A DNA stretch of 64,000 nucleotides, from assembly GCA_017652745.1 (NCBI GenBank), contig JAGCAK010000005.1, forward strand, positions 16,202 to 80,201. Direction: 5' to 3'. This DNA comes from Lachnospiraceae bacterium. GTDB lineage: Bacteria; Bacillota; Clostridia; Lachnospirales; Lachnospiraceae. The position numbers and the translations under genes were made by a program. Shown here piece after piece: positions 1 to 64,000 of this stretch (its first letter is position 1; each line of letters opens with the position of its first letter). The notes below the pieces were generated by a model. That model was not told the DNA's origin, did no database searches, and was given only the letters and a program-made list of their open reading frames with translations.

Positions 1-584
1 ATTACTTTTATTTCCGGCATGATTATGTAAAACAATCTGATTATCTGAAGAAAAACCCGATTCATCTGATATGGGTGTTTTTGATCGGGGTCCTGATGTC
101 GCATGCACTCAGCATCTTACTTTCTCTTTTGCCGTTGGATAATCTTCTGGGCAGTTACCAGACAGTGGAAAATGAGCTCTTTGGAGCCTCATGGATCTTT
201 GTCGTGATCCGTGCAGTAATAGTGACTCCGGTTGTGGAAGAACTTGTTTTCCGGGGACTTGTTTTCCGCAGGATGAAAGAATATACCAGCTTCTGGCCGG
301 CAGCCATTGTCAGCTCTGTCTTGTTTGGACTTTACCATATGAATCTGGTTCAGGGGATCTATGCCTTTCTGTTTGGCATTATCATCTGTCTTTTATATGA
401 CCGTTATGGACATTTGGCAGCAGCTATCATGGTCCATTTTGGCGCAAATCTTCTGTCAGTGATCCTGCAGTACGCAAACATTTCTTATCCGGCTTTATGG
501 GTTTATATTGTTGTCATGGTGGCTGCAATCATCGTTTCTGTGGCAATTTACCGATTCCTGATCAAAAAACCGGAGAAAAATTGA
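1..584 (+). CDS. CPBP family intramembrane glutamic endopeptidase (CAAX-protease-like); 5' end probably outside window
   Basis: Frame 3 is open from base 3 to the stop at 582-584. It carries EELVFRG, FGLYH and HFGAN motifs typical of the CPBP/Abi family and is very hydrophobic. Confidence 0.8.
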   Translation, partial: YFYFRHDYVKQSDYLKKNPIHLIWVFLIGVLMSHALSILLSLLPLDNLLGSYQTVENELFGASWIFVVIRAVIVTPVVEELVFRGLVFRRMKEYTSFWPAAIVSSVLFGLYHMNLVQGIYAFLFGIIICLLYDRYGHLAAAIMVHFGANLLSVILQYANISYPALWVYIVVMVAAIIVSVAIYRFLIKKPEKN

Positions 585-600
585 AAAACCCTACAAAAAA

Positions 601-629
601 TTGAAATTTTATTGTATGTTTTAGATAAT
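601..629 (+). promoter_or_regulatory. sigma-A type promoter candidate for the ACP-like gene
   Basis: TTGAAA (601-606), 17-nt spacer, GATAAT (624-629). An alternative extended -10, TGcTATACT, lies at 632-640. Confidence 0.4.
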
Positions 630-703
630 CATGCTATACTTTACCGAGTCCTGAAAAAAAGGAAAGCATTAACATTTTTATACATGAAAGGAGACCCTCA
701 CGC

Positions 704-952
704 ATGGAATTCAGAGAGGAAGTAATCAAGATTCTTATTGAAAAAGCAGCTAAAATGTTTGGTCTTGACCCTGCAACATTAGGGCCGGAAACAAGTTTTA
801 AAGATGATTTACAGTGTAAATCAGCAAATATCGTACAGTTCACAACTGCTCTTGAGGATGAATATGATATCGAAGTTCCGTATATGGAATCTAACAGAAA
901 AGCTACCTTCAAAGAAGCAGCAGATTATATTGCAGAACTTTGCGACGAATAA
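704..952 (+). CDS. acyl-carrier-protein-like (PP-binding) small protein with atypical Ser motif
   Basis: 82 aa, with RBS AAAGGAG upstream. It aligns by eye to ACP helix II (FKDDLQCKSANIVQFTTALEDEYDIEV versus [27 protein letters not shown]). The Ser is retained but DSL is replaced by KSA. Confidence 0.7.
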   Translation: MEFREEVIKILIEKAAKMFGLDPATLGPETSFKDDLQCKSANIVQFTTALEDEYDIEVPYMESNRKATFKEAADYIAELCDE

Positions 953-967
953 TTATCATGGAAAGAT

Positions 968-1005
968 ACCACTCCCGCTTATGCGGGGGTGGTAATATTT
1001 TTTTT
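968..1005 (+). terminator. Rho-independent terminator after the ACP-like gene
   Basis: 11-bp GC-rich stem ACCACTCCCGC / GCGGGGGTGGT with a TTAT loop, followed by a T8 run. Confidence 0.8.
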
Positions 1006-1018
1006 AGGAGAAATAATT

Positions 1019-2020
1019 ATGGACTTAATGGAAATGATTTTTGAAAAGGCAAAAGCAAATCCACAGAGAGTTGCTTTTCCGGAAGCTACAGAAGAGAAGA
1101 TGCTTCAGGCAGCTTACGAAGCACATACAAAAGGATACTGCAAAGCAACGCTGGTTGGTGATCCTGCTGAGATCAAAGCCGCAGCAGAAGGTTTTGGTAT
1201 TGATATCAGCAGCATGGATATCTATGACAATACAGATGCAGAACAGAACGCAGCTGCCTTTGAAAAGTATGTGGCAGAGTATTCCGATATGCTGAGCATC
1301 AAGTCCCTGACCCGGAAAAGCAAAGATCCAATGTATACTGCCATGGTACAGCAGTGCCTGGGTATGTTTGATGTTACATTTGCAGGACTGACTCATACGA
1401 CGGGTGATGTGATCCTTGCGGCTACTACGATCATTGGATTAAAGGATGGCATTGATACTCCTTCTTCCACCGGTTTATTTGTCATTCCGGGATATGAAGG
1501 AAGTGAAGGACAGTATCTGCTGTTTGGCGACAGTGCTGTCTGCACCAAACCGTCTCCTGCTGAAAGAGCATCCATCGCTATCTCCGCCTGCGAGACTGTT
1601 AAAGGTCTGCTTGGGTGGGAACCAAGATGCGCAATGCTTTCTTTCTCCACCGACGGAAGTATGGAAGGTGAAATGGTAGATGATATCCGTGAATCTGTCC
1701 GTATCGCAAACGAAAGAAGACCGGAACTGGCTATCGACGGAGAATTCCAGCTGGATGCTGCTATTGATCCAAATGTCGCAGCCAAGAAAGTCAAGAGAGA
1801 ATCCAAAGTAGCAGGCAAAGCCAATATTATTATCTGGCCGGATATCAATGTAGGTAATATCGGCGTGAAGCTGGTACAGTTTTTTGCAAAAGCAGACGCA
1901 CCGGGACCATTCTTGCAGGGATTTAAGAAGATCGCTTCTGACTGCTCACGTTCCGCTCCGGTTTCCGAGCTGGTAGGCAATATTGCAATGTGTGTTGTGC
2001 GTGCAGCAAATGAGGGATAA
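1019..2020 (+). CDS. pta: phosphate acetyltransferase (PTA_PTB family)
   Basis: Start moved to the ATG at 1019, behind AGGAG at 1006-1010. Family motifs are VAFPEATEEKML, DGEFQLDAA, NIIIWPDINVGNIGVKL and GPFLQG. About 333 aa. A butyryl or other acyl specificity cannot be excluded. Confidence 0.85.
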   Translation: MDLMEMIFEKAKANPQRVAFPEATEEKMLQAAYEAHTKGYCKATLVGDPAEIKAAAEGFGIDISSMDIYDNTDAEQNAAAFEKYVAEYSDMLSIKSLTRKSKDPMYTAMVQQCLGMFDVTFAGLTHTTGDVILAATTIIGLKDGIDTPSSTGLFVIPGYEGSEGQYLLFGDSAVCTKPSPAERASIAISACETVKGLLGWEPRCAMLSFSTDGSMEGEMVDDIRESVRIANERRPELAIDGEFQLDAAIDPNVAAKKVKRESKVAGKANIIIWPDINVGNIGVKLVQFFAKADAPGPFLQGFKKIASDCSRSAPVSELVGNIAMCVVRAANEG

Positions 2021-2023
2021 AAA

Positions 2024-2755
2024 GTGAGAGATTATCAGGAAGAATTTGATAAACGAGTTGCATGGATCAGAAATCTGGTGGAAAGTGCAGGCTGCAAAGG
2101 AATTATTTATGGTAATTCCGGAGGGAAAGACAGCGCACTGGTTGGGATCCTTTGTAAGGCCGCTTGTGATAATACTGTTGGAATTATTATGCCGTGTGCA
2201 TCCAAACGGAATTATCAGGAAGACATGAAAGACGGGATAGAGGTGGCAGAGCAGTTTCATATTGAATACCGCGTCGTGGATCTGACAAAAGTCCGGGAAA
2301 CACTTCTGGAAGAAGCGAAGAAAGCAGCAGATGTTCTGACAGATGCAGCAATCTCTAACATCGCACCGCGTCTCCGCATGACGACTCTTTATGCGATCGG
2401 GCAGAGCGAGGGACGACTGGTTGCCGGCACCGGAAACGCCGATGAACTTTATGTTGGTTACTATACCAAGTATGGTGACGGCGGTGTAGACTTCAATCCG
2501 ATTGGCGATCTGAATGTCAGTGAAGTTTATGAATTTCTTGCCTGGCTGGATGCACCGGAAAACATCCGGACAAAGGCACCGTCTGCCGGCTTATTTGACG
2601 GCCAGACGGATGAATCGGAAATGGGCATCAAGTATGATGAGATCGATGAGTTCCTGACGACCGGAAAAACGAATCCAAAGGCGCAGGAGAAGATCGAACG
2701 GATGCATGAGAGAAGTGAGCATAAACGGATCGGTGTCCGGTTCTTTCCAAATTGA
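2024..2755 (+). CDS. nadE: NH3-dependent NAD+ synthetase
   Basis: GTG start behind GAGGGA. It has the PP-loop SGGKDS and downstream NadE-like motifs (RMTTLY, GTGNADE, YYTKYGDGG). Confidence 0.9.
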   Translation: MRDYQEEFDKRVAWIRNLVESAGCKGIIYGNSGGKDSALVGILCKAACDNTVGIIMPCASKRNYQEDMKDGIEVAEQFHIEYRVVDLTKVRETLLEEAKKAADVLTDAAISNIAPRLRMTTLYAIGQSEGRLVAGTGNADELYVGYYTKYGDGGVDFNPIGDLNVSEVYEFLAWLDAPENIRTKAPSAGLFDGQTDESEMGIKYDEIDEFLTTGKTNPKAQEKIERMHERSEHKRIGVRFFPN

Positions 2756-2773
2756 TAAGCATGAATGTATGAA

Positions 2774-2808
2774 AAAAGCTGTCACAGAATTCTGCGACAG
2801 CTTTTTTT
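2774..2808. terminator. bidirectional terminator hairpin (nadE / tRNA-Met)
   Basis: AAAAGCTGTC(A)CAGAAT / TCTG(C)GACAGCTTTT stem, flanked by an A-run on the left and a T-run on the right. Confidence 0.75.
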
Positions 2809-2810
2809 AG

Positions 2811-2884
2811 TAGCGGGAACTGGATTTGAACCAGCGACACTTCGGGTATGAACCGAATGCTCTAGCCAACTGAGCTATCCCGCC
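2811..2884 (-). tRNA. tRNA-Met (anticodon CAT), elongator-like; a lysidine-modified tRNA-Ile2 cannot be excluded
   Basis: A 74-nt cloverleaf was drawn by hand: acceptor GGCGGGA/TCCCGCT (G1-U72), D arm GCTC..GAGC, anticodon arm TTCGG-TTCATAC-CCGAA, T arm GCTGG-TTCAAAT-CCAGT. It lacks the 3 G-C pairs expected of an initiator. Confidence 0.85.
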
Positions 2885-2920
2885 ATAGACAAGAAAGATT
2901 TCTTTCAGTCGTGCTTTGCT

Positions 2921-2948
2921 ATTATAGCACAACAAAAGCGGATTTCAA
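2921..2948 (-). promoter_or_regulatory. promoter candidate for tRNA-Met
   Basis: The minus strand reads TTGAAA-16 nt-TATAAT about 35 nt upstream of the tRNA 5' end. Confidence 0.5.
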
Positions 2949-2960
2949 CAATTATTTTGT

Positions 2961-3860
2961 TCATTTCTGTAAATAGGCATCGATCGCGCTTAGAACACGT
3001 TCATCTGTGGTCAGATCTCCGTGGGAGATATCCGGAAAGGAGAGGATATCCGGTTCATTCGAAAAATGCTTGCTTAACGCGATAGAGTATTTTACAGGAA
3101 TACGCTGATCTGCTTCGGAATATATGATAAGAGGCTGGATGGATACCTCCTGCGCATATTCTCCTGTATCCATTCTGAAAGAGATCAGCAGTTTCATCGG
3201 GCCGTAGAAGACAGGCGTCACACTGTTGTAAAGGTCAAAGACAGATTCATAAGGAGCCAGAAGGATCAATCCGTCCGCTTCATATAATGAAGCTGTATAA
3301 GTGGCAGGGCCGCTGCCAAATGAATACCCCATCAGATAAATGCGGCGGACATTATCTTTGGCACGGAAATAGCGGAAGATGGCAGCAGAAGCACTGCGGA
3401 TATTATCATCCGTCGGCCTGCCTTCTGAAGTGCCAAAGCCCGGCCAGTCCACAACAGCAATATCGTAGCCCTTAAAATGATCCTCGTCTGTCATCTGCTT
3501 CAGAAAACGCAGTGCTGCTGTAGCACTATCCTCATTATAGCCGCCAAAATACAGGAGAAGGTCTACTTTATTGCTGTCTGTATGGCTGTTCTGATGGAGA
3601 TGCCAGCCGCGCAGATCTCCCGTGCCGGACGGAATCTTAATGTCTTCCACTAAAGGAATATTGAGTGCCTGTTTTTCTGCAAACAGTTCTTCCAGTTCAA
3701 TCAGCTGCAGCTCAGAAGCGGCTTCATCATTAAAAGAAGGCCGCACGATCACATGCGGTGTCACCAGATAAGTGACAAGGCAGTAAATGATCAGTACTGC
3801 TATTATGATTACCGGAATTAACCATCTGCGTCTCTGCTTCATAGATGGTATTATACACAA
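2961..3860 (-). CDS. alpha/beta hydrolase with N-terminal membrane anchor
   Basis: Nucleophile elbow GYSFGSG and a hydrophobic N-terminus (WLIPVIIIAVLIIYCLV). The start is ambiguous between TTG at 3860 and ATG at 3842. Confidence 0.8.
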   Translation of the reverse strand: MCIIPSMKQRRRWLIPVIIIAVLIIYCLVTYLVTPHVIVRPSFNDEAASELQLIELEELFAEKQALNIPLVEDIKIPSGTGDLRGWHLHQNSHTDSNKVDLLLYFGGYNEDSATAALRFLKQMTDEDHFKGYDIAVVDWPGFGTSEGRPTDDNIRSASAAIFRYFRAKDNVRRIYLMGYSFGSGPATYTASLYEADGLILLAPYESVFDLYNSVTPVFYGPMKLLISFRMDTGEYAQEVSIQPLIIYSEADQRIPVKYSIALSKHFSNEPDILSFPDISHGDLTTDERVLSAIDAYLQK

Positions 3861-3925
3861 AAAAGAAAAAAGGTGTATAATGCCCCCAAAGGCCTTCCCA
3901 AAACGGGATGCGGACAGGAGAAATT

Positions 3926-4396
3926 ATGAGGATCGGACAGGGATATGATGTTCATCGTCTGAAAGAAGGACGAAAGCTGATCATTGGCGGGGTGGAAATC
4001 CCACATGAAAAAGGGTTAGACGGACACTCAGACGCAGATGTTCTTCTGCATGCCATTATGGATGCCATGCTTGGTGCGGCAGCACTGGGAGATATCGGGC
4101 TGCTTTTTCCGGATACAGATGAGCAGTTTGCAGGTGCAGACAGCATGAAACTGCTTCAGAAGGTAGGAGAGGTCCTGGGTGAAAAAGGGTATTCCATCTG
4201 TAATATTGATGCGACTGTCATCGCGCAGGAACCGAAGCTTAGACCTTATATTGACACCATGCGGAAGAATATAGCAGAAGCGCTCAAAGTGGATGTCTCT
4301 CAGGTGAGCGTGAAAGCTACAACCGAAGAGCATTTGGGCTTTACCGGCCGCAAGGAAGGTATTGCTGCACAGGCTATCGTATTGATTGACTTCTAG
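3926..4396 (+). CDS. ispF: 2-C-methyl-D-erythritol 2,4-cyclodiphosphate synthase
   Basis: Start at the ATG at 3926, behind AGGAG. Motifs are [12 protein letters not shown] and [10 protein letters not shown]. Confidence 0.95.
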
Positions 4397-4463
4397 AGGT
4401 TTTTTGTTACACTTTATAAAGTATGTAAATAACAGCGTATTGCTGCATAACAGAGGATAAACA

Positions 4464-5870
4464 ATGAGGATTTATAACACGTTAACTGCCAGAAAAGAAG
4501 AATTAGTGCCGATCGAAGAGGGGAAGATCAAGATGTACGTCTGCGGACCGACCGTCTATAATCTGATCCATATCGGAAATGCCCGTCCAATGATCGTTTT
4601 TGATACCTTCCGCCGTTATATGGAATATAAAGGTTATGATGTGACCTATGTATCCAATTTTACGGATGTGGATGACAAGATCATCAATAAAGCGATGGAG
4701 GAAGGTGTAGATTCTTCTGTCATCTCAGAACGGTATATTGAGGAATGCAAAAAAGATATGGCCGGCATGAATGTAAAGCCGGCAACATATGCTCCAAAAG
4801 CAACAGAAGAGATTGGCGGAATGCTGGAAATGATCCAGACGCTGATAGACAAAGGCTTTGCTTATGAATCAAACGGAACCGTTTATTTCCGCACCCGGAA
4901 ATTCCAGGGATATGGAAAGTTGTCCAAAAAGAATCTGGATGACATGCAGTCCGGACATCGTGAGATCAAGGTGACCGGAGAAGAAGAGAAAGAAGATCCG
5001 GCAGATTTTGTCCTCTGGAAGCCAAAAAAAGAGGGTGAGCCAAGCTGGCAGAGCCCGTGGTCTGACGGCAGACCGGGATGGCATATCGAATGCAGTGTCA
5101 TGAGTAAAAAATACCTTGGCAATACGATCGATATCCATGCAGGCGGAGAAGATCTGATCTTCCCGCATCATGAAAATGAGATCGCACAGAGTGAAGCTGC
5201 AAACGGCTGCATCTTCTCCAATTACTGGATGCATAATGCCTTTTTGAATATTAACGGAAGCAAAATGAGCAAGAGTCTCGGTAATTTCTTTACAGTTCGG
5301 GACATTGCTGCAAAATATGATCTTCAGGTGCTTCGCTTCTTTATGCTGAGTGCTCATTACAGAAGCCCGCTTAACTTTTCGGATGAGCTGATGGAGGCTG
5401 CAAAAGCCGGTCTGGAGCGTATTATCAACGCAAAGAAAAAACTGGACTATGCGGAGCAGCACGCAGAAGGCAGATCATTCTTCTTTGATGAGGGAGAAGA
5501 TCAGGACTTCGGAGCTGATTATCTGGCTAAATTTGAAGCAGCCATGGAAGATGACTGCAATACAGCCGATGCGATTGCGGCGGTCTTTGAATATGTCAGA
5601 GCAATCAACAGTACCATTACGGATACGTCATCTACTGCACTGGCAGAGCTGGCGGAAAAACGTCTGGTCACTATGTGTGATATCTTAGGTATTATTCTGG
5701 ATAAGGAAGAGGAAGCTCTGGATGCGGAGATCGAGCAGCTGATCGCACAGCGCCAGGAGGCCAGAAAAGCAAAAGATTTTGCACTGGCAGACAAGATCCG
5801 TGACAAGATCACAGCCATGGGTATTGTTCTGGAAGACACCAGAGAAGGAGTTAAATGGCACAGGAAATAA
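4464..5870 (+). CDS. cysS: cysteine--tRNA ligase
   Basis: Class I motifs HIGN and KMSKS, 468 aa. Confidence 0.95.
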   Translation: MRIYNTLTARKEELVPIEEGKIKMYVCGPTVYNLIHIGNARPMIVFDTFRRYMEYKGYDVTYVSNFTDVDDKIINKAMEEGVDSSVISERYIEECKKDMAGMNVKPATYAPKATEEIGGMLEMIQTLIDKGFAYESNGTVYFRTRKFQGYGKLSKKNLDDMQSGHREIKVTGEEEKEDPADFVLWKPKKEGEPSWQSPWSDGRPGWHIECSVMSKKYLGNTIDIHAGGEDLIFPHHENEIAQSEAANGCIFSNYWMHNAFLNINGSKMSKSLGNFFTVRDIAAKYDLQVLRFFMLSAHYRSPLNFSDELMEAAKAGLERIINAKKKLDYAEQHAEGRSFFFDEGEDQDFGADYLAKFEAAMEDDCNTADAIAAVFEYVRAINSTITDTSSTALAELAEKRLVTMCDILGIILDKEEEALDAEIEQLIAQRQEARKAKDFALADKIRDKITAMGIVLEDTREGVKWHRK

Positions 5871-6265
5871 AGGACATTGCTTCGCTGAATCTGGCATTTC
5901 TTGGAGATGCTGTGTATGAACTGATCCTCAGGGAATATGTGGTCAGGAATTATAAAGGCAATGTGAATGCTTTAAATAAGAAGACGACCGCATATTCCAA
6001 AGCGGTGACACAGGCACGGATCTCGGATATCCTTCTGGGCAAAACAGAAGACGGTTCCTGCTTTCTGAGCGAAGAAGAGCAGACCGTTTTCAGACGCGGC
6101 AGGAACTCTAAAAGTGTTTCCATTCCAAAGAGCTGTACGCCTTCCGAATACCGCAAAGCAACCGGCTTTGAGACGCTGGTCGGTTATTTATATCTGCAGG
6201 ATCGGAAAGAGCGGATCATGGAGATCGTTACTTATGGAATCGACAAATACAAAGAAAACAAATAA
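5855..6265 (+). CDS. mrnC: Mini-ribonuclease 3
   Basis: AFLGDAVYELILREY motif, and the cysS-mrnC-rlmB synteny seen in Bacillus. Confidence 0.9.
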   Translation: MAQEIKDIASLNLAFLGDAVYELILREYVVRNYKGNVNALNKKTTAYSKAVTQARISDILLGKTEDGSCFLSEEEQTVFRRGRNSKSVSIPKSCTPSEYRKATGFETLVGYLYLQDRKERIMEIVTYGIDKYKENK

Positions 6266-7013
6266 AGAAAAGCAGTATGAGCTGATGGTGGAAGGCAGAA
6301 ATCCGGTTACCGAGGCTCTGAAAACGAATGAAAATATAGATAAACTTTATGTACAGGAGGGCGTTCATAACGGCCCTCTTGTGACGATTATCGCCATGGC
6401 AAAGCAAAAGGGCATCCTTGTGGTAGCAGTGCCAAAAGAAAAACTGGATGCCATGAGTGAAACAGGTCATCATCAGGGCGTTATTTTGAACCTTTCGGCG
6501 GTCAAATATGCAGAAGTGGACGATATCCTGAAGAAGGCAGAAGAAAAGAATGAGAAACCATTCGTATTTATTCTGGATGGAATAGAAGATCCGCATAATC
6601 TTGGCGCGATCATCCGGAGCGCGAATCTGGCCGGAGCACATGGCGTGATCATTCCGAAGCATCGTGCTGCAACCGTCAATGCTACAGTTGCAAAAGCCAG
6701 TGCAGGTGCCGTTTACCATACATTGCTGGCAAAAGTTACTAATATTGCCCAGACGATCGATTATCTGAAAGAGAAAGGTCTCTGGTTTGCCTGTGCGGAT
6801 ATGGACGGGGTTCCGATGTATGATGCCAATCTGAAGGGAGCGATCGGCATCGTGATCGGTAATGAAGGCAAGGGCGTCAGCCGGATCGTAAAAGAAAAAT
6901 GTGATTTTACTGTCTCAATCCCGATGAAAGGAGATATCGATTCCCTGAATGCATCTGTGGCGGCCGGCATCCTGGCTTGGGAGGTCGTACGGCAGAATCG
7001 GCCGGCATTCTGA
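6234..7013 (+). CDS. rlmB: 23S rRNA (guanosine-2'-O)-methyltransferase, SpoU/TrmH family
   Basis: EGRNPVTEAL N-terminal domain; SpoU motifs GNEGKGVS and IPMKGDIDSLNASVAAGI. The start at 6234 is chosen because GGAGA lies 9 nt upstream; 6285 is also possible. Confidence 0.85.
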   Translation: MESTNTKKTNKEKQYELMVEGRNPVTEALKTNENIDKLYVQEGVHNGPLVTIIAMAKQKGILVVAVPKEKLDAMSETGHHQGVILNLSAVKYAEVDDILKKAEEKNEKPFVFILDGIEDPHNLGAIIRSANLAGAHGVIIPKHRAATVNATVAKASAGAVYHTLLAKVTNIAQTIDYLKEKGLWFACADMDGVPMYDANLKGAIGIVIGNEGKGVSRIVKEKCDFTVSIPMKGDIDSLNASVAAGILAWEVVRQNRPAF

Positions 7014-7019
7014 TTTATC

Positions 7020-7616
7020 ATGCAAAAATCACCATTAGAAAAATTAAAACTTTATCTTTCCATCTATTGGACGATGTTTAAGATTGGCATCACCACTTTC
7101 GGAGGTGGTTATGCCATGATTGCTGTTTTTGACAAAGAACTCGGCGAACGGAAAAAATGGATAGATCAGGAAGAGCTTCTGGATTATCTTGCTATCTCCC
7201 AGATCACTCCCGGTGTAATAGCGGTAAATGTCGCCACTTTTGTCGGACGGAAAAAAGCAGGTATTCTTGGAGCCGTTTTTGGAACACTGGGTGTTGTGAC
7301 ACCGTCTTTGATCATCATCACGATCATTGCAGCCCTTCTTACGAATTTCGCTGGAAATGAATATGTCATGCATGCCTTTGCAGGAATCCGTATCTGTGTA
7401 TGTGTTCTGATCATCAATGCAACGATACGGTTTATCAAGCAGACGGTTGTAGATGTATTGACCCTGGCCACCTTTCTCTGTGTGTTCCTGGTTGCTGCAT
7501 TTACCAGGGTGTCTACAGTATATATCGTGCTCTTTATCATCCTGGTCAGCATTGTTTTTACGATCATTAAGGGAATATCGGACAAAAAGAAACATGACGG
7601 AGGTGCAAAATGTTAG
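7020..7616 (+). CDS. chromate transporter family protein (short-chain CHR, first of pair)
   Basis: TFGGGYAMIA motif, polytopic, 198 aa, overlaps its partner gene. Confidence 0.8.
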   Translation: MQKSPLEKLKLYLSIYWTMFKIGITTFGGGYAMIAVFDKELGERKKWIDQEELLDYLAISQITPGVIAVNVATFVGRKKAGILGAVFGTLGVVTPSLIIITIIAALLTNFAGNEYVMHAFAGIRICVCVLIINATIRFIKQTVVDVLTLATFLCVFLVAAFTRVSTVYIVLFIILVSIVFTIIKGISDKKKHDGGAKC

Positions 7617-8191
7617 ACCTTCTGATCATGTGTCTGCAATTTATGAAAACGGGTCTGTTTGCTGTTGGCGGAGGCCTTGCAACGATCCCGTTTCTATATG
7701 AACTGAGTGACAAGTACGAGTGGTTCTCGCACAGTGATATTTTGAATTTCATTGCGGTGGCAGAAGCAACGCCAGGACCAGTAGGGGTTAACATGGCGAC
7801 CTTTGCCGGATTTACGACACATGGAGTCGGTGGCGCGATCCTTTCTACCTTGTCTCTGATCCTGCCTTCATTTGTTGTTATCTTGATCGTGTCGACTATC
7901 CTGCAGAAATTCAGGGATAACCGTTTTGTGACACAGGGATTCCACTTCTTAAGGCCGGCATCAACGGCCCTAATCGGAGCTGCCGGACTGCGGGTCCTTT
8001 TGATCGTCTTTTTTGATGTGGAGAAAGTCACATTCGATATGTTCGGTCATCTGGGTCAGGTATTCACCCATATTAACTGGACGGCCATCATTGTCTTTTG
8101 TGTTATGTTTTTCCTTATGAAGACATTCAAAGGACATACCGTGATCTATATTCTGATCGCGGCTGCGCTCGGGATACTGCTGAAACTTTAA
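7610..8191 (+). CDS. chromate transporter family protein (short-chain CHR, second of pair)
   Basis: AVGGGLATIPF motif, polytopic, 193 aa. Confidence 0.8.
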   Translation: MLDLLIMCLQFMKTGLFAVGGGLATIPFLYELSDKYEWFSHSDILNFIAVAEATPGPVGVNMATFAGFTTHGVGGAILSTLSLILPSFVVILIVSTILQKFRDNRFVTQGFHFLRPASTALIGAAGLRVLLIVFFDVEKVTFDMFGHLGQVFTHINWTAIIVFCVMFFLMKTFKGHTVIYILIAAALGILLKL

Positions 8192-8298
8192 AAAATAAGA
8201 ATCGTAATTTTTAGGTGGAAATCAGAGACGAAAAGGACTACAATAGAACAGGAAAAAAGCGGATATCCCGCGATTAGATATTATAGGAGGGTTTTACA

Positions 8299-8655
8299 AT
8301 GGCTGGTTACAAAATCACAAAAAAAGACGGTTACTATACCTATACGGCACCTGGACACAATGAGTGCAAGTGCACAAGACTTCATGATCCACAGGATGTT
8401 GACGGCGGTCGCCTGATTAATGGATTAACTCATTTCCTTCCAGCAGGTGGCGGCACAGAGTTTGCATCTAATACTTCTGAGTCCATTTACTACATCCTTC
8501 ATGGAACAATGAAATTCAAAGGCGAAGATGGTGTTGAGACTATTCTGGAAGCTGGCGACAGTGTTCATATTGCAGCTGGTTCACCGAAATGCGTAACAAA
8601 TATCGGCCCTGACACAGCTCAGATGCTGGTTGTTCTTCTGCCTGCACAGCAGTAA
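8299..8655 (+). CDS. cupin domain protein
   Basis: 118 aa, RBS AGGAGG. Cupin-like beta-barrel pattern (HFLPAGGGTEF ... YILHGTM ... AGDSVHIAAGSP). Confidence 0.7.
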   Translation: MAGYKITKKDGYYTYTAPGHNECKCTRLHDPQDVDGGRLINGLTHFLPAGGGTEFASNTSESIYYILHGTMKFKGEDGVETILEAGDSVHIAAGSPKCVTNIGPDTAQMLVVLLPAQQ

Positions 8656-8678
8656 GAGTATACTAAAACGAATCTTTC

Positions 8679-8709
8679 AAAGGCTGCCTTTGTGGCAGCC
8701 TTTGTTTTT
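8679..8709 (+). terminator. Rho-independent terminator
   Basis: AAAGGCTGCC / GGCAGCCTTT stem followed by GTTTTT. Confidence 0.75.
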
Positions 8710-8732
8710 CGGGAACAAAGAGGACCAGTAGA

Positions 8733-9542
8733 ATGAAGATCATTATACTGACGGAAAATACTGAAGGTGTTCCGGGAACGAAAGCGGAACATGGACTGTC
8801 TGTTTATGTAGAAACAAAACAGCATATCCTGCTGTCCGATACAGGCGCTTCCGATGCACTGATCATAAATGCCAGCGTGATGGGAATTGACCTGAAAAAG
8901 GTGGATACTGTAATTTTAAGCCATGGACATTATGACCACTGCGGAGGGGTGCTTCCTTTTTCCGATATCAATAACAAGGCAGATATTTATATCCGTGAAG
9001 GAGCTGACGGTTCATTTTATGACAGCGCAGGAAAGTACATCGGCATCGATAAAAGGATCATGAGTCTGCCAAACCTTCATATTGTAAGCGGGGATGAACA
9101 GATCGATGAAGAATTGTTCCTTTTTGGGGATGTGAAAGGAACAAAACTATTTCCGTTTGGAAATGTGAGGATCCTGAAAGAGGAGAATGGTGTCCGCATT
9201 CCGGATACTTTTGAGCATGAACAGAATCTGGTCATCTATGAGAAAGGAAAAAGAGTCCTGATCTCCGGATGTGCGCACTGCGGCATAGTGAATATCCTGG
9301 ACCGATTTTATGATATTTTCGGCACAGATCCGGACGCCGTCATTACAGGTTTCCATCTGATGAAAAAGACGGCATATCAGGAAGATGAGATTGTCCTGAT
9401 AAAACAAACCGCCTTAGACCTGAAAAAAAGGAAAACCCTTTATTATTCCGGCCATTGCACCGGGGATGCAGTGACCTGCCTGAAAGAGATCCTGGGTGAT
9501 CAGCTGCAGCTGATGTATACCGGGCTTCAAATACAAATCTAA
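8733..9542 (+). CDS. MBL-fold metallo-hydrolase
   Basis: HGHYDHCGG (HxHxDH) motif, 269 aa. Confidence 0.85.
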   Translation: MKIIILTENTEGVPGTKAEHGLSVYVETKQHILLSDTGASDALIINASVMGIDLKKVDTVILSHGHYDHCGGVLPFSDINNKADIYIREGADGSFYDSAGKYIGIDKRIMSLPNLHIVSGDEQIDEELFLFGDVKGTKLFPFGNVRILKEENGVRIPDTFEHEQNLVIYEKGKRVLISGCAHCGIVNILDRFYDIFGTDPDAVITGFHLMKKTAYQEDEIVLIKQTALDLKKRKTLYYSGHCTGDAVTCLKEILGDQLQLMYTGLQIQI

Positions 9543-9566
9543 TATAACGGAATACGGAGACATAAA

Positions 9567-10850
9567 ATGAAAATACTAGTTTTAAATGGAAGTCCAAAAG
9601 GGAAATACAGTATTACACTACAGACCAGTCTTTTTATTATGCGGCATTTTCGGGAACACGCTTTTTCTGTTATTCATGTCGGAGCTCAGATCAAGAGTCT
9701 GGAAAAGGATTTTTCAAAGGCTAAAAAGATGATGGAAGAAGCAGATATGATCCTGTTTTCTTATCCAGTCTATACTTTTCTGGTACCGGCGCAGCTGCAT
9801 CGATTCATTGAACTGATGAAAGAAATGCAGGTGGATGTGAAAGGAAAATATGCGGCACAGATCTCCACGTCAAAACATTTTTATGATGTTACGGCACACC
9901 AGTTTATTATTGATAACTGCAAAGATCTGGGGCTTGAATATCTGGAAGGCCTTTCCGCGGACATGGACGATCTGAAAAACAAGAAAGGACAGGCAGATGC
10001 GCTGCATTTCTTTCAACGGATCCTGTTTGATATTGCAGCAGAAAGAGGGCAGGTGCTGAAACCTTTTACAAATCTGAAGGATGTTGTTATCGTGGCGGAT
10101 CTGGACGCGGATGACGAGAATCTTAAGCACATGATCGACCGGTTCATGGAAAACTGTACTGAAAAGCCAAAACTGGTTAATATTCATGATTTTCAATTTA
10201 AAGGCGGGTGCATCAGCTGCTTCAACTGTGCATCTACGGGAACGTGCATCTACAAGGATGGTTTCCAGGATCTGCTTCGCAACGAGATCCAGTCGGGGAA
10301 AGCAATTGTATTAGCTTTTACCATTAAAGATCATTCCATGGGATATCAGTTCAAATTATATGATGATCGTCAGTTCTGCAACGGACATCGGACAGTTACG
10401 ATGGGAATGCCATTTGGCTACCTGGTCAGCGGCAGGCTTTCTGCCGAGCAGAATATTCAGCTTTTAATGCAGGCAAGGGCAGAAGTCGGAGGTAATTATC
10501 TGGCTGGTATTGCTTCCGATGAATATGATCTGGCTTCTTCCGTGGATCAGATGGCTGCAAGTCTTAGCTGGGCTATTGAAAACCATTACACAAAGCCAGC
10601 GAACTTTTATGGAGTAGGCGGTATGAAGATCTTCCGGGATCTGATCTATGAAATGCAGGGTCTCATGCGGGCAGACTACAAGTTTTATAAGAGCCATGGA
10701 CAGCTGGATTTCCCGCAGAAACATAAAGGACGGATAGCGGCGATGTATCTGGTCGGCAGTCTGATGAAAAATAAGAAACTGAAGTCCAAGATGGGCAATA
10801 AGATGAATGAGGGCATGATTGCCCCATATAAGAAAGTTTTGAAGAAATAA
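9567..10850 (+). CDS. tandem flavodoxin-like / iron-sulfur flavoprotein-like oxidoreductase
   Basis: MKILVLNGSPKG N-terminus (NADPH-dependent FMN reductase-like). A second flavodoxin-like half carries the compact Cys cluster CISCFNCASTGTC (Cx2Cx2Cx5C). Confidence 0.7.
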   Translation: MKILVLNGSPKGKYSITLQTSLFIMRHFREHAFSVIHVGAQIKSLEKDFSKAKKMMEEADMILFSYPVYTFLVPAQLHRFIELMKEMQVDVKGKYAAQISTSKHFYDVTAHQFIIDNCKDLGLEYLEGLSADMDDLKNKKGQADALHFFQRILFDIAAERGQVLKPFTNLKDVVIVADLDADDENLKHMIDRFMENCTEKPKLVNIHDFQFKGGCISCFNCASTGTCIYKDGFQDLLRNEIQSGKAIVLAFTIKDHSMGYQFKLYDDRQFCNGHRTVTMGMPFGYLVSGRLSAEQNIQLLMQARAEVGGNYLAGIASDEYDLASSVDQMAASLSWAIENHYTKPANFYGVGGMKIFRDLIYEMQGLMRADYKFYKSHGQLDFPQKHKGRIAAMYLVGSLMKNKKLKSKMGNKMNEGMIAPYKKVLKK

Positions 10851-10863
10851 GGACAGATAAAAA

Positions 10864-11598
10864 ATGACAGACTATGAAAAAATGAATTTCTTCCCGGAGA
10901 TTAATAAGGATAAGGCTTTGTATGCCGATATGCTGGAATCGCTTAGGCAGGAGGATGCAGAAATCCTTCACGATTCCAAAACAGCTCTTCTTTTGCAATT
11001 GAAAAGCTGGCCGCTATATTTATTGGCTGCAACAGATCTGGAAGAAGGGAAGAGCCTTTTGAAGGGACTGACGCCGAATGAAGATGGGGAAATAGTACTG
11101 GTGCTGCGGGGAAATGACCTGAATGCCTGCGCTCTATCATTAGGATATCAGACTTCGGGACCATGTTATCAGACCCTGTATGAGAAAAAAGAACCAATTC
11201 CGATAAAAAGCAATCTGATCATCCGCCATCCGGAACGGGAAGAATATGGGATGATCAGTAAAACATACACGCTTAATATCAGTGAAGAAGAGGTTTATGC
11301 AAGCATTGACAGGCCGGAATTCGCGGCCGGCTATGTGGACGGAAAACTGGCTGGCTTCATTGGGCTGCATGCAGAAGGGTCAATTGGGATGCTCCATGTT
11401 ATGGATGAGTTTCGAGGGAGAGGATACGCCTGGGATTTGTCAGCTCATATGGTCAATGGGCGTATGGCAGCAGGAGCATATCCTTATGGTCAGGTGTATG
11501 ATGATAATGAAGCATCCATCTCCCTTCAACGCAAGATGGGGATGACTTTTTCGAAAAAATTTATTTATTGGATGTGGAAACCGGCAGCACAAGAATAA
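10864..11598 (+). CDS. GNAT family N-acetyltransferase
   Basis: The C-terminal half has an acetyl-CoA binding motif, VMDEFRGRGYA (Q/RxxGxG/A). Confidence 0.75.
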   Translation: MTDYEKMNFFPEINKDKALYADMLESLRQEDAEILHDSKTALLLQLKSWPLYLLAATDLEEGKSLLKGLTPNEDGEIVLVLRGNDLNACALSLGYQTSGPCYQTLYEKKEPIPIKSNLIIRHPEREEYGMISKTYTLNISEEEVYASIDRPEFAAGYVDGKLAGFIGLHAEGSIGMLHVMDEFRGRGYAWDLSAHMVNGRMAAGAYPYGQVYDDNEASISLQRKMGMTFSKKFIYWMWKPAAQE

Positions 11599-11600
11599 TA

Positions 11601-11691
11601 GCGGAGGATGGGACTTCCACCGGCGTCTTAGGCGCCTTTCAGGCCGCGTCGAATTCACCACACTTGCGTGCTCGAATTAAGTCCCATCTTC
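11601..11691. repeat. duplicated tRNA-Leu 3'-end fragment plus inverted copy (long imperfect hairpin)
   Basis: GCGGAGGATGGGACTT at 11601-11616 is identical to 11743-11758, the 3' acceptor/T-arm of tRNA-Leu. AAGTCCCATCTTC at 11679-11691 is its 12/13 inverted complement. Confidence 0.8.
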
Positions 11692-11699
11692 GAACAGAT

Positions 11700-11740
11700 A
11701 GACACAAAAAAACATCCCACTGGGATGTTTCTTTGTGTCT
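11700..11740 (-). terminator. terminator hairpin immediately 3' of tRNA-Leu
   Basis: Nested stems AGACACAAA/TTTGTGTCT and AACATCCC/GGGATGTT. On the minus strand the inner stem is followed by a T-run. Confidence 0.7.
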
Positions 11741-11741
11741 A

Positions 11742-11825
11742 TGCGGAGGATGGGACTTGAACCCACACGCGATAGCTCGCACAAGATCCTTAGTCTTGCT
11801 CGTCTGCCAGTTCCGACACCTCCGC
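11742..11825 (-). tRNA. tRNA-Leu, type II, anticodon reads AAG
   Basis: 84 nt: acceptor GCGGAGG/CCTCCGC+A, anticodon arm CAAGA-CTAAGGA-TCTTG, long variable arm GCGA-GCTA-TCGC, T arm GTGGG-TTCAAGT-CCCAT. With U33 fixed, positions 34-36 are A-A-G. Confidence 0.85.
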
Positions 11826-11855
11826 ATTTGCGGTTTCTCGGAAAACGCAAAAATT

Positions 11856-11883
11856 ATTATAACATATCTTTTTTCGTTTTCAA
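11856..11883 (-). promoter_or_regulatory. promoter candidate for tRNA-Leu
   Basis: The minus strand reads TTGAAA-16 nt-TATAAT about 30 nt upstream of the tRNA 5' end. Confidence 0.5.
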
Positions 11884-11976
11884 CGATTATTTTTCGCAGA
11901 AAAAGCTTTTCATTGCTTAAATGCTTCTTATGAAAACGACCAAAGTACAGGATTCTGCTTTCTGTGAGTGAATTAT

Positions 11977-12018
11977 GGGCATTCTGTAAGAACATTTACA
12001 TAAGAATGTCCTTTTTTT
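11977..12018 (+). terminator. orphan terminator-like hairpin plus T8 in the pyc upstream region
   Basis: GGCATTCT / AGAATG(T)CC stem with an inner GTA/TAC extension, followed by TTTTTTTT. No + strand gene lies immediately upstream. Confidence 0.45.
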
Positions 12019-12113
12019 TATTCAATCTTTTGGAAGGTTCCTCTAGGAACATTGCAGTTTTCGTGATAGAATATCATCGTCACTTTTTGTGCACATTTCA
12101 GGAGGATGAATCA

Positions 12114-15100
12114 ATGGAGACGAAAAAGATCAAGAAAGTATTGGTCGCAAACCGTGGAGAGATAGCTACACGTGTCCTTCGGGCATGCTACGATCTGGGA
12201 CTGAACACGGTTGCGATTTACTCAAAAGAAGATATTTACAGTGAACACCGTATTAAAGCTGACGAGGCTTATATGATCGGTGAGAGTTTAAGCCCTTTGG
12301 GTGCATACCTGGCAATTGATGAGATCGTAGATCTTGCCAAAAGAAAAAATGTGGATGCGATCCATCCAGGCTATGGCTTCCTGGCTGAAAATGCAGATTT
12401 TGCCAAAGCCTGCGAAAATGCAGGAATTATCTTTATAGGCCCGAACTCTAAGGTTCTGGGACAGATGGGAGATAAACTTTCTGCAAAAGAAATGGCCCTT
12501 GCATGCAATGTACCGACGATCCCTGGAAGTACAGAACCGTTGAAAGATGCAGATGAGGCCCTTGCAAAAGCAATCGAGTACGGATTTCCTATTATTTTGA
12601 AGGCAGCAGCAGGCGGCGGCGGACGTGGTATGAGAAGCTGCTTTACACCAGAGGAAGTAAAACCGGCCTTTGAACTGGTACAGTCGGAAGCCAAGAAGGC
12701 ATTTGGCAACGACAATATCTTTATCGAGAAATTCCTGGTTGAACCAAAACATATCGAGGTTCAGATCCTCGCTGATAAATATGGCAACACAGTTCATCTG
12801 TTTGAACGTGACTGCTCCCTGCAGAGACGTTATCAAAAAGTTGTTGAGTATACTCCGGCATGGTCTCTTCGAGAAGAAGTCAGAAAATCCATTTGTGACG
12901 ATGCTGTTAAGATTGCAAAAGCTGTTAATTATGAGAATGCAGGTACCGTTGAATTCCTGGTAGATAAGAGCGGCGATCATTACTTTATCGAAATGAACCC
13001 GAGAATCCAGGTAGAACATACCGTAACTGAAATGGTAACCGGTGTTGACCTGGTACGTGCACAGATCCTGATCGCAGAAGGTGAAAAACTTTCTGACCCG
13101 ATGATCGGCATTACAAAGCAGGAAGATGTTACCACCCGTGGTTATGCTATTCAGTGCCGTATCACGACAGAAGATCCTGCCAATAATTTCGCACCGGATA
13201 CCGGTAAGATCACGGCTTATCGTGCAGCCGGCGGTAATGGCGTCCGTCTGGACGGTGCCAATACTTACGTTGGTTCTGTGATCACTCCTTACTATGACAG
13301 TCTGCTGGTGAAAGTCACCTGTATCGACTCAACCTTTGAAGGAGCTGCCAGAAAGGCGTTGCGTGCAATTACCGAGACCACGATCCGTGGTGTCAAGACG
13401 AATGTCGGATTCTTAAGTAACATTCTGACAAATGAGACCTTCCTTCAGGGAAGATGCTATACCAAGTTTATTGATGATACACCTGCATTGTTTGAACTTC
13501 CTGGCAGCAAAGACCGTGCGACACGTATGCTGAAATATATCGGCAACATAGTTGTCAATGATCCGACTGCAGGCAGAAAACTGTATGATACTCCACGTTT
13601 CGTACAGACCAGCGGACAGCCGCCAAAAGACGGACTGAAACAGCTGCTTGATGCAAAAGGACCGGAAGCAGTCAGAGACTGGGTCCTGGAGCAGAAGAAA
13701 CTTCTTGTTACAGATACCACAATGCGTGATGCACATCAGAGCCTTCTTGCTACCCGTGTCCGTACCCGTGATATGGTGAAGGGTGCAGATGCCATGGCTG
13801 AGATCCTGGCAGATGCTTTCTCCTTTGAGATGTGGGGCGGGGCAACGTTTGATACCGCATATCGTTTCCTGTATGAAGATCCGTGGGAGAGACTGGACCT
13901 TCTTAGGAGGGAGATTCCAAACGTACTGTTCCAGATGCTGCTTCGTGGATCTAATCTTCTTGGTTATTCAAGCTATCCGGATAATCAGGTTCGGAAGTTT
14001 ATCGAAGAAAGTGCAAAGGGCGGTATTGATGTCTTTCGTGTATTCGACTCCCTGAACTGGATCCCGAATATGGAAATTGCCATGGATGAAGTTCTGAAAC
14101 AGAATAAGATCCTGGAAGCAACTATGTGCTACACAGGTGATATTTCCGATCCGAGAAAAGACAAATACACATTGGATTATTATGTCGGCATGGCAAAAGA
14201 ACTGGAGAGAAGAGGCGCACATACGCTCTGTATCAAAGATATGTCCGGTCTTTTGAAACCATACGCTGCAAAGAAACTGATCAAGGCATTAAAAGATGAA
14301 ATCGGCATTCCGGTTCATCTGCATACGCATGATACCTCAGGCAACCAGGTAGCAACATGTCTGTTCGCTGCAGAAGCCGGCGTAGATATTGTAGACCTTG
14401 CTATTTCCTCTATGTCCAGCCTGACCAGCCAGCCTTCCATGAACTCTGTTGTTTCCGCACTAAAAGGAAATGAGAGAGATACCGGCCTGAATATTCATCA
14501 GTTAGAGCCTCTGAGTGAGTACTGGGAGGATATTCGTCTTCGTTATGATTCCTTCGAATCTGATCTGAAGACTCCTCTGACAGACATTTATCGTTATGAG
14601 ATTCCTGGAGGACAGTACACGAACCTGCGTCCACAGGTCCAGAGCCTTGGTTTAGGTCACCGCTTTAACGAAGTACGTGAAATGTTCGTTACGGTCAATC
14701 AGATGCTGGGCGATATCGTAAAGGTTACCCCATCCTCCAAGATGGTCGGAGATCTGGCAATCTTTATGGTTCAGAACGATCTTACTGCTGAAAATATTGT
14801 GGAAAAAGGTGCCGGACTCGCATTCCCTGACAGCGTTGTCAGCTACTTCAAGGGTATGATGGGACAGCCGACATGGGGATTCCCGGAAGATCTGCAGAAA
14901 GTTGTTCTGAAAGGTGAAGAGCCGATCACCTGCCGTCCGGGCGATCTTCTGGATCCGATCAACTTTGATGAAGTCAGAGAACATCTGAAAGAGTTCAAAG
15001 ATGAAGATCAGATCACAGACCGTGATCTGGTCGGATGGGTCATGTTCCCTAAAGTTGTGGAAGATTTCTATAAGAAGAGAAAAGAATATGGCTATATCAC

Positions 15101-15548
15101 CAGACTGGGAAGCCACGTATTCTTCCATGGTCTGGCTGTTGGTGAAACAAATAAAGTAAATATTGAAGATGGTAAGACACTTGTCATCAAATACCTTGGC
15201 AAGGGCGATCTGGATGATGACGGATATCGTACGGTTCATTTTGAACTGAACGGATCCCTGCGTGATGTTAAGGTCCGTGACAATACCGCTTCAGAGCATG
15301 TGGTACATATCGAAATGGCAGATCCGAATGATAAGAGCCAGGTTGGCGCTTCCATTCCGGGGGCAGTATCAAAGATCAACGTTAAAGTTGGTGATCAGGT
15401 CAAAGTAAATGACATTCTGGCCGTCGTGGAGGCTATGAAGATGGAGACTTCCGTTACGGCAAGAATGGCTGGTACCATCGAAGAAATACTTGTTAAACCG
15501 AATGACACAGTGAAAGCAGGACAGTTACTGATCAAGATCAAATCCTGA
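12114..15548 (+). CDS. pyc: pyruvate carboxylase
   Basis: ATG at 12114 behind CAGGAGGA. It has a biotin carboxylase N-terminus (KKVLVANRGEIA, ATP-grasp), a carboxyltransferase HxH site (HLHTHDTSG) and a C-terminal biotinyl domain with EAMKME. About 1144 aa. Confidence 0.95.
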   Translation: METKKIKKVLVANRGEIATRVLRACYDLGLNTVAIYSKEDIYSEHRIKADEAYMIGESLSPLGAYLAIDEIVDLAKRKNVDAIHPGYGFLAENADFAKACENAGIIFIGPNSKVLGQMGDKLSAKEMALACNVPTIPGSTEPLKDADEALAKAIEYGFPIILKAAAGGGGRGMRSCFTPEEVKPAFELVQSEAKKAFGNDNIFIEKFLVEPKHIEVQILADKYGNTVHLFERDCSLQRRYQKVVEYTPAWSLREEVRKSICDDAVKIAKAVNYENAGTVEFLVDKSGDHYFIEMNPRIQVEHTVTEMVTGVDLVRAQILIAEGEKLSDPMIGITKQEDVTTRGYAIQCRITTEDPANNFAPDTGKITAYRAAGGNGVRLDGANTYVGSVITPYYDSLLVKVTCIDSTFEGAARKALRAITETTIRGVKTNVGFLSNILTNETFLQGRCYTKFIDDTPALFELPGSKDRATRMLKYIGNIVVNDPTAGRKLYDTPRFVQTSGQPPKDGLKQLLDAKGPEAVRDWVLEQKKLLVTDTTMRDAHQSLLATRVRTRDMVKGADAMAEILADAFSFEMWGGATFDTAYRFLYEDPWERLDLLRREIPNVLFQMLLRGSNLLGYSSYPDNQVRKFIEESAKGGIDVFRVFDSLNWIPNMEIAMDEVLKQNKILEATMCYTGDISDPRKDKYTLDYYVGMAKELERRGAHTLCIKDMSGLLKPYAAKKLIKALKDEIGIPVHLHTHDTSGNQVATCLFAAEAGVDIVDLAISSMSSLTSQPSMNSVVSALKGNERDTGLNIHQLEPLSEYWEDIRLRYDSFESDLKTPLTDIYRYEIPGGQYTNLRPQVQSLGLGHRFNEVREMFVTVNQMLGDIVKVTPSSKMVGDLAIFMVQNDLTAENIVEKGAGLAFPDSVVSYFKGMMGQPTWGFPEDLQKVVLKGEEPITCRPGDLLDPINFDEVREHLKEFKDEDQITDRDLVGWVMFPKVVEDFYKKRKEYGYITRLGSHVFFHGLAVGETNKVNIEDGKTLVIKYLGKGDLDDDGYRTVHFELNGSLRDVKVRDNTASEHVVHIEMADPNDKSQVGASIPGAVSKINVKVGDQVKVNDILAVVEAMKMETSVTARMAGTIEEILVKPNDTVKAGQLLIKIKS

Positions 15549-15564
15549 TAGCTGTATAAAAAAT

Positions 15565-15596
15565 GAAGAAGGCGCTTCACCTGAAGCGCCTTCTTA
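15565..15596 (+). terminator. terminator hairpin after pyc
   Basis: 15-bp stem GAAGAAGGCGCTTCA / TGAAGCGCCTTCTT; the T-tract is weak. Confidence 0.6.
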
Positions 15597-15615
15597 TAAC
15601 ATTTTGGAGAATGAC

Positions 15616-18069
15616 ATGACGGAGCAGTCTTCATGTAGTGGGAATTGTATAGAATGTGTACTTCATAAGGGAGAGGATCCAAATAAGAAAAAAACCTTAC
15701 GCGATCTGAAGGTATCCCAAAGTGCGATCATTAAAGAAGTGGGCGGCACAGGCTCTTTGCGGCAGCATTTTCTTGATATGGGAGTGATCCCGGAAGCGCA
15801 GATCACCCTGATCAAATATGCCCCATTGGGAGATCCGGCGGAATATATGATCCACGGATATGAACTGACGCTCCGCAATAAAGACGCAGAACAGATCCTT
15901 ATCGGAGAACCTTATTACGCGGAAGAGGCAGAAAGAGAAAACTTTCATGCGCATACACATCGGGAGGATTCTGAAAAAGAATTGCTGACTGAATCAGAGC
16001 ATCCGGGATTTGGTGAAGGTGGAAAATATCACGCCAAAAGTGATGGGGAGGCGCTTCCAAAAGGAACTGTACTGACATTTGCGCTTGCAGGAAATCAGAA
16101 CAGCGGTAAAACGACTTTGTTTAACCAGCTGACCGGTTCCAATCAGCACGTTGGAAATTTCCCTGGGGTTACCGTTGACAGAAAAAGCGGTGGCATCAAA
16201 GACCATGCGCAGACAGAAGTGACGGATCTTCCTGGTATTTATTCTTTATCTCCATATAGCGAAGAGGAAGTTGTTTCCCGTCAGTTTATTCTGCATGAAC
16301 ATCCAAAGGGCATCATCAATATTGTTGATGCAACCAATATCGAACGAAATCTATATCTGACTATGCAGTTGATGGAACTGGAGGTTCCAATCTGCCTGGC
16401 TCTCAATATGATGGATGAAGTCCGTGCAAACGGAGGTACCATCGATGTCAATAAAATGGAAGACCTGCTGGGAATACCAGTCGTGCCGATCTCTGCCGCC
16501 AAGAATGAAGGTATTCATGAATTGGTCCATCATGCGATCCATGTAGCTTCTTATCAGGAAAAACCTGGCAGGACTGATTTTTGCAGTTCCGATAAAAACG
16601 GCGGTGCCGTGCACAGGTGCCTTCACAGTATTATGCACCTGATCGAAGATCATGCAAAAGCGGCACAGATCCCTGTCCGTTTTGCGGCCAGTAAGCTGGC
16701 GGAAGGTGACAAACTGGTGGAGGATGCCTTACATCTGACACAAAACGAAAAAGAAACCATCGAACATATCATTCTGCAGATGGAAGAAGAAAGAGGACTG
16801 GATCGTGCTGCAGCAATCGCAGATATGCGGTTTTCCTTTATATTTGACCTTTGTCGGCAGTGTGTTGTGAAACCGAAAGAAAGCAAGGGACATAAAATCA
16901 GCCAGAAGATCGATAAGGTCCTGACGGGAAAATGGACAGCTATTCCGCTGTTTATCCTGATCATGGCACTTGTCTTTTACCTGACCTTCAGCGTGATTGG
17001 CGGAGGTTTGCAGGGCTTGCTGGAAACGGGAATCGGTGCCCTGCAGAATCTTGCGGATACAGCAATGACGGCAGGACATGTTAACCCCGTGATTCATTCC
17101 CTGGTCATAGATGGTATTTTCAGCGGCGTCGGGAGTGTGCTTTCCTTTATCCCGATCATTGTTGTCCTGTTCCTGTTCTTATCCCTGTTGGAGGATACAG
17201 GATATATGGCCCGGGTTGCTTTTGTGATGGATAAATTGCTCCGAAGGATTGGTCTTTCCGGGAAAAGCATTGTTCCAATGCTGATCGGCTTTGGGTGTAC
17301 GGTTCCGGGCGTTATGGCAACAAGAACGCTTGCTTCTGAACGGGACCGCAAAATGACGATCCTTATGACTCCATTTATGAGCTGCTCAGCAAAACTTCCA
17401 ATCTATGGATTCTTTGCACAGGCCTTTTTCCCAAAATTCGCCTGGCTGATCATGGTGGCTATGTATATTATCGGTATTCTGACAGGAATCATTGTGGCAT
17501 TGATTTCCAAAAAGACAGCCTTCCGTGGAGAAGCGGTCCCATTTGTGATGGAACTGCCAAATTACCGGCTTCCGGGAATTATTAATGTCCTGCATCTGCT
17601 GTGGGACAAAACCAAAGACTTTCTGAAGAGAGCCTTTACAGTGATCCTGATCGCAACCATTGTGATCTGGTTCCTGAGGACTTTTAATTTCCATTTATCT
17701 ATGGTGACAGATTCTTCGCAGTCTATGCTTTCTGTGATAGCAGGATTTTTGGCACCACTCTTTAAACCACTTGGATTTGGAGACTGGCGTATTGTTACTG
17801 CTCTGATCACCGGCTTTATGGCTAAGGAAAGTGTTGTTTCTACTGTTACGGTCCTGTTTGGAAGTGTAGGGGCGCTGTTGAGTGCTTATTCTCCATTGAC
17901 GATCTTTGCTTTGCTGACATTCTGCCTGCTTTATACACCTTGTGTAGCAGCGGTTGCTTCAATCCGCCGGGAGCTTGGATGGAAGTGGAGCAGCGGCATT
18001 GTGGTCGGCCAGTGTCTGGTGGCATATGCTGTTTCTGGTATCGTGGCTTTGATCGGCTTGCTCTTGTAA
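15616..18069 (+). CDS. feoB: ferrous iron transporter, FeoA-FeoB fusion
   Basis: N-terminal Cys motif CSGNCIECV, then a FeoA-like SH3 domain (LRDLKV...GDPAEYMIHGYELTLR), then the FeoB G-domain (GNQNSGKTTLFN, DLPG) and a polytopic membrane domain. ATG at 15616 behind GGAGA. Confidence 0.9.
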   Translation: MTEQSSCSGNCIECVLHKGEDPNKKKTLRDLKVSQSAIIKEVGGTGSLRQHFLDMGVIPEAQITLIKYAPLGDPAEYMIHGYELTLRNKDAEQILIGEPYYAEEAERENFHAHTHREDSEKELLTESEHPGFGEGGKYHAKSDGEALPKGTVLTFALAGNQNSGKTTLFNQLTGSNQHVGNFPGVTVDRKSGGIKDHAQTEVTDLPGIYSLSPYSEEEVVSRQFILHEHPKGIINIVDATNIERNLYLTMQLMELEVPICLALNMMDEVRANGGTIDVNKMEDLLGIPVVPISAAKNEGIHELVHHAIHVASYQEKPGRTDFCSSDKNGGAVHRCLHSIMHLIEDHAKAAQIPVRFAASKLAEGDKLVEDALHLTQNEKETIEHIILQMEEERGLDRAAAIADMRFSFIFDLCRQCVVKPKESKGHKISQKIDKVLTGKWTAIPLFILIMALVFYLTFSVIGGGLQGLLETGIGALQNLADTAMTAGHVNPVIHSLVIDGIFSGVGSVLSFIPIIVVLFLFLSLLEDTGYMARVAFVMDKLLRRIGLSGKSIVPMLIGFGCTVPGVMATRTLASERDRKMTILMTPFMSCSAKLPIYGFFAQAFFPKFAWLIMVAMYIIGILTGIIVALISKKTAFRGEAVPFVMELPNYRLPGIINVLHLLWDKTKDFLKRAFTVILIATIVIWFLRTFNFHLSMVTDSSQSMLSVIAGFLAPLFKPLGFGDWRIVTALITGFMAKESVVSTVTVLFGSVGALLSAYSPLTIFALLTFCLLYTPCVAAVASIRRELGWKWSSGIVVGQCLVAYAVSGIVALIGLLL

Positions 18070-18118
18070 ATCTTCTTTTCAATAGATATCCGTCTTTGTA
18101 TTTGTTATAATTTGCGGC

Positions 18119-18544
18119 ATGGATAAAATAAAACAACTATGGGTTAAGTATAAGGAGATCATCAGTTACTTGTTTTTTGGATTTGTAACGACGGTGGTCA
18201 ACTATGGCGTGTTCGCACTCTGCGGACATGTTTTCCATCTGGATGTTGTTTATTCCAACGCGATCGCATGGGTCGTTGCTGTCATTGTTGCATATGTTAC
18301 GAACAAGCTTTGGGTCTTTGACAGTAAGAAACATGATTCAAAAACCATTACGAAAGAGTTTGCAGAATTTGTTGTTGCCAGACTGATCACACTTGGCATA
18401 GAGACACTGCTGCTCTGGATCTTTGTCGATAAACTGGGCGTCAATGATCTGATCATGAAGATCATTACTAATATTATTGTTGTGGTCCTGAATTATATTT
18501 TCAGCAAATTCATCATTTTCCGGAAGAAGAAAAAGGAGGAATAA
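18119..18544 (+). CDS. GtrA family membrane protein (lipid-linked sugar flippase-like)
   Basis: 141 aa, four predicted TM helices. The sequence pattern is GtrA-like (VVNYGVFAL..., KLWVF, basic C-terminal tail). Confidence 0.75.
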   Translation: MDKIKQLWVKYKEIISYLFFGFVTTVVNYGVFALCGHVFHLDVVYSNAIAWVVAVIVAYVTNKLWVFDSKKHDSKTITKEFAEFVVARLITLGIETLLLWIFVDKLGVNDLIMKIITNIIVVVLNYIFSKFIIFRKKKKEE

Positions 18545-18547
18545 AAA

Positions 18548-18582
18548 AAGCAGCCATCCCGTAAAGGATCACTGCTTCTTTT
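18548..18582. terminator. bidirectional terminator hairpin (gtrA / tRNA-Thr)
   Basis: AAGCAG..ATCC / GGAT..CTGCTT stem with an A7 run on the left and a T-rich run on the right. Confidence 0.65.
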
Positions 18583-18585
18583 CCG

Positions 18586-18659
18586 AGCTACTGGCCAGAA
18601 TCGAACTGGTGACCTCGTCATTACCAATGACGCGCTCATACCGACTGAGCTACAGTAGC
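18586..18659 (-). tRNA. tRNA-Thr (anticodon GGT)
   Basis: 74 nt: acceptor GCTACTG/CAGTAGC+T, anticodon arm CGTCA-TTGGTAA-TGACG, T arm ACCAG-TTCGATT-CTGGC with one A-C mismatch at 49:65. Confidence 0.85.
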
Positions 18660-18703
18660 ATAGGTTGTGCAAAAGCACTTGGAAATGATACAATAAATCC
18701 GTT

Positions 18704-19654
18704 ATGATTTCAACACGAAAAATAAATTTTATTCAGAAAATGATCGTAGTCCTTGTTGGCATCCTCTTTTTGTCCGCATTTCTTTCCGGATGCAGTGAGA
18801 TCAGAATCGATACATCTACCGGAAATGCTATGATCACTGTCGATAAAACGGAGCTTTCCAAAGAAGAGGCTATTTACCGCCTGCTGGAGCAGAAGATTGC
18901 CTATGAAGGAGATGGGACAGATGATATCTGGTCCCGCAGGATTGGCTCCGAAACAATGAACGATTACGTAAAAGAAGCGGTAATGGATGAACTGACCCTG
19001 TATACAGCCAGCGTTGTCATGGCTGACGAGCTGGGTGTATATATGACGGATGAAGATAAAGTCAGCGCTGCTAAAGCAGCAGAGGAGACATACACGAAAG
19101 TATCTTCAGCTGCAAGCGATCAATATCCGGTCAGTCTGGATGCGGCAAAAGAACTGTATATTAAAAAGGCTACGTATGAAAAAGTGTATGAATATGTGAC
19201 CCGGGATGTCGGAACAGAGATCACGGAGGATTCAACCAAAGTAATCTACATTGATTATGTGGTCATTCCGGCAAAGGATGGCATTGCAGTGGCAAGAGAA
19301 ATCTATTCCGAACTGCAGGCAAAGGTACCATTTGATGAGGCATGCAGTGCAGCCGGTTATACACCGCAAATGGGTCAGGTCGTGTATCCTAAAACGATGA
19401 ATACTGTATTTGAATCAGTTGCTTTTGCTCTGACAGATGGTGAATTGAGCGAAGTTGTAGAAAGTAAGGATGAATACTATATTATTCATTGTATCGATGA
19501 CAAACTGCTGGAAGAATCTTCTGCCAATTACGCAAAAGTACTGACAGAAGCAAAACAGGAAAAGTTTCAACTGTATTATCTGGCATTTGCTCCAAAACAT
19601 AAATTAAGTGTCAACACGAAGTTCTGGAATAAGATCCAGTTATCGGATTTTTAA
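18704..19654 (+). CDS. lipoprotein, PrsA/SurA-like (parvulin-type PPIase-like chaperone)
   Basis: Lipobox LSGC after a signal peptide. It has SurA-N-like helices and a C-terminal parvulin-like segment (VIYIDYVVIP...EYYIIHCID). Confidence 0.65.
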   Translation: MISTRKINFIQKMIVVLVGILFLSAFLSGCSEIRIDTSTGNAMITVDKTELSKEEAIYRLLEQKIAYEGDGTDDIWSRRIGSETMNDYVKEAVMDELTLYTASVVMADELGVYMTDEDKVSAAKAAEETYTKVSSAASDQYPVSLDAAKELYIKKATYEKVYEYVTRDVGTEITEDSTKVIYIDYVVIPAKDGIAVAREIYSELQAKVPFDEACSAAGYTPQMGQVVYPKTMNTVFESVAFALTDGELSEVVESKDEYYIIHCIDDKLLEESSANYAKVLTEAKQEKFQLYYLAFAPKHKLSVNTKFWNKIQLSDF

Positions 19655-19657
19655 AAG

Positions 19658-20584
19658 ATGAAAACGGTAGATCTGATCATACCTGTCTATAATGAAGAAG
19701 AAAGCCTTCCACTGTTTTACGAAGAAACACAGAAGGTCCTGGAGACGTGCAGCGGTTTTTCTTTCCGTTATATTTTTGTGAATGACGGAAGCAATGATGA
19801 AACGCTACCGATCCTGAAAAAGATGGCAGAAGAAAACGGCATCAAATATCTTTCTTTCTCCCGAAACTTCGGAAAGGAAGCAGCTATTTATGCCGGGTTA
19901 AGATCATCGTCCGCCCAAATCTGTATTTTGATCGATGCTGACCTGCAGCATCCGCCTGCACTGATCCCGGATATGCTGAAAGCAGTTACGGAAGAAGGCT
20001 TTGGAGCTGCGGGCGCAAAACGGAAAAGCGGATTCTTTTCACGCTTATTTGCAGGGATCAATAATCACCTTTCCAGTGTCAAACTGCAGAAAGGCGCAAC
20101 CGATTTTATGTGTATGAGCAGGGCATTTGTGAATGCAGTATTGAAGCTCTCTGAAAAACAGCGTTTTTCCAAGGGGCTGTTTGCGTGGGTCGGATTTAAG
20201 GTCAAGTGGATCGATTATGTGCAGGGTCCGAGAAAAAAAGGAAAGAGCAAGTGGAGTCTCGGGAAATTGTTTAATTATGCAGCGGACGGACTGACTTCAT
20301 TCAGTGTGATCCCGCTTCGTATCGTGACACTTCTGGGGGCAATTATCTGCTTCCTGTCCTTTGTTTATATTTTGATCACTCTGATCCAGACGTGGATCTT
20401 TGGCATTGTGGTGCCAGGCTATGTGACGACATTGGTCGTTTTATTGTTCCTGGGCGGAGTGATCGTATTGGCAATCGGTATTCTGGGAGAGTATATCGGG
20501 CAGATCTATCTGGAGTCCAAAAACCGCCCGCTCTATATTTTGGAAGAGACGAATCTAGATGAAGATAAAAACGAAAAAGAGTAA
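19658..20584 (+). CDS. family 2 glycosyltransferase, polyprenyl-phosphate sugar synthase type (GtrB/CsbB-like)
   Basis: IIPVYNEEESL, DADLQHPP and two C-terminal TM helices. It starts 4 nt after the lipoprotein gene. Confidence 0.85.
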   Translation: MKTVDLIIPVYNEEESLPLFYEETQKVLETCSGFSFRYIFVNDGSNDETLPILKKMAEENGIKYLSFSRNFGKEAAIYAGLRSSSAQICILIDADLQHPPALIPDMLKAVTEEGFGAAGAKRKSGFFSRLFAGINNHLSSVKLQKGATDFMCMSRAFVNAVLKLSEKQRFSKGLFAWVGFKVKWIDYVQGPRKKGKSKWSLGKLFNYAADGLTSFSVIPLRIVTLLGAIICFLSFVYILITLIQTWIFGIVVPGYVTTLVVLLFLGGVIVLAIGILGEYIGQIYLESKNRPLYILEETNLDEDKNEKE

Positions 20585-23108
20585 TATCCTCACCGGGAAT
20601 ATCGCGCTTCTATTGGCGTTTCTGGCGCCAATCTTTATTTTAATCTGCCTTTTTATTGCCAGAGAGATCTTTCCGTTCGGGGAGGAGATGTATCTGAGAA
20701 GTGATATGTATCATCAGTATGCTCCTTTCCTGAAACTGTTTCAGACTGCATTAAAAGAAGGACGGAGTCTGGAATACACGTTCCATATGGGCCTTGGATC
20801 TAATATGGTCAGCGCGTATGCTTATTATCTGTCTTCTCCGTTAAACTGGCTGGTAGCTCTCCTTCCGTCCAGTCTGATCCCTGAGATCATGGGAAGTTTC
20901 ATCATTCTAAAGGCCGGATTGATGTCGGCTACTTTCACATATTATCTGACCAGGAAATTTCACGATCCGCGCTCGCTGTTGGCAGCATGCTTTGGTATTT
21001 TCTATGCCCTGTCAGGCTATATGGCAGCATACAGCTGGAATCTGATGTGGCTGGATAATTTGATCCTGCTCCCTTTGATCATCCTGGGTCTGGAAAGGCT
21101 AGTCAGACAAAAGAAGGTCCTTCTGTTTACCATATCGCTCGCGCTCAGCGTGATCTGCAATTATTACATTTCCATCATGATCTGTTTTTACCTTGTGTTT
21201 TATTTCGTCTATCTTTTGGTGGAAACAGCAGGAAAGAGAAGTGGAAAGGAAACAGGAAAGTCGATTGCCCGTTTCGTGGTTTATTCAGTTCTGGGAGGCT
21301 GTATCGGAGCTGCTGTTGTGCTTCCGGCTTTTCTTGCACTTTTTGGAACGGCATCAGCCGGATCGGGCTTCCCGTCCAGTTTCCATTTCTATTTCAATCC
21401 GTTGGAGATGTTTGCACACGGCATGATGAACGCGAAAGTGACCATGATCAGTGAGGGCTATGTGCCAAATATTTACGCAGGTATCTTTACCTTTGCACTG
21501 GTGCCGCTCTTTTTCCTGAATGCAAAAGTGCCGGTGAAACAGAGAATAGGAAAAGTTGTCCTGATCCTGATATTATGGCTTAGTTTTTCACTGAATGTGC
21601 TGGCATATATCTGGCATGGATTCCATCTGCCAAACTCTCTTCCGGCTCGTCAGTCTTTTATTTATATCTTCCTGGTCCTGACGATCTGTTATGAAGTGAT
21701 GCTGCGGATCAAACAATATGCCTACTGGCAGATCGTAAGCGCTTTTCTGGCAGGTATTCTTGCACTGTTCGTTCTGCAGTTCCTGTATAAGGACAGTTAC
21801 ACTGTAGAGCAGGCTGTTTTAAATGCTTCTTTCCTGCTTGCTTATCTGATTATCCTGGTTTTACAGAAAAGAGATCTGCCGGATAAAGAGGGGAGAAAAG
21901 CACAGACGAAGCAGACGTACCGGATCCTTTTGTTTGTTTTTCTGGTGATCCTTTGTGTTACAGAAACATCCATTAATGCAAATGAGAGTGGATACAGTAC
22001 AACGGACAGGGTCGCTTATACGGAAGATAATGCAGATATTGAAGAACTGTTAGATTCTGTGGATGACGGAAGCTTTTTCCGGGTAGAGAAAGCAAAACGC
22101 AGAACAAAGAACGATGGAGCCTGGTCAGATTACCGGTCTGCCTCTGTCTTTTCATCTACTACCTTGAAAGGATTATCTAAAATTTACGCCAGCCTTGGTA
22201 TGCAGTCCGGAACGAATTCCTTTTCTTATTACGGAAATACCCCTTTCACTTCCGCCCTGCTGGGGGTGAAATATAAGCTGTCTGACAGTGCGATCGATGA
22301 TCCGATGTGGGAATATGTGAAAGGAACGGAAAAAGCATTCCTCTATCAGGCTAAATATGCCCTGCCTCTTGGGTTTATGGTGAAAAACACGACACAGGCA
22401 GAAGTGAATCCGGACGGGAGCGATCCATTCCTGATCCAGAATAACCTCATCAGTGCCGCATGCGGTGCAGGGCCAGTTTTCCAGATCAAAGGAACTCTTT
22501 CCGGAGAAAGGATCGAGATAGAGATTGAAGAGGATGTCCGGAAGCTGATCTATGTGCAAGATAAACTGGATAATCTGAAAGTGGATGTTTACCGGGATGG
22601 AAGTCTGTATGTTAACCGGAATTTCACCTCTTTAGAATGCAAACTCATCGTGGATCTGGGCGAGTTCCAAAAAGGTGACCGTCTTGTAATCTATACGACA
22701 GACAGTGATAAGAGCAGTATTTCCCTTATTGAAGCGGACCTGGACAAAAAGGCCTTTGAAGCAGCTATGGATGCAATGGGAAGCAATCCGTGGGTGATAA
22801 CGGAAGCAAAAGAAGGATTCCTGAAAGGAACCGTTCAGGCACAGGCAGCTAAAATGACACTGTTCACGACTATTCCTTACGAAAAAGGATGGACCATTTA
22901 TGTGGACGGAGAGAAAGTTGCATATAAGGGTTTTTACAATGCTTTTATCCAGATCCCGCTGGAAAAAGAGGGTGTGCATGAAGTAGAAATGATCTTTCAT
23001 GCGCCAGGGCTCCTGCCTGGACTGATCATTTCAGTGGCTGCGCTGATCCTGTTTATCATCCTTTGTGTAATAAAAAAGAAAAAACAATCGAAAAAATCCT
23101 TGAAATAA
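20559..23108 (+). CDS. YfhO family membrane glycosyltransferase
   Basis: 849 aa: many N-terminal TM helices, a large extracytoplasmic C-terminal domain and a final TM. It overlaps the GT2 gene by 26 nt. Confidence 0.8.
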   Translation: MKIKTKKSNILTGNIALLLAFLAPIFILICLFIAREIFPFGEEMYLRSDMYHQYAPFLKLFQTALKEGRSLEYTFHMGLGSNMVSAYAYYLSSPLNWLVALLPSSLIPEIMGSFIILKAGLMSATFTYYLTRKFHDPRSLLAACFGIFYALSGYMAAYSWNLMWLDNLILLPLIILGLERLVRQKKVLLFTISLALSVICNYYISIMICFYLVFYFVYLLVETAGKRSGKETGKSIARFVVYSVLGGCIGAAVVLPAFLALFGTASAGSGFPSSFHFYFNPLEMFAHGMMNAKVTMISEGYVPNIYAGIFTFALVPLFFLNAKVPVKQRIGKVVLILILWLSFSLNVLAYIWHGFHLPNSLPARQSFIYIFLVLTICYEVMLRIKQYAYWQIVSAFLAGILALFVLQFLYKDSYTVEQAVLNASFLLAYLIILVLQKRDLPDKEGRKAQTKQTYRILLFVFLVILCVTETSINANESGYSTTDRVAYTEDNADIEELLDSVDDGSFFRVEKAKRRTKNDGAWSDYRSASVFSSTTLKGLSKIYASLGMQSGTNSFSYYGNTPFTSALLGVKYKLSDSAIDDPMWEYVKGTEKAFLYQAKYALPLGFMVKNTTQAEVNPDGSDPFLIQNNLISAACGAGPVFQIKGTLSGERIEIEIEEDVRKLIYVQDKLDNLKVDVYRDGSLYVNRNFTSLECKLIVDLGEFQKGDRLVIYTTDSDKSSISLIEADLDKKAFEAAMDAMGSNPWVITEAKEGFLKGTVQAQAAKMTLFTTIPYEKGWTIYVDGEKVAYKGFYNAFIQIPLEKEGVHEVEMIFHAPGLLPGLIISVAALILFIILCVIKKKKQSKKSLK

Positions 23109-23253
23109 GGATTCTTTTCGATTAAAATAACTCAGTTGCGTTAAGTAAACACCTTTGCCGATTTTTAAGGATGTGCCCTGTCTCAAGTAACTTCAGGGTT
23201 CCGCAAAAAGATGACAGCGAAGGGAAGAAAAAAACAAAAAGGAGGAAATAGAC

Positions 23254-24009
23254 ATGAGTGTTATTTCAATGAAACAGTTACTTGAAGCAGGTGTTCATTT
23301 CGGACATCAGACCAGAAGATGGAACCCTAAAATGGCTCCATACATCTACACAGAGAGAAACAATATCTACATTATCGATCTGCAGAAGACCGTCGGAATG
23401 ATCGATGACGCGTTTGATGCAATCTCAGACATCGCCGCACAGGGCGGAACCATTCTTTTCGTCGGAACAAAAAAACAGGCACAGGAAGCTATCAGAACCG
23501 AAGCTGAACGCTGCGGTATGTTCTATGTCAACGAAAGATGGCTTGGCGGTATGCTGACCAACTTCAAGACGATCCAGAGCCGTATCAAACGTCTGAAAGA
23601 CATCGAGAAGATGGAAGAGAACGGAACCTTTGATGTTCTTCCAAAGAAAGAAGTCATCGAGATCAAGAAAGAGCAGGAAAAACTCCTGAAGAACCTTGGC
23701 GGAATCAAGGAAATGAGAAAAGTTCCGGATGCTATTTTTGTAGTTGACCCGAAGAAGGAAAAGATCTGTGTACAGGAAGCTCACAAACTTCACATTCCAC
23801 TGATCGGTATCTGTGATACAAACTGTGATCCGGATGATCTGGATTATGTGATCCCTGGTAACGATGATGCAATCAGAGCTGTGAAGCTGATCGTTGCTAA
23901 AATGGCAGACGCTATCATCGAAGCAAATCAGGGTGAAGAGTATGAAGTCACAGAGGCAGCTGAAGGCGCAGAGGCAGTTGAGGCTGCAGCAGAAGAAGTG
24001 ACTGAGTAA
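23254..24009 (+). CDS. rpsB: 30S ribosomal protein S2
   Basis: [23 protein letters not shown]-terminus. Confidence 0.97.
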
Positions 24010-24022
24010 AGGAGGATCAGAA

Positions 24023-25105
24023 ATGGCAGAAGTAACCACAGCTTTAATTAAAGAATTAAGAGAACTTACCGGTGCCGGCATTTTAGCTTGCAAGAATGCA
24101 CTGGTTGAAACAGAAGGAGATATGGATGCAGCTGTTGAGATCCTTCGTAAAAAAGGTGAAGCTCAGGCTGTTAAGAAAGCAAGCAGAATTGCAGCAGAAG
24201 GTATTGTCAGAGTTGTTGTCAGAGATAACACCGCTGTTATGGTTGAGGTAAACTCCGAGACAGACTTTGTTGCAAAGAATGAGAAATTCCAGAAATTCGT
24301 TGACGATGTTGTAGAGAGCATTTTTGCAAGTGATGCAGCAGATGTTGACGCACTTCTGAATGAGAAGTTTGCAGGTGATCCTTCCAAGACTGTTGGGGAG
24401 GCTCTTGTAAACATTATTGCTACGATCGGTGAGAAGATCACGATCAGAAGATTTGTCAAGATCAAGACAGATGGCGTTCTTGTTCCATATATCCATGGCG
24501 GCGGACGTATCGGTGTTTTAGCGGAAGCAAATGCTCTGGACGGCATTGAAGAAGCTATGAAGAATATTGCAATGCAGGTTGCAGCAATGAATCCACAGTA
24601 TATCGCTCATACAGATATGTCTGATGAAGAAGTTGCAAAATTAAGAGAGATTACAGTAGACAGCGCACTGAATACTCCGGAATCTCTTCCGGCTCCGCTC
24701 CTTAAGAACCTTCTTGCACAGGCTTCTGAAGGAAACCTGTTCTCCGCAGATGATGCTGCTCAGTATGAAGAGCAGAAGAACAACCTGAAGTACATCTTCA
24801 ATTTCCTTTCTGCAGAAGCAAGGACCGCTGTTGCAGGGCTTGCTATGAAAGCAAAAGAAACCATTGCTGCTGACAAGATCTTTAATGGATTAGTTGAAGG
24901 ACGTGTTTCCAAACAGCTGAAGGAGATCTGCCTTCTTGACCAGGTCTATGTTAAGGCTGAAGACGGAAAGCAGACCGTTGCACAGTACTTAAAAGCTGTG
25001 AGCCCGGATCTCTCTGTTAAGAAGATCGTTCGCTTTGAAGTAGGCGAAGGAATCGAAAAGAGACAGGAAAACTTTGCAGAAGAAGTTGCAAAGCAGATGG
25101 CGTAA
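24023..25105 (+). CDS. tsf: elongation factor Ts (long form, 360 aa)
   Basis: LIKELRELTGAGILACKNAL UBA-like N-terminus, SETDFVAKNE, and a C-terminal VRFEVGEGIEKRQENFAEEV. Confidence 0.95.
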   Translation: MAEVTTALIKELRELTGAGILACKNALVETEGDMDAAVEILRKKGEAQAVKKASRIAAEGIVRVVVRDNTAVMVEVNSETDFVAKNEKFQKFVDDVVESIFASDAADVDALLNEKFAGDPSKTVGEALVNIIATIGEKITIRRFVKIKTDGVLVPYIHGGGRIGVLAEANALDGIEEAMKNIAMQVAAMNPQYIAHTDMSDEEVAKLREITVDSALNTPESLPAPLLKNLLAQASEGNLFSADDAAQYEEQKNNLKYIFNFLSAEARTAVAGLAMKAKETIAADKIFNGLVEGRVSKQLKEICLLDQVYVKAEDGKQTVAQYLKAVSPDLSVKKIVRFEVGEGIEKRQENFAEEVAKQMA

Positions 25106-25131
25106 TTACTGTCAAAAAATAACAAAAACAG

Positions 25132-25161
25132 GGGCTCAGGCGATTACCTGAGCCCGTTTTT
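25132..25161 (+). terminator. Rho-independent terminator after tsf
   Basis: GGGCTCAGG / CCTGAGCCC stem followed by GTTTTT. Confidence 0.8.
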
Positions 25162-25169
25162 CAAAAAAG

Positions 25170-26549
25170 ATGAAAATATCCAAGGTTAATGATTTTACTG
25201 ATGGTCCGATTCTGGGGCCGCTATTGAAATTCACACTGCCGATCCTGTTGGCTCTGTTTCTGCAGTCTCTTTATGGTGCCGTGGATCTTCTGATCGTAGG
25301 ACAATTTGCCACGACAGTCAGTGTATCCGGTGTTTCGATGGGCGCACAGATAACCAACGGAGTCATGATGGTCATAGCCAATCTGGCAATGGGAACAACT
25401 GTGCTTCTGGGACAGTTTATTGGACAGAAAAAGCTGGAGGCAGGCGGAAAAACAATCGGAACCAGTATCTGGCTGTTTGGGGCGCTGGCTGTGGCAGTAA
25501 CAATTGCTCTGTTTATTCTTGCTCCGCAGGCCCTTGCTTTATTTAAACTGCCACAGGAAGCAATGGGAGAAGGAACCGTTTACATGCGGATCTGTTCGGT
25601 CGGATTTATCTTTATCGTTGCTTATAACCTTTGCGGATCTGTATTCCGGGGTATCGGGGATTCCAATACGCCGCTGATCACGGTTGCAATTGCATGTGTG
25701 ATCAATATTGTCGGAGATCTTCTTCTGGTTGCGGTATTCCATATGGCAGCAGCAGGTGCTGCAATCGCCACGGTAGCGGCGCAGGGCATCAGTGTGATCA
25801 TTTCACTTTTGATCGTGAAAAAGAAAGGACTGCCTTTCCACTTTGGGAAAGACAGCATGAAAATAGATAAAGGGATCCTTAAGCAGATCATTCGGATCGG
25901 TTTGCCGCTTGGTTTGCAGGAGATCGTGTTGACTGCTTCGTTTATGATCAGTTCTGCAGTGGCAAATTCGCTGGGAATCGTGGCATCTGCATCGATTGGA
26001 GTTGCAGGAAGATTGTTTGGGTTTATAATGCTTTTTCCAAGTGCTTTTATGCAGTCTATGTCCGCCTTTATCGCGCAGAACATAGGGGCCGAGCGGATCG
26101 ACCGGGCAAAAAGAGCTTTGCTCCACGGAATCTGGACATGTCTGGCATTTGCCACTTTAATGTCATTCTTTTCTATCTTACATGGAGAATGGCTGACTCA
26201 GATTTTCTCCAGGGATCCGGATGTGATCATCTCTGCGGCTCGATATGTTAAAGCTTATGGAATCGACACATTCTTGACGTCTATCCTGTTTTGTATTGTG
26301 GGCTTTTTGAATGGCTGTGGAAAGACAACCGTTACTATGATCCAGAGTTTCGTCGGAGTGGCTGTCAGAGTGCCATTATTGTTCTTATTTAAAGAAATTG
26401 GCGGCGGGGATCTGTTCATTATAGGACTGGCGGTTCCTGTAGCAACTTTGGTACAAGACCTGTTATGCGGCATCTATTTCTTTGCTGTGAAAAAGCGGTT
26501 GGAACTGCAGTATGGAGGAGGTAAAAATGGATACCTATACAACAGTTAG
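25170..26549 (+). CDS. MATE family efflux transporter
   Basis: 459 aa, 12-TM pattern, N-terminus GPILGPLLKFTLPILLALFLQSLYGAVD typical of MATE/NorM. Confidence 0.85.
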   Translation: MKISKVNDFTDGPILGPLLKFTLPILLALFLQSLYGAVDLLIVGQFATTVSVSGVSMGAQITNGVMMVIANLAMGTTVLLGQFIGQKKLEAGGKTIGTSIWLFGALAVAVTIALFILAPQALALFKLPQEAMGEGTVYMRICSVGFIFIVAYNLCGSVFRGIGDSNTPLITVAIACVINIVGDLLLVAVFHMAAAGAAIATVAAQGISVIISLLIVKKKGLPFHFGKDSMKIDKGILKQIIRIGLPLGLQEIVLTASFMISSAVANSLGIVASASIGVAGRLFGFIMLFPSAFMQSMSAFIAQNIGAERIDRAKRALLHGIWTCLAFATLMSFFSILHGEWLTQIFSRDPDVIISAARYVKAYGIDTFLTSILFCIVGFLNGCGKTTVTMIQSFVGVAVRVPLLFLFKEIGGGDLFIIGLAVPVATLVQDLLCGIYFFAVKKRLELQYGGGKNGYLYNS

Positions 26550-27969
26550 CTTTTTTGAATCTGGTGTATGGAGAAGCATAATGCTGACAGGCATTCTTTT
26601 GCTGAGCCTGCTTGTCGCTAATATGCTTAAGAGGAAGATCCCATTCCTGAAAAAGTCCTTGATACCTAATTCGGTATTAGGCGGCATCATACTGCTGATC
26701 ATTTCATCCATCTGTTATTTTGTCAGCGGGAAATATCTTTTTAATCTGAATCTGTTTTCTTCGAATGGTTCTGGAATACGGACTCTGGAAATTCTCACCT
26801 ATCATTGTCTGGCGATTGGATTTATTGCCATGACTCTGCGTCCGATGAAGAAAGCATCTGGCGGAAAGCGAGCAGTTGAGATCCTGAATTCCGGTATATC
26901 AACCATCTGCACTTATATGCTGCAGGGAATTGCAGGTATTATTATTACCATACTCGCAGGATTTGCTATTTCCGGGTTTGCACCGGGCAGCGGCATCCTT
27001 TTAGCATTTGGCTATGGTCAGGGTACTGGTCAGGCCCTTAATATAGGCAAGAATTTTGATCATACCCTTGGCACATCTTCCTATTCCAGCTTTGGCCTGG
27101 CAATCGCAGCGCTTGGCTTTCTGACGGCCAGTATTGTTGGTGTCATTTATCTGAATTTCCTCAGAAGAAAGGGCAGACTGGAGATCAGGAATGCTTCTAA
27201 AGCAGAAGCATTGACTGTCTTTGATGTGCAGAATCCGGATGAGCCTGAAATGAATGAGTCAATCGATAAGCTGTCCATGCAGTGTGCTTTTGTAGCAATC
27301 GCATATATGATGGCTTATGGAATGATGTATCTTTTAGGCAACGTGATTCTTGGGAAAGGGAGTAATCTGACCGGAACCATTTATGGATTCAACTTTATCT
27401 TTGGCGTGCTTGCCGCGGTTATTATAAAAGCTATCCTGAACTTGCTGCGAAAGAAACAGGTTGTCAAACATCAGTATACCAATACGTTCCTGCTCAACCG
27501 GATCAGTGGATTTGCGTTCGATGTCATGATCGTTTCGGGAATCTGTGCAATACAAGTTCATCTGCTCGTTGAATATTGGTGGGTGATCCTTCTGCTGGGT
27601 GTGGCAGGAGCGATCCTTACATTCTTATATTTGAAGTACGTAACAAAAAAACTATTTCCGGCATATCAGCATGAGCAGTTCCTGGCATTCTTCGGAATGC
27701 TTACCGGAACAGCGTCCACAGGAATGATCCTTCTTAGAGAAGCCGATCCAGACCTGAAATCGCCGGTATCAGAGAATCTCGTCTATCAGAATTTCCCGGC
27801 TATCGTTTTGGGATTCCCATTGCTTCTGATAGCAGGACGGATCACAACTAAGGCGGCCAGCGTAACAACGGCACTGGTCATGCTTGCGATCATTTTTGCC
27901 ATCTTTGTTATTCTGAATATTATTTTGTTCAGAGTCTTTATATTTAAGAGAAAGAAAAATGGCGGTTGA
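26527..27969 (+). CDS. sodium/glutamate symporter (GltS/ESS family)-like transporter
   Basis: ATG at 26527 behind GGAGGAGG. It is polytopic, and the N-terminus (LLLSLLVANMLKRKIPFLKKSLIPNSVLGG) resembles GltS. Confidence 0.65.
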   Translation: MDTYTTVSFFESGVWRSIMLTGILLLSLLVANMLKRKIPFLKKSLIPNSVLGGIILLIISSICYFVSGKYLFNLNLFSSNGSGIRTLEILTYHCLAIGFIAMTLRPMKKASGGKRAVEILNSGISTICTYMLQGIAGIIITILAGFAISGFAPGSGILLAFGYGQGTGQALNIGKNFDHTLGTSSYSSFGLAIAALGFLTASIVGVIYLNFLRRKGRLEIRNASKAEALTVFDVQNPDEPEMNESIDKLSMQCAFVAIAYMMAYGMMYLLGNVILGKGSNLTGTIYGFNFIFGVLAAVIIKAILNLLRKKQVVKHQYTNTFLLNRISGFAFDVMIVSGICAIQVHLLVEYWWVILLLGVAGAILTFLYLKYVTKKLFPAYQHEQFLAFFGMLTGTASTGMILLREADPDLKSPVSENLVYQNFPAIVLGFPLLLIAGRITTKAASVTTALVMLAIIFAIFVILNIILFRVFIFKRKKNGG

Positions 27970-29170
27970 TAAACATATTCGTTTCCAGAGAGCTTTCTGG
28001 GTATTTGCCCAAATTTTTGTAGGAACAGCGATCAGGTTATTTAAGCATTATCATTGCAAGGTCACCAAGCCAAAGAGCAAGGTGTTTCTTGCTCTGTATA
28101 ATCATACGGATGATCTGGATCCGTTTTATCTGGCAATTGGGCTGTTTCGACATATGCGGTATGTTGCCAGCTCAGTGATCCTTGAAGGCTTTATAGGCAG
28201 GATCATCTCTTTTCTTGTCGGTCCTATTCCACGAAAAAAAGCTGCCAGCGCAGATGATACGGTTGAGCTGATGCTTGAAAATATGAAGGCAGGCATCAGT
28301 ATTGCACTAAGTGCGGAAGGAAACCGTTCATGGGATGGCGAGACTATGTTTATTTCGCCCCGGACGGCAGAAGTGGCAAAACGATCCGGCGCAGCACTTG
28401 TAACATTCCGTATCCGCGGCGGTTATCTCCATACCCCGCGGTTTGCAGCATATGCACGGAAAGGCCCGGTATTTGGAGAAATGGTAAGAGAATATTCTCC
28501 GGAAGAACTTTCCCATATGAGTGTTCAGGAAATAGAAGATGCCATTGCGAAAGACCTTTATGTGAATGCGTATCAGGATCAGAAAGACCCTCCGCCGATC
28601 ATTAAGGATTATTTGAAAGGCCGGAAGATGGTGTCCTATAAGGGAAAAGCTAAGGCCGAAAACATTGAAAGTATTCTCTATATATGTCCGGTCTGCCATG
28701 GCATTGGCACGCTTTCCAGTCACAATGATGGTTTTTCCTGCACTTGCGGGCTGTCCGGCAAGATCAATGATTACGGATTCCTTGAGGGAAACGTTCCGTT
28801 TGATAATACGGTTGACTGGAACAGGTGGCAGAAAACTTATCTGAAGGAACAGCCAGCTGTGCTTGCAAAGAGTACAGAAGTGATCTTTACTGACAACAGG
28901 GCAGAGCTATATATTACAAAAATGAATAAGCGGGAGCAGACAGCAAAAAACGCAGAAGTATTCTTTTATCCTGATCGGATCGTGATAAAGGATGACAATG
29001 AAACGCATACATTTATGCTGAATGAGATCACCAGGTTCGCCGCATTTCGCTCGCAAAAAGTGTATTTTACCTGTAAGGACGAGTATTGTGAGTTGATATT
29101 TGACCACATCGTTTCGGGAATGAAATATGAGGCATTCTGGAGAGTTTTAACCGGCAGACCATATTTGTAA
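27959..29170 (+). CDS. lysophospholipid (PlsC-type) acyltransferase with C-terminal Cys-rich extension
   Basis: HX4D motif NHTDDLD and an AEGNRS block. The C-terminal ~200 aa carries CPVCHG...CTCG. Confidence 0.7.
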   Translation: MAVDKHIRFQRAFWVFAQIFVGTAIRLFKHYHCKVTKPKSKVFLALYNHTDDLDPFYLAIGLFRHMRYVASSVILEGFIGRIISFLVGPIPRKKAASADDTVELMLENMKAGISIALSAEGNRSWDGETMFISPRTAEVAKRSGAALVTFRIRGGYLHTPRFAAYARKGPVFGEMVREYSPEELSHMSVQEIEDAIAKDLYVNAYQDQKDPPPIIKDYLKGRKMVSYKGKAKAENIESILYICPVCHGIGTLSSHNDGFSCTCGLSGKINDYGFLEGNVPFDNTVDWNRWQKTYLKEQPAVLAKSTEVIFTDNRAELYITKMNKREQTAKNAEVFFYPDRIVIKDDNETHTFMLNEITRFAAFRSQKVYFTCKDEYCELIFDHIVSGMKYEAFWRVLTGRPYL

Positions 29171-29194
29171 AAACAAAAATAAAGGGATTGAAAA

Positions 29195-29226
29195 ACAGGA
29201 GAAATCAACAGTTTCTCCTGTTTTTA
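29195..29226 (+). terminator. Rho-independent terminator
   Basis: ACAGGAGAAA / TTTCTCCTGT stem followed by TTTTT. Confidence 0.8.
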
Positions 29227-29311
29227 TTGTTTGTCTATTATACAGTAGTATGCTATAATCCATTCGTAGCACAATTTTTTTAAAACTATAAAAAAATTTA
29301 GGAGGAGAAAA

Positions 29312-30631
29312 ATGAAAACAGTGAAAAAAATTGCAGCTCTGTTGCTGGCAGCACTTTTTGCAGTAACACTGCTGGCAGCCTGCGGTGACAAAAAAGAAAC
29401 ACCTCAGGGCTCTGGAGCTGCTCCAGCTCCATCTGCAGGCGGCACGATCAAGATCGGTTATGTTAACCCGACGACTGGCCCTCTTGCTGGTAATGGCGAA
29501 GGCTGTGACTGGGTCGTAAAACAGATCGAAGATTATGTTAACAATCAAATGGGCGGAATTGAAGTTGATGGCGCTAAAAAGAACATCAAAGTCATCGTTT
29601 ACGATTCCACATCCAATCAGCAGACGGCAGCTGATATGGCACAGAAACTGTGCGTCGAGGATGAAGTAGACTTGATCATCGCTATTCAGACTCCGGAGAC
29701 AGCTATTCCTGTTGAAGCACAGGCTGAAATCAATGAAGTACCTTGTATTGGTATCCAGGCACCGGTTGATCCATGTGCATTTGCATCGGATACCCATGAT
29801 TGGACAGTACATGCATTCTGGACCATTGACAACATTTATGAAGCGCACAAGGCTCTTTGGACAGCTGCAGGCTTTGGCCCGGGCAGCGGCGCTAAGATCG
29901 GTCTTGCTTTCGCAAATGATGCAGACGGTACTGCATGGCATGACACTTTCGTGAAGAAACTTCCGGAAGATGGTTATACCGTTATTGATCCGGGTCAGTA
30001 TCCATCCGGAACCGATGACTTCTCCAACGTTGTCAAAGCTTTCAAAGATGCTGATATCGATATCCTCGCAGGAACAAACATTCCTCCAGATTTCTCCAAC
30101 CTCTTCACACAGATGCAGGCAGCAGGCGTTCAGGTTGATGCTATCACAATGGGTAAATGCTGCTTACTTCCAGGTGATGTCGTTGCTTTAGGCGAGAATG
30201 TAGAAGGAATCCTTTCCGAGGTTTGGTGGGCACCGGAGTATCCATACGTTTCCGCTCTGACAGGTGTTGACTGCCCGACATTAGGTGCAGCATATCTGAA
30301 AGACAACGGCGGTGTTATGCCTCAGCCGGCAGGCTATGCTTATGCAGCATTAGAGCTTGCAGTTGAAGCTTTCCAGAAAGCCGGAACAACTGACAAAGAA
30401 GCAGTTTTCGCAGCACTGAAAGCTCTTGATGTTGAGACCATTGTCGGACCTATCAAATATGATAAGGAAATGAACGGTCTTGCATACTCTGACACCGTTG
30501 TCGCAGGCGGACAGTGGCAGAAGGGTGATGATGGACAGTGGCATCTGGTCGTGATCGACGCTTCCCTGTATCCGGAACTTTCCGGCGCTATTGCAGGCGA
30601 ATACAAAGCTGGAAATGCAACTCAGAAATAA
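29312..30631 (+). CDS. ABC transporter substrate-binding lipoprotein (HAAT / Leu-Ile-Val-binding family-like)
   Basis: Lipobox LLAACG, 439 aa, followed by LivGFHM-like components. Confidence 0.8.
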   Translation: MKTVKKIAALLLAALFAVTLLAACGDKKETPQGSGAAPAPSAGGTIKIGYVNPTTGPLAGNGEGCDWVVKQIEDYVNNQMGGIEVDGAKKNIKVIVYDSTSNQQTAADMAQKLCVEDEVDLIIAIQTPETAIPVEAQAEINEVPCIGIQAPVDPCAFASDTHDWTVHAFWTIDNIYEAHKALWTAAGFGPGSGAKIGLAFANDADGTAWHDTFVKKLPEDGYTVIDPGQYPSGTDDFSNVVKAFKDADIDILAGTNIPPDFSNLFTQMQAAGVQVDAITMGKCCLLPGDVVALGENVEGILSEVWWAPEYPYVSALTGVDCPTLGAAYLKDNGGVMPQPAGYAYAALELAVEAFQKAGTTDKEAVFAALKALDVETIVGPIKYDKEMNGLAYSDTVVAGGQWQKGDDGQWHLVVIDASLYPELSGAIAGEYKAGNATQK

Positions 30632-30665
30632 TCAGAACGTGAATACACAAGAATTATAACGATTG

Positions 30666-30705
30666 GCGGAGGGCTTTTCTAAAAGCTCTCCGCTTTGTTG
30701 TTTTT
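30666..30705 (+). terminator. intra-operon attenuating hairpin between the binding protein and ATPase genes
   Basis: GCGGAGGGCTTTT / AAAAGCTCTCCGC stem followed by TTTGTTGTTTTT; it ends 23 nt before the next start codon. Confidence 0.6.
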
Positions 30706-30727
30706 CTTGGCCTCAAAGGAGGAAACG

Positions 30728-31465
30728 ATGGGGAATATTTTAACTTTTGAACATGTTGACGCGGGCTACGGCCGTGTCCAGATTCTCCACGATTTATCAT
30801 TTTCAGTAGAAGAGGGCGAAGTATATGGCGTCATCGGGCCTAACGGCTGCGGAAAGACGACCATGTTCAATGCTTTGATCGGTCTGATCATTCCGAACAA
30901 GGGAACGATCACTTTTAATGGACAAAATGTAACAAAGATGAAACCGGATAAACGGTGCCACCTGGGTATTGGAAGAACGTACCAGGTTCCGCGTCCGTTT
31001 GAAGGGATGAGTGTCTACGAGAATGTTCTGGTAGCAGCTGTTCATGGTGCAAATCATAATGAAAAGACAGGCCGTGAAGTGGCGTTGAAGTCACTGGAAC
31101 TGACTGAATTGTATGATAAAAGGGAGATCCTTGCGGGAGAGCTGACACTGCTTGACCGTAAACGTTTAGAGATTGCCAGAGCTTTAGGTACTGAACCGAA
31201 ACTTTTGCTTTTAGATGAGGTCGCTGCAGGCCTGACAGAAGCGGAAGTGCAGGACGTTATTAAGATGGTGAAAAATTTGAAAGTTGCTGGCTATTCCATC
31301 ATTTGGATCGAGCATGTTATCCAGACAATGGTGGAAGCAACCGACCACCTGATGTGCATGTCTGACGGACATGAACTTTTGATCGGTGAGCCGAGACCGG
31401 TTATGGAATCAAAGGAAGTCGAAGAAGTTTACTTAGGAGTGGAGGAAGAAGACGAAGATGAGTGA
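30728..31465 (+). CDS. ABC transporter ATP-binding protein (LivG-like)
   Basis: ATG at 30728 behind AAGGAGG. Walker A GPNGCGKTT, Walker B LLLLDE. Confidence 0.9.
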   Translation: MGNILTFEHVDAGYGRVQILHDLSFSVEEGEVYGVIGPNGCGKTTMFNALIGLIIPNKGTITFNGQNVTKMKPDKRCHLGIGRTYQVPRPFEGMSVYENVLVAAVHGANHNEKTGREVALKSLELTELYDKREILAGELTLLDRKRLEIARALGTEPKLLLLDEVAAGLTEAEVQDVIKMVKNLKVAGYSIIWIEHVIQTMVEATDHLMCMSDGHELLIGEPRPVMESKEVEEVYLGVEEEDEDE

Positions 31466-32171
31466 GCCTATGTTAAAAGTAGAAGGCGTTCAAGCCAAAT
31501 ATGGAGACTTCATCGCAGTCGCTGATGCTTCACTGGAAGTTCCGGAGGGGATGATCGTATCCCTGATCGGATCCAACGGTGCTGGCAAGTCCACTCTTAT
31601 GGACACGATTGCCGGTCTTCATAAACCAAGTCAGGGAAAAATATATTTTAAAGGGGAAGACATTACCGGTCTTTCCGCGGATAAAATTGTTGTCCGCGGC
31701 CTTTCTCTGGTTCCGCAGGGAAGCCGCTGCTTTATCCGTATGACGGTAGAGGACAACCTGATCATGGGCAGTTTCCCAAAGGTCGTCCGAAAAAAATGCA
31801 AAGACTCTTTAGAGAGAGTCTATGAGCTGTTCCCGGTATTAAAACAGAAGAGAAACGATCTGTCCGGAAGTCTTTCCGGCGGTCAGCGTCAGATGGTCGC
31901 TATCGGACGTGCTCTTATGACCAATCCGGAACTGATCCTGTTTGATGAGATTTCTCTGGGTCTTGCACCTACAACCATTAAGGATATTTATGCAAGGATC
32001 AAAGAAATCAATAAGTCCGGAACAACAGTTGTTCTGGTCGAGCAGGATACGCAGAGAGCTATCAAGACGGCAAAGCTTGTTGATGTCATGCTGAAAGGTA
32101 AAGTCGTATTATCCGGCAAACCGGAAGAGTTGAGCGATGAGGACATCAAAAAAGCATACTTTGGAATCTAG
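31458..32171 (+). CDS. ABC transporter ATP-binding protein (LivF-like)
   Basis: Walker A GSNGAGKST, signature LSGGQRQ, Walker B ILFDE. Confidence 0.9.
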   Translation: MSEPMLKVEGVQAKYGDFIAVADASLEVPEGMIVSLIGSNGAGKSTLMDTIAGLHKPSQGKIYFKGEDITGLSADKIVVRGLSLVPQGSRCFIRMTVEDNLIMGSFPKVVRKKCKDSLERVYELFPVLKQKRNDLSGSLSGGQRQMVAIGRALMTNPELILFDEISLGLAPTTIKDIYARIKEINKSGTTVVLVEQDTQRAIKTAKLVDVMLKGKVVLSGKPEELSDEDIKKAYFGI

Positions 32172-32186
32172 GAAGGAGGATAAAAC

Positions 32187-33032
32187 ATGCAGGTTATACA
32201 GGTTATTATAAACGGTATATTGCTTGGCGGTATTTATGCTCTCCTGGGCGTAGGTATGACTATGATGTTCGGTATTGTCAAGCTTACCAATCTGGCACAC
32301 GGTGAATTTATTATTATCGGTGCTTATCTTTCAACCGTTCTGGCCAATGCTATAGGCGTGGACCCGATCCTTACGATCATCGTTACGGTCCCGATCATGT
32401 TCCTGGTCGGAATGGGACTGCAGTCAGGTCTGATCAACCGTGTCATGAAGATCGGTTCTGAACCTGCATTGCTGGTTACATTTGGTCTGTCAATCATTCT
32501 GGCAGATGCTATGCTTTTGATCTTCTCTGCAGATGCACAGAGAGCAAACGTTCCTTACAACACCGCATCTCTGAGAATTGCACAGGGATTGAACATTTCC
32601 GTGCTTGACCTGATCGTTTTCTGCATCAGTCTTGCTACGATCATTGTTCTTTCCATTTTCTTAAAGAAGACCTACCTTGGACGTTCCATCCGTGCAACCT
32701 CGGATGATACACAGGCTGCTTCCCTGATGGGCGTCAATGTTAACCGCACCTATGCTATTGCTATGGGAATTGCAATGGCTACTGCAGCAATCGCAGGTAT
32801 GTGCGTCAGTATGAAATGGGTCTATTATCCAAGCAGCGGCGGCAACTACCTGCTCACCGCGTTTGGTGTCGTTGTTATCGGTGGTATGGGATCTATTCCG
32901 GGAACATTGATTGCCGGACTGATCCTTGGATTGGCACAGGTTATCGGCGGTGCGAATTACGGACAGCTCATTGCATATGTGTTGATGGTTCTGTTCCTTG
33001 CAGTTCGCCCACAGGGTCTGTTCAGCAAGTAG
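32187..33032 (+). CDS. branched-chain amino acid ABC permease (LivH-like)
   Basis: 281 aa, polytopic, N-terminus VINGILLGGIYALLGVGMTMMFG typical of LivH. Confidence 0.85.
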   Translation: MQVIQVIINGILLGGIYALLGVGMTMMFGIVKLTNLAHGEFIIIGAYLSTVLANAIGVDPILTIIVTVPIMFLVGMGLQSGLINRVMKIGSEPALLVTFGLSIILADAMLLIFSADAQRANVPYNTASLRIAQGLNISVLDLIVFCISLATIIVLSIFLKKTYLGRSIRATSDDTQAASLMGVNVNRTYAIAMGIAMATAAIAGMCVSMKWVYYPSSGGNYLLTAFGVVVIGGMGSIPGTLIAGLILGLAQVIGGANYGQLIAYVLMVLFLAVRPQGLFSK

Positions 33033-33051
33033 AAGGGAGGAGAAGAGCATA

Positions 33052-34080
33052 ATGAAAGATAATACAACTACCCTTCATAAACCAGTTAAGATCCTGGACG
33101 GCATCGTGATGCTGATCATCTGCATCGTGATCTGTGTAGCATTATACGTTCTGGGAATTACGAAGACTTTCTCCAACAATACCATGCGTTATATGTTCAA
33201 GATCTTCCTTTACATTACTATGGGAACCATGTGGAACCTGATGAGCGGTTTCACGGGAATGACAAGCCTTGGACAGCAGGTATTTATTGGTATTGCAGGT
33301 TATTCCGTAGCAGTTATGACATCGACCTATAAAATGTCAATGTGGATGGGACTTCTGGTTGGTGCTGTGATCGGAGTTGTCTTCGCACTTATTCTGTCAT
33401 TTGTCCTGTTTAGGATGCGAGGCATGTATTTTGCTGTAGCAACCTGGCTGATCGCGGAAGCTGTCAGATTGTGGTTTAACAGCTGGCCGTTCGTAAAACA
33501 GGGCGCTGGAATGACAGTAGCAGTCAAGCAGATCCCGAAGGTAAGAGAACTTTATATTTACGCACTGACACTTATGATCATAGCACTTATTGTCGTCTAT
33601 GCCCTGCTTCGTACGAAGACAGGTCTTGGACTGACTGCTATGAGAGACGATGCAGATGCATCCAGCTCCGTTGGTGTGAATATTTTCAAGTCCAAACTGC
33701 TTTGCTATCTGATCTGTTCTGTATTTATCGCACTTTGCGGCGGTCTCTTTGCACTGCAGAAAGGTTCCGTCCTTCCGTCATCATCCTTTGGTATTGACTG
33801 GACGGTCGCAATGGTGTTCATTGTTATCTTGGGCGGTGTCGGAACCATGGCCGGTCCGATCTTAGGCGGTATCATTTATGTTATCCTGTCTGAGTTCCTG
33901 GCTCACTTCCCGGGATGGTCCAATATCATCCTCGGAGCTATTGCTATTCTGGTTATCATTTTCCTTCCGGATGGCATTATCGGAACACTGCAGAAGAAAC
34001 TGAATTTCGAGATCTTCTCACAGAAGAGATTATCTGCACCGAAAAAGAGTCTGAAACAGAAAGCAGATATGGCTGCTTAA
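33052..34080 (+). CDS. branched-chain amino acid ABC permease (LivM-like)
   Basis: ATG at 33052 behind GGGAGGAG. Polytopic, with a GFTGMTSLGQQVFIGIAGY motif. Confidence 0.85.
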   Translation: MKDNTTTLHKPVKILDGIVMLIICIVICVALYVLGITKTFSNNTMRYMFKIFLYITMGTMWNLMSGFTGMTSLGQQVFIGIAGYSVAVMTSTYKMSMWMGLLVGAVIGVVFALILSFVLFRMRGMYFAVATWLIAEAVRLWFNSWPFVKQGAGMTVAVKQIPKVRELYIYALTLMIIALIVVYALLRTKTGLGLTAMRDDADASSSVGVNIFKSKLLCYLICSVFIALCGGLFALQKGSVLPSSSFGIDWTVAMVFIVILGGVGTMAGPILGGIIYVILSEFLAHFPGWSNIILGAIAILVIIFLPDGIIGTLQKKLNFEIFSQKRLSAPKKSLKQKADMAA

Positions 34081-34096
34081 GTAATTACAAATGGAG

Positions 34097-34127
34097 AAGA
34101 CCGGGCGAAAAGCCCGGTCTTTTTTTG
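34097..34127 (+). terminator. Rho-independent terminator after the ABC operon
   Basis: AAGACCGGGC / GCCCGGTCTT stem followed by T7. Confidence 0.85.
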
Positions 34128-34146
34128 TTTATATAAAAATAAAAAA

Positions 34147-34173
34147 TTAGCACTCACCTATTGACAGTGCTAA
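34147..34173 (+). promoter_or_regulatory. CIRCE (HrcA operator) element
   Basis: TTAGCACTC-N9-CAGTGCTAA against the consensus TTAGCACTC-N9-GAGTGCTAA, a 17/18 match. It overlaps the -35 box. Confidence 0.8.
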
Positions 34174-34188
34174 TAATTATGTTATAAT
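34161..34188 (+). promoter_or_regulatory. sigma-A promoter of hsp20
   Basis: TTGACA (34161-34166), 16-nt spacer, TATAAT (34183-34188). Confidence 0.7.
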
Positions 34189-34276
34189 GCACATAGAACA
34201 AATACATTATATATAGCAACGTAAACAAGAGATCAACACAGGCCGCGAAAGGCCGTTCACACAGGAGGTAATAAAA

Positions 34277-34702
34277 ATGTATTTAGCAAGAAGAAATAAC
34301 ACAAACTTTTTCGATGATTTTTTCAAAAGCCCATTTATGGGAGCAGTCGAGCAAGTCGGCGGAAGCAGACTGATGAAGACAGATGTTAAAGAATTGGAAG
34401 ATTCCTTTGAGATCAGTATGGATCTTCCGGGCGTTCAGAAAGAAGATATTCAGATCGAATTAAAAGATGGTTATCTGACGGTATCAGCAAGCAAGACAAC
34501 TCAATTCAGCGAGAACGGAGAAAACGGAAGGTATATCCGGAAAGAAAGATTTGAAGGATCCGCCAAAAGAAGTTTCTTTGTAGGAGATTTTGCAAACGAA
34601 GAAAATATCCGTGCATCCTACAATAACGGGGTCTTAAAACTGACGATTCCAAAGGAACCGGAACCAGAACCAGAGCAGCCGAAACGTATCAACATTGACT
34701 AA
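34277..34702 (+). CDS. Hsp20/alpha-crystallin family small heat-shock protein
   Basis: Alpha-crystallin domain (DVKELEDSFEISMDLPGV...) and the GVLKLTIPK motif. Confidence 0.9.
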   Translation: MYLARRNNTNFFDDFFKSPFMGAVEQVGGSRLMKTDVKELEDSFEISMDLPGVQKEDIQIELKDGYLTVSASKTTQFSENGENGRYIRKERFEGSAKRSFFVGDFANEENIRASYNNGVLKLTIPKEPEPEPEQPKRINID

Positions 34703-34712
34703 ATTATGAGAG

Positions 34713-34749
34713 AAACTGCCGCATGAAAATGCGGCAGTTTTTTCTTTTT
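34713..34749 (+). terminator. Rho-independent terminator after hsp20
   Basis: AAACTGCCGCAT / ATGCGGCAGTTT stem followed by a T-run. Confidence 0.85.
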
Positions 34750-34817
34750 CTTTTTTTGATATTTAGTCTTGATTATTTCGGCTTTCCCTTGTAAAATAGC
34801 ACACGTGCATAACACAT

Positions 34818-34891
34818 CGGTGTGTGGCTCAGTTTGGTAGAGCGCTGCGTTCGGGACGCAGAGGTCGCAGGTTCAAATCCTGTCACACCGA
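34818..34891 (+). tRNA. tRNA-Pro (anticodon CGG)
   Basis: 74 nt: acceptor CGGTGTG/CACACCG+A, anticodon arm CTGCG-TTCGGGA-CGCAG, T arm GCAGG-TTCAAAT-CCTGT. Confidence 0.9.
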
Positions 34892-34894
34892 TTT

Positions 34895-34930
34895 GCGTAA
34901 AGCTGAGATACCTCACTTTACGCTTTTTTT
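34895..34930. terminator. terminator hairpin shared by tRNA-Pro and the convergent MATE gene
   Basis: GCGTAAAG..CTTTACGC stem followed by T7. It abuts the MATE stop codon. Confidence 0.7.
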
Positions 34931-36323
34931 ATGTCTCTCGGGTGAGCTTCTTCATCCAGGTATATTTCCGGAAATGAATAAAGGTCGGCAGGCATTTAAA
35001 TATCTGGTCGGACTGTACGACGACAACGACCCATTCTACCGGCCATTTCCACCAGAAAGCGGCCATGAAGCTGAGCGGCATAACGATCAGCCAGGTTGAG
35101 ATCAGGTTCATGGCCATTGTGAAGTTAGCATCGCCGCCGCCTTGGATGATACCGAAACTGACTGGCATCTGATAGCTCATTCCAACCATGATCACAGCCA
35201 TGATGAGGATGAGACGGCCTGCTAATGCTAATGCGTTATCATTCAGATTATAGAGCGTCAGAAGCGGATTTTTCAGAATGACTAACAGCAATCCTAAAAG
35301 GAATCCGATTCCAACGTCGATAACTGAGAGCGTACGGCCGTCGCTTTTGATCCGGTTCAGTTCCCCGCGTCCGATCGACTGTCCGATCATGACAGCACTG
35401 GTCGAACTCATGGCGACAACGATCACCTTCAAGTATTGATAAAATGTAGTGGCAACAGAATTTGCCGCTATGGCATCCGCACTCAGGTGGCCTAAAATAG
35501 CTGTCTGCATAGGAACGGAGACTCCCCAGAGAACGGTGGCGCACATGATAGGAAAATACACCTTTAGATAGTCTTTCCAAAGATCAGCATCATTTTTAAA
35601 CAGCCAGGTAACAGCTCCTTCTGAATCAGATGGCTTTTTGAAAAGCATGAGTTTCTTATCAACAAAGATCAAATACAGGATCACGATCAGTAGTTCTATG
35701 ACGCGTGCGATCAGGGTGCCGATCGCGGCACCGGTAATACCCATTTCCGGGAAACCAAGTTTTCCGAAGATCAGGACATAGTTGATCCCGACATTGATGA
35801 CCAGAGATACGATAGATATGTAAAAGGAAATATTGACAGTCCCGACTGCTCGCAGAGCGGCCATCAGGATATTGGTCAGAATATACAGGACAAAAGTCCA
35901 CATGATGATCAGCAGATACTTTCGTCCTTCTTCAATTATGCCGGCATCCGACGTGAAGATCCTGACAATGCCGCCTGGTATGAAAGCACAGACCAGAAGC
36001 AGGATGATCGCAATCGCTGTTCCGATTTTTAAAGTGATCCCCACCAGACGACGGATCGGACCGGTCCGGTCCTGCCCCCAGTATTGGGCGGCCAATGCAA
36101 CCAGCGCATTGCCGAACGATATGGCAAACTGCTGGATAATAAAGAAAACCTGGTTGACTGTGGCAGCTCCGCTTAATGCATTCTGGGAATAACTTCCCAG
36201 CATGATATTATCTGCCATATTGACAGAATAGGCGATAACATTCTGCAAAGCCACAAATGCCAGCATACTGAATAAAGCTCGATAAAAGGCTTTGTCTTTT
36301 GTGAAAAAAGATGTCTGGCTCAC
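34929..36323 (-). CDS. MATE family efflux transporter
   Basis: 464 aa, 12-TM pattern, divergent from a TetR gene. Confidence 0.85.
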   Translation of the reverse strand: MSQTSFFTKDKAFYRALFSMLAFVALQNVIAYSVNMADNIMLGSYSQNALSGAATVNQVFFIIQQFAISFGNALVALAAQYWGQDRTGPIRRLVGITLKIGTAIAIILLLVCAFIPGGIVRIFTSDAGIIEEGRKYLLIIMWTFVLYILTNILMAALRAVGTVNISFYISIVSLVINVGINYVLIFGKLGFPEMGITGAAIGTLIARVIELLIVILYLIFVDKKLMLFKKPSDSEGAVTWLFKNDADLWKDYLKVYFPIMCATVLWGVSVPMQTAILGHLSADAIAANSVATTFYQYLKVIVVAMSSTSAVMIGQSIGRGELNRIKSDGRTLSVIDVGIGFLLGLLLVILKNPLLTLYNLNDNALALAGRLILIMAVIMVGMSYQMPVSFGIIQGGGDANFTMAMNLISTWLIVMPLSFMAAFWWKWPVEWVVVVVQSDQIFKCLPTFIHFRKYTWMKKLTRET

Positions 36324-36345
36324 AAAAAAAACTCCTTGTTTGCAG

Positions 36346-36368
36346 CAACATTTTTTAGAAAATTGTTG
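36346..36368. promoter_or_regulatory. candidate TetR operator palindrome in the MATE/tetR divergent region
   Basis: CAACATTTTT-TAG-AAAATTGTTG; the arms match 9/10 as an inverted repeat. Confidence 0.4.
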
Positions 36369-36478
36369 GTTTTATACTATCATATCCGGCAAAAAAATGG
36401 TATGATTAACAAGAATATAATTGTGGTTTATGCAACACGGAGTTGGCATTATACATTCTTTGTTATGGGGGAAAGAAT

Positions 36479-37090
36479 ATGGCAAAAGAAGACCTGCGTG
36501 TGATCAAAACATTAGACAGTGTGGATCAGTCACTGTTAGAAAACCTGAAAAAGACACCATTTAACAAGATCACGGTAGAAGCGCTTTGCGAAAAAGCCAG
36601 GATCAACCGTACTACTTTTTATAAGCACTACAGAGATAAATATGAATTGCTGGACAACTATCTGGCACGTGTGCTGGAAGAGTTTCGTATTAAAAATGAT
36701 GTTGTTTTTGTAGATGCAGATCCGGAATCGATCAATGAAGATAAATACAAACTTCCTTTCCGGGACACGGTGGAATTTATTATTTCCAAAAAAGACGTGT
36801 ATGAGATTCTTTGGACGGCGCAGATAGACAGGAATATTTTTGACGAGATGGTGCAGACGATTTCCGAAAGTATTATCAAGAGAAGGATCAAGCAGCATCC
36901 GGAAATAAAGACAGATACGGAAAAGTTTTTCAAAACTTCTTTGTTTGCAAACTTGTTCGCATACAATCATCTGGTTTCTGTCTGCTGGTGGCTGGCCAAT
37001 GATTATGTGATCAGTAAAGCAGAATTGTTCCGTCTGTTTGATGATATGATGAGAGAAGGGCTGTTTAAGGTTTTTAAGGAACAACTATAG
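36479..37090 (+). CDS. TetR/AcrR family transcriptional regulator
   Basis: ATG at 36479 behind GGGGGAAAG. N-terminal HTH ITVEALCEKARINRTTFYKHYRDKYEL. Confidence 0.85.
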   Translation: MAKEDLRVIKTLDSVDQSLLENLKKTPFNKITVEALCEKARINRTTFYKHYRDKYELLDNYLARVLEEFRIKNDVVFVDADPESINEDKYKLPFRDTVEFIISKKDVYEILWTAQIDRNIFDEMVQTISESIIKRRIKQHPEIKTDTEKFFKTSLFANLFAYNHLVSVCWWLANDYVISKAELFRLFDDMMREGLFKVFKEQL

Positions 37091-37117
37091 CAAACACAGG
37101 AAAAGAGGGTAAAAACA

Positions 37118-37828
37118 ATGAATGTCTACAAACGAATCATGCTCAAGTTAAGCGGAGAGGCATTAGCCAAAGAAGAAGGCGGCTATAATGAAGAGGAGAT
37201 AGGACGTATCGCTGAACAAGTCAAACAGATCGTAGAAATGGGCTGCGATGTTGGCATTGTGATAGGCGGCGGCAATATCTGGAGAGGAAAGAGTAATCTG
37301 CAGATTGACCGGCCAAAATCTGACTCTATCGGCATGCTGGCAACTGTAATGAACTGTATCTATGTTTCGGAGCATTTCCGCGCGCATGGGATCAAGACGG
37401 CAATCTTTACTCCATGGCTGATCTCCACTTTCACAGAGCTGTTCAGTAAAGATAAAGCGAATGAATATTTCGCTGAAGGAAGGGTATGTTTCTTCGCAGG
37501 AGGTACCGGACATCCTTACTTTTCCACGGACACCGGCGTTGTCCTTAGGGCGATGGAACTGGATGCAGAGGTGATCCTTGCAGCGAAAAACATCGATGGA
37601 GTTTATGACAGTGATCCTGCAAAGAACCCGGATGCGAAGAAGTTTGATAAGATCACGATCCATGAAGTTGTGGAACGGAAACTTGGGGTTATCGATCTGA
37701 CTGCTTCAGCACTTCTGGATGAACACCCGATCCCGATGAGAATATTTGCACTCAAAGAAGAAAACTCCATTGTCAACGCATTAACGGATGATCACTTCAA
37801 TGGAACCGATGTTACCATAAATGAATGA
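37118..37828 (+). CDS. pyrH: UMP kinase
   Basis: YKRIMLKLSGEAL and VIGGGNIWRG motifs. Confidence 0.95.
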   Translation: MNVYKRIMLKLSGEALAKEEGGYNEEEIGRIAEQVKQIVEMGCDVGIVIGGGNIWRGKSNLQIDRPKSDSIGMLATVMNCIYVSEHFRAHGIKTAIFTPWLISTFTELFSKDKANEYFAEGRVCFFAGGTGHPYFSTDTGVVLRAMELDAEVILAAKNIDGVYDSDPAKNPDAKKFDKITIHEVVERKLGVIDLTASALLDEHPIPMRIFALKEENSIVNALTDDHFNGTDVTINE

Positions 37829-37845
37829 TAGATAAGGAGAAAGCA

Positions 37846-38400
37846 ATGAACGAGAGATTAGATAAATACGAAGAAAAAATGATGAAGACCCTGGATAACC
37901 TGGAGCAGGAATTTGCAGGGATCCGCGCCGGCAGAGCAAATCCACACATTCTGGATAAGATCACTGTGGATTATTACGGCACACAGACCCCGCTTCAGCA
38001 GGTGGGCAATATCTCAGTTCCGGATCCGAAGTGCATCGTGATCTCTCCTTGGGAGAACAAAATGATCAAGGAAATCGAACGTGCGATCAACGCTTCCGAT
38101 ATCGGTATCAATCCAACCAATGACGGAAAGAATATCCGGCTGGTCTTCCCGGATCTGACAGAGGAAAGACGTAAAGATCTGGCAAAGGATGTCAAGAAAA
38201 AAGGCGAAGAGGCAAAGGTTGCGATCCGCAATATCCGCAGGGACGGTATTGAGCAGTTTAAGAAGATCGCAAAGGCAGGAGAAGTTTCCGAGGACGAAGG
38301 GAAAGACCTGGAAGACGATATGCAGAAACTGACTGACCAGTATGTAGCGGATATCGATAAGAAAGTCGAAGAAAAGACGAAAGAACTGATGACGGTATAA
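37846..38400 (+). CDS. frr: ribosome recycling factor
   Basis: ATG at 37846 behind AAGGAG. FAGIRAGRANPHILD and LTEERRKDL motifs. Confidence 0.95.
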   Translation: MNERLDKYEEKMMKTLDNLEQEFAGIRAGRANPHILDKITVDYYGTQTPLQQVGNISVPDPKCIVISPWENKMIKEIERAINASDIGINPTNDGKNIRLVFPDLTEERRKDLAKDVKKKGEEAKVAIRNIRRDGIEQFKKIAKAGEVSEDEGKDLEDDMQKLTDQYVADIDKKVEEKTKELMTV

Positions 38401-38403
38401 TTC

Positions 38404-39120
38404 ATGGATGAGAAAGACCTGAAAATTCCGCAGCACGTTGCCATCATTATGGATGGCAATGGAAGATGGGCAAAGAAAAAACACAGACCGCGGACCTTCG
38501 GTCATGCGAAGGGTGCCAAAGTGCTGGAACAGACATTGGAAGATGCAGATTCACTGGGCGTAAAGTATTTTACCGTTTATGCTTTTTCCACAGAGAACTG
38601 GGCCCGTCCTTATGAGGAAGTACAGATCATTATGAATCTGTTCCGTGATTATCTGATCAGTGCTGTTGATAAATGCAACCGCAATAATGTCCGCTGCATG
38701 GTTATTGGAGAACGCAGCAGACTGGATGCGGATATTATCGATGCCATCAATAACCTGGAAGAAAAGACAAAGGACAACACGGGCATCACTTTTATTGTAG
38801 CGATCAATTACGGTTCTCGTGATGAGATCACACGTGGGTTCCGCCAGATTGCACAGGAAGTGAAAGAAGGAAAACTGGAGCCGGAAGCAATCAGTGAAGA
38901 AATGATCTCATCGCATCTGGATACGAGAGGAATACCGGATCCGGATCTTCTGATCCGTACCAGCGGAGAAGAAAGACTGTCCAATTTTCTGATGTGGCAG
39001 CTGGCTTATACAGAATTCTACTTTACGGATATTCCATGGCCGGATTTTAATAAACAGGAACTGATCAAAGCATTCGAGAAATATTCCCAGAGAGACAGAC
39101 GATATGGGAATGTGAAATAA
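38404..39120 (+). CDS. uppS: isoprenyl transferase (undecaprenyl diphosphate synthase)
   Basis: HVAIIMDGNGRWA and IRTSGEERLSNFLMWQ motifs. Confidence 0.95.
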   Translation: MDEKDLKIPQHVAIIMDGNGRWAKKKHRPRTFGHAKGAKVLEQTLEDADSLGVKYFTVYAFSTENWARPYEEVQIIMNLFRDYLISAVDKCNRNNVRCMVIGERSRLDADIIDAINNLEEKTKDNTGITFIVAINYGSRDEITRGFRQIAQEVKEGKLEPEAISEEMISSHLDTRGIPDPDLLIRTSGEERLSNFLMWQLAYTEFYFTDIPWPDFNKQELIKAFEKYSQRDRRYGNVK

Positions 39121-39136
39121 AGGATTCAAGCAATTC

Positions 39137-39994
39137 ATGACAGACGATAGAAGCAAGGGCTTGCTGAAAAATAAATCTTTCTGGGTCAGAACGGCCAGCG
39201 CAGTTATTTTTGCGGCTATTTTTGTGACAGTAATGGTTCTGGGCGGGTATTTTACCTGGGGCTTTCTTCTGCTTATTTCCTTGATTGGTCTCTATGAGTT
39301 TAACCGGGCAATGAAACTGTACTGGGGCGTATTTGCCTGGGCAGGTTATATTGTAACGGTGGCATATTATGTGATGCTGATCACGGTGGATTCCACGGCA
39401 TATTCTTTCATGCTGTTCGGAATCCTTCTGTTTGTGGACCTGGCTGTTTTTGTGTTTACCTTTCCAAGGTATAAACTGGAGCAGGTATTTGCTGGCTTTT
39501 TTGAAGTTTTCTACGTAGGTGTGGCATTATCCTTCCTGTATCTGCTTCGGATCCATCCGCCATCCGGAGCATACCTGGTCTGGCTGATCCCGATCAGTGC
39601 ATTTGGAAGCGATCTGTTTGCATATCTGATCGGTATGATGTTCGGCAAGACCCCATTTGTTCCTAGATTGAGTCCGAAAAAATCTGTGGAAGGAGCAGTG
39701 GCCGGTATTATAGGAGCTGCACTGCTGGCTCTTGCTTATGGATTTGCAGTACAGAAATACATTCCGGATGTGCATATGGCACCGCTGGTATTTCCTCTGT
39801 TAACTTTGTTTGGCGCAGCTGCCGGACAGGTGGGGGATCTGGCTGCTTCTGCCATTAAAAGGAAAGTCGGGATCAAAGATTACGGAAAACTGATCCCGGG
39901 GCATGGCGGTATCCTTGACCGCTTTGACAGTGTGATCATGGTCGCTCCGATCATGTATTTGATAACGATTTACTTGATGGTGATTCATTTATGA
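39137..39994 (+). CDS. cdsA: phosphatidate cytidylyltransferase
   Basis: Polytopic, with a C-terminal signature KKSVEG...D..AS..KR..GIKD...IPGHGGILDRFDS. Confidence 0.9.
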   Translation: MTDDRSKGLLKNKSFWVRTASAVIFAAIFVTVMVLGGYFTWGFLLLISLIGLYEFNRAMKLYWGVFAWAGYIVTVAYYVMLITVDSTAYSFMLFGILLFVDLAVFVFTFPRYKLEQVFAGFFEVFYVGVALSFLYLLRIHPPSGAYLVWLIPISAFGSDLFAYLIGMMFGKTPFVPRLSPKKSVEGAVAGIIGAALLALAYGFAVQKYIPDVHMAPLVFPLLTLFGAAAGQVGDLAASAIKRKVGIKDYGKLIPGHGGILDRFDSVIMVAPIMYLITIYLMVIHL

Positions 39995-41133
39995 AAAAAA
40001 CAATATCCATTCTTGGCTCGACCGGATCGATCGGGACGCAGACTCTTGAAGTGGTCAGAAATAATCCGGATCTTTCGGTTGCAGCCATTAGCGGAAATAA
40101 AAATACGGAACTACTAGCAAAACAGATTTTGGAGTTTTCTCCAAAACTTGTTTGCGTTTACGATGAAAATCAGATTGACCCGCTGCAAAAGAAGCTGCGG
40201 GAAATGAACATAGATAGCATTCCGGAGATCGTATCCGGGATGGATGGACTGATCCGTGTGGCAACTTTGGAGCCGACAAACATTGTAGTTACCGCCATTG
40301 TCGGGATGGTAGGGATCCGTCCGACGATGGAAGCAATTAAAGCCGGAAAAGATATTGCCCTGGCGAACAAAGAAACGCTGGTCTGCGCCGGCGAACTGAT
40401 CATGGCAGAGGCAAAAAAACAGGGAATCCATATTTATCCGGTCGATTCAGAGCATAGTGCGATCTTCCAAAGTCTGAATGGAGAAAACAGGGCAGAAGTA
40501 GATAAGATCATTCTGACTGCTTCCGGCGGTCCTTTCAGGGGGTACTCCCGTGATATGCTTAAGAAGGTGACGCTGGAGGACGCCTTAAGGCATCCAAACT
40601 GGTCAATGGGGAAAAAGGTTACGATCGATTCTTCCACACTGGCCAATAAAGGTCTGGAAGTCATGGAGGCAAAATGGCTGTTTGATGTAGAGCCGGATCA
40701 GATCGAAGTAGTGATCCAGCCTCAGAGCATCATCCATTCTGCTGTTCAATATAAAGATGGAGCCATCATTGCCCAGCTGGGAACACCGGACATGAAACTG
40801 CCTATCCAGTATGCACTTGTTTATCCGGAACGAAGAGACTTGCCGGGCAAACGGGTTGACTTCTTTGAATTGGGGCAGATCACGTTTGAAAAACCGGATA
40901 TGGAAACATTTGGCGCATTGGCACTTGCTTATCGGGCCATTCGGACAGGAGGCAGTATGCCGACTGTGTTTAATGCAGCGAACGAGCGGGCTGTTGCTTC
41001 TTTCCTGAAAGGTAAGATTCAATATCTGGAAATCGAGATGGAAATCGAAAAGGCAATGAATCAGCATCAGCTGATTGAAAAGCCTTCTCTGGAACAGATC
41101 ATTCAAATTGGAGAGGAGATCATTGGCTCATGA
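39991..41133 (+). CDS. dxr: 1-deoxy-D-xylulose 5-phosphate reductoisomerase
   Basis: ILGSTGSIGTQTL NADPH-binding motif, LANKE, and DSEHSAIFQ. Confidence 0.95.
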   Translation: MKKTISILGSTGSIGTQTLEVVRNNPDLSVAAISGNKNTELLAKQILEFSPKLVCVYDENQIDPLQKKLREMNIDSIPEIVSGMDGLIRVATLEPTNIVVTAIVGMVGIRPTMEAIKAGKDIALANKETLVCAGELIMAEAKKQGIHIYPVDSEHSAIFQSLNGENRAEVDKIILTASGGPFRGYSRDMLKKVTLEDALRHPNWSMGKKVTIDSSTLANKGLEVMEAKWLFDVEPDQIEVVIQPQSIIHSAVQYKDGAIIAQLGTPDMKLPIQYALVYPERRDLPGKRVDFFELGQITFEKPDMETFGALALAYRAIRTGGSMPTVFNAANERAVASFLKGKIQYLEIEMEIEKAMNQHQLIEKPSLEQIIQIGEEIIGS

Positions 41134-42449
41134 GTGTGATCAGTATTATTCTCTCCATTATCATATTGAGCATTCTGGTCATCGTGCATGAATTCGGCCA
41201 TTTTATTCTGGCAAAAAAGAACGGGATCTTCGTGAAAGAATTTTCTGTGGGCTTCGGTCCGCGGATCATCAGTCATGTTTCCAAAAAGAGCGGGACCAGG
41301 TTTTCCTGGAAGGCGATTCCTTTTGGAGGATCCTGTCAGATGCTGGGAGCACTGGAAGATGAAGATGATGAGACAGACGATGAAAAATCATTTGATAAAA
41401 AATCCGTATGGGCTCGTATGAGTGTCATTCTGGCCGGACCGTTTTTCAATTTCTTCCTCGCTTTTATTCTGTCTGTGATCGTGATCGGGACGGTAGGATA
41501 TGACCCTGCCAGAGTCACCTATGTGGAACCGGGTTCACCGATCGCGCAGGCAGGTATTCAGGAAGGCGATCTGATCGTTAAATATAACGGGGAACGGATC
41601 AATTTCGGCCGCGAGATCTATTTATCAGGCTATCTGCATCCGATCACATCTGATGCAAAAGCAGTCCCTATCACCTATATCCGAAATGGAGAAAAAACAA
41701 GTGTCTCTGTCGTTCCGGCACAGATGGATTACTATTCTCTGGGATTTAGTTATTACGCAAATGACGATAAAGCAGAGATCGCGGAAGTCGTTAAAGAAGG
41801 GGCACTGGAACAGGCAGGTATCCGGGAAGGTGATGTTATCACTGCAATCGGAGATACAAAAATTGCAACGGGGAAAGAACTGAACCAGTATTTTGACAGT
41901 CTTCCGGTTACAGCAGAACCACTTTCTGTTACATATCTGCACCATGGTGTGGAAAAGACAACTACTGTTTATCCACAAGCCCAAAAGGCATACCGTCTTG
42001 GTTTTTCCTATAATCTGGAAAATGAAAAGACGGGTGTTGGAGGAGTCTTAAAATACAGCTTTGCAGAAATGCGTTATCAGCTTCTTTCTGTATTCAAGAG
42101 CCTGGGCTTTTTGATCTCCGGAAAAGGATCTTTGGATATGCTTTCCGGACCGGTTGGCATTGTGGAAGTTATAGGAACCACTTACGATGCTTCTGTATCC
42201 TCCGGATTTCTGGCCACTTTGACAAATATGCTGAGCATTATGATCCTGCTCAGCGCCAATCTGGGCGTGATCAATCTTCTGCCGATACCGGCATTGGATG
42301 GCGGCAAGTTCCTTCTGCTTATTATTGAGGCTATCAGAAGAAAGCCGATCCCAAAAAAATACGAAGGGATCATTACAATGGTGGGAGCTGTCCTGATCAT
42401 GCTGCTTGCAGCAGTAGTACTGGTTAATGATGTGATCAAATTATTCTGA
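41130..42449 (+). CDS. rseP: RIP metalloprotease RseP (site-2 protease)
   Basis: HEFGH zinc motif in TM1, PDZ-like repeats, and a C-terminal NLLPIPALDGG. Confidence 0.9.
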   Translation: MSVISIILSIIILSILVIVHEFGHFILAKKNGIFVKEFSVGFGPRIISHVSKKSGTRFSWKAIPFGGSCQMLGALEDEDDETDDEKSFDKKSVWARMSVILAGPFFNFFLAFILSVIVIGTVGYDPARVTYVEPGSPIAQAGIQEGDLIVKYNGERINFGREIYLSGYLHPITSDAKAVPITYIRNGEKTSVSVVPAQMDYYSLGFSYYANDDKAEIAEVVKEGALEQAGIREGDVITAIGDTKIATGKELNQYFDSLPVTAEPLSVTYLHHGVEKTTTVYPQAQKAYRLGFSYNLENEKTGVGGVLKYSFAEMRYQLLSVFKSLGFLISGKGSLDMLSGPVGIVEVIGTTYDASVSSGFLATLTNMLSIMILLSANLGVINLLPIPALDGGKFLLLIIEAIRRKPIPKKYEGIITMVGAVLIMLLAAVVLVNDVIKLF

Positions 42450-42460
42450 TTGAGAAAAAG

Positions 42461-43516
42461 ATGTATACAAGAGAAAAGACCAAGAAAATAAAAATAGGAA
42501 ATGTCACGATAGGTGGAGGATCTCCGATCGCGATCCAGTCTATGACAAATACCAAAACGGATGATGTGAAATCGACGGTGGAACAGATCCATGCGCTGGA
42601 AGAAGCCGGCTGTGAGATCATCCGTTGTACAGCCAATACACCGGAAGCTGCAAAAGCGTTTCGGGAGATTAAAAAAGAGATATCGATCCCGCTTGTAGCG
42701 GATATCCATTTTGATTATAAACTCGCAATCCTTGCGATGGAAAACGGAGCAGATAAGATCCGGATCAATCCAGGGAATATAGGAAGCAGAGAACGGATCA
42801 AAGCGGTTGTGGACTGCGCAAAAGAACATGCCGTCCCGATCCGTGTAGGTGTTAATTCAGGGTCGCTGGAAAAAGAACTGGTGGAAAAGTATCACGGTGT
42901 TACAGCGGAAGGATTAGCGGAAAGCGCGCTGGATAAGATCAAGATCATTGAAGATCTGGGATATGACAAACTTGTTATCAGCATCAAGAGCAGTGACATC
43001 CTGATATGTGCCAAGGCCCATGAAATCGTGGCTGAGAAAACAAATTATCCTCTTCATGTAGGGATAACAGAATCAGGGACCATTTATTCCGGAAATATCA
43101 AATCTGCTATGGGACTTGCGATGATCCTTTCCAAGGGGATAGGCGATACCATCCGGGTATCATTGACCGGAAGCCCGCTGGAAGAGATTAAAAGCGCAAA
43201 ATATATCCTAAGAAATCTGTGCCTTAGAAAAGAAGGAATCACAGTCATCTCCTGCCCGACATGCGGCAGGACAGAGATTGATCTGATAGGCCTGGCAAAC
43301 CGCGTGGAAGATCTGTGTGCCGGCTATGACCTTTCTATAAAAGTGGCAGTCATGGGATGCGTTGTCAATGGCCCCGGAGAGGCAAAGGAAGCAGATCTGG
43401 GAATTGCCGGCGGTAAGGGAGAAGGCCTTTTGATCAAGCATGGTGAGATCATCCGTAAGATCCCGGAGGCTGAATTCCTTCCAACATTAAAATACGAACT
43501 GGACAACTGGGAATAG
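42461..43516 (+). CDS. ispG: 4-hydroxy-3-methylbut-2-en-1-yl diphosphate synthase (flavodoxin)
   Basis: IQSMTNT, RINPGNIG, and a C-terminal CPTCGR...GCVVNGPGE Fe-S motif. Confidence 0.95.
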   Translation: MYTREKTKKIKIGNVTIGGGSPIAIQSMTNTKTDDVKSTVEQIHALEEAGCEIIRCTANTPEAAKAFREIKKEISIPLVADIHFDYKLAILAMENGADKIRINPGNIGSRERIKAVVDCAKEHAVPIRVGVNSGSLEKELVEKYHGVTAEGLAESALDKIKIIEDLGYDKLVISIKSSDILICAKAHEIVAEKTNYPLHVGITESGTIYSGNIKSAMGLAMILSKGIGDTIRVSLTGSPLEEIKSAKYILRNLCLRKEGITVISCPTCGRTEIDLIGLANRVEDLCAGYDLSIKVAVMGCVVNGPGEAKEADLGIAGGKGEGLLIKHGEIIRKIPEAEFLPTLKYELDNWE

Positions 43517-43517
43517 A

Positions 43518-46500
43518 ATGAAATTTTTTGAGGTTTTTAAAACTTTATCGGTCGGAGAGGAATTGTTTGCTCTGTTTGAAAGTATGGAAGTACTTTCTGT
43601 AACGCAGGTCAAAACAGGGAATTATCTGCGGATCCGTCTGCGGGACGGACATCCTTTGAGCAGCATATCGATCCGACAGATGGAAGAAGCTATCCGCAGA
43701 CAAGTTCTTCAGGAAATGATGTCTGTCAGGATTGAATATGAAAACGGGTATGAATATGCCGAGGTTGGTTCCGGAACCTATGAAAATCCGGAAGATAACC
43801 GGCGCGTTGCGCAGCCAAAAGCTGCTGCTGTTCAGTCATCAGAAGCTGCACCAAAGAGTGCTGCAGGGACAAAAAAGAAATGGACGCAGAAAAGTAAAAA
43901 AACAGATCCGGGAATGATTTATGGCAAAGAATTCCAGGGAGAGCCGATGGAAATCTCGGACTGTATCACTGAGATGCGGAATGTGATCCTGCGCGGCACT
44001 ATTTTTGAAAAAGAACTATCTGTAACGAAAAACAATTTCAAGATACTCAAACTATCTATTACAGACCGTACAGACAGTATCTCTCTGAAAATGTTCCTTA
44101 GGGAAGGTGAAGAAAAACTGCCGGATGCCTTCAAAGAGGGTATGACCATTGAGGTTTGCGGAAATATCGAATACGACAATTTTGAAGGCGAGATCCTGAT
44201 GAACCGTGTGACGGGCATTCGCGAGGGAAAGGATGCAGATGAGGCACGGATGGACAATGCTCCGAAAAAGAGAGTCGAGCTGCATCTGCATACCCAGTAT
44301 TCGGATATGGATGCGCTGACACCGGTGAATGACCTGCTGGATAAAGCTGTGAAATGGGGACATAAGGCAGTTGCCATCACTGATCACGGAGTTGTGCAGG
44401 GTTTTACGGATGCATTCCATAAACTGCAGGCAATGTCAGACCCTGATTTTAAAGTTATTTACGGTGTGGAAGCTTATATCGTGGATGATCTGGATGACCC
44501 GATCGTACAGGATCCGGCTTCACCGGAAGATATTGAATTGCGAAGAGAGAGCGCAATTCCGGATGAGATTCCAAAGGTGATCGATCCGGCAGAAGAAGAG
44601 CGCATTGAGAAAGTAAAAAAAGACAAGTATTATCATGCCATTCTGTTAGCAAAAAACGAAACAGGAAGGCGTAATCTATATCGCCTGGTTTCTTATTCCC
44701 ATATCAATTATTTCAGCCGTCGCCCGCGGATCCCGAAAAGTGTTTTGAATAAATACCGGGAGGGACTGATCCTGGGTTCTGCCTGTGTCATGGGTGAACT
44801 CTATGACGGTATATTAAGCGGGGAAAGTCCGGAACGGATTGCCGAACTGGTTAACTATTATGATTATCTGGAGATCCAGCCGGTTGCAAATAATATGTTC
44901 CTTGTCCGCAATTATGAGCGGAATCATGATCCGCTTTACCGTGCTGCCCATAAAGAAATAAAGGGGCATATGCGTAAAAATGCAGATGAGATCCGCGCGA
45001 TCAATAAACAGATCTATGAGCTGGGACAGCAGTACGGAAAACCGGTCGTGGCAACCGGAGACGTTCATTTCCTGAATCCGGAGGATGAGATCTTAAGACA
45101 TATTATTCTGGACAGTCAGAAATACTCTGACGCGGATGATCCGGGACCGTTTTATTTCCGTACAACGGAAGAAATGCTGCAGGAATTTGATTATCTGGGA
45201 CCAGACATTGCCTATGAGATCGTTGTAGAGAATACCAATAAGATTGCGGACATGATCGAAAAAATAGAGCCGGTAAGGCCGGATAAATGTCCGCCGGTGA
45301 TTGAAAACTCAGATGAGAACCTGAGGTCGATCTGTTATGAAACTGCGCACAGCATGTATGGGCCGGATCTTCCGGAGATCGTGGTAAACAGGCTGGAAAA
45401 GGAACTGAATTCCATTATTTCCAATGGATATTCTGTTATGTATATCATTGCAAGGGAACTGGTGCAAAAAAGCATCAGCGACGGATATCTGGTCGGTTCC
45501 AGAGGTTCTGTCGGTTCTTCTCTGGCAGCTACCATGGCTGGTATAACGGAAGTAAATCCGCTGAAACCGCATTACCGCTGTCCGTCATGCTTTTACAGTG
45601 AGTTTGATTCCGAAGAGGTGGAAGCCTATGCCGGAGGCGCCGGATGTGATATGCCGGATAAATTATGCCCGGTCTGTGGGACGCCGCTGATCAAAGATGG
45701 GTTTGATATTCCGTTTGAAACATTCCTGGGATTTAAAGGAGATAAGGAACCGGATATTGACTTGAACTTCTCCGGTGAGTATCAGTCGCATGCACATGAC
45801 TACACGGAAGTAATTTTCGGAAAAGGGCATACTTTCCGCGCGGGAACTATTTCCACCCTGCAGGATAAGACCGTCTACGGTTATGTGAAGGGGTACTTTG
45901 AACGGCATAACCGTTCCATACGTAAATGTGAGATGAACCGTCTGATCAAAGGTTGTACCGGCGTGAAACGGAGTACCGGTCAGCATCCGGGCGGCATTGT
46001 CGTTCTTCCGCATGGAGAAGAGATATATTCCTTTACACCGGTACAATTCCCTGCAAACGATGCCGGAAAACATACGGTGACAACTCATTTTGAATATCAT
46101 AGTATCGATCACAACCTCTTGAAGCTGGATATCTTAGGGCATGATGATCCAACCATGATCCGTATGCTGGAAGATCTGACAGGTTTTGATGCGAAATCTA
46201 TTAAGCTGGATGATCCTTCAGTCATGAAACTATTTGACGGAACGGAAGTACTGGGAATCACCCCGGAAGATATTGAGCATCCTCTTGGAACCTTGGGTGT
46301 TCCGGAGTTTGGTACCGACTTTGTTATGCAGATGCTTCTGGACACCAAACCGAAAAATTTTTCGGACCTGGTACGTATTGCTGGTCTGTCACATGGAACA
46401 GATGTCTGGCTGGGCAATGCGGAAACACTGGTAAAAGAGGGGAAAGCAACTCTTTCCACATGTATCTGTACACGTGATGATATCATGCTGTATCTGATCT

Positions 46501-47207
46501 CAAAAGGGGTGGACCCTGCGTTATCCTTTGATGTCATGGAAAATGTCCGAAAAGGAAAAGTTGCTTCCGGAAGTGCTAAAAAATGGCCTGAATGGGAAAA
46601 AACCATGAAAGCAAATGGCGTTCCGGACTGGTATCTGTGGTCCTGTACCAAAATACAGTATATGTTCCCGAAAGCACATGCTGTGGCTTATGTTATGATG
46701 GCTTACCGCATCGCTTACTATAAGATATTCTATCCGTTGGAGTATTATGCAGCATTCTTCAGTATTCGTGCAGCTTCTTTTGATTATGAGAAGATGTGTC
46801 AGGGCCTGGACAGACTAAGACAGGAAATGGAGCTGATCAAAGGACGGATCGAAATGGGGACTGCTTCACCAAAGGATCAGGATCTTTTGAAGTATATGTA
46901 TAACGTGGAAGAGATGTATGCAAGGGGATTTGAATTCCTTCCGATCGATATTTATAAAGCAGGAGGCAGCAGGTTCAAGATTTTTGATGGAAAAATAATG
47001 CCGGCCTTTGAAGCAATTGAAGGAATGGGAGAAAAGGCGGCCCGTGCACTGGAAGAAGAAGCTCAAAAAGGGAACTTTACTTCCAGAGAAGATCTGAAGA
47101 TCCGTACCAAACTTTCAAGTACTTTAACAGATAAGTTATACCAGTTAGGAATATTGGGCGATATGCCGGAATCCAGTCAGCTTTCCATTCTGGATTTCCT
47201 GAAATAA
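43518..47207 (+). CDS. polC: PolC-type DNA polymerase III alpha subunit, apparently lacking the intrinsic 3'-5' exonuclease domain
   Basis: PolC N-terminal domain, OB fold, PHP motifs (HLHTQYSDMD, TDHG, GVEAY, YHAILL, GDVHF), GSRGSVGSS, a Zn module CPSC..CPVC, PDIDLNF, and LKLDILGHDDPT. It is 1229 aa against about 1430-1440 aa for characterised PolC. No DEDDh motifs were seen. Confidence 0.9.
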   Translation: MKFFEVFKTLSVGEELFALFESMEVLSVTQVKTGNYLRIRLRDGHPLSSISIRQMEEAIRRQVLQEMMSVRIEYENGYEYAEVGSGTYENPEDNRRVAQPKAAAVQSSEAAPKSAAGTKKKWTQKSKKTDPGMIYGKEFQGEPMEISDCITEMRNVILRGTIFEKELSVTKNNFKILKLSITDRTDSISLKMFLREGEEKLPDAFKEGMTIEVCGNIEYDNFEGEILMNRVTGIREGKDADEARMDNAPKKRVELHLHTQYSDMDALTPVNDLLDKAVKWGHKAVAITDHGVVQGFTDAFHKLQAMSDPDFKVIYGVEAYIVDDLDDPIVQDPASPEDIELRRESAIPDEIPKVIDPAEEERIEKVKKDKYYHAILLAKNETGRRNLYRLVSYSHINYFSRRPRIPKSVLNKYREGLILGSACVMGELYDGILSGESPERIAELVNYYDYLEIQPVANNMFLVRNYERNHDPLYRAAHKEIKGHMRKNADEIRAINKQIYELGQQYGKPVVATGDVHFLNPEDEILRHIILDSQKYSDADDPGPFYFRTTEEMLQEFDYLGPDIAYEIVVENTNKIADMIEKIEPVRPDKCPPVIENSDENLRSICYETAHSMYGPDLPEIVVNRLEKELNSIISNGYSVMYIIARELVQKSISDGYLVGSRGSVGSSLAATMAGITEVNPLKPHYRCPSCFYSEFDSEEVEAYAGGAGCDMPDKLCPVCGTPLIKDGFDIPFETFLGFKGDKEPDIDLNFSGEYQSHAHDYTEVIFGKGHTFRAGTISTLQDKTVYGYVKGYFERHNRSIRKCEMNRLIKGCTGVKRSTGQHPGGIVVLPHGEEIYSFTPVQFPANDAGKHTVTTHFEYHSIDHNLLKLDILGHDDPTMIRMLEDLTGFDAKSIKLDDPSVMKLFDGTEVLGITPEDIEHPLGTLGVPEFGTDFVMQMLLDTKPKNFSDLVRIAGLSHGTDVWLGNAETLVKEGKATLSTCICTRDDIMLYLISKGVDPALSFDVMENVRKGKVASGSAKKWPEWEKTMKANGVPDWYLWSCTKIQYMFPKAHAVAYVMMAYRIAYYKIFYPLEYYAAFFSIRAASFDYEKMCQGLDRLRQEMELIKGRIEMGTASPKDQDLLKYMYNVEEMYARGFEFLPIDIYKAGGSRFKIFDGKIMPAFEAIEGMGEKAARALEEEAQKGNFTSREDLKIRTKLSSTLTDKLYQLGILGDMPESSQLSILDFLK

Positions 47208-47276
47208 AAAGTCTTTTCTAACAAGAAAAAAACTTATATAATCTTACTAATAATTGGAGAAAGAAAGGATACACGT

Positions 47277-48071
47277 ATGTTAACGATTGAAAAAGATTTA
47301 TGTATTCAATGCGGTACCTGTGTGGACGAGTGTTTCCAGGACTGTTTGAAATTGGAAGACGGAGAATTGAAATATGATGCGAGCCGCTGCATCTTCTGCG
47401 GACATTGTCTTTCTGTATGCCCAAGAGATGTCATTATGATCGACGGCGATGGATACAATATTGAAGATGTGGAGGAGTTTTCATTCTATGAAAACACGCC
47501 AACACAGTTTGTCAGACGCGATATCATGATGCGGAGGAGCGTTCGCTCCTTTAATGAGGATCCTGTTCCGGAAGAGTATCTGAATCTTATCATCGAAGCA
47601 GCAAAATATGCGCCAACCGCAAAGAACTGCCAGAGAAATGCACTTAAAGTTGTGACAGAACCGGAAGCAGTTGATGCATTGCTGGTTGATATCATGGAAG
47701 AGATCGGAGAGATTGGCAAAGCTAAAATGAGGGAAAACCCGGAGGTAGCTGCTTTCTTCCTGAGTAAATACAGAGAGTTTAACGAGGACAAGGTGGATGG
47801 CCTGTTTTACGGGGCACCGGTTATCATCATGGTCTTTTCCCCAACAGAAGTAGATGGAGCTCTCTGCGCGGCAACCATGGGGCGTATGATCGAAGCAGTT
47901 GGATTAGGCTATTGTTATATCAAACTGGCAGCAGAACCGATGAATACACCGAAACTTCGTCAGAAGTACAACATCCCGGATGATCTGCACTGCGTTCTTG
48001 CGCTGGCTGTCGGACATTATGATGCAGAGTATTTCTGTTCTGTACCTAGAAAAGATCTTCCACTGTTATAG
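47277..48071 (+). CDS. nitroreductase family protein with N-terminal 2x[4Fe-4S] ferredoxin domain
   Basis: CIQCGTCVDEC and CIFCGHCLSVCP, then a nitroreductase-like core (RRSVRSF...). Confidence 0.8.
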   Translation: MLTIEKDLCIQCGTCVDECFQDCLKLEDGELKYDASRCIFCGHCLSVCPRDVIMIDGDGYNIEDVEEFSFYENTPTQFVRRDIMMRRSVRSFNEDPVPEEYLNLIIEAAKYAPTAKNCQRNALKVVTEPEAVDALLVDIMEEIGEIGKAKMRENPEVAAFFLSKYREFNEDKVDGLFYGAPVIIMVFSPTEVDGALCAATMGRMIEAVGLGYCYIKLAAEPMNTPKLRQKYNIPDDLHCVLALAVGHYDAEYFCSVPRKDLPLL

Positions 48072-48082
48072 GATTCATTTTT

Positions 48083-48778
48083 ATGATTTTTGTGACCGGT
48101 GACACCCATCGGCTGATGGATGTCAAAAAAATCGATCTTGAGAACTTCAGTGAACAAACGATGCTGACCCGAAATGATTATCTGATCATTGCGGGAGATT
48201 TCGGCGGGATCTGGACAGGAAATGAAAAAGATGATGCAGTCCTGGACTTTCATGAAAACCGTAATTACACAACACTCTTTGTGGGCGGCAACCATGAAAA
48301 TTATGATGCTCTGGAACGCTATCCGATCGAAGAATGGAACGGCGGAAAAGTACGCCGGATCAGGGAGCACATCCTGTATTTGATGAATGGTCAGATCTTC
48401 ACCATTGATGGGATCCGCTTTTTCATCATGGGCGGGGCTACCAGTGTGGATAAGATCTTCCGCGTTGAAGGAGAAAGCTGGTGGCCACAGGAAGAACCGG
48501 ATAAAGAAGTATTCCAGGAAGCGTTCGATAATCTGGGGAAAATCGGGAATAAGGTTGATTATGTGATCACACATACCATTCCTGAGAAAGTCCGCCGGAC
48601 GGTGTTTGAGGCTTATTCTGATTTTGTGAATTATGACAGCAGTGTGGAACGGTTTCTGGATCTTATTATGGAAAATGTTGTCTTTGAAAAATGGTTTGCA
48701 GGACACATCCATATTGACAGGGAGTTCCCGGAATACCGGCTCAGGATCCTGTATAACGGGGTCGTGAAAATAGGATAA
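48083..48778 (+). CDS. metallophosphoesterase (calcineurin-like)
   Basis: GDTH, GDFGG and GGNHEN motifs. Confidence 0.85.
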   Translation: MIFVTGDTHRLMDVKKIDLENFSEQTMLTRNDYLIIAGDFGGIWTGNEKDDAVLDFHENRNYTTLFVGGNHENYDALERYPIEEWNGGKVRRIREHILYLMNGQIFTIDGIRFFIMGGATSVDKIFRVEGESWWPQEEPDKEVFQEAFDNLGKIGNKVDYVITHTIPEKVRRTVFEAYSDFVNYDSSVERFLDLIMENVVFEKWFAGHIHIDREFPEYRLRILYNGVVKIG

Positions 48779-48829
48779 AAAGTCCTTGCCATTTTGAAAG
48801 CGTTCCCTTATACTATCGAAGTACGTTCT

Positions 48830-48901
48830 GGCTCGTTGGTCAAGTGGTTAAGACGCCGCCCTCTCAAGGCGGAATCAGGAGTTCAATTCTCCTACGAGCT
48901 G
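48830..48901 (+). tRNA. tRNA-Glu (anticodon CTC)
   Basis: 72 nt: acceptor GGCTCGT/ACGAGCT+G, D arm GTCAAGTGGTTAAGAC typical of tRNA-Glu, anticodon arm CCGCC-CTCTCAA-GGCGG, T arm AGGAG-TTCAATT-CTCCT. Confidence 0.85.
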
Positions 48902-48905
48902 CGCA

Positions 48906-48932
48906 AAAAGTTCCCTTTATGGGAACTTTTTT
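48906..48932 (+). terminator. Rho-independent terminator after tRNA-Glu
   Basis: AAAAGTTCCC / GGGAACTTTT stem followed by TT. Confidence 0.75.
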
Positions 48933-49006
48933 ATATTTCAAAATTACTGGACATTCTGAAGTCTTCTTTGTAATATAAATCCAAGAAAATAATGGAGGGG
49001 AACAAA

Positions 49007-49264
49007 ATGAAGTATCAATTCATTACAAAAGGAATCTGTGCGAAAGGCATTCAGTTTGACATCAATGATGGAGTCATCACTAACGTTGAGTTTATGGGTG
49101 GCTGCCCAGGTAATACAAAAGCAGTAGCAAAACTTGTGGATGGAATGAAGGCAGATCGAATTGCTGAGATCCTGCTTGGCAATGACTGCGCCGGTAAAGG
49201 CACCAGCTGTGCGGACCAGCTTGCAAAGGCTGTTTTAGAGGCAAAAGAGAAAGAAATTGCCTGA
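49007..49264 (+). CDS. TSCPD-domain small protein (TIGR03905-like)
   Basis: ATG at 49007 behind GGAGGGG. 85 aa with GGCPGN and GTSCADQ motifs. Confidence 0.7.
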   Translation: MKYQFITKGICAKGIQFDINDGVITNVEFMGGCPGNTKAVAKLVDGMKADRIAEILLGNDCAGKGTSCADQLAKAVLEAKEKEIA

Positions 49265-49323
49265 AATTGCTTGCAAATAAAGGAAAAAACGGTTATACTT
49301 ACGCAGTAACTATAGTAAACTTT

Positions 49324-49350
49324 TTGAGCGGACCCGAAGGGCCCGCTCAA
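49324..49350 (+). terminator. strong hairpin upstream of rimP (possible terminator or processing site; weak T-tract)
   Basis: TTGAGCGG(A)CCC-GAA-GGG(C)CCGCTCAA, followed by TTGTTG only. Confidence 0.35.
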
Positions 49351-49366
49351 TTGTTGAGAAATCAAA

Positions 49367-49909
49367 ATGAAAATAGAAGAAAGAACAGAAGAGCTGCTGA
49401 AACCGATCATAGAAAATGAAAGCCAAATTCCGGATGAAGACGGGAATATTTCTTTTTACGAGATTGTAGATGTGGAATATGTCCGCGAGGGAAGTGATTG
49501 GTATTTAAGAGCCTATATCGACAAAGAAGGCGGTATAAAGATCAATGACTGCGAGCGGATCAGCCGTGCACTGGAAGCAGTATTGGATCAGGAAGACTTT
49601 ATTAAAGACGCTTATATTCTTGAGGTTTCTTCTCCGGGGCTGACCCGAGCCTTGAAGAAAGACAGAGACTTTGAACGAAACATGAATAAACCGGTAGAGG
49701 TTCATCTGTTCCAGCCAATGGAGTTTTTAATTCCTGGAGAGTTCGATAAAAAAGGCAGACAAAAAACAGAAAAAGTAAAAACTCTGATTGGCGACTTGAA
49801 GGAGTATACTGCAGAAACTCTTACAGTTGATGTGGGAGATGAAAAAGAAGAACTGGTCACGATTGCACGAAAGGCAATCGCAACGGTGAAGCAGTATTTT
49901 GAATGGTAA
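49367..49909 (+). CDS. rimP: ribosome maturation factor RimP
   Basis: Position upstream of nusA, and an LEVSSPGL motif. Confidence 0.9.
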   Translation: MKIEERTEELLKPIIENESQIPDEDGNISFYEIVDVEYVREGSDWYLRAYIDKEGGIKINDCERISRALEAVLDQEDFIKDAYILEVSSPGLTRALKKDRDFERNMNKPVEVHLFQPMEFLIPGEFDKKGRQKTEKVKTLIGDLKEYTAETLTVDVGDEKEELVTIARKAIATVKQYFEW

Positions 49910-49952
49910 TTATGTAAAGGACACTTTGCACAAATAATAAAGGAGAAATAAT

Positions 49953-51140
49953 ATGGCAAGCGAATTAATGGAAGCACTGGAAATCCTGGAAAAAGAAAAA
50001 GACATCAGCAAGGAGTCTATTCTCAGCGCGATCGAAAATGCATTGGTTACCGCTTATAAAAACCAATACAAGAAAAAAGAAGACAGCATTCTGGCTGCTG
50101 AGAATGTCTTTGCAAAAGTCGATGAAGAGACAGGAGAGTTTTTCGTTTATGCGGAGAAAACCGTAGTAGATGAGATTGAAAATGGACTGTTGGAGATTTC
50201 TCTGGAAGATGCAAGAAAAATCTATCCACAGTGTCAGGTAGGCGATGTGGTCCGCCTGGCGGCTGAATCCAAGGAATTCAGCCGCATTGCTACACAGAAC
50301 GCAAAAAACGTTCTGATGCAGAATTTAAGAGAACGGGAAAAAGACAATGTTTACGAAGAGTTCCTGGCAAAGGAAAAGAACATAGCAACCGGTGTTGTAC
50401 AGCGTTTTAATGATCAGAGCATTACGATCAACCTCGGTAAAGCTGATGGCATTCTAAATGAGAACGAGCAGGTCAAGTCAGAAAGACTTCGCATAGGCGA
50501 GCGTGTTAAGGTCTATGTTCTTGAAGTAAAGAATACTAAAAAATCTCTTCGCATCCTGGTTTCCCGTACCCATCCGGAACTGGTTCGTAAATTATTCGAA
50601 TCTGAGGTAACAGAAGTAAAAGACGGAACGGTAGAGATCGTTGCTATTGCAAGAGAAGCCGGCAGCCGTACTAAGATGGCAGTCTGGTCAAATGATCCGG
50701 ATGTAGATCCGGTCGGGGCCTGCGTCGGAATGAATGGTATGCGTGTAAATGCTGTTGTTTCCGAATTGAAAGGCGAAAAGATCGATATTATCAACTGGTC
50801 TGACAACCCGGCTATTTTAATTGAGAATGCTTTGAGCCCGGCTAAGGTCATCTCCGTTTTAGCTGATGATGAAGAGAAGACCGCCACAGTCATTGTTCCG
50901 GATTATCAGTTATCTCTTGCAATTGGAAAAGAAGGACAGAATGCCCGTCTGGCAGCCCGTCTGACTGGATTTAAGATTGACATCCTGAATGAGACACAGG
51001 CGGCTGATATCCTGGACGAGATCTATGAAGGAGATTTTGAAGGCGCTGCAGAAGATGCAGATGATTTTTACGGGTCGGAATATGAGGATGAAACAGACGA
51101 CCCGCAGGCAAACGACGAGGCCGAGCAGGAAGAAGAGTAA
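49953..51140 (+). CDS. nusA: transcription termination/antitermination factor NusA
   Basis: NusA N-terminal domain, S1 domain, two KH domains (VGACVGMNGMRV, LAIGKEGQNARLA) and an acidic tail. Confidence 0.95.
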   Translation: MASELMEALEILEKEKDISKESILSAIENALVTAYKNQYKKKEDSILAAENVFAKVDEETGEFFVYAEKTVVDEIENGLLEISLEDARKIYPQCQVGDVVRLAAESKEFSRIATQNAKNVLMQNLREREKDNVYEEFLAKEKNIATGVVQRFNDQSITINLGKADGILNENEQVKSERLRIGERVKVYVLEVKNTKKSLRILVSRTHPELVRKLFESEVTEVKDGTVEIVAIAREAGSRTKMAVWSNDPDVDPVGACVGMNGMRVNAVVSELKGEKIDIINWSDNPAILIENALSPAKVISVLADDEEKTATVIVPDYQLSLAIGKEGQNARLAARLTGFKIDILNETQAADILDEIYEGDFEGAAEDADDFYGSEYEDETDDPQANDEAEQEEE

Positions 51141-51158
51141 AGGAAGCGTAGTTAACAC

Positions 51159-51482
51159 ATGCCGAATCAAAGCTTGCCTTTAAAACAAATATTATCTCAG
51201 CTCGGGATCGCCATGAAAGCCGGAAAACTTGTAAGCGGCGAGTATCTGGTGGAGAAAGCGGTCAAAGAGATGAAAGCGTGTTTGGTCGTGATCGCAGAAG
51301 ATGCGTCAGACAATACGAAAAAACATTTTTCGGACATGTGTCGATATCGAAACATTCCAATACGATTCTTTGGAGCTAAAGAAGAGATCGGCAGAACGAT
51401 CGGAAAAGCTTACAGAGCGAGTATCGCGGTAACGGATGAAGGATTTGCCAAAAGCATTTTAAAGAAAGTAGACGCGCAATAA
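51159..51482 (+). CDS. L7Ae-family RNA-binding protein (YlxQ-like)
   Basis: LGIAMKAGKLVSGEY and VVIAEDAS motifs; located between nusA and infB. Confidence 0.85.
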   Translation: MPNQSLPLKQILSQLGIAMKAGKLVSGEYLVEKAVKEMKACLVVIAEDASDNTKKHFSDMCRYRNIPIRFFGAKEEIGRTIGKAYRASIAVTDEGFAKSILKKVDAQ

Positions 51483-51500
51483 CAGACGGGAGGAATAAAT

Positions 51501-54407
51501 TTGAGAATACATGTATTAGCAAAAGAGCTTGGCATCGAGAATAAAGTCCTGGTGGAATTTCTGCAGAAACAGGGCGCCGATGTAAAGAGCCATATGAGTT
51601 CGTGCCCGGAAAATCTGATCGATCTGGTCAGAGAAAAATTCGGGAAGAAAGAGACACAGCAGACTGTACAGGCAGAAAAACCTGAGATCAAAGTAGTTGC
51701 AGTGCCTGATTTTATTGCGAAAGAAGAACCAAAGACAGTTCCGACAAGAACTGCAGATGGAGAGAAGATCGAAGACGGCGGAAAGCAGATAGCCAAAGTA
51801 GAGGCAAAGAAAGCTGCAGAGGCAAAAGGAAAAGAGCCGGAAGAACCAAAAAAGAAAAAGAAAATCATAGCTGTTTTTAATCCACAGCATTCAAATTCTG
51901 AAAAAGGCCGTGCAATGGCAAGAGCACAGCGTGATGAGCAGCGGCGCAGCCAGGACAAACCAAAGAGACCATTACCAAGTCAGGTGCGTCCTGCACGAGA
52001 CAGAAAACCTAGCGATGAAGAAGTCGTTAAGAAACCGCTGCCAAGTCAGATCCGTCCGGCCAAAGACAGGATCCCAGATGATGAGCTGGCAGAAATGAAA
52101 GCAAAGGCTTTGGCAGAGAAAGAGCAGGCTGCTGCAAAAGAACTGGAAGCTGCAAAAGAGCAGGAAGCTGCTAAAGAACAAGCTGCAGCAAAGGAACAGG
52201 AAGCTGCTAAAGAAACTGTAAAACCGCAGGAAACGGCAGAAGCACCTAAGGAACAGGTGCAGCCACCTGCTGCTGAAACCGCAAAAGAGCCTGCAAAGGC
52301 TAAGGAAAGCGAAGCAGTTAAGTCATTACGTGAAAAAATCGTAAAGGGCACTGTTTCTGTAGAAGATATTCAGGTCAGCCGTCCATCGAAAGATAAAAAT
52401 AAAGACAGACAAAGACAGCAGAACGCTGGTCAAAACAAAGGACAGGGGCAGAATAAAGGCGGTCAGAATCAAAAACAAGGCGGCGGAAAACCTGCTCAGA
52501 ATCAGCCTGCAGCAGATTCCAAAGGAAAAGGAAAAGGCGGCAAGCAGAGACATAACGATAAACAGCATGGCGATAAATTTGATCGTCTGGAAAATGAAAA
52601 AGCAGCACAGCGCCAGCAGAAACAGGCAGAAGAAAATAAGGAAGAAGAGATCAAGGTCATTACTCTTCCAGAGACTATTTCTGTGAAAGATTTTGCAGCC
52701 AAGCTGAAGATGCAGCCAGCTGCACTGATCAAAAAGATGTTCCTCGCCGGACAGATCCTTACCGTAAACGACACGCTGGATTTTGAAACAGCAGAAAGCA
52801 TCTGTCTGGATATGGACATCCTGGTCGAGCATGAAGTAGAAATCGATTATATTGAAGAACTTCTCAAAGAAGAAGAGGAAGACCCTGCACTTCTGGAGAA
52901 AAGAGCTCCGGTCGTCTGCGTTATGGGACATGTTGACCATGGTAAAACACCCCTGTTGGATGCAATCCGTAAGACTAACGTGATCGCAAAAGAAGCTGGC
53001 GGGATCACGCAGCATATTGGTGCTTATATGGTTCAGCTCCCGAGTGGTGACAAAATCACATTCCTGGATACTCCGGGACACGAAGCATTTACGGCAATGC
53101 GTTTAAGAGGAGCAATGGCAACTGACGTTGCTATTCTGGTCGTTGCTGCTGACGATGGCGTAATGCCACAGACCGTAGAGGCAATCAACCATGCAAAAGC
53201 CGCAGGCATTCATGTAATTGTGGCTGTCAACAAAATTGATAAACCAGGTGCCAATGTTGACAGAGTCAAGCAGGAACTTTCTGAGTATGATCTGGTTCCG
53301 GAAGACTGGGGCGGCAATACGATTTTCGTACCAATCTCTGCTAAGACAGGTGAAGGCATTCAGGACCTTCTGGAAATGGTGATCCTGGATACAGAGATCC
53401 TGGAACTGAAGGCAAACCCGAACAGAAAAGCAAGAGGTCTTGTTATTGAAGCAAAAATTGATAAAGGCCGTGGATCCGTAGCAACTCTTCTGGTACAGAA
53501 AGGTACACTGAAAGTTGGTGACCACATTGCAATGGGTGAAGCTTATGGTAAAGTCCGTGCAATGGTGAATGACAGAAGAGAAAGAGTTACTTCGGCAGGT
53601 CCGTCTACACCGGTGGAGATCACGGGTATGAACGGTGTCCCGAACGCTGGTGAAGTCTTTGTCGCATATGATAATGATAAAGATGCCAAAGCATTTGCTC
53701 AGGTATTTATCGAGGAGAATAAAAAGAAACTGCTTGCCGGCACCAAGAAGAAGACCAATCTGGATGATCTGTTTGATCAGATGAAAGCTGGTGAACTGAA
53801 AGAACTGGAAGTTATCATCAAAGCAGACGTGCAGGGTAGTGTGGAAGCTATTAAAGAATCTCTCGAGAAACTGTCCAATGATGAAGTCGTTGTGAAAGTC
53901 ATCCACTCTGGTGTTGGTAATGTCAATGAGTCTGATGCAATACTTGCAAGTGCATCGAATGCAATTATCATTGCTTTCAATGTACAGGCAGATGCAGTTG
54001 CAAGAGATACCATTGAACATGAAAAAGTAGATATGCGCCGTTACAGCGTAATCTACAATGCAATTGATGATGTAGAAGCAGCCATGAAGGGTATGCTGGA
54101 GCCTATTTACGAAGAGGTTGTGACTGGCCATGTTGAAGTACGTCAGACATTCAAGGCATCCGGTGTTGGAATTATTGCAGGTTCTTACGTAACCGACGGA
54201 ACGGTGACACGCGATGCGAAAGTAAGACTGACCAGAGATGGCGAGCTGCTCTTTGAAGGACCGATTGCTTCTCTGAAGAGATTCCAGGATGACGTAAAAG
54301 AAGTCCGCTCCGGATTTGAATGCGGTATTGTTCTGAATGGGTTCTCAGACATTAAAGAAGGCGATCTGATGGAAGCCTATATCATGAAAGAAGTTCCGCG
54401 GAACTGA
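51501..54407 (+). CDS. infB: translation initiation factor IF-2
   Basis: TTG start behind [19 protein letters not shown]-terminus, a low-complexity Lys/Glu/Ala/Gln-rich region, and a G domain ([20 protein letters not shown]). Confidence 0.95.
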
Positions 54408-54423
54408 TTTTGAAGGAAGACCG

Positions 54424-54780
54424 ATGAGAAAAAATTCAGTAAAAAACATTCGTATCAATAATGAGGTTATGAGAGAGCTTTCAGAGATCATCCGTGAAAG
54501 CAAGGATCCACGTATTCATCCATTCACTAGTATCGTTACTGTTGATGTGGCGACGGACCTGAAAACATGTAAAGTATATGTTTCTGTTTTAGGAACAGAC
54601 GAAGACCGCCAGAAAACAAAAGAAGGTCTGAAAAGTGCAGAAGGCTTTATGAGACGGGAACTTGCTCACAGACTGAATCTGCGGAATACGCCCGAACTGA
54701 CTTTTATCATGGACACCTCTATTGAAGATGCGATGGAAATGATGAAGAAGATCGACGAGGTAAATGGTATTGAACATTAG
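54424..54780 (+). CDS. rbfA: ribosome-binding factor A
   Basis: Size and position after infB; an RLNLRNTPELTF motif. Confidence 0.9.
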   Translation: MRKNSVKNIRINNEVMRELSEIIRESKDPRIHPFTSIVTVDVATDLKTCKVYVSVLGTDEDRQKTKEGLKSAEGFMRRELAHRLNLRNTPELTFIMDTSIEDAMEMMKKIDEVNGIEH

Positions 54781-55714
54781 AGACTTGTTAAAAGATGCGA
54801 AGAGTGTATGCCTGACAGGACATATCCGCCCGGATGGTGACAGCGTTGGTGCTGTTTTGGGGCTGTATACATATTTGCAGCTTCATTTTCCTGATGTGGA
54901 AGCAGATGTGTATTTGGAACCACCTGCAGGCAAAATGAAATTCATCGTCAATTTTGATAAGATCAACTCGGATTATCCGGATCATGAGCCATATGATCTG
55001 ATGATCTGTTTAGATGCCAGCAACCTGGAGAGAATCGGGCAGGCAGCAAAGTATTTTCAGGATGCAAAGCACACGATCAATATTGATCATCATTTTTCCA
55101 ATACATATTATGCGGATGAAAACTATGTAGAAGGAGATTCCTCTTCTGCCTGTGAAGTACTGTACGGCTTTCTGGATACGGATAAGCTAAACAGAGACAT
55201 CGCGATCGCCCTGTATACAGGTATTATTTATGACACCGGTGTTTTTAAATACCGACTGACGTCTCCTCAAACGATGATGGTCGCCGGCAAACTGATGCAA
55301 TATGATGTTCCGACAGATGAGGTCATTGACGAAAGTTTTTATGCCAGAACTTATGATGAAAATAGGATCTTTGGCTATGCGGTGATGAAAAGCGTTCTGG
55401 CCTGTGATGGAAGAGTGATTTATTCAACGCTGACGCAGAAAGAACTGGAAGACTTTCACGTTACAACCAGGGATCTGGAAGGCATCGTGCCACAGCTGCG
55501 ATTAACACGCGGTGTTGAGGTCGCTATTTTTGCTTATGAAACAACGGCAGGTGATATTAAAGTCAGTTTTCGCTCCAACGATCCGTTTGATGTCAATGAA
55601 GTAGCAGCATTGTTTGGCGGCGGAGGACACGTGCGTGCAGCTGGAGCTAATATGCCAGGTTCCTTGGACGATTGTATTCAGACACTGCTGATTGAAATTG
55701 AAAAACGGTTATGA
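54764..55714 (+). CDS. DHH/DHHA1 family phosphoesterase (NrnA-like oligoribonuclease / pAp phosphatase)
   Basis: HIRPDGDSVGA, DHH (INIDHH), and a C-terminal GGGGH motif. Confidence 0.85.
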   Translation: MVLNIRDLLKDAKSVCLTGHIRPDGDSVGAVLGLYTYLQLHFPDVEADVYLEPPAGKMKFIVNFDKINSDYPDHEPYDLMICLDASNLERIGQAAKYFQDAKHTINIDHHFSNTYYADENYVEGDSSSACEVLYGFLDTDKLNRDIAIALYTGIIYDTGVFKYRLTSPQTMMVAGKLMQYDVPTDEVIDESFYARTYDENRIFGYAVMKSVLACDGRVIYSTLTQKELEDFHVTTRDLEGIVPQLRLTRGVEVAIFAYETTAGDIKVSFRSNDPFDVNEVAALFGGGGHVRAAGANMPGSLDDCIQTLLIEIEKRL

Positions 55715-56643
55715 TGAATGGTGTCCTGAATATTTATAAAGAACCGGGAATGACTTCTTTTCAGGTCGTATATCAGATCCGGAAACTGACCGGGGAGGAT
55801 AAGATCGGACATACAGGGACACTGGATCCGGACGCGAAGGGCGTTTTGCCTATTTGTATCGGAAAAGCCACGAAACTTGTGGATATGCTGATGGATACAG
55901 ATAAACAGTATCGTGCATCACTTCTTTTCGGGAGAAAAACCGATACACAGGATGTTTCCGGAAAGACACTGGAGGAAATGGATCCGGCGGAAGTGAAAAA
56001 AGGACTGTCTCCTGAACGGATCCGACAGACGATAGAGGGATTTGTTGGAGAAATTGAACAGATGCCGCCTATGTACAGTGCGGTCAAGGTAAATGGTGTA
56101 AAGCTGGTCGATGCTGCCAGAAAAGGAAAAACCATAGAAAGAAAAGCCAGAAAGGTTTCCATTTACGGCTTTGATCAGATAGCAGTTACGGGTTTTGATG
56201 ACCCGGAGGGTCCGGTCAAAGCTTTCTTTACGGTCAATTGTTCGAAAGGAACCTATATTCGGACCTTGTGCGAGGATATCGGTATTCGTTTATCCGTCCC
56301 TGCTTGTCTGGAGAGCCTTGAGAGGACCCGCACCAGCGGGCTGGATCTTTCCACGGCTATTACACTTGAGGACGCAAAGAAGTATTCGGAAAAGGATATC
56401 CTTGGAGAGCATCTGATCCCGGTGGATTCTTTCCTGAAGAAATATAAAGAAATCTGCGTCAAGGAAGAAGCAGTTAAAAAACTAATCTACGGAAACTGGC
56501 TTCGGCCGGAGGAATTTCTTCCGATAGATTCTTATGAGAATGACGAAAAGTTCCGTGTATATGATATGGATAAAAACTTCTACGCGGTCTATCGTTTCAG
56601 CAAAAAAGATAATTACTTTAAATGTGAGAAAATGTTTATATGA
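55711..56643 (+). CDS. truB: tRNA pseudouridine(55) synthase
   Basis: GHTGTLDP catalytic Asp motif and MYSAVKVNG. Confidence 0.95.
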   Translation: MMNGVLNIYKEPGMTSFQVVYQIRKLTGEDKIGHTGTLDPDAKGVLPICIGKATKLVDMLMDTDKQYRASLLFGRKTDTQDVSGKTLEEMDPAEVKKGLSPERIRQTIEGFVGEIEQMPPMYSAVKVNGVKLVDAARKGKTIERKARKVSIYGFDQIAVTGFDDPEGPVKAFFTVNCSKGTYIRTLCEDIGIRLSVPACLESLERTRTSGLDLSTAITLEDAKKYSEKDILGEHLIPVDSFLKKYKEICVKEEAVKKLIYGNWLRPEEFLPIDSYENDEKFRVYDMDKNFYAVYRFSKKDNYFKCEKMFI

Positions 56644-57593
56644 AAATTATTTCGGATCTGGAAAATGTAAAACTGAAGAATGCAATCATCACGATCGGAA
56701 AGTTTGATGGAAACCATATCGGACATCAGCTGTTATTTGATACGATCCGGAAACTGAAGCAGGATGGGGATTGTACAGTCGTTTTCACATTTAATATCCC
56801 TCCGGCTGTTATGACAGAATCCGGACATGCAGATACAGTTCGTACGATCCAGACGCACAACGAACGGTATTTCAGTGAGGATTTTGCCGGCATTGATTAT
56901 GTAATTGAGTTCCCTTTCAATAAACATACAATGGCCATGGAACCGGAAGCCTTTGTTAAGGAGGTTCTGGTAGAGAAACTTGGCGCAAAGAGTATTGTAG
57001 TAGGCGAAGATTTCTGCTTTGGGAAAGACCGGAAAGGCAATGTGGATGTACTGCGGGACTTAGGCACACGATTTGGTTTCACTGTGCACGCGTTAAAGAA
57101 AATTGCTTTTCAGCCGGAGGATTTTGAAAAACCGGTTGAGGTGAGTTCCTCATTGATCAAAGAAGAAATCCTTCGTGGAAACATGGAAGATGTCCGGAAA
57201 ATGCTGGGCAAACCGTTTTCTATGACTGGTGAGATCCTGCATGGAAAGCATGTTGGCAGCACGATCGGTTTTCCGACAATCAATTTTGCCGCGCCGGCAG
57301 ATAAGATCCTTCCTCCTAACGGAGTCTATGCGACCAGGACTATTATTGATGGTCAGACATATAACAGCATCACGAATGTCGGGAAAAGACCGACGTTTGA
57401 TGATGGAGAATTCAGAACTGTTGAAACCAACATTTTTGATTTTAACCAGGATGTTTACGGTAAAATTGCACGGGTTGATTTTTACCGTTTTATCCGTCCA
57501 GAACGAAAGTTTGCTTCTCCGGAAGAACTAATGGGAGAGATTGACCGGAACGTACAGGAAGTTAAGGCTTATTTTAGTGACCAACATGAGTAA
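56640..57593 (+). CDS. ribF: bifunctional riboflavin kinase / FAD synthetase
   Basis: GKFDGNHIGHQ nucleotidyltransferase motif; C-terminal kinase motifs GFPTIN and RPERKF. Confidence 0.95.
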   Translation: MKIISDLENVKLKNAIITIGKFDGNHIGHQLLFDTIRKLKQDGDCTVVFTFNIPPAVMTESGHADTVRTIQTHNERYFSEDFAGIDYVIEFPFNKHTMAMEPEAFVKEVLVEKLGAKSIVVGEDFCFGKDRKGNVDVLRDLGTRFGFTVHALKKIAFQPEDFEKPVEVSSSLIKEEILRGNMEDVRKMLGKPFSMTGEILHGKHVGSTIGFPTINFAAPADKILPPNGVYATRTIIDGQTYNSITNVGKRPTFDDGEFRTVETNIFDFNQDVYGKIARVDFYRFIRPERKFASPEELMGEIDRNVQEVKAYFSDQHE

Positions 57594-58515
57594 AAAGGGT
57601 ACGGTATCAAGTGTATTATTACTTTTCTTAGCCGCATTAATTTGGGGCTTTTCTTTTGTTGCGCAAAGCGATGGCGGCCTGGCTTTTGGCGCTTTTTCAT
57701 TTAATGGTGCAAGGCTTCTTTTTACTGCACTGATATTACGTATTTTGATTACGATCACAGATAAGATGGGCATTTCATCGGCTCCGGTAGATGTTGCTGA
57801 TAAAAAAAGACAGTTATTTGCCGGTCTTGTCTGCGGACTTTTTATTTTTGTTGCTACAAACTTTCAGCAGATCGGAATGAATCTTGGAGCAGGCACTGGG
57901 AAAGCCGGGTTTATTACATCCATGTATATTTTGATGGTTCCGATCATTGGTCTTTTTTTCCGCCAGAAGATCAAATGGAATGTGTGGGCTGCAGTCGGGG
58001 TCGCTTTAGTGGGACTCTACTTCCTTTGTGTAAATGGTAAACTTGAATTTGTCCCTGCAGATATCTGCTTAATGCTGGGAGCTTTGGGATTTGCAGGACA
58101 GATTGTTACGATCGACCGATACGGGAACCGGGTCGATGCACTTCGGTTATCCGGTATGCAGTTCCTGTTTGGAGGCTTTCTGACGTCGATCATTGCAGTA
58201 ATTTATGAGGTCATTCCGTTCCCTGGAGGGATTGCGGCATGGGCTGTGCCTCTTTTTCATGGAAGAATCTGGTTGGAATTATTATATATGGCGGTATTAA
58301 GCGGCGGGGTTGCATATTCTCTGCAGATTATCTGTCAGAAGAGACTGAATCCAACAGTGGCGTCATTGATCATGAGCTTTGAAGCAGTCTTTTCTGCCTT
58401 TGCCGGTTGGCTGATCCTGCATCAAAAATTATCTCAAAGAGAAATCATAGGCTGTTTTATTATGTTTGCGGCAGTCATTATTGCGCAGATCAACTTTAAG
58501 CATAAATCATCTTAA
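57586..58515 (+). CDS. DMT superfamily (EamA-like) transporter
   Basis: The ATG at 57586 overlaps the ribF stop. About 10 TM helices in a two-EamA-repeat pattern. Confidence 0.8.
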   Translation: MSKKGTVSSVLLLFLAALIWGFSFVAQSDGGLAFGAFSFNGARLLFTALILRILITITDKMGISSAPVDVADKKRQLFAGLVCGLFIFVATNFQQIGMNLGAGTGKAGFITSMYILMVPIIGLFFRQKIKWNVWAAVGVALVGLYFLCVNGKLEFVPADICLMLGALGFAGQIVTIDRYGNRVDALRLSGMQFLFGGFLTSIIAVIYEVIPFPGGIAAWAVPLFHGRIWLELLYMAVLSGGVAYSLQIICQKRLNPTVASLIMSFEAVFSAFAGWLILHQKLSQREIIGCFIMFAAVIIAQINFKHKSS

Positions 58516-58634
58516 AAGGCATATTCCTTTTTTGCATAAAGGTTGCGAGAAAAAAAAAGATTTCCTATAATCACTTGCAAAGGGAGAGTATAAAAAAATA
58601 AGAGGGAGGATAATCAAAGCATAAGGAGTCGGTA

Positions 58635-58895
58635 ATGACAGATTTACAGGTAAAGTTCTTTATGGAACTAACAAGAACCCTGAGTTTTTCAAAAACCGCA
58701 GAAACTTTTTACACCACACAGCCAACAGTGAGCAGACAGATCAAAATGTTGGAAGAAGAGTGGGGAGTTAAATTGTTCGATCGTAATAAAAGACAGGTTC
58801 AATTAACAAAAGCCGGAAAAATAATGGCAGATTTCTTCGGTTCTCATAGAGAAGCTTTGATGAAAGCACTTCAAAAAGCAAGGAAGTGTAAATAA
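58635..58895 (+). CDS. LysR-family N-terminal HTH plus linker only (truncated; stand-alone ORF or gene remnant)
   Basis: 86 aa. LSFSKTAETFYTTQPTVSRQIKMLEEEWGVKLFDR is a LysR wHTH. The ORF stops after the linker helix and is followed by a terminator, with no effector-binding domain. Confidence 0.6.
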   Translation: MTDLQVKFFMELTRTLSFSKTAETFYTTQPTVSRQIKMLEEEWGVKLFDRNKRQVQLTKAGKIMADFFGSHREALMKALQKARKCK

Positions 58896-58914
58896 TCGTT
58901 TTTTAACGTTTTAT

Positions 58915-58945
58915 GAAGAGGGAATAAGCCCTCTTCTTTTTTTTT
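58915..58945 (+). terminator. Rho-independent terminator
   Basis: GAAGAGGG / CCCTCTTC stem followed by T9. Confidence 0.8.
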
Positions 58946-59018
58946 CTGATATGTTTGTTGATTGTCATCTGGTATACCAAATGGTACAATATGGTTTAAA
59001 TAAGCACATGAAAGGAGG

Positions 59019-59705
59019 TTGTTGTCTTTGGCTCAGACAAAAAAGAAATCTGTTGAAAATGAAAGCAAACAGATTCATGTGTATAACCAGATAAAGGAAG
59101 ATATTTTAAATGGTACATTTCCACCAGGTACTGTGATGGTGGAACGCAAATTGTGTGACCGCTATGAAGTCAGTCGGTCTCCTATACGGGCAGCCCTTCA
59201 GATGCTGGTCCGCGACGGTCTGCTTTCTTATTCCCGCAGTCAGGGAATGATCGTGCCGGAAGTAACGATTGAGGATATATTTGAGATCTATGATCTGATG
59301 GAATTATTCCAGAAATATGCTGTACGCAGGTCTATCAAACGGATGAATGATCTGAGCCTGCAGGCGCTTGAGGCAACACTTTATAAGATCAGGGAATCCC
59401 TGGATAAAGAAAACGTTCTGGATGCAATCAAATGGGATATCAAATTCCATGAGTTTCTGGTAGACTTTTCCGAAAGCCGTCGTTTGAAACAGTTTTATGA
59501 ACAGATCAGTGTGCAGATCGGAAGATTTCTGTCATCCACACTGGAAGATACCTTTTTGGCAGAACGTTCCTATCTGGAACATCGGAATATTTATAACTGT
59601 CTGGCAGATGGTGATCTGAAAGGAGCAGAGGAGGCTATCTCGCAACATTATGCGAATACCAAGCAATATTACGTCAACCGTCTGCTGGGTGATAGTCTTT
59701 ATTGA
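59019..59705 (+). CDS. GntR family transcriptional regulator (FadR/FCD type)
   Basis: wHTH ERKLCDRYEVSRSPIRAALQMLVRDGLL plus an all-helical C-terminal domain. The true start may be the TTG at 59028, 9 nt after AAAGGAGG. Confidence 0.8.
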   Translation: MLSLAQTKKKSVENESKQIHVYNQIKEDILNGTFPPGTVMVERKLCDRYEVSRSPIRAALQMLVRDGLLSYSRSQGMIVPEVTIEDIFEIYDLMELFQKYAVRRSIKRMNDLSLQALEATLYKIRESLDKENVLDAIKWDIKFHEFLVDFSESRRLKQFYEQISVQIGRFLSSTLEDTFLAERSYLEHRNIYNCLADGDLKGAEEAISQHYANTKQYYVNRLLGDSLY

Positions 59706-59723
59706 TTTTTGACAAAAGAAAAA

Positions 59724-59794
59724 AGCAGGATACGGGAGTCGAACCCGCCTCTTCGGCTTGGGAAGCCAATGTGCTACCGATATACCAATCCTGC
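59724..59794 (-). tRNA. tRNA-Gly (anticodon CCC)
   Basis: 71 nt: acceptor GCAGGAT/ATCCTGC+T, anticodon arm TTGGC-TTCCCAA-GCCGA, T arm GCGGG-TTCGACT-CCCGT, with one mismatch in the D stem. Confidence 0.8.
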
Positions 59795-59853
59795 AAGTGA
59801 GCGTATTATAGCAGTTATGAGGAATGATTTCAATCATCAGGGGAGAGAAAAAA

Positions 59854-60642
59854 ATGTACGAATTTGTTTTTGATGGTTTTTCTAAAGAACAGTGTGAGGC
59901 CTATCTGAAGAGGATCGGAGCTCACTTTGACGGAAGAATCACGATGGATAACCTGAATTATCTGATTTTCCAACATCAGATATCAGTACCATTTGAGGAT
60001 CTGGCAGTTTATGAAAACTGGGGAACAGTCAACCTCGAACCGGATGCTCTGTTTCATAAAATTGTAACAGAACATAGAGGCGGCTTTTGCTTTGAACTGA
60101 ATGGGGCCTTTTTACTTCTGCTCAAAGGACTCGGGTTTGATGCCGTTGGGGTCATGTGTCGGATGGGTATTCCTGCTTTTGGGACGCTCAGACGATTAGA
60201 CCACAGGGGCGTGATGGTTACGCTGGATGGAAAAGAGTATTATTGCGATGTTGGTATGGGAGGACCTAAACCGGCAGGAGCCGTACCGCTTTCCGGTGAA
60301 AAAACCATGATAAACGGAAAGTGTTATTGGATCGAGGATACGGACAGGGGCTGGAAGATGCTCAAGAACAGCTGGCAGACAGATGGTTCCTGCGTCATTT
60401 TTGCTCCGATTGCCATGCTTCCGTTTGATTTTTATGGAAACTGTCAGGATATGATCGATCGGGGAAATACTGTCTTTCATTCAACCAGAATGGTAAACCT
60501 TACGACCGAAGACGGTTTTATCCAGATCAATAACAATACGCTGACGATCAATCAAAACGGCGTGGAAACAAAACGTGATTTTCCGGAAGAGGAGTTTCCG
60601 GAATTATTAAAAAAATACTACGGGATAGATTATAGGAAATAA
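59854..60642 (+). CDS. arylamine N-acetyltransferase (NAT family)
   Basis: ATG at 59854. Catalytic Cys context RGGFCFELN, then LDHRGVMV...YYCDVGMGG, consistent with a Cys-His-Asp triad. Confidence 0.8.
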   Translation: MYEFVFDGFSKEQCEAYLKRIGAHFDGRITMDNLNYLIFQHQISVPFEDLAVYENWGTVNLEPDALFHKIVTEHRGGFCFELNGAFLLLLKGLGFDAVGVMCRMGIPAFGTLRRLDHRGVMVTLDGKEYYCDVGMGGPKPAGAVPLSGEKTMINGKCYWIEDTDRGWKMLKNSWQTDGSCVIFAPIAMLPFDFYGNCQDMIDRGNTVFHSTRMVNLTTEDGFIQINNNTLTINQNGVETKRDFPEEEFPELLKKYYGIDYRK

Positions 60643-61799
60643 TGGCAAATCTGATTGATTATGTAAAATGGAGAGGAGATCTTCCTTTTGATACATTTCC
60701 TCTGTGCGAAGTTGATGCGGCAATTCTAAGTCAGATCGTTTATTGGAATATGGATGGCATCGCACCGAAAGATCTGAAACAGCCGATGTCCATTACTGCG
60801 CTTTGCCAAAGCTCTGTATTAGAAGAACTGCCGCCATATTGTTCGGAAGAAGACAGAACCTTAAAAGAACTTCTTCCCGCTGCACAACGTTTTAAAGACA
60901 TTACCCTTTTCAGGTTCGTGAACGAGATCGATCCGGAACAGGAAACACAGTTTGCTGCGGTAACGTTCTCCTTCAGTAATAAAAAACGGTTTATAGCATT
61001 TCGAGGGACCGATGATTCTCTTGCCGGGTGGAAAGAATGCATGGACATGGCTTATTACGAAGAGGTGAAAGCGCAGCAGAAAGCAGTGCACTATTTGGAG
61101 CAGATAGCAGCTGTCACGCGAGGGGAACTCTATATCGGGGGACATTCCAAAGGCGGTAATTTAGCTGTTTATGCAGGCGCGTTTTGCCCGGATAAGATCA
61201 ACCACAGGATCATGGGCATTTATAATTTCGATGGACCTGGATTTAATCAAAAAGTTTTGGAAAAAGATCAATTCAGGAAAAATCAGTATCGGGTCCACAC
61301 CTTTGTACCGCAGGATTCTCTGGTGGGGATGCTTCTGACTCATCAGGAAGCTTATCAGGTCGTGCATAGTAATGCATCGAACGGGATCTCCCAGCATCAC
61401 CTGGTAACCTGGGAGTGCGGTCCGAAACAATTTGCCTACGCTGAAAAACTGACGGAATCAGGGGAAAACACTGGTGAGACTATCCGTGAATGGCTGGATT
61501 CCATGTCATATGAAGAAAAACAGCACTTTATTGCAGTGCTTTATGATCTGGTAGATGATTACAAAACGGTTGGTCAGTTATTTACTGCAAAAAACCTTTA
61601 TAAAGTCATGCAGGAATACAGGGGTATGGATAAGGAAAAAAAGAAAATCGTTGCAGACGCTGTGGGGATTTTGAGAAAGTCTTTAGTCGATGATATGATC
61701 GATGGTGTTAAGGATACATATCAGGGCGTGAAGGAAACTTACCAGGAAGTAAAAGAAAAGGTAACGGACAAGATCCGGCAGGTACAGATTAAAAAATAG
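60642..61799 (+). CDS. DUF2974 (Mbeg1-like) alpha/beta-hydrolase-like protein
   Basis: FRGTDDSLAGWKE and GHSKGGNLA motifs; the start overlaps the NAT stop. Confidence 0.7.
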   Translation: MANLIDYVKWRGDLPFDTFPLCEVDAAILSQIVYWNMDGIAPKDLKQPMSITALCQSSVLEELPPYCSEEDRTLKELLPAAQRFKDITLFRFVNEIDPEQETQFAAVTFSFSNKKRFIAFRGTDDSLAGWKECMDMAYYEEVKAQQKAVHYLEQIAAVTRGELYIGGHSKGGNLAVYAGAFCPDKINHRIMGIYNFDGPGFNQKVLEKDQFRKNQYRVHTFVPQDSLVGMLLTHQEAYQVVHSNASNGISQHHLVTWECGPKQFAYAEKLTESGENTGETIREWLDSMSYEEKQHFIAVLYDLVDDYKTVGQLFTAKNLYKVMQEYRGMDKEKKKIVADAVGILRKSLVDDMIDGVKDTYQGVKETYQEVKEKVTDKIRQVQIKK

Positions 61800-61857
61800 T
61801 TTCTTTTATTTGGGTTTTTATATATAATTAATCAACTAGGAAAAGAGGATAAATAAG

Positions 61858-62172
61858 ATGGTTATCAGTTTAAAATGGAAAGACAGAACCTTAATGGCAG
61901 CCGTTGCCAAAATCACCCAGAACATGATCGCAGCGCAGGACCTGGGTGTAGACAGAGCGCAGATTTTTTGGCGTATCTCAATGTATGCAAAGATCGGGCT
62001 GTTAAAAAAACAGGATGTCAGAGATATTCTGACGGCTATGGAAGCCTTCAGTGTTATCCTCAAAAAACAGCCTTACAGAGATCCAAACGGTGATTTCGCG
62101 GATATTGATGGAGTGATTGCCCGCCTGAAAGAGCTGATGGCCAGAAAAGGAGTTGAACCTACTCCGGAATAA
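61858..62172 (+). CDS. hypothetical small helical protein
   Basis: 104 aa, RBS AAGAGGA, no recognisable motif; it ends 19 nt before the LysR gene. Confidence 0.5.
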   Translation: MVISLKWKDRTLMAAVAKITQNMIAAQDLGVDRAQIFWRISMYAKIGLLKKQDVRDILTAMEAFSVILKKQPYRDPNGDFADIDGVIARLKELMARKGVEPTPE

Positions 62173-62191
62173 AGGACTTTAGGAGTGTATT

Positions 62192-63079
62192 ATGAATGAT
62201 GTTTTGATTGAATGCTTCCGTGCCGCGACCGAAACGCTGAACTTTACAACAGCTGCACAGATGATCCATATTTCTCAGCCTTCTTTCAGCCGAAATATCG
62301 CGATGCTGGAGGAAGAGATCGGGTTTAAACTTTTCTGGCGCAGTAAGCAGAACGGGATCCGGCTGACGCCGGCTGGTTCGACTCTTTATAATGGTTTGTT
62401 TGGGGTGGAACGCCAGTATTTTGAACTTCTTGAAAAATGCAGGCAGATCAGCAGAGGAGAGGAAGGTAAACTGGTAATCGGTATCCTGAATGGAATCTGC
62501 CTGGACAGCCAGACTTTTTACCATATTTCTAAATTTCGAGAGGAATATCCGCAGGTCGATGTGGAACTGAAAAGCTGCTCGATGATGGATTTGGAAAATA
62601 ATCTGATCAAGGGCGTCTGTGATATCAGCTTCATGATGGCAAATCTGATCCAAAATAAAGATGAGATCCTGTATGAGAAGGTTTATTCCATTCCGACTTT
62701 TTATGTTGTTCCGAAAACAATGGGGCTCAAACCGAGAGAGGAATATCATCTTACCGATCTGCAGGATCAGACATTCCTTCTTTCTGTCGAGAATCCGGAA
62801 GGAAATGAAAGGCTGATCCAAAATTGCAGAGAATGCGGTTTTGAACCGAAAGTGAGGATCGCTCCGGATAACGAGACAAAACTTCTTTGGGCGGATATGG
62901 GAGAAGGTGTAGCAGCGATTACGATCGATCAATATATCCGGAACAGCTCTCATGTGGAGGTTATCAGGATCGCGGAGTCAGGATACCTGGATTTTTCTAT
63001 CTGCTGGAGTAAGGATAACTATAATCCTGCGATTGCGCTGTTCTATTCGCTGATCGATGAAGTCATGAAGACATATTAA
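62192..63079 (+). CDS. LysR family transcriptional regulator
   Basis: wHTH LNFTTAAQMIHISQPSFSRNIAMLEEEIGFKLF plus a full-length substrate-binding domain, 295 aa. Confidence 0.9.
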   Translation: MNDVLIECFRAATETLNFTTAAQMIHISQPSFSRNIAMLEEEIGFKLFWRSKQNGIRLTPAGSTLYNGLFGVERQYFELLEKCRQISRGEEGKLVIGILNGICLDSQTFYHISKFREEYPQVDVELKSCSMMDLENNLIKGVCDISFMMANLIQNKDEILYEKVYSIPTFYVVPKTMGLKPREEYHLTDLQDQTFLLSVENPEGNERLIQNCRECGFEPKVRIAPDNETKLLWADMGEGVAAITIDQYIRNSSHVEVIRIAESGYLDFSICWSKDNYNPAIALFYSLIDEVMKTY

Positions 63080-63118
63080 AAAAAAGTCATCGTTTTTCTT
63101 AAATATATATTCTGATTG

Positions 63119-63166
63119 AAAAGAGCATTTGTATTTCTCGAAAAGAGAAAAAGAATGCTCTTTTTT
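63119..63166 (+). terminator. terminator after the LysR gene
   Basis: AAAAGAGCATT / AATGCTCTTTT outer stem with an inner mini-hairpin, followed by T6. Confidence 0.65.
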
Positions 63167-63217
63167 GTGCATTTTGCATAAGGATCATCGATTGAATGAC
63201 CTCATTCTTATTAAGTA

Positions 63218-63247
63218 TTGCACTTCTGGTACCTTTTGAAATATAAT
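63218..63247 (+). promoter_or_regulatory. promoter candidate for the last gene
   Basis: TTGCAC, 18-nt spacer, TATAAT. Confidence 0.4.
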
Positions 63248-63280
63248 GCATATATATTAAGAAAGGAGATGGTATTTTTA

Positions 63281-64000
63281 TGGATAACTTCACAAAACCA
63301 AAAGTACAGGTAACTGAAGAAGACAAACAGAAAAGTTACTACAAGTACTACGAAAGAGAATTAGCTGAAATCGCTCCAGAAAAAGCCGGAAAGATCTTTG
63401 GGCCGCCAATGAATCCAGTTGGACAGCTGGCATTTGTTGACAGAGCTAAGATCTTAGAGCCAGGTTTTGAAGATGAGATCGGCTACACCAGTGTACCGGA
63501 TGGAACAGGGTATATTTCAGATTGTACCTTTATTCCTGGCGGAACACCGGACATGATTGACTGGTACTTTGCATGGAGAGGCCTTGATCCATTAAGATTT
63601 ACGATCATCAATCCAATGGAAAACATTGCCGCTTTATCAATGCAGTCAGTTATCTCAAAAGACCCTGACAGAACAACGCAGGAGAAATACTGGGATACAA
63701 CACAGGAGATCAAGAGAATGGGTGTCATGGGACCTTTCGGACCTCCTAAGATTGATTATCTCAGCCTGAAATGCCCGTCAAGCGTTGGATTTGACATGAG
63801 CAAGATCGGTCCGGATCAGGAAACTAAGACTCTGGTTTGCGGACGTAACTTTGCTGATGGCAACCCGCCAAATGCTGCACCTGACTATTTCGTATGCCAT
63901 CAGGTCAAAGAAGTTGAGGGTGGTATCGAAGTCAGAACGAGAATCTGGTACGGCTGGACAGTTATGTATGGAAATAACTTCAAGTCTCTTCCGGACGGAT
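63281..64000 (+). CDS. hypothetical protein, 3' end outside window; possibly a PhlG/Phy-type (DAPG/phloretin hydrolase-like) fold, a low-confidence guess
   Basis: ATG behind AAAGGAGA. The frame is open for 240 codons to the window edge, which is why it is missing from the ORF track. The functional guess rests only on remembered similarity around DMIDWYFAWRGLDP. Confidence 0.8.

Follow-up and report, generated by a model that had tools for sequence, protein, structure and literature searches.

A PolC-type DNA polymerase without its built-in DnaQ-like exonuclease, conserved in a clade of Lachnospiraceae

We analyzed a 64-kb stretch of DNA (the window) from a metagenome-assembled Lachnospiraceae genome, in which a polC gene is flanked by ispG on one side and by a ferredoxin-nitroreductase gene and a metallophosphoesterase gene on the other. 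The features of this locus are:

42461..43516, + strand: ispG, directly upstream of polC, which marks the canonical polC slot (NCBIfam NF001540)
43518..47207, + strand: polC, exo-less PolC-type DNA polymerase III alpha subunit, 1229 aa (NCBIfam, Pfam and PDB matches)
47277..48071, + strand: 2x[4Fe-4S] ferredoxin and nitroreductase-family gene (Fd-nitroreductase), directly downstream of polC, so placed only in the exo-less main clade
48083..48778, + strand: metallophosphoesterase, 231 aa, likely to end the operon (Pfam PF00149; PHROG 1649), a conserved downstream neighbor of polC in the exo-less main clade alone
48905..48931, + strand: terminator-like hairpin with an 11-bp stem and a T-run, after the unit of polC, Fd-nitroreductase and metallophosphoesterase genes (consensus scan only)

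The first-pass annotation had placed polC in its canonical slot, preceded by uppS-cdsA-dxr-rseP-ispG and followed by rimP. The dxr-rseP-ispG-polC part of this assignment holds, but the genes at 47277-48071 and 48083-48778 separate polC and rimP. The upstream run had been given in the right order but incompletely, as pyrH and frr also belong to it; the full order is pyrH-frr-uppS-cdsA-dxr-rseP-ispG-polC. An IspG ortholog lies upstream of polC at 69/81 loci, exo-less and exonuclease-containing (exo+) alike, and polC occupies the same slot in other exo-less lineages. Neither dnaE nor a second polC was found within the window.

The following features were assigned within the polC product:

43983..44204, + strand: OB fold, aa 156-229, situated before PHP, the PolC arrangement (Pfam PF01336; aligns with the OB region of Geobacillus kaustophilus (Gka) PolC)
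44277..44489, + strand: N-terminal half of PHP, aa 254-324, with ligands H256, H258, D265, H290 and E318 (Pfam PF02811, aa 254-448)
44490..44627, + strand: acidic, Pro-rich 46-aa linker, aa 325-370, at the site of the ~200-aa DnaQ-like DEDDh exonuclease of canonical PolC (alignments, HMM, AF2)
44628..45077, + strand: C-terminal half of PHP, aa 371-520, with ligands H373, C423, D515 and H517 (Pfam PF02811, aa 254-448, and ligand positions)
45318..46619, + strand: polymerase core (palm and fingers), aa 601-1034, with D746, D748, D871 and Zn finger C688..C720 (Pfam PF07733, PF17657)
46926..47165, + strand: helix-hairpin-helix domain, aa 1137-1216 (Pfam PF14579, HHH_6)
47178..47198, + strand: putative clamp-binding-type motif QLSILDF, aa 1221-1227, C-terminal (C-termini compared; role suggested by position from the accessible part of Timinskas et al. 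Table S1)

Every NCBIfam and Pfam profile agrees with the earlier identification of this ORF as PolC. Both PolC equivalog models match it well above their cut-offs (NF001688, 1432.8 bits vs 873; TIGR01405, 1322.7 vs 1043), whereas scores for DnaE models are far under theirs. The Pfam domains follow in the order typical of PolC, namely PF14480 (PolC N-I, aa 2-65), PF01336 (OB, 156-229), PF02811 (PHP, 254-448), PF07733 (DNA_pol3_alpha), PF17657 (finger) and PF14579 (HHH_6, 1137-1216), and the C-terminal OB/CTD of the DnaE type is absent. The AF2 model (pLDDT 83.4) has Gka PolC (3f2b_A) as its best structural match, with a TMt of 0.88.

As reported at first pass, the reading frame is intact and the polymerase and PHP motifs are kept; all of the motifs listed there were found. 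The Zn finger is represented by CPSC at aa 688 and CPVC at aa 717, and the polymerase aspartates D746, D748 and D871 form a triad that is invariant across 80/80 aligned PolCs. According to the nine-residue definition of the PHP exonuclease motif (PMC12926913, PMC5636811), the set of trinuclear-metal ligands is complete (H256, H258, D265, H290, E318, H373, C423, D515 and H517, or HHDHEHCDH, 9/9). The C-terminal QLSILDF agrees with the QLSLF of exo+ relatives in Q, L and S and lacks the F at position 5; QMSLSDYF and QISFSDLF are further variants within the exo-less clade. With the catalytic triad, Zn finger, fingers and HhH all kept, polymerisation is predicted to be unaffected. We consider the ORF at 43518-47207 to be most likely the orthologous and functional polC, with activity predicted, of a Parasporobacterium-like lineage of gut and rumen Lachnospiraceae.

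The absence of a built-in DnaQ-type exonuclease is real and conserved in the clade. The linker (LDDPIVQDPASPEDIELRRESAIPDEIPKVIDPAEEERIEKVKKDK) occupies exactly nucleotides 44490-44627 and bridges GVEAYIVDD and YYHAILL, so that the 46-residue junction noticed earlier maps to the same coordinates. The claim that the DnaQ-like insertion is missing, which an exonuclease profile match inside the ORF would have contradicted, is borne out by three types of comparison. Pfam searches of the ORF gave no match to PF00929 (RNase_T), even at E<=1. In the alignment with full-length PolC 9qpc_A (1474 aa), chain residues 435 to 634 are skipped while the query advances only from 329 to 366. Finally, a custom exonuclease HMM, trained on 26 related exo+ PolCs, matches every exo+ locus with E-values of 1e-83 to 1e-105 and has no match in the ORF, in any of six frames of the window or in the regions flanking its exo-less relatives. 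The NF001688 match is likewise split into two stretches, the second of which restarts at profile position 607. Over the same alignment columns, the PHP junction spans 62-76 residues in the exo-less clade vs 235 in exo+ relatives.

In the AF2 model the linker is a coil (pLDDT 63-93) with a terminal helix at approximately aa 357-368. Mean pairwise identity of the linker within the exo-less clade is 0.40, compared with 77% for the polymerase core. P328 and K368 are invariant in the clade, and L341, I363, V366 and K367 are conserved in at least 85% of its members. The earlier view that this segment is an evolved connector and not a fresh deletion holds: the same linker type, with its conserved residues, persists across the clade down to ~60% identity. 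It appears that an ancestor deleted nearly the whole DnaQ-like 3'-5' exonuclease from the PHP loop and that a partly conserved, mostly unstructured linker of 46 residues was left. MAFFT aligns 'DIEL' of the linker with the ExoI motif 'DLETTG'; the linker is not demonstrable as a vestige of the exonuclease domain, and the exonuclease HMM has no significant match in it.

The short form is widespread among close relatives. Assemblies from ENA, NCBI, JGI and Logan yielded 42 protein clusters of 1199-1283 aa with 97-60% identity to the polC product, all of them without PF00929; the 97%-identity cluster alone comprises 60 member sequences. The matches that rank after these clusters (~1485 aa) all carry PF00929. 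Among the best 80 genome loci, which were found with query-specific 8-mers, 18 GTDB loci share the short form, and the nearest genomes are Lachnospiraceae and Parasporobacterium MAGs (Clostridia), including a sheep jejunum MAG, RGIG5841, with a 97% identical protein. Where sister assemblies were searched for an additional ~600 bp, as the first-pass annotation had proposed, the short form was found instead. The exo-less main clade is monophyletic in 60/60 neighbor-joining bootstraps. A second exo-less group (L020, L031, L025 and L054) has different, shorter linkers and joins the main clade in 24/60 bootstraps. The PHP signature HHDHEHCDH is present in every exo-less clade member that covers those sites and the polymerase DDD in all members.

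This architecture is not new. Exo-less PolCs have been catalogued since 2014 by Timinskas et al. (NAR 42:1393, PMC3919608), who found them to make up 6% of PolCs, to be restricted to Clostridia and Negativicutes and to have intact PHP sites; those with 9/9 PHP sites occur in genomes that encode both PolC and DnaE1. The protein described here falls into this variant, since it belongs to the PolC group, lacks Exo, comes from a Clostridia host and keeps PHP HHDHEHC[D/N]H. As far as the accessible entries of that source describe it, the Exo-less PolC of Acidaminococcus fermentans (YP_003399045.1, 1191 aa) has the same NTD+OB+PHP+Pol3+HhH arrangement, the same complete PHP site (HHDHEHCDH, 9/9), a putative clamp motif at the C-terminus and an anaerobic Firmicute host. 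According to the same entries, the boundaries of the deletion differ: GVEGYL is joined to YHIILLA by ~8 residues (CHSREDKKN) in Acidaminococcus, as opposed to 46 partly conserved residues here. The clamp motif in Acidaminococcus is QIELF, in contrast to the atypical QLSILDF here, and the clade-specific downstream genes are a further difference. As the clade described here is a separate Lachnospiraceae lineage, its loss of the exonuclease was probably independent of that in Acidaminococcus. No new type of system comes to light at 43518-47207; what the locus contributes to the known Exo-less PolCs is a Lachnospiraceae clade that is well sampled and whose PHP loop holds a distinctive linker of 46 aa.

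How such a polymerase would proofread can be approached by comparison with DnaE1 of Mycobacterium tuberculosis and Pol III alpha of Thermus, which share with it the nine-residue trinuclear PHP site and the lack of a DnaQ domain in the polypeptide. A long loop is found at the same place of the PHP fold in all three (29 aa in M. tuberculosis, 18 in Taq and 46 here). The protein nevertheless belongs to the PolC branch and not to DnaE1 (~20% identity, TM ~0.6); it carries its OB fold and NTD at the N-terminus, unlike DnaE1-type replicases, and its loop is a deletion remnant, with no sequence homology to the DnaE1 loop. The nine-residue PHP site is the exonuclease of DnaE1, and the exonuclease domain of PolC is inserted in the adjacent loop (PMC5636811). 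Gka PolC, in which one PHP ligand is changed (as opposed to 9/9 here), shows no PHP exonuclease activity (PMC5636811). In the literature that we found, PHP exonuclease activity has been demonstrated for no PolC and there are no biochemical tests of Exo-less PolCs.

The first-pass annotation had named two alternatives, the PHP domain itself or a trans-acting exonuclease; these are the right ones, and the PHP site proved to be intact. Overall, we favor, with a probability of about 0.55, a functional polC from which the exonuclease was deleted and whose product proofreads in cis through its own PHP domain, perhaps backed by DnaE1. The trinuclear-metal site of PHP would then act as the exonuclease, as it does in Thermus Pol III alpha and in M. 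tuberculosis DnaE1; in the latter, the loop corresponding to the linker lines a groove that guides the primer end to the metal site. DnaE1, which is expected in such genomes, may act as a second PHP proofreader. Here we infer the PHP exonuclease activity, the presence of DnaE1 and the lack of another polC; the best 80 genome loci contained no second polC in genomes of the exo-less clade, by a query-specific peptide scan that constitutes a weak test.

Retention of the PHP site was also assessed in a census of the 135 PolC cluster representatives nearest this protein, 24 of which (approximately one in five) are exo-less. The site is intact in 23/24 exo-less vs 65-70/106 exo+ representatives (Fisher p 0.001-0.004, representatives pooled irrespective of taxonomy); the single exo-less exception is P0347. 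This contrast is confounded by phylogeny because exo+ proteins with a degenerate PHP site may come mainly from other lineages, for example Bacilli, in which PolC PHP domains are often inactive (PMC12926913). Among the best 80 loci, the site is intact in 57/57 exo+ relatives as well. Clostridial PolCs are thus mostly PHP-intact with or without the exonuclease, and retention of the site is not specific evidence of compensation.

Several other explanations were weighed against proofreading by the PHP domain in cis. We regard it as rather doubtful that PolC does not proofread at all, with DnaE1 and its own PHP exonuclease serving as the main high-fidelity replicase and PolC having a reduced or specialised role, or with a higher error rate being tolerated. 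Timinskas et al. raised this possibility for PolC+DnaE1 systems and noted that some Clostridia are DnaE1-only and that Exo-less PolCs are all clostridial (PMC3919608), and P0347 has lost the PHP site along with the exonuclease. Divergence of PolC over the exo-less/exo+ split exceeds that of the neighboring genes IspG, Dxr and UppS by ~25-30%, and the QLSLF clamp motif is degenerate in the clade; faster evolution and an altered clamp motif may both reflect a change or a reduction in what PolC does. Yet polC is intact, full-length and situated in the canonical operon across the clade down to 60% identity, with the strongly conserved polymerase core noted above, and its PHP site is invariant, whereas decay of the kind seen in many exo+ PolCs would be expected if the site could be dispensed with. 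The suggestion that the short form is an artefact of assembly or binning, or a pseudogene, while the true gene has the exonuclease, is effectively refuted, and its probability is negligible. It draws on the origin of the window and its nearest relatives from metagenome-assembled genomes, one of which (MAG RGIG5612) holds two overlapping partial polC contigs; however, the short form was independently assembled time and again (the 42 clusters from four sources and the 18 GTDB loci among the best 80), GC content and skew are smooth over the junction, the frame is unbroken and the linker conserved, and complete genomes of cultured Acidaminococcus species have the same architecture in the accessible part of the source.

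It appears unlikely that a separate, PolC-binding nuclease supplies proofreading in trans. Such a nuclease might be a stand-alone exonuclease of the DnaQ type, homologs of which are common in bacteria (>3 per proteome, PMC12926913), but there is no DnaQ-like gene in the 64-kb window or within +/-10 kb flanks of exo-less loci (exonuclease HMM in six frames of the window and of the best 80 loci; Pfam and NCBIfam searches of ~49 window ORFs). It might also be the metallophosphoesterase at 48083-48778, in a role like that of DP1, the Mre11-like editing subunit in archaeal PolD. The Fd-nitroreductase and metallophosphoesterase genes follow polC at 15-17 exo-less main-clade loci vs 0/57 exo+ loci, in the consensus scan no terminator separates them from polC and a strong hairpin lies beyond them, the catalytic motifs of the metallophosphoesterase are all present and invariant, and the structural matches of its AF2 model (pLDDT 95.6) include PolD DP1 and Mre11. 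The latter are weak, though (E 2e-3 to 1e-2, TM 0.39-0.47), and the top folds are Dbr1, Rv0805, GpdQ and MPPED2 (E 1e-6 to 1e-4); in sequence searches of the PDB, there are only faint matches to Dbr1. Elsewhere, homologs of the metallophosphoesterase sit in phage or plasmid contexts; one of them, 49% identical, lies within a mobile element, adjacent to a gene for an RNase_T protein. Moreover, the link to polC amounts to a single phylogenetic event in one clade, the neighbor being absent in four other exo-less lineages and also at L031, and nothing specific ties the metallophosphoesterase to proofreading. Given these four lineages and the ranking of folds, recruitment of the metallophosphoesterase as a trans-acting editing or accessory nuclease upon loss of the exonuclease is kept only as a very improbable case. 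If true, it would combine a bacterial C-family replicase with a calcineurin-fold nuclease, analogous to DP1 of archaeal PolD.

Exo-less PolCs are natural experiments on the fidelity of a replicative polymerase without its usual proofreader, and they bear on the unsettled division of labor between PolC and DnaE1 in Clostridia. As they are common in the census and nearly always PHP-intact, editing by the PHP domain of PolC is a concrete, testable hypothesis.

Canonical PolCs (Geobacillus kaustophilus 3F2B, Bacillus subtilis and 9QPC) share with the protein described here the family profile, domain order, catalytic triad, Zn finger, position of the OB fold and genomic slot; for 3f2b, identity is 47% and the TM-score 0.88. 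The DEDDh exonuclease in the PHP loop, a hallmark of PolC, is the part that is present in them and absent here. The exonuclease segment is missing from the crystallized 3f2b chain as well, the alignment stepping from chain residue 185 to 205. This deletion was probably engineered, in which case PolC is able to fold and to bind DNA when the exonuclease domain is removed.

The polC gene of the window encodes a conserved, orthologous PolC (DNA polymerase III alpha subunit) that lacks the DnaQ-like DEDDh exonuclease insert of the PHP domain (exo-less, versus exo+ for PolCs with the insert) and has an intact PHP metal site. The relevant features are as follows.

43518–47207, + strand: polC ORF, 1229 aa
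44490–44627, + strand: linker of 46 aa (aa 325–370), between GVEAYIVDD and YYHAILL
47178–47198, + strand: C-terminal clamp-binding-type motif QLSILDF (aa 1221–1227)
47277–48071: 2x[4Fe-4S] ferredoxin-nitroreductase gene, directly downstream of polC
48083–48778: metallophosphoesterase gene, 231 aa, between the ferredoxin-nitroreductase gene and rimP-nusA-infB
48905–48931: strong terminator-like hairpin, 3' of the metallophosphoesterase gene

Pfam searches identified the PolC N-terminal domain, an OB fold, PHP, the Pol III alpha core, fingers and HhH in the ORF; the exonuclease profile check proposed in the first-pass annotation returned no RNase_T/DnaQ (PF00929) match, even at E≤1. Curated PolC equivalog models match the protein far over their cut-offs, split in two stretches; with NF001688 (1432.8 bits, cut-off 873) the second stretch restarts at profile position 607. 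When the protein is aligned to the full-length solved PolC 9qpc_A (1474 aa), the alignment skips from chain residue 435 to 634 while the query advances just from 329 to 366, the intervening query residues being those of the linker. A custom exonuclease-domain HMM built from 26 related exo+ PolCs matches all exo+ relatives (E 1e-83 to 1e-105) and has no match in six frames of the 64-kb window. All four comparisons bear out the original observation that the built-in exonuclease is missing, and the linker sequence quoted there for aa 325–370 corresponds exactly to nucleotides 44490–44627. GC content and skew are smooth over the linker junction.

An artefact is excluded as the source of the short form, which is carried by 42 protein clusters from four independent sources as well as by 18 genome loci. 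The clusters (1199–1283 aa, 97% down to 60% identity) all lack PF00929; among the matches listed, every protein from the 43rd on is ~1485 aa long and contains it. Ruminants, horses and other host-associated sources supplied most of the loci, several of which are labelled Parasporobacterium; the best species-representative genome match is the sheep-jejunum Lachnospiraceae MAG RGIG5841 (97%). The same alignment columns hold 62–76 residues in the exo-less clade versus 235 in exo+ relatives, and all 60 neighbour-joining bootstraps (1072 columns) recover this clade as monophyletic. Two contigs of MAG RGIG5612 carry partial polC copies that overlap, 95% and 98% identical to the window copy; this looks like a mixture of strains in the bin, not a second paralog. 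Three bins labelled Anaerotignum, Treponemataceae and Bacteroidaceae contain near-identical Lachnospiraceae-type exo-less polC loci (66–67% identity to the window); probably these labels are wrong or the bins contaminated.

The upstream gene order, pyrH-frr-uppS-cdsA-dxr-rseP-ispG-polC, with the ispG stop codon one base ahead of the polC start, places the gene in the canonical slot of polC in Firmicutes. An ispG ortholog precedes polC in 69 of the 81 loci examined, and because both exo-less and exo+ loci share the slot, the window gene is the ortholog of ordinary polC, not an additional paralog. Three other, unrelated exo-less PolCs occupy the same slot. The first-pass assignment to it thus holds for uppS through polC, but rimP-nusA-infB do not follow directly, since the two genes at 47277–48071 and 48083–48778 intervene.

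Within the clade, mean pairwise identity is 0.77 for the polymerase core, 0.68–0.71 for the PHP halves, 0.40 for the linker and 0.32 for the N-terminal domain. Linker residues P328 and K368 are nonetheless invariant, and L341, I363, V366 and K367 reach 85% conservation or more. These conserved positions indicate an old, partly constrained connector and, with clade-wide retention, agree with its earlier description as evolved rather than freshly deleted. An AlphaFold model of residues 140–1229 (mean pLDDT 83.4) renders the linker as coil (pLDDT 63–93) with a short terminal helix ahead of the YYHAILL strand. Among solved structures the model matches Geobacillus PolC 3f2b most closely (TM 0.88, 47% identity), and the crystal chain of 3f2b likewise aligns without an exonuclease segment.

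The exo-less architecture was already described by Timinskas et al. (PMC3919608), who found it in 6% of PolCs, confined to Clostridia and Negativicutes except for a single additional copy in Thermotogae; the genomes in question always had both PolC and DnaE1. What is new here is a separate clade of Lachnospiraceae that has a linker of its own. The Acidaminococcus fermentans entry in Table S1 of that paper lists a PolC of 1191 aa (NTD+OB+PHP+Pol3+HhH, PHP site HHDHEHCDH, polymerase set PC+E1). Its junction is ~8 residues (GVEGYL-CHSREDKKN-YHIILLA), in contrast to 46 in the window protein; the deletion boundaries therefore differ, and the two losses were probably independent.

Residues 30–1229 of the window protein served as query against 1.84 billion cluster representatives. 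For the best 150 matches we determined the length of the insert that separates the two PHP halves; the counts below cover the 135 sequences that are 1100 aa or longer.

Table. PHP inserts and PHP metal sites among PolC representatives
Insert 3–57 aa, no exonuclease HMM match (window protein included): n=24; PHP site intact in 23
Insert 134–182 aa, no exonuclease HMM match: n=5; PHP site intact in 5
Insert at least 185 aa (103 with exonuclease HMM match): n=106; PHP site intact in 65, or 70 allowing D/N

The contrast in PHP integrity between exo-less and exo+ proteins (Fisher's test, p = 0.001–0.004) is confounded by phylogeny, because exo+ representatives with degenerate PHP sites may come mainly from other lineages, for example Bacilli, in which the PHP domain of PolC is often inactive according to the literature. 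Linkers of exo-less representatives vary in length and sequence, which points to repeated exonuclease losses or rapid linker turnover. A second exo-less group (four loci; representative P0241), 53–55% identical to the window protein and with different, shorter linkers (~24–30 aa), joins the main Lachnospiraceae/Parasporobacterium clade in 24 of 60 bootstraps and may represent an independent loss in Lachnospiraceae-like bacteria. Representatives P0259, P0267, P0310, P0336, P0346 (and P0254) have inserts of 130–190 aa at the exonuclease position that do not match the exonuclease HMM; the PHP site is 9/9 in the five such PolCs aligned. These inserts may be degenerate exonuclease domains, intermediates towards loss. 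P0347 (1178 aa) is the sole exo-less representative whose PHP metal site is also lost (HRSLE-ADQ); it keeps the polymerase DDD triad and is a candidate PolC without any proofreader.

The window protein retains, as first reported, the PHP ligand motifs, with 9/9 metal ligands (H256, H258, D265, H290, E318, H373, C423, D515 and H517; HHDHEHCDH), together with all three polymerase aspartates (D746, D748, D871) and the Zn-finger cysteines. Ligands and aspartates are kept in all exo-less clade members whose sequence spans them. With the polymerase intact, DNA synthesis is not in doubt. In line with the first-pass view, the gene is not a pseudogene, as conservation of the short form across the clade shows.

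By analogy, the best-supported reading is that the PHP domain itself would be the exonuclease that edits for this PolC. A nine-residue trinuclear-metal PHP site is the proofreader in M. tuberculosis DnaE1 and Thermus Pol III alpha; in the former a 29-aa PHP loop lines the groove through which the primer end is led to the metal site, and the PolC exonuclease insert occupies the equivalent loop (PMC5636811). In the window protein the deletion has left a 46-aa loop at this position. The site is equally intact in 57 of 57 exo+ relatives and is hence not specific evidence of compensation; as, moreover, we know of no PolC with demonstrated PHP exonuclease activity, PHP editing is something we infer. 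The rival proposal of an exonuclease acting in trans meets the finding that neither the 64-kb window nor the flanks of related loci, the only genome parts covered, contain a DnaQ-like gene. Alternatively, PolC might not proofread at all and DnaE1 would be the accurate replicase, a possibility raised by Timinskas et al. (PMC3919608). A changed role is compatible with the exo-less to exo+ PolC distance, ~25–30% above expectation from ispG, dxr and uppS (50–67 loci; dPolC/dIspG 1.57 between groups vs ~1.2 within groups), which on these distances is a modest acceleration associated with exonuclease loss. It is also compatible with the C-terminal motif, which is QLSILDF here and QLSIMDF, QMSLSDYF or QISFSDLF elsewhere in the clade versus QLSLF in exo+ Lachnospiraceae, and which may change clamp affinity. 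Against this rival stands the strict maintenance of both the polC gene and its PHP site.

In 15–17 main-clade loci, versus 0 of 57 exo+ loci, polC is followed by the ferredoxin-nitroreductase and metallophosphoesterase genes, and no terminator was found between polC and these two. The metallophosphoesterase (model pLDDT 95.6) keeps all catalytic motifs; its closest folds are Dbr1, Rv0805, GpdQ and MPPED2, with weak matches to PolD DP1 and Mre11. That it serves exo-less PolC as a trans-acting nuclease partner has a low probability. Four other exo-less lineages have no metallophosphoesterase neighbour at polC, so its association with polC represents a single evolutionary event. Beyond the clade, homologs occur in plasmid-like or phage-like surroundings, in one case beside an RNase_T gene. 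This homolog (L083, 6714–9259, and L084) is 49% identical; its plasmid-like region has MobA, TraD and BREX nearby, and it belongs to the gene run metallophosphoesterase, RNase_T (DnaQ-like, 192 aa), metallophosphoesterase, His_Phos_1.
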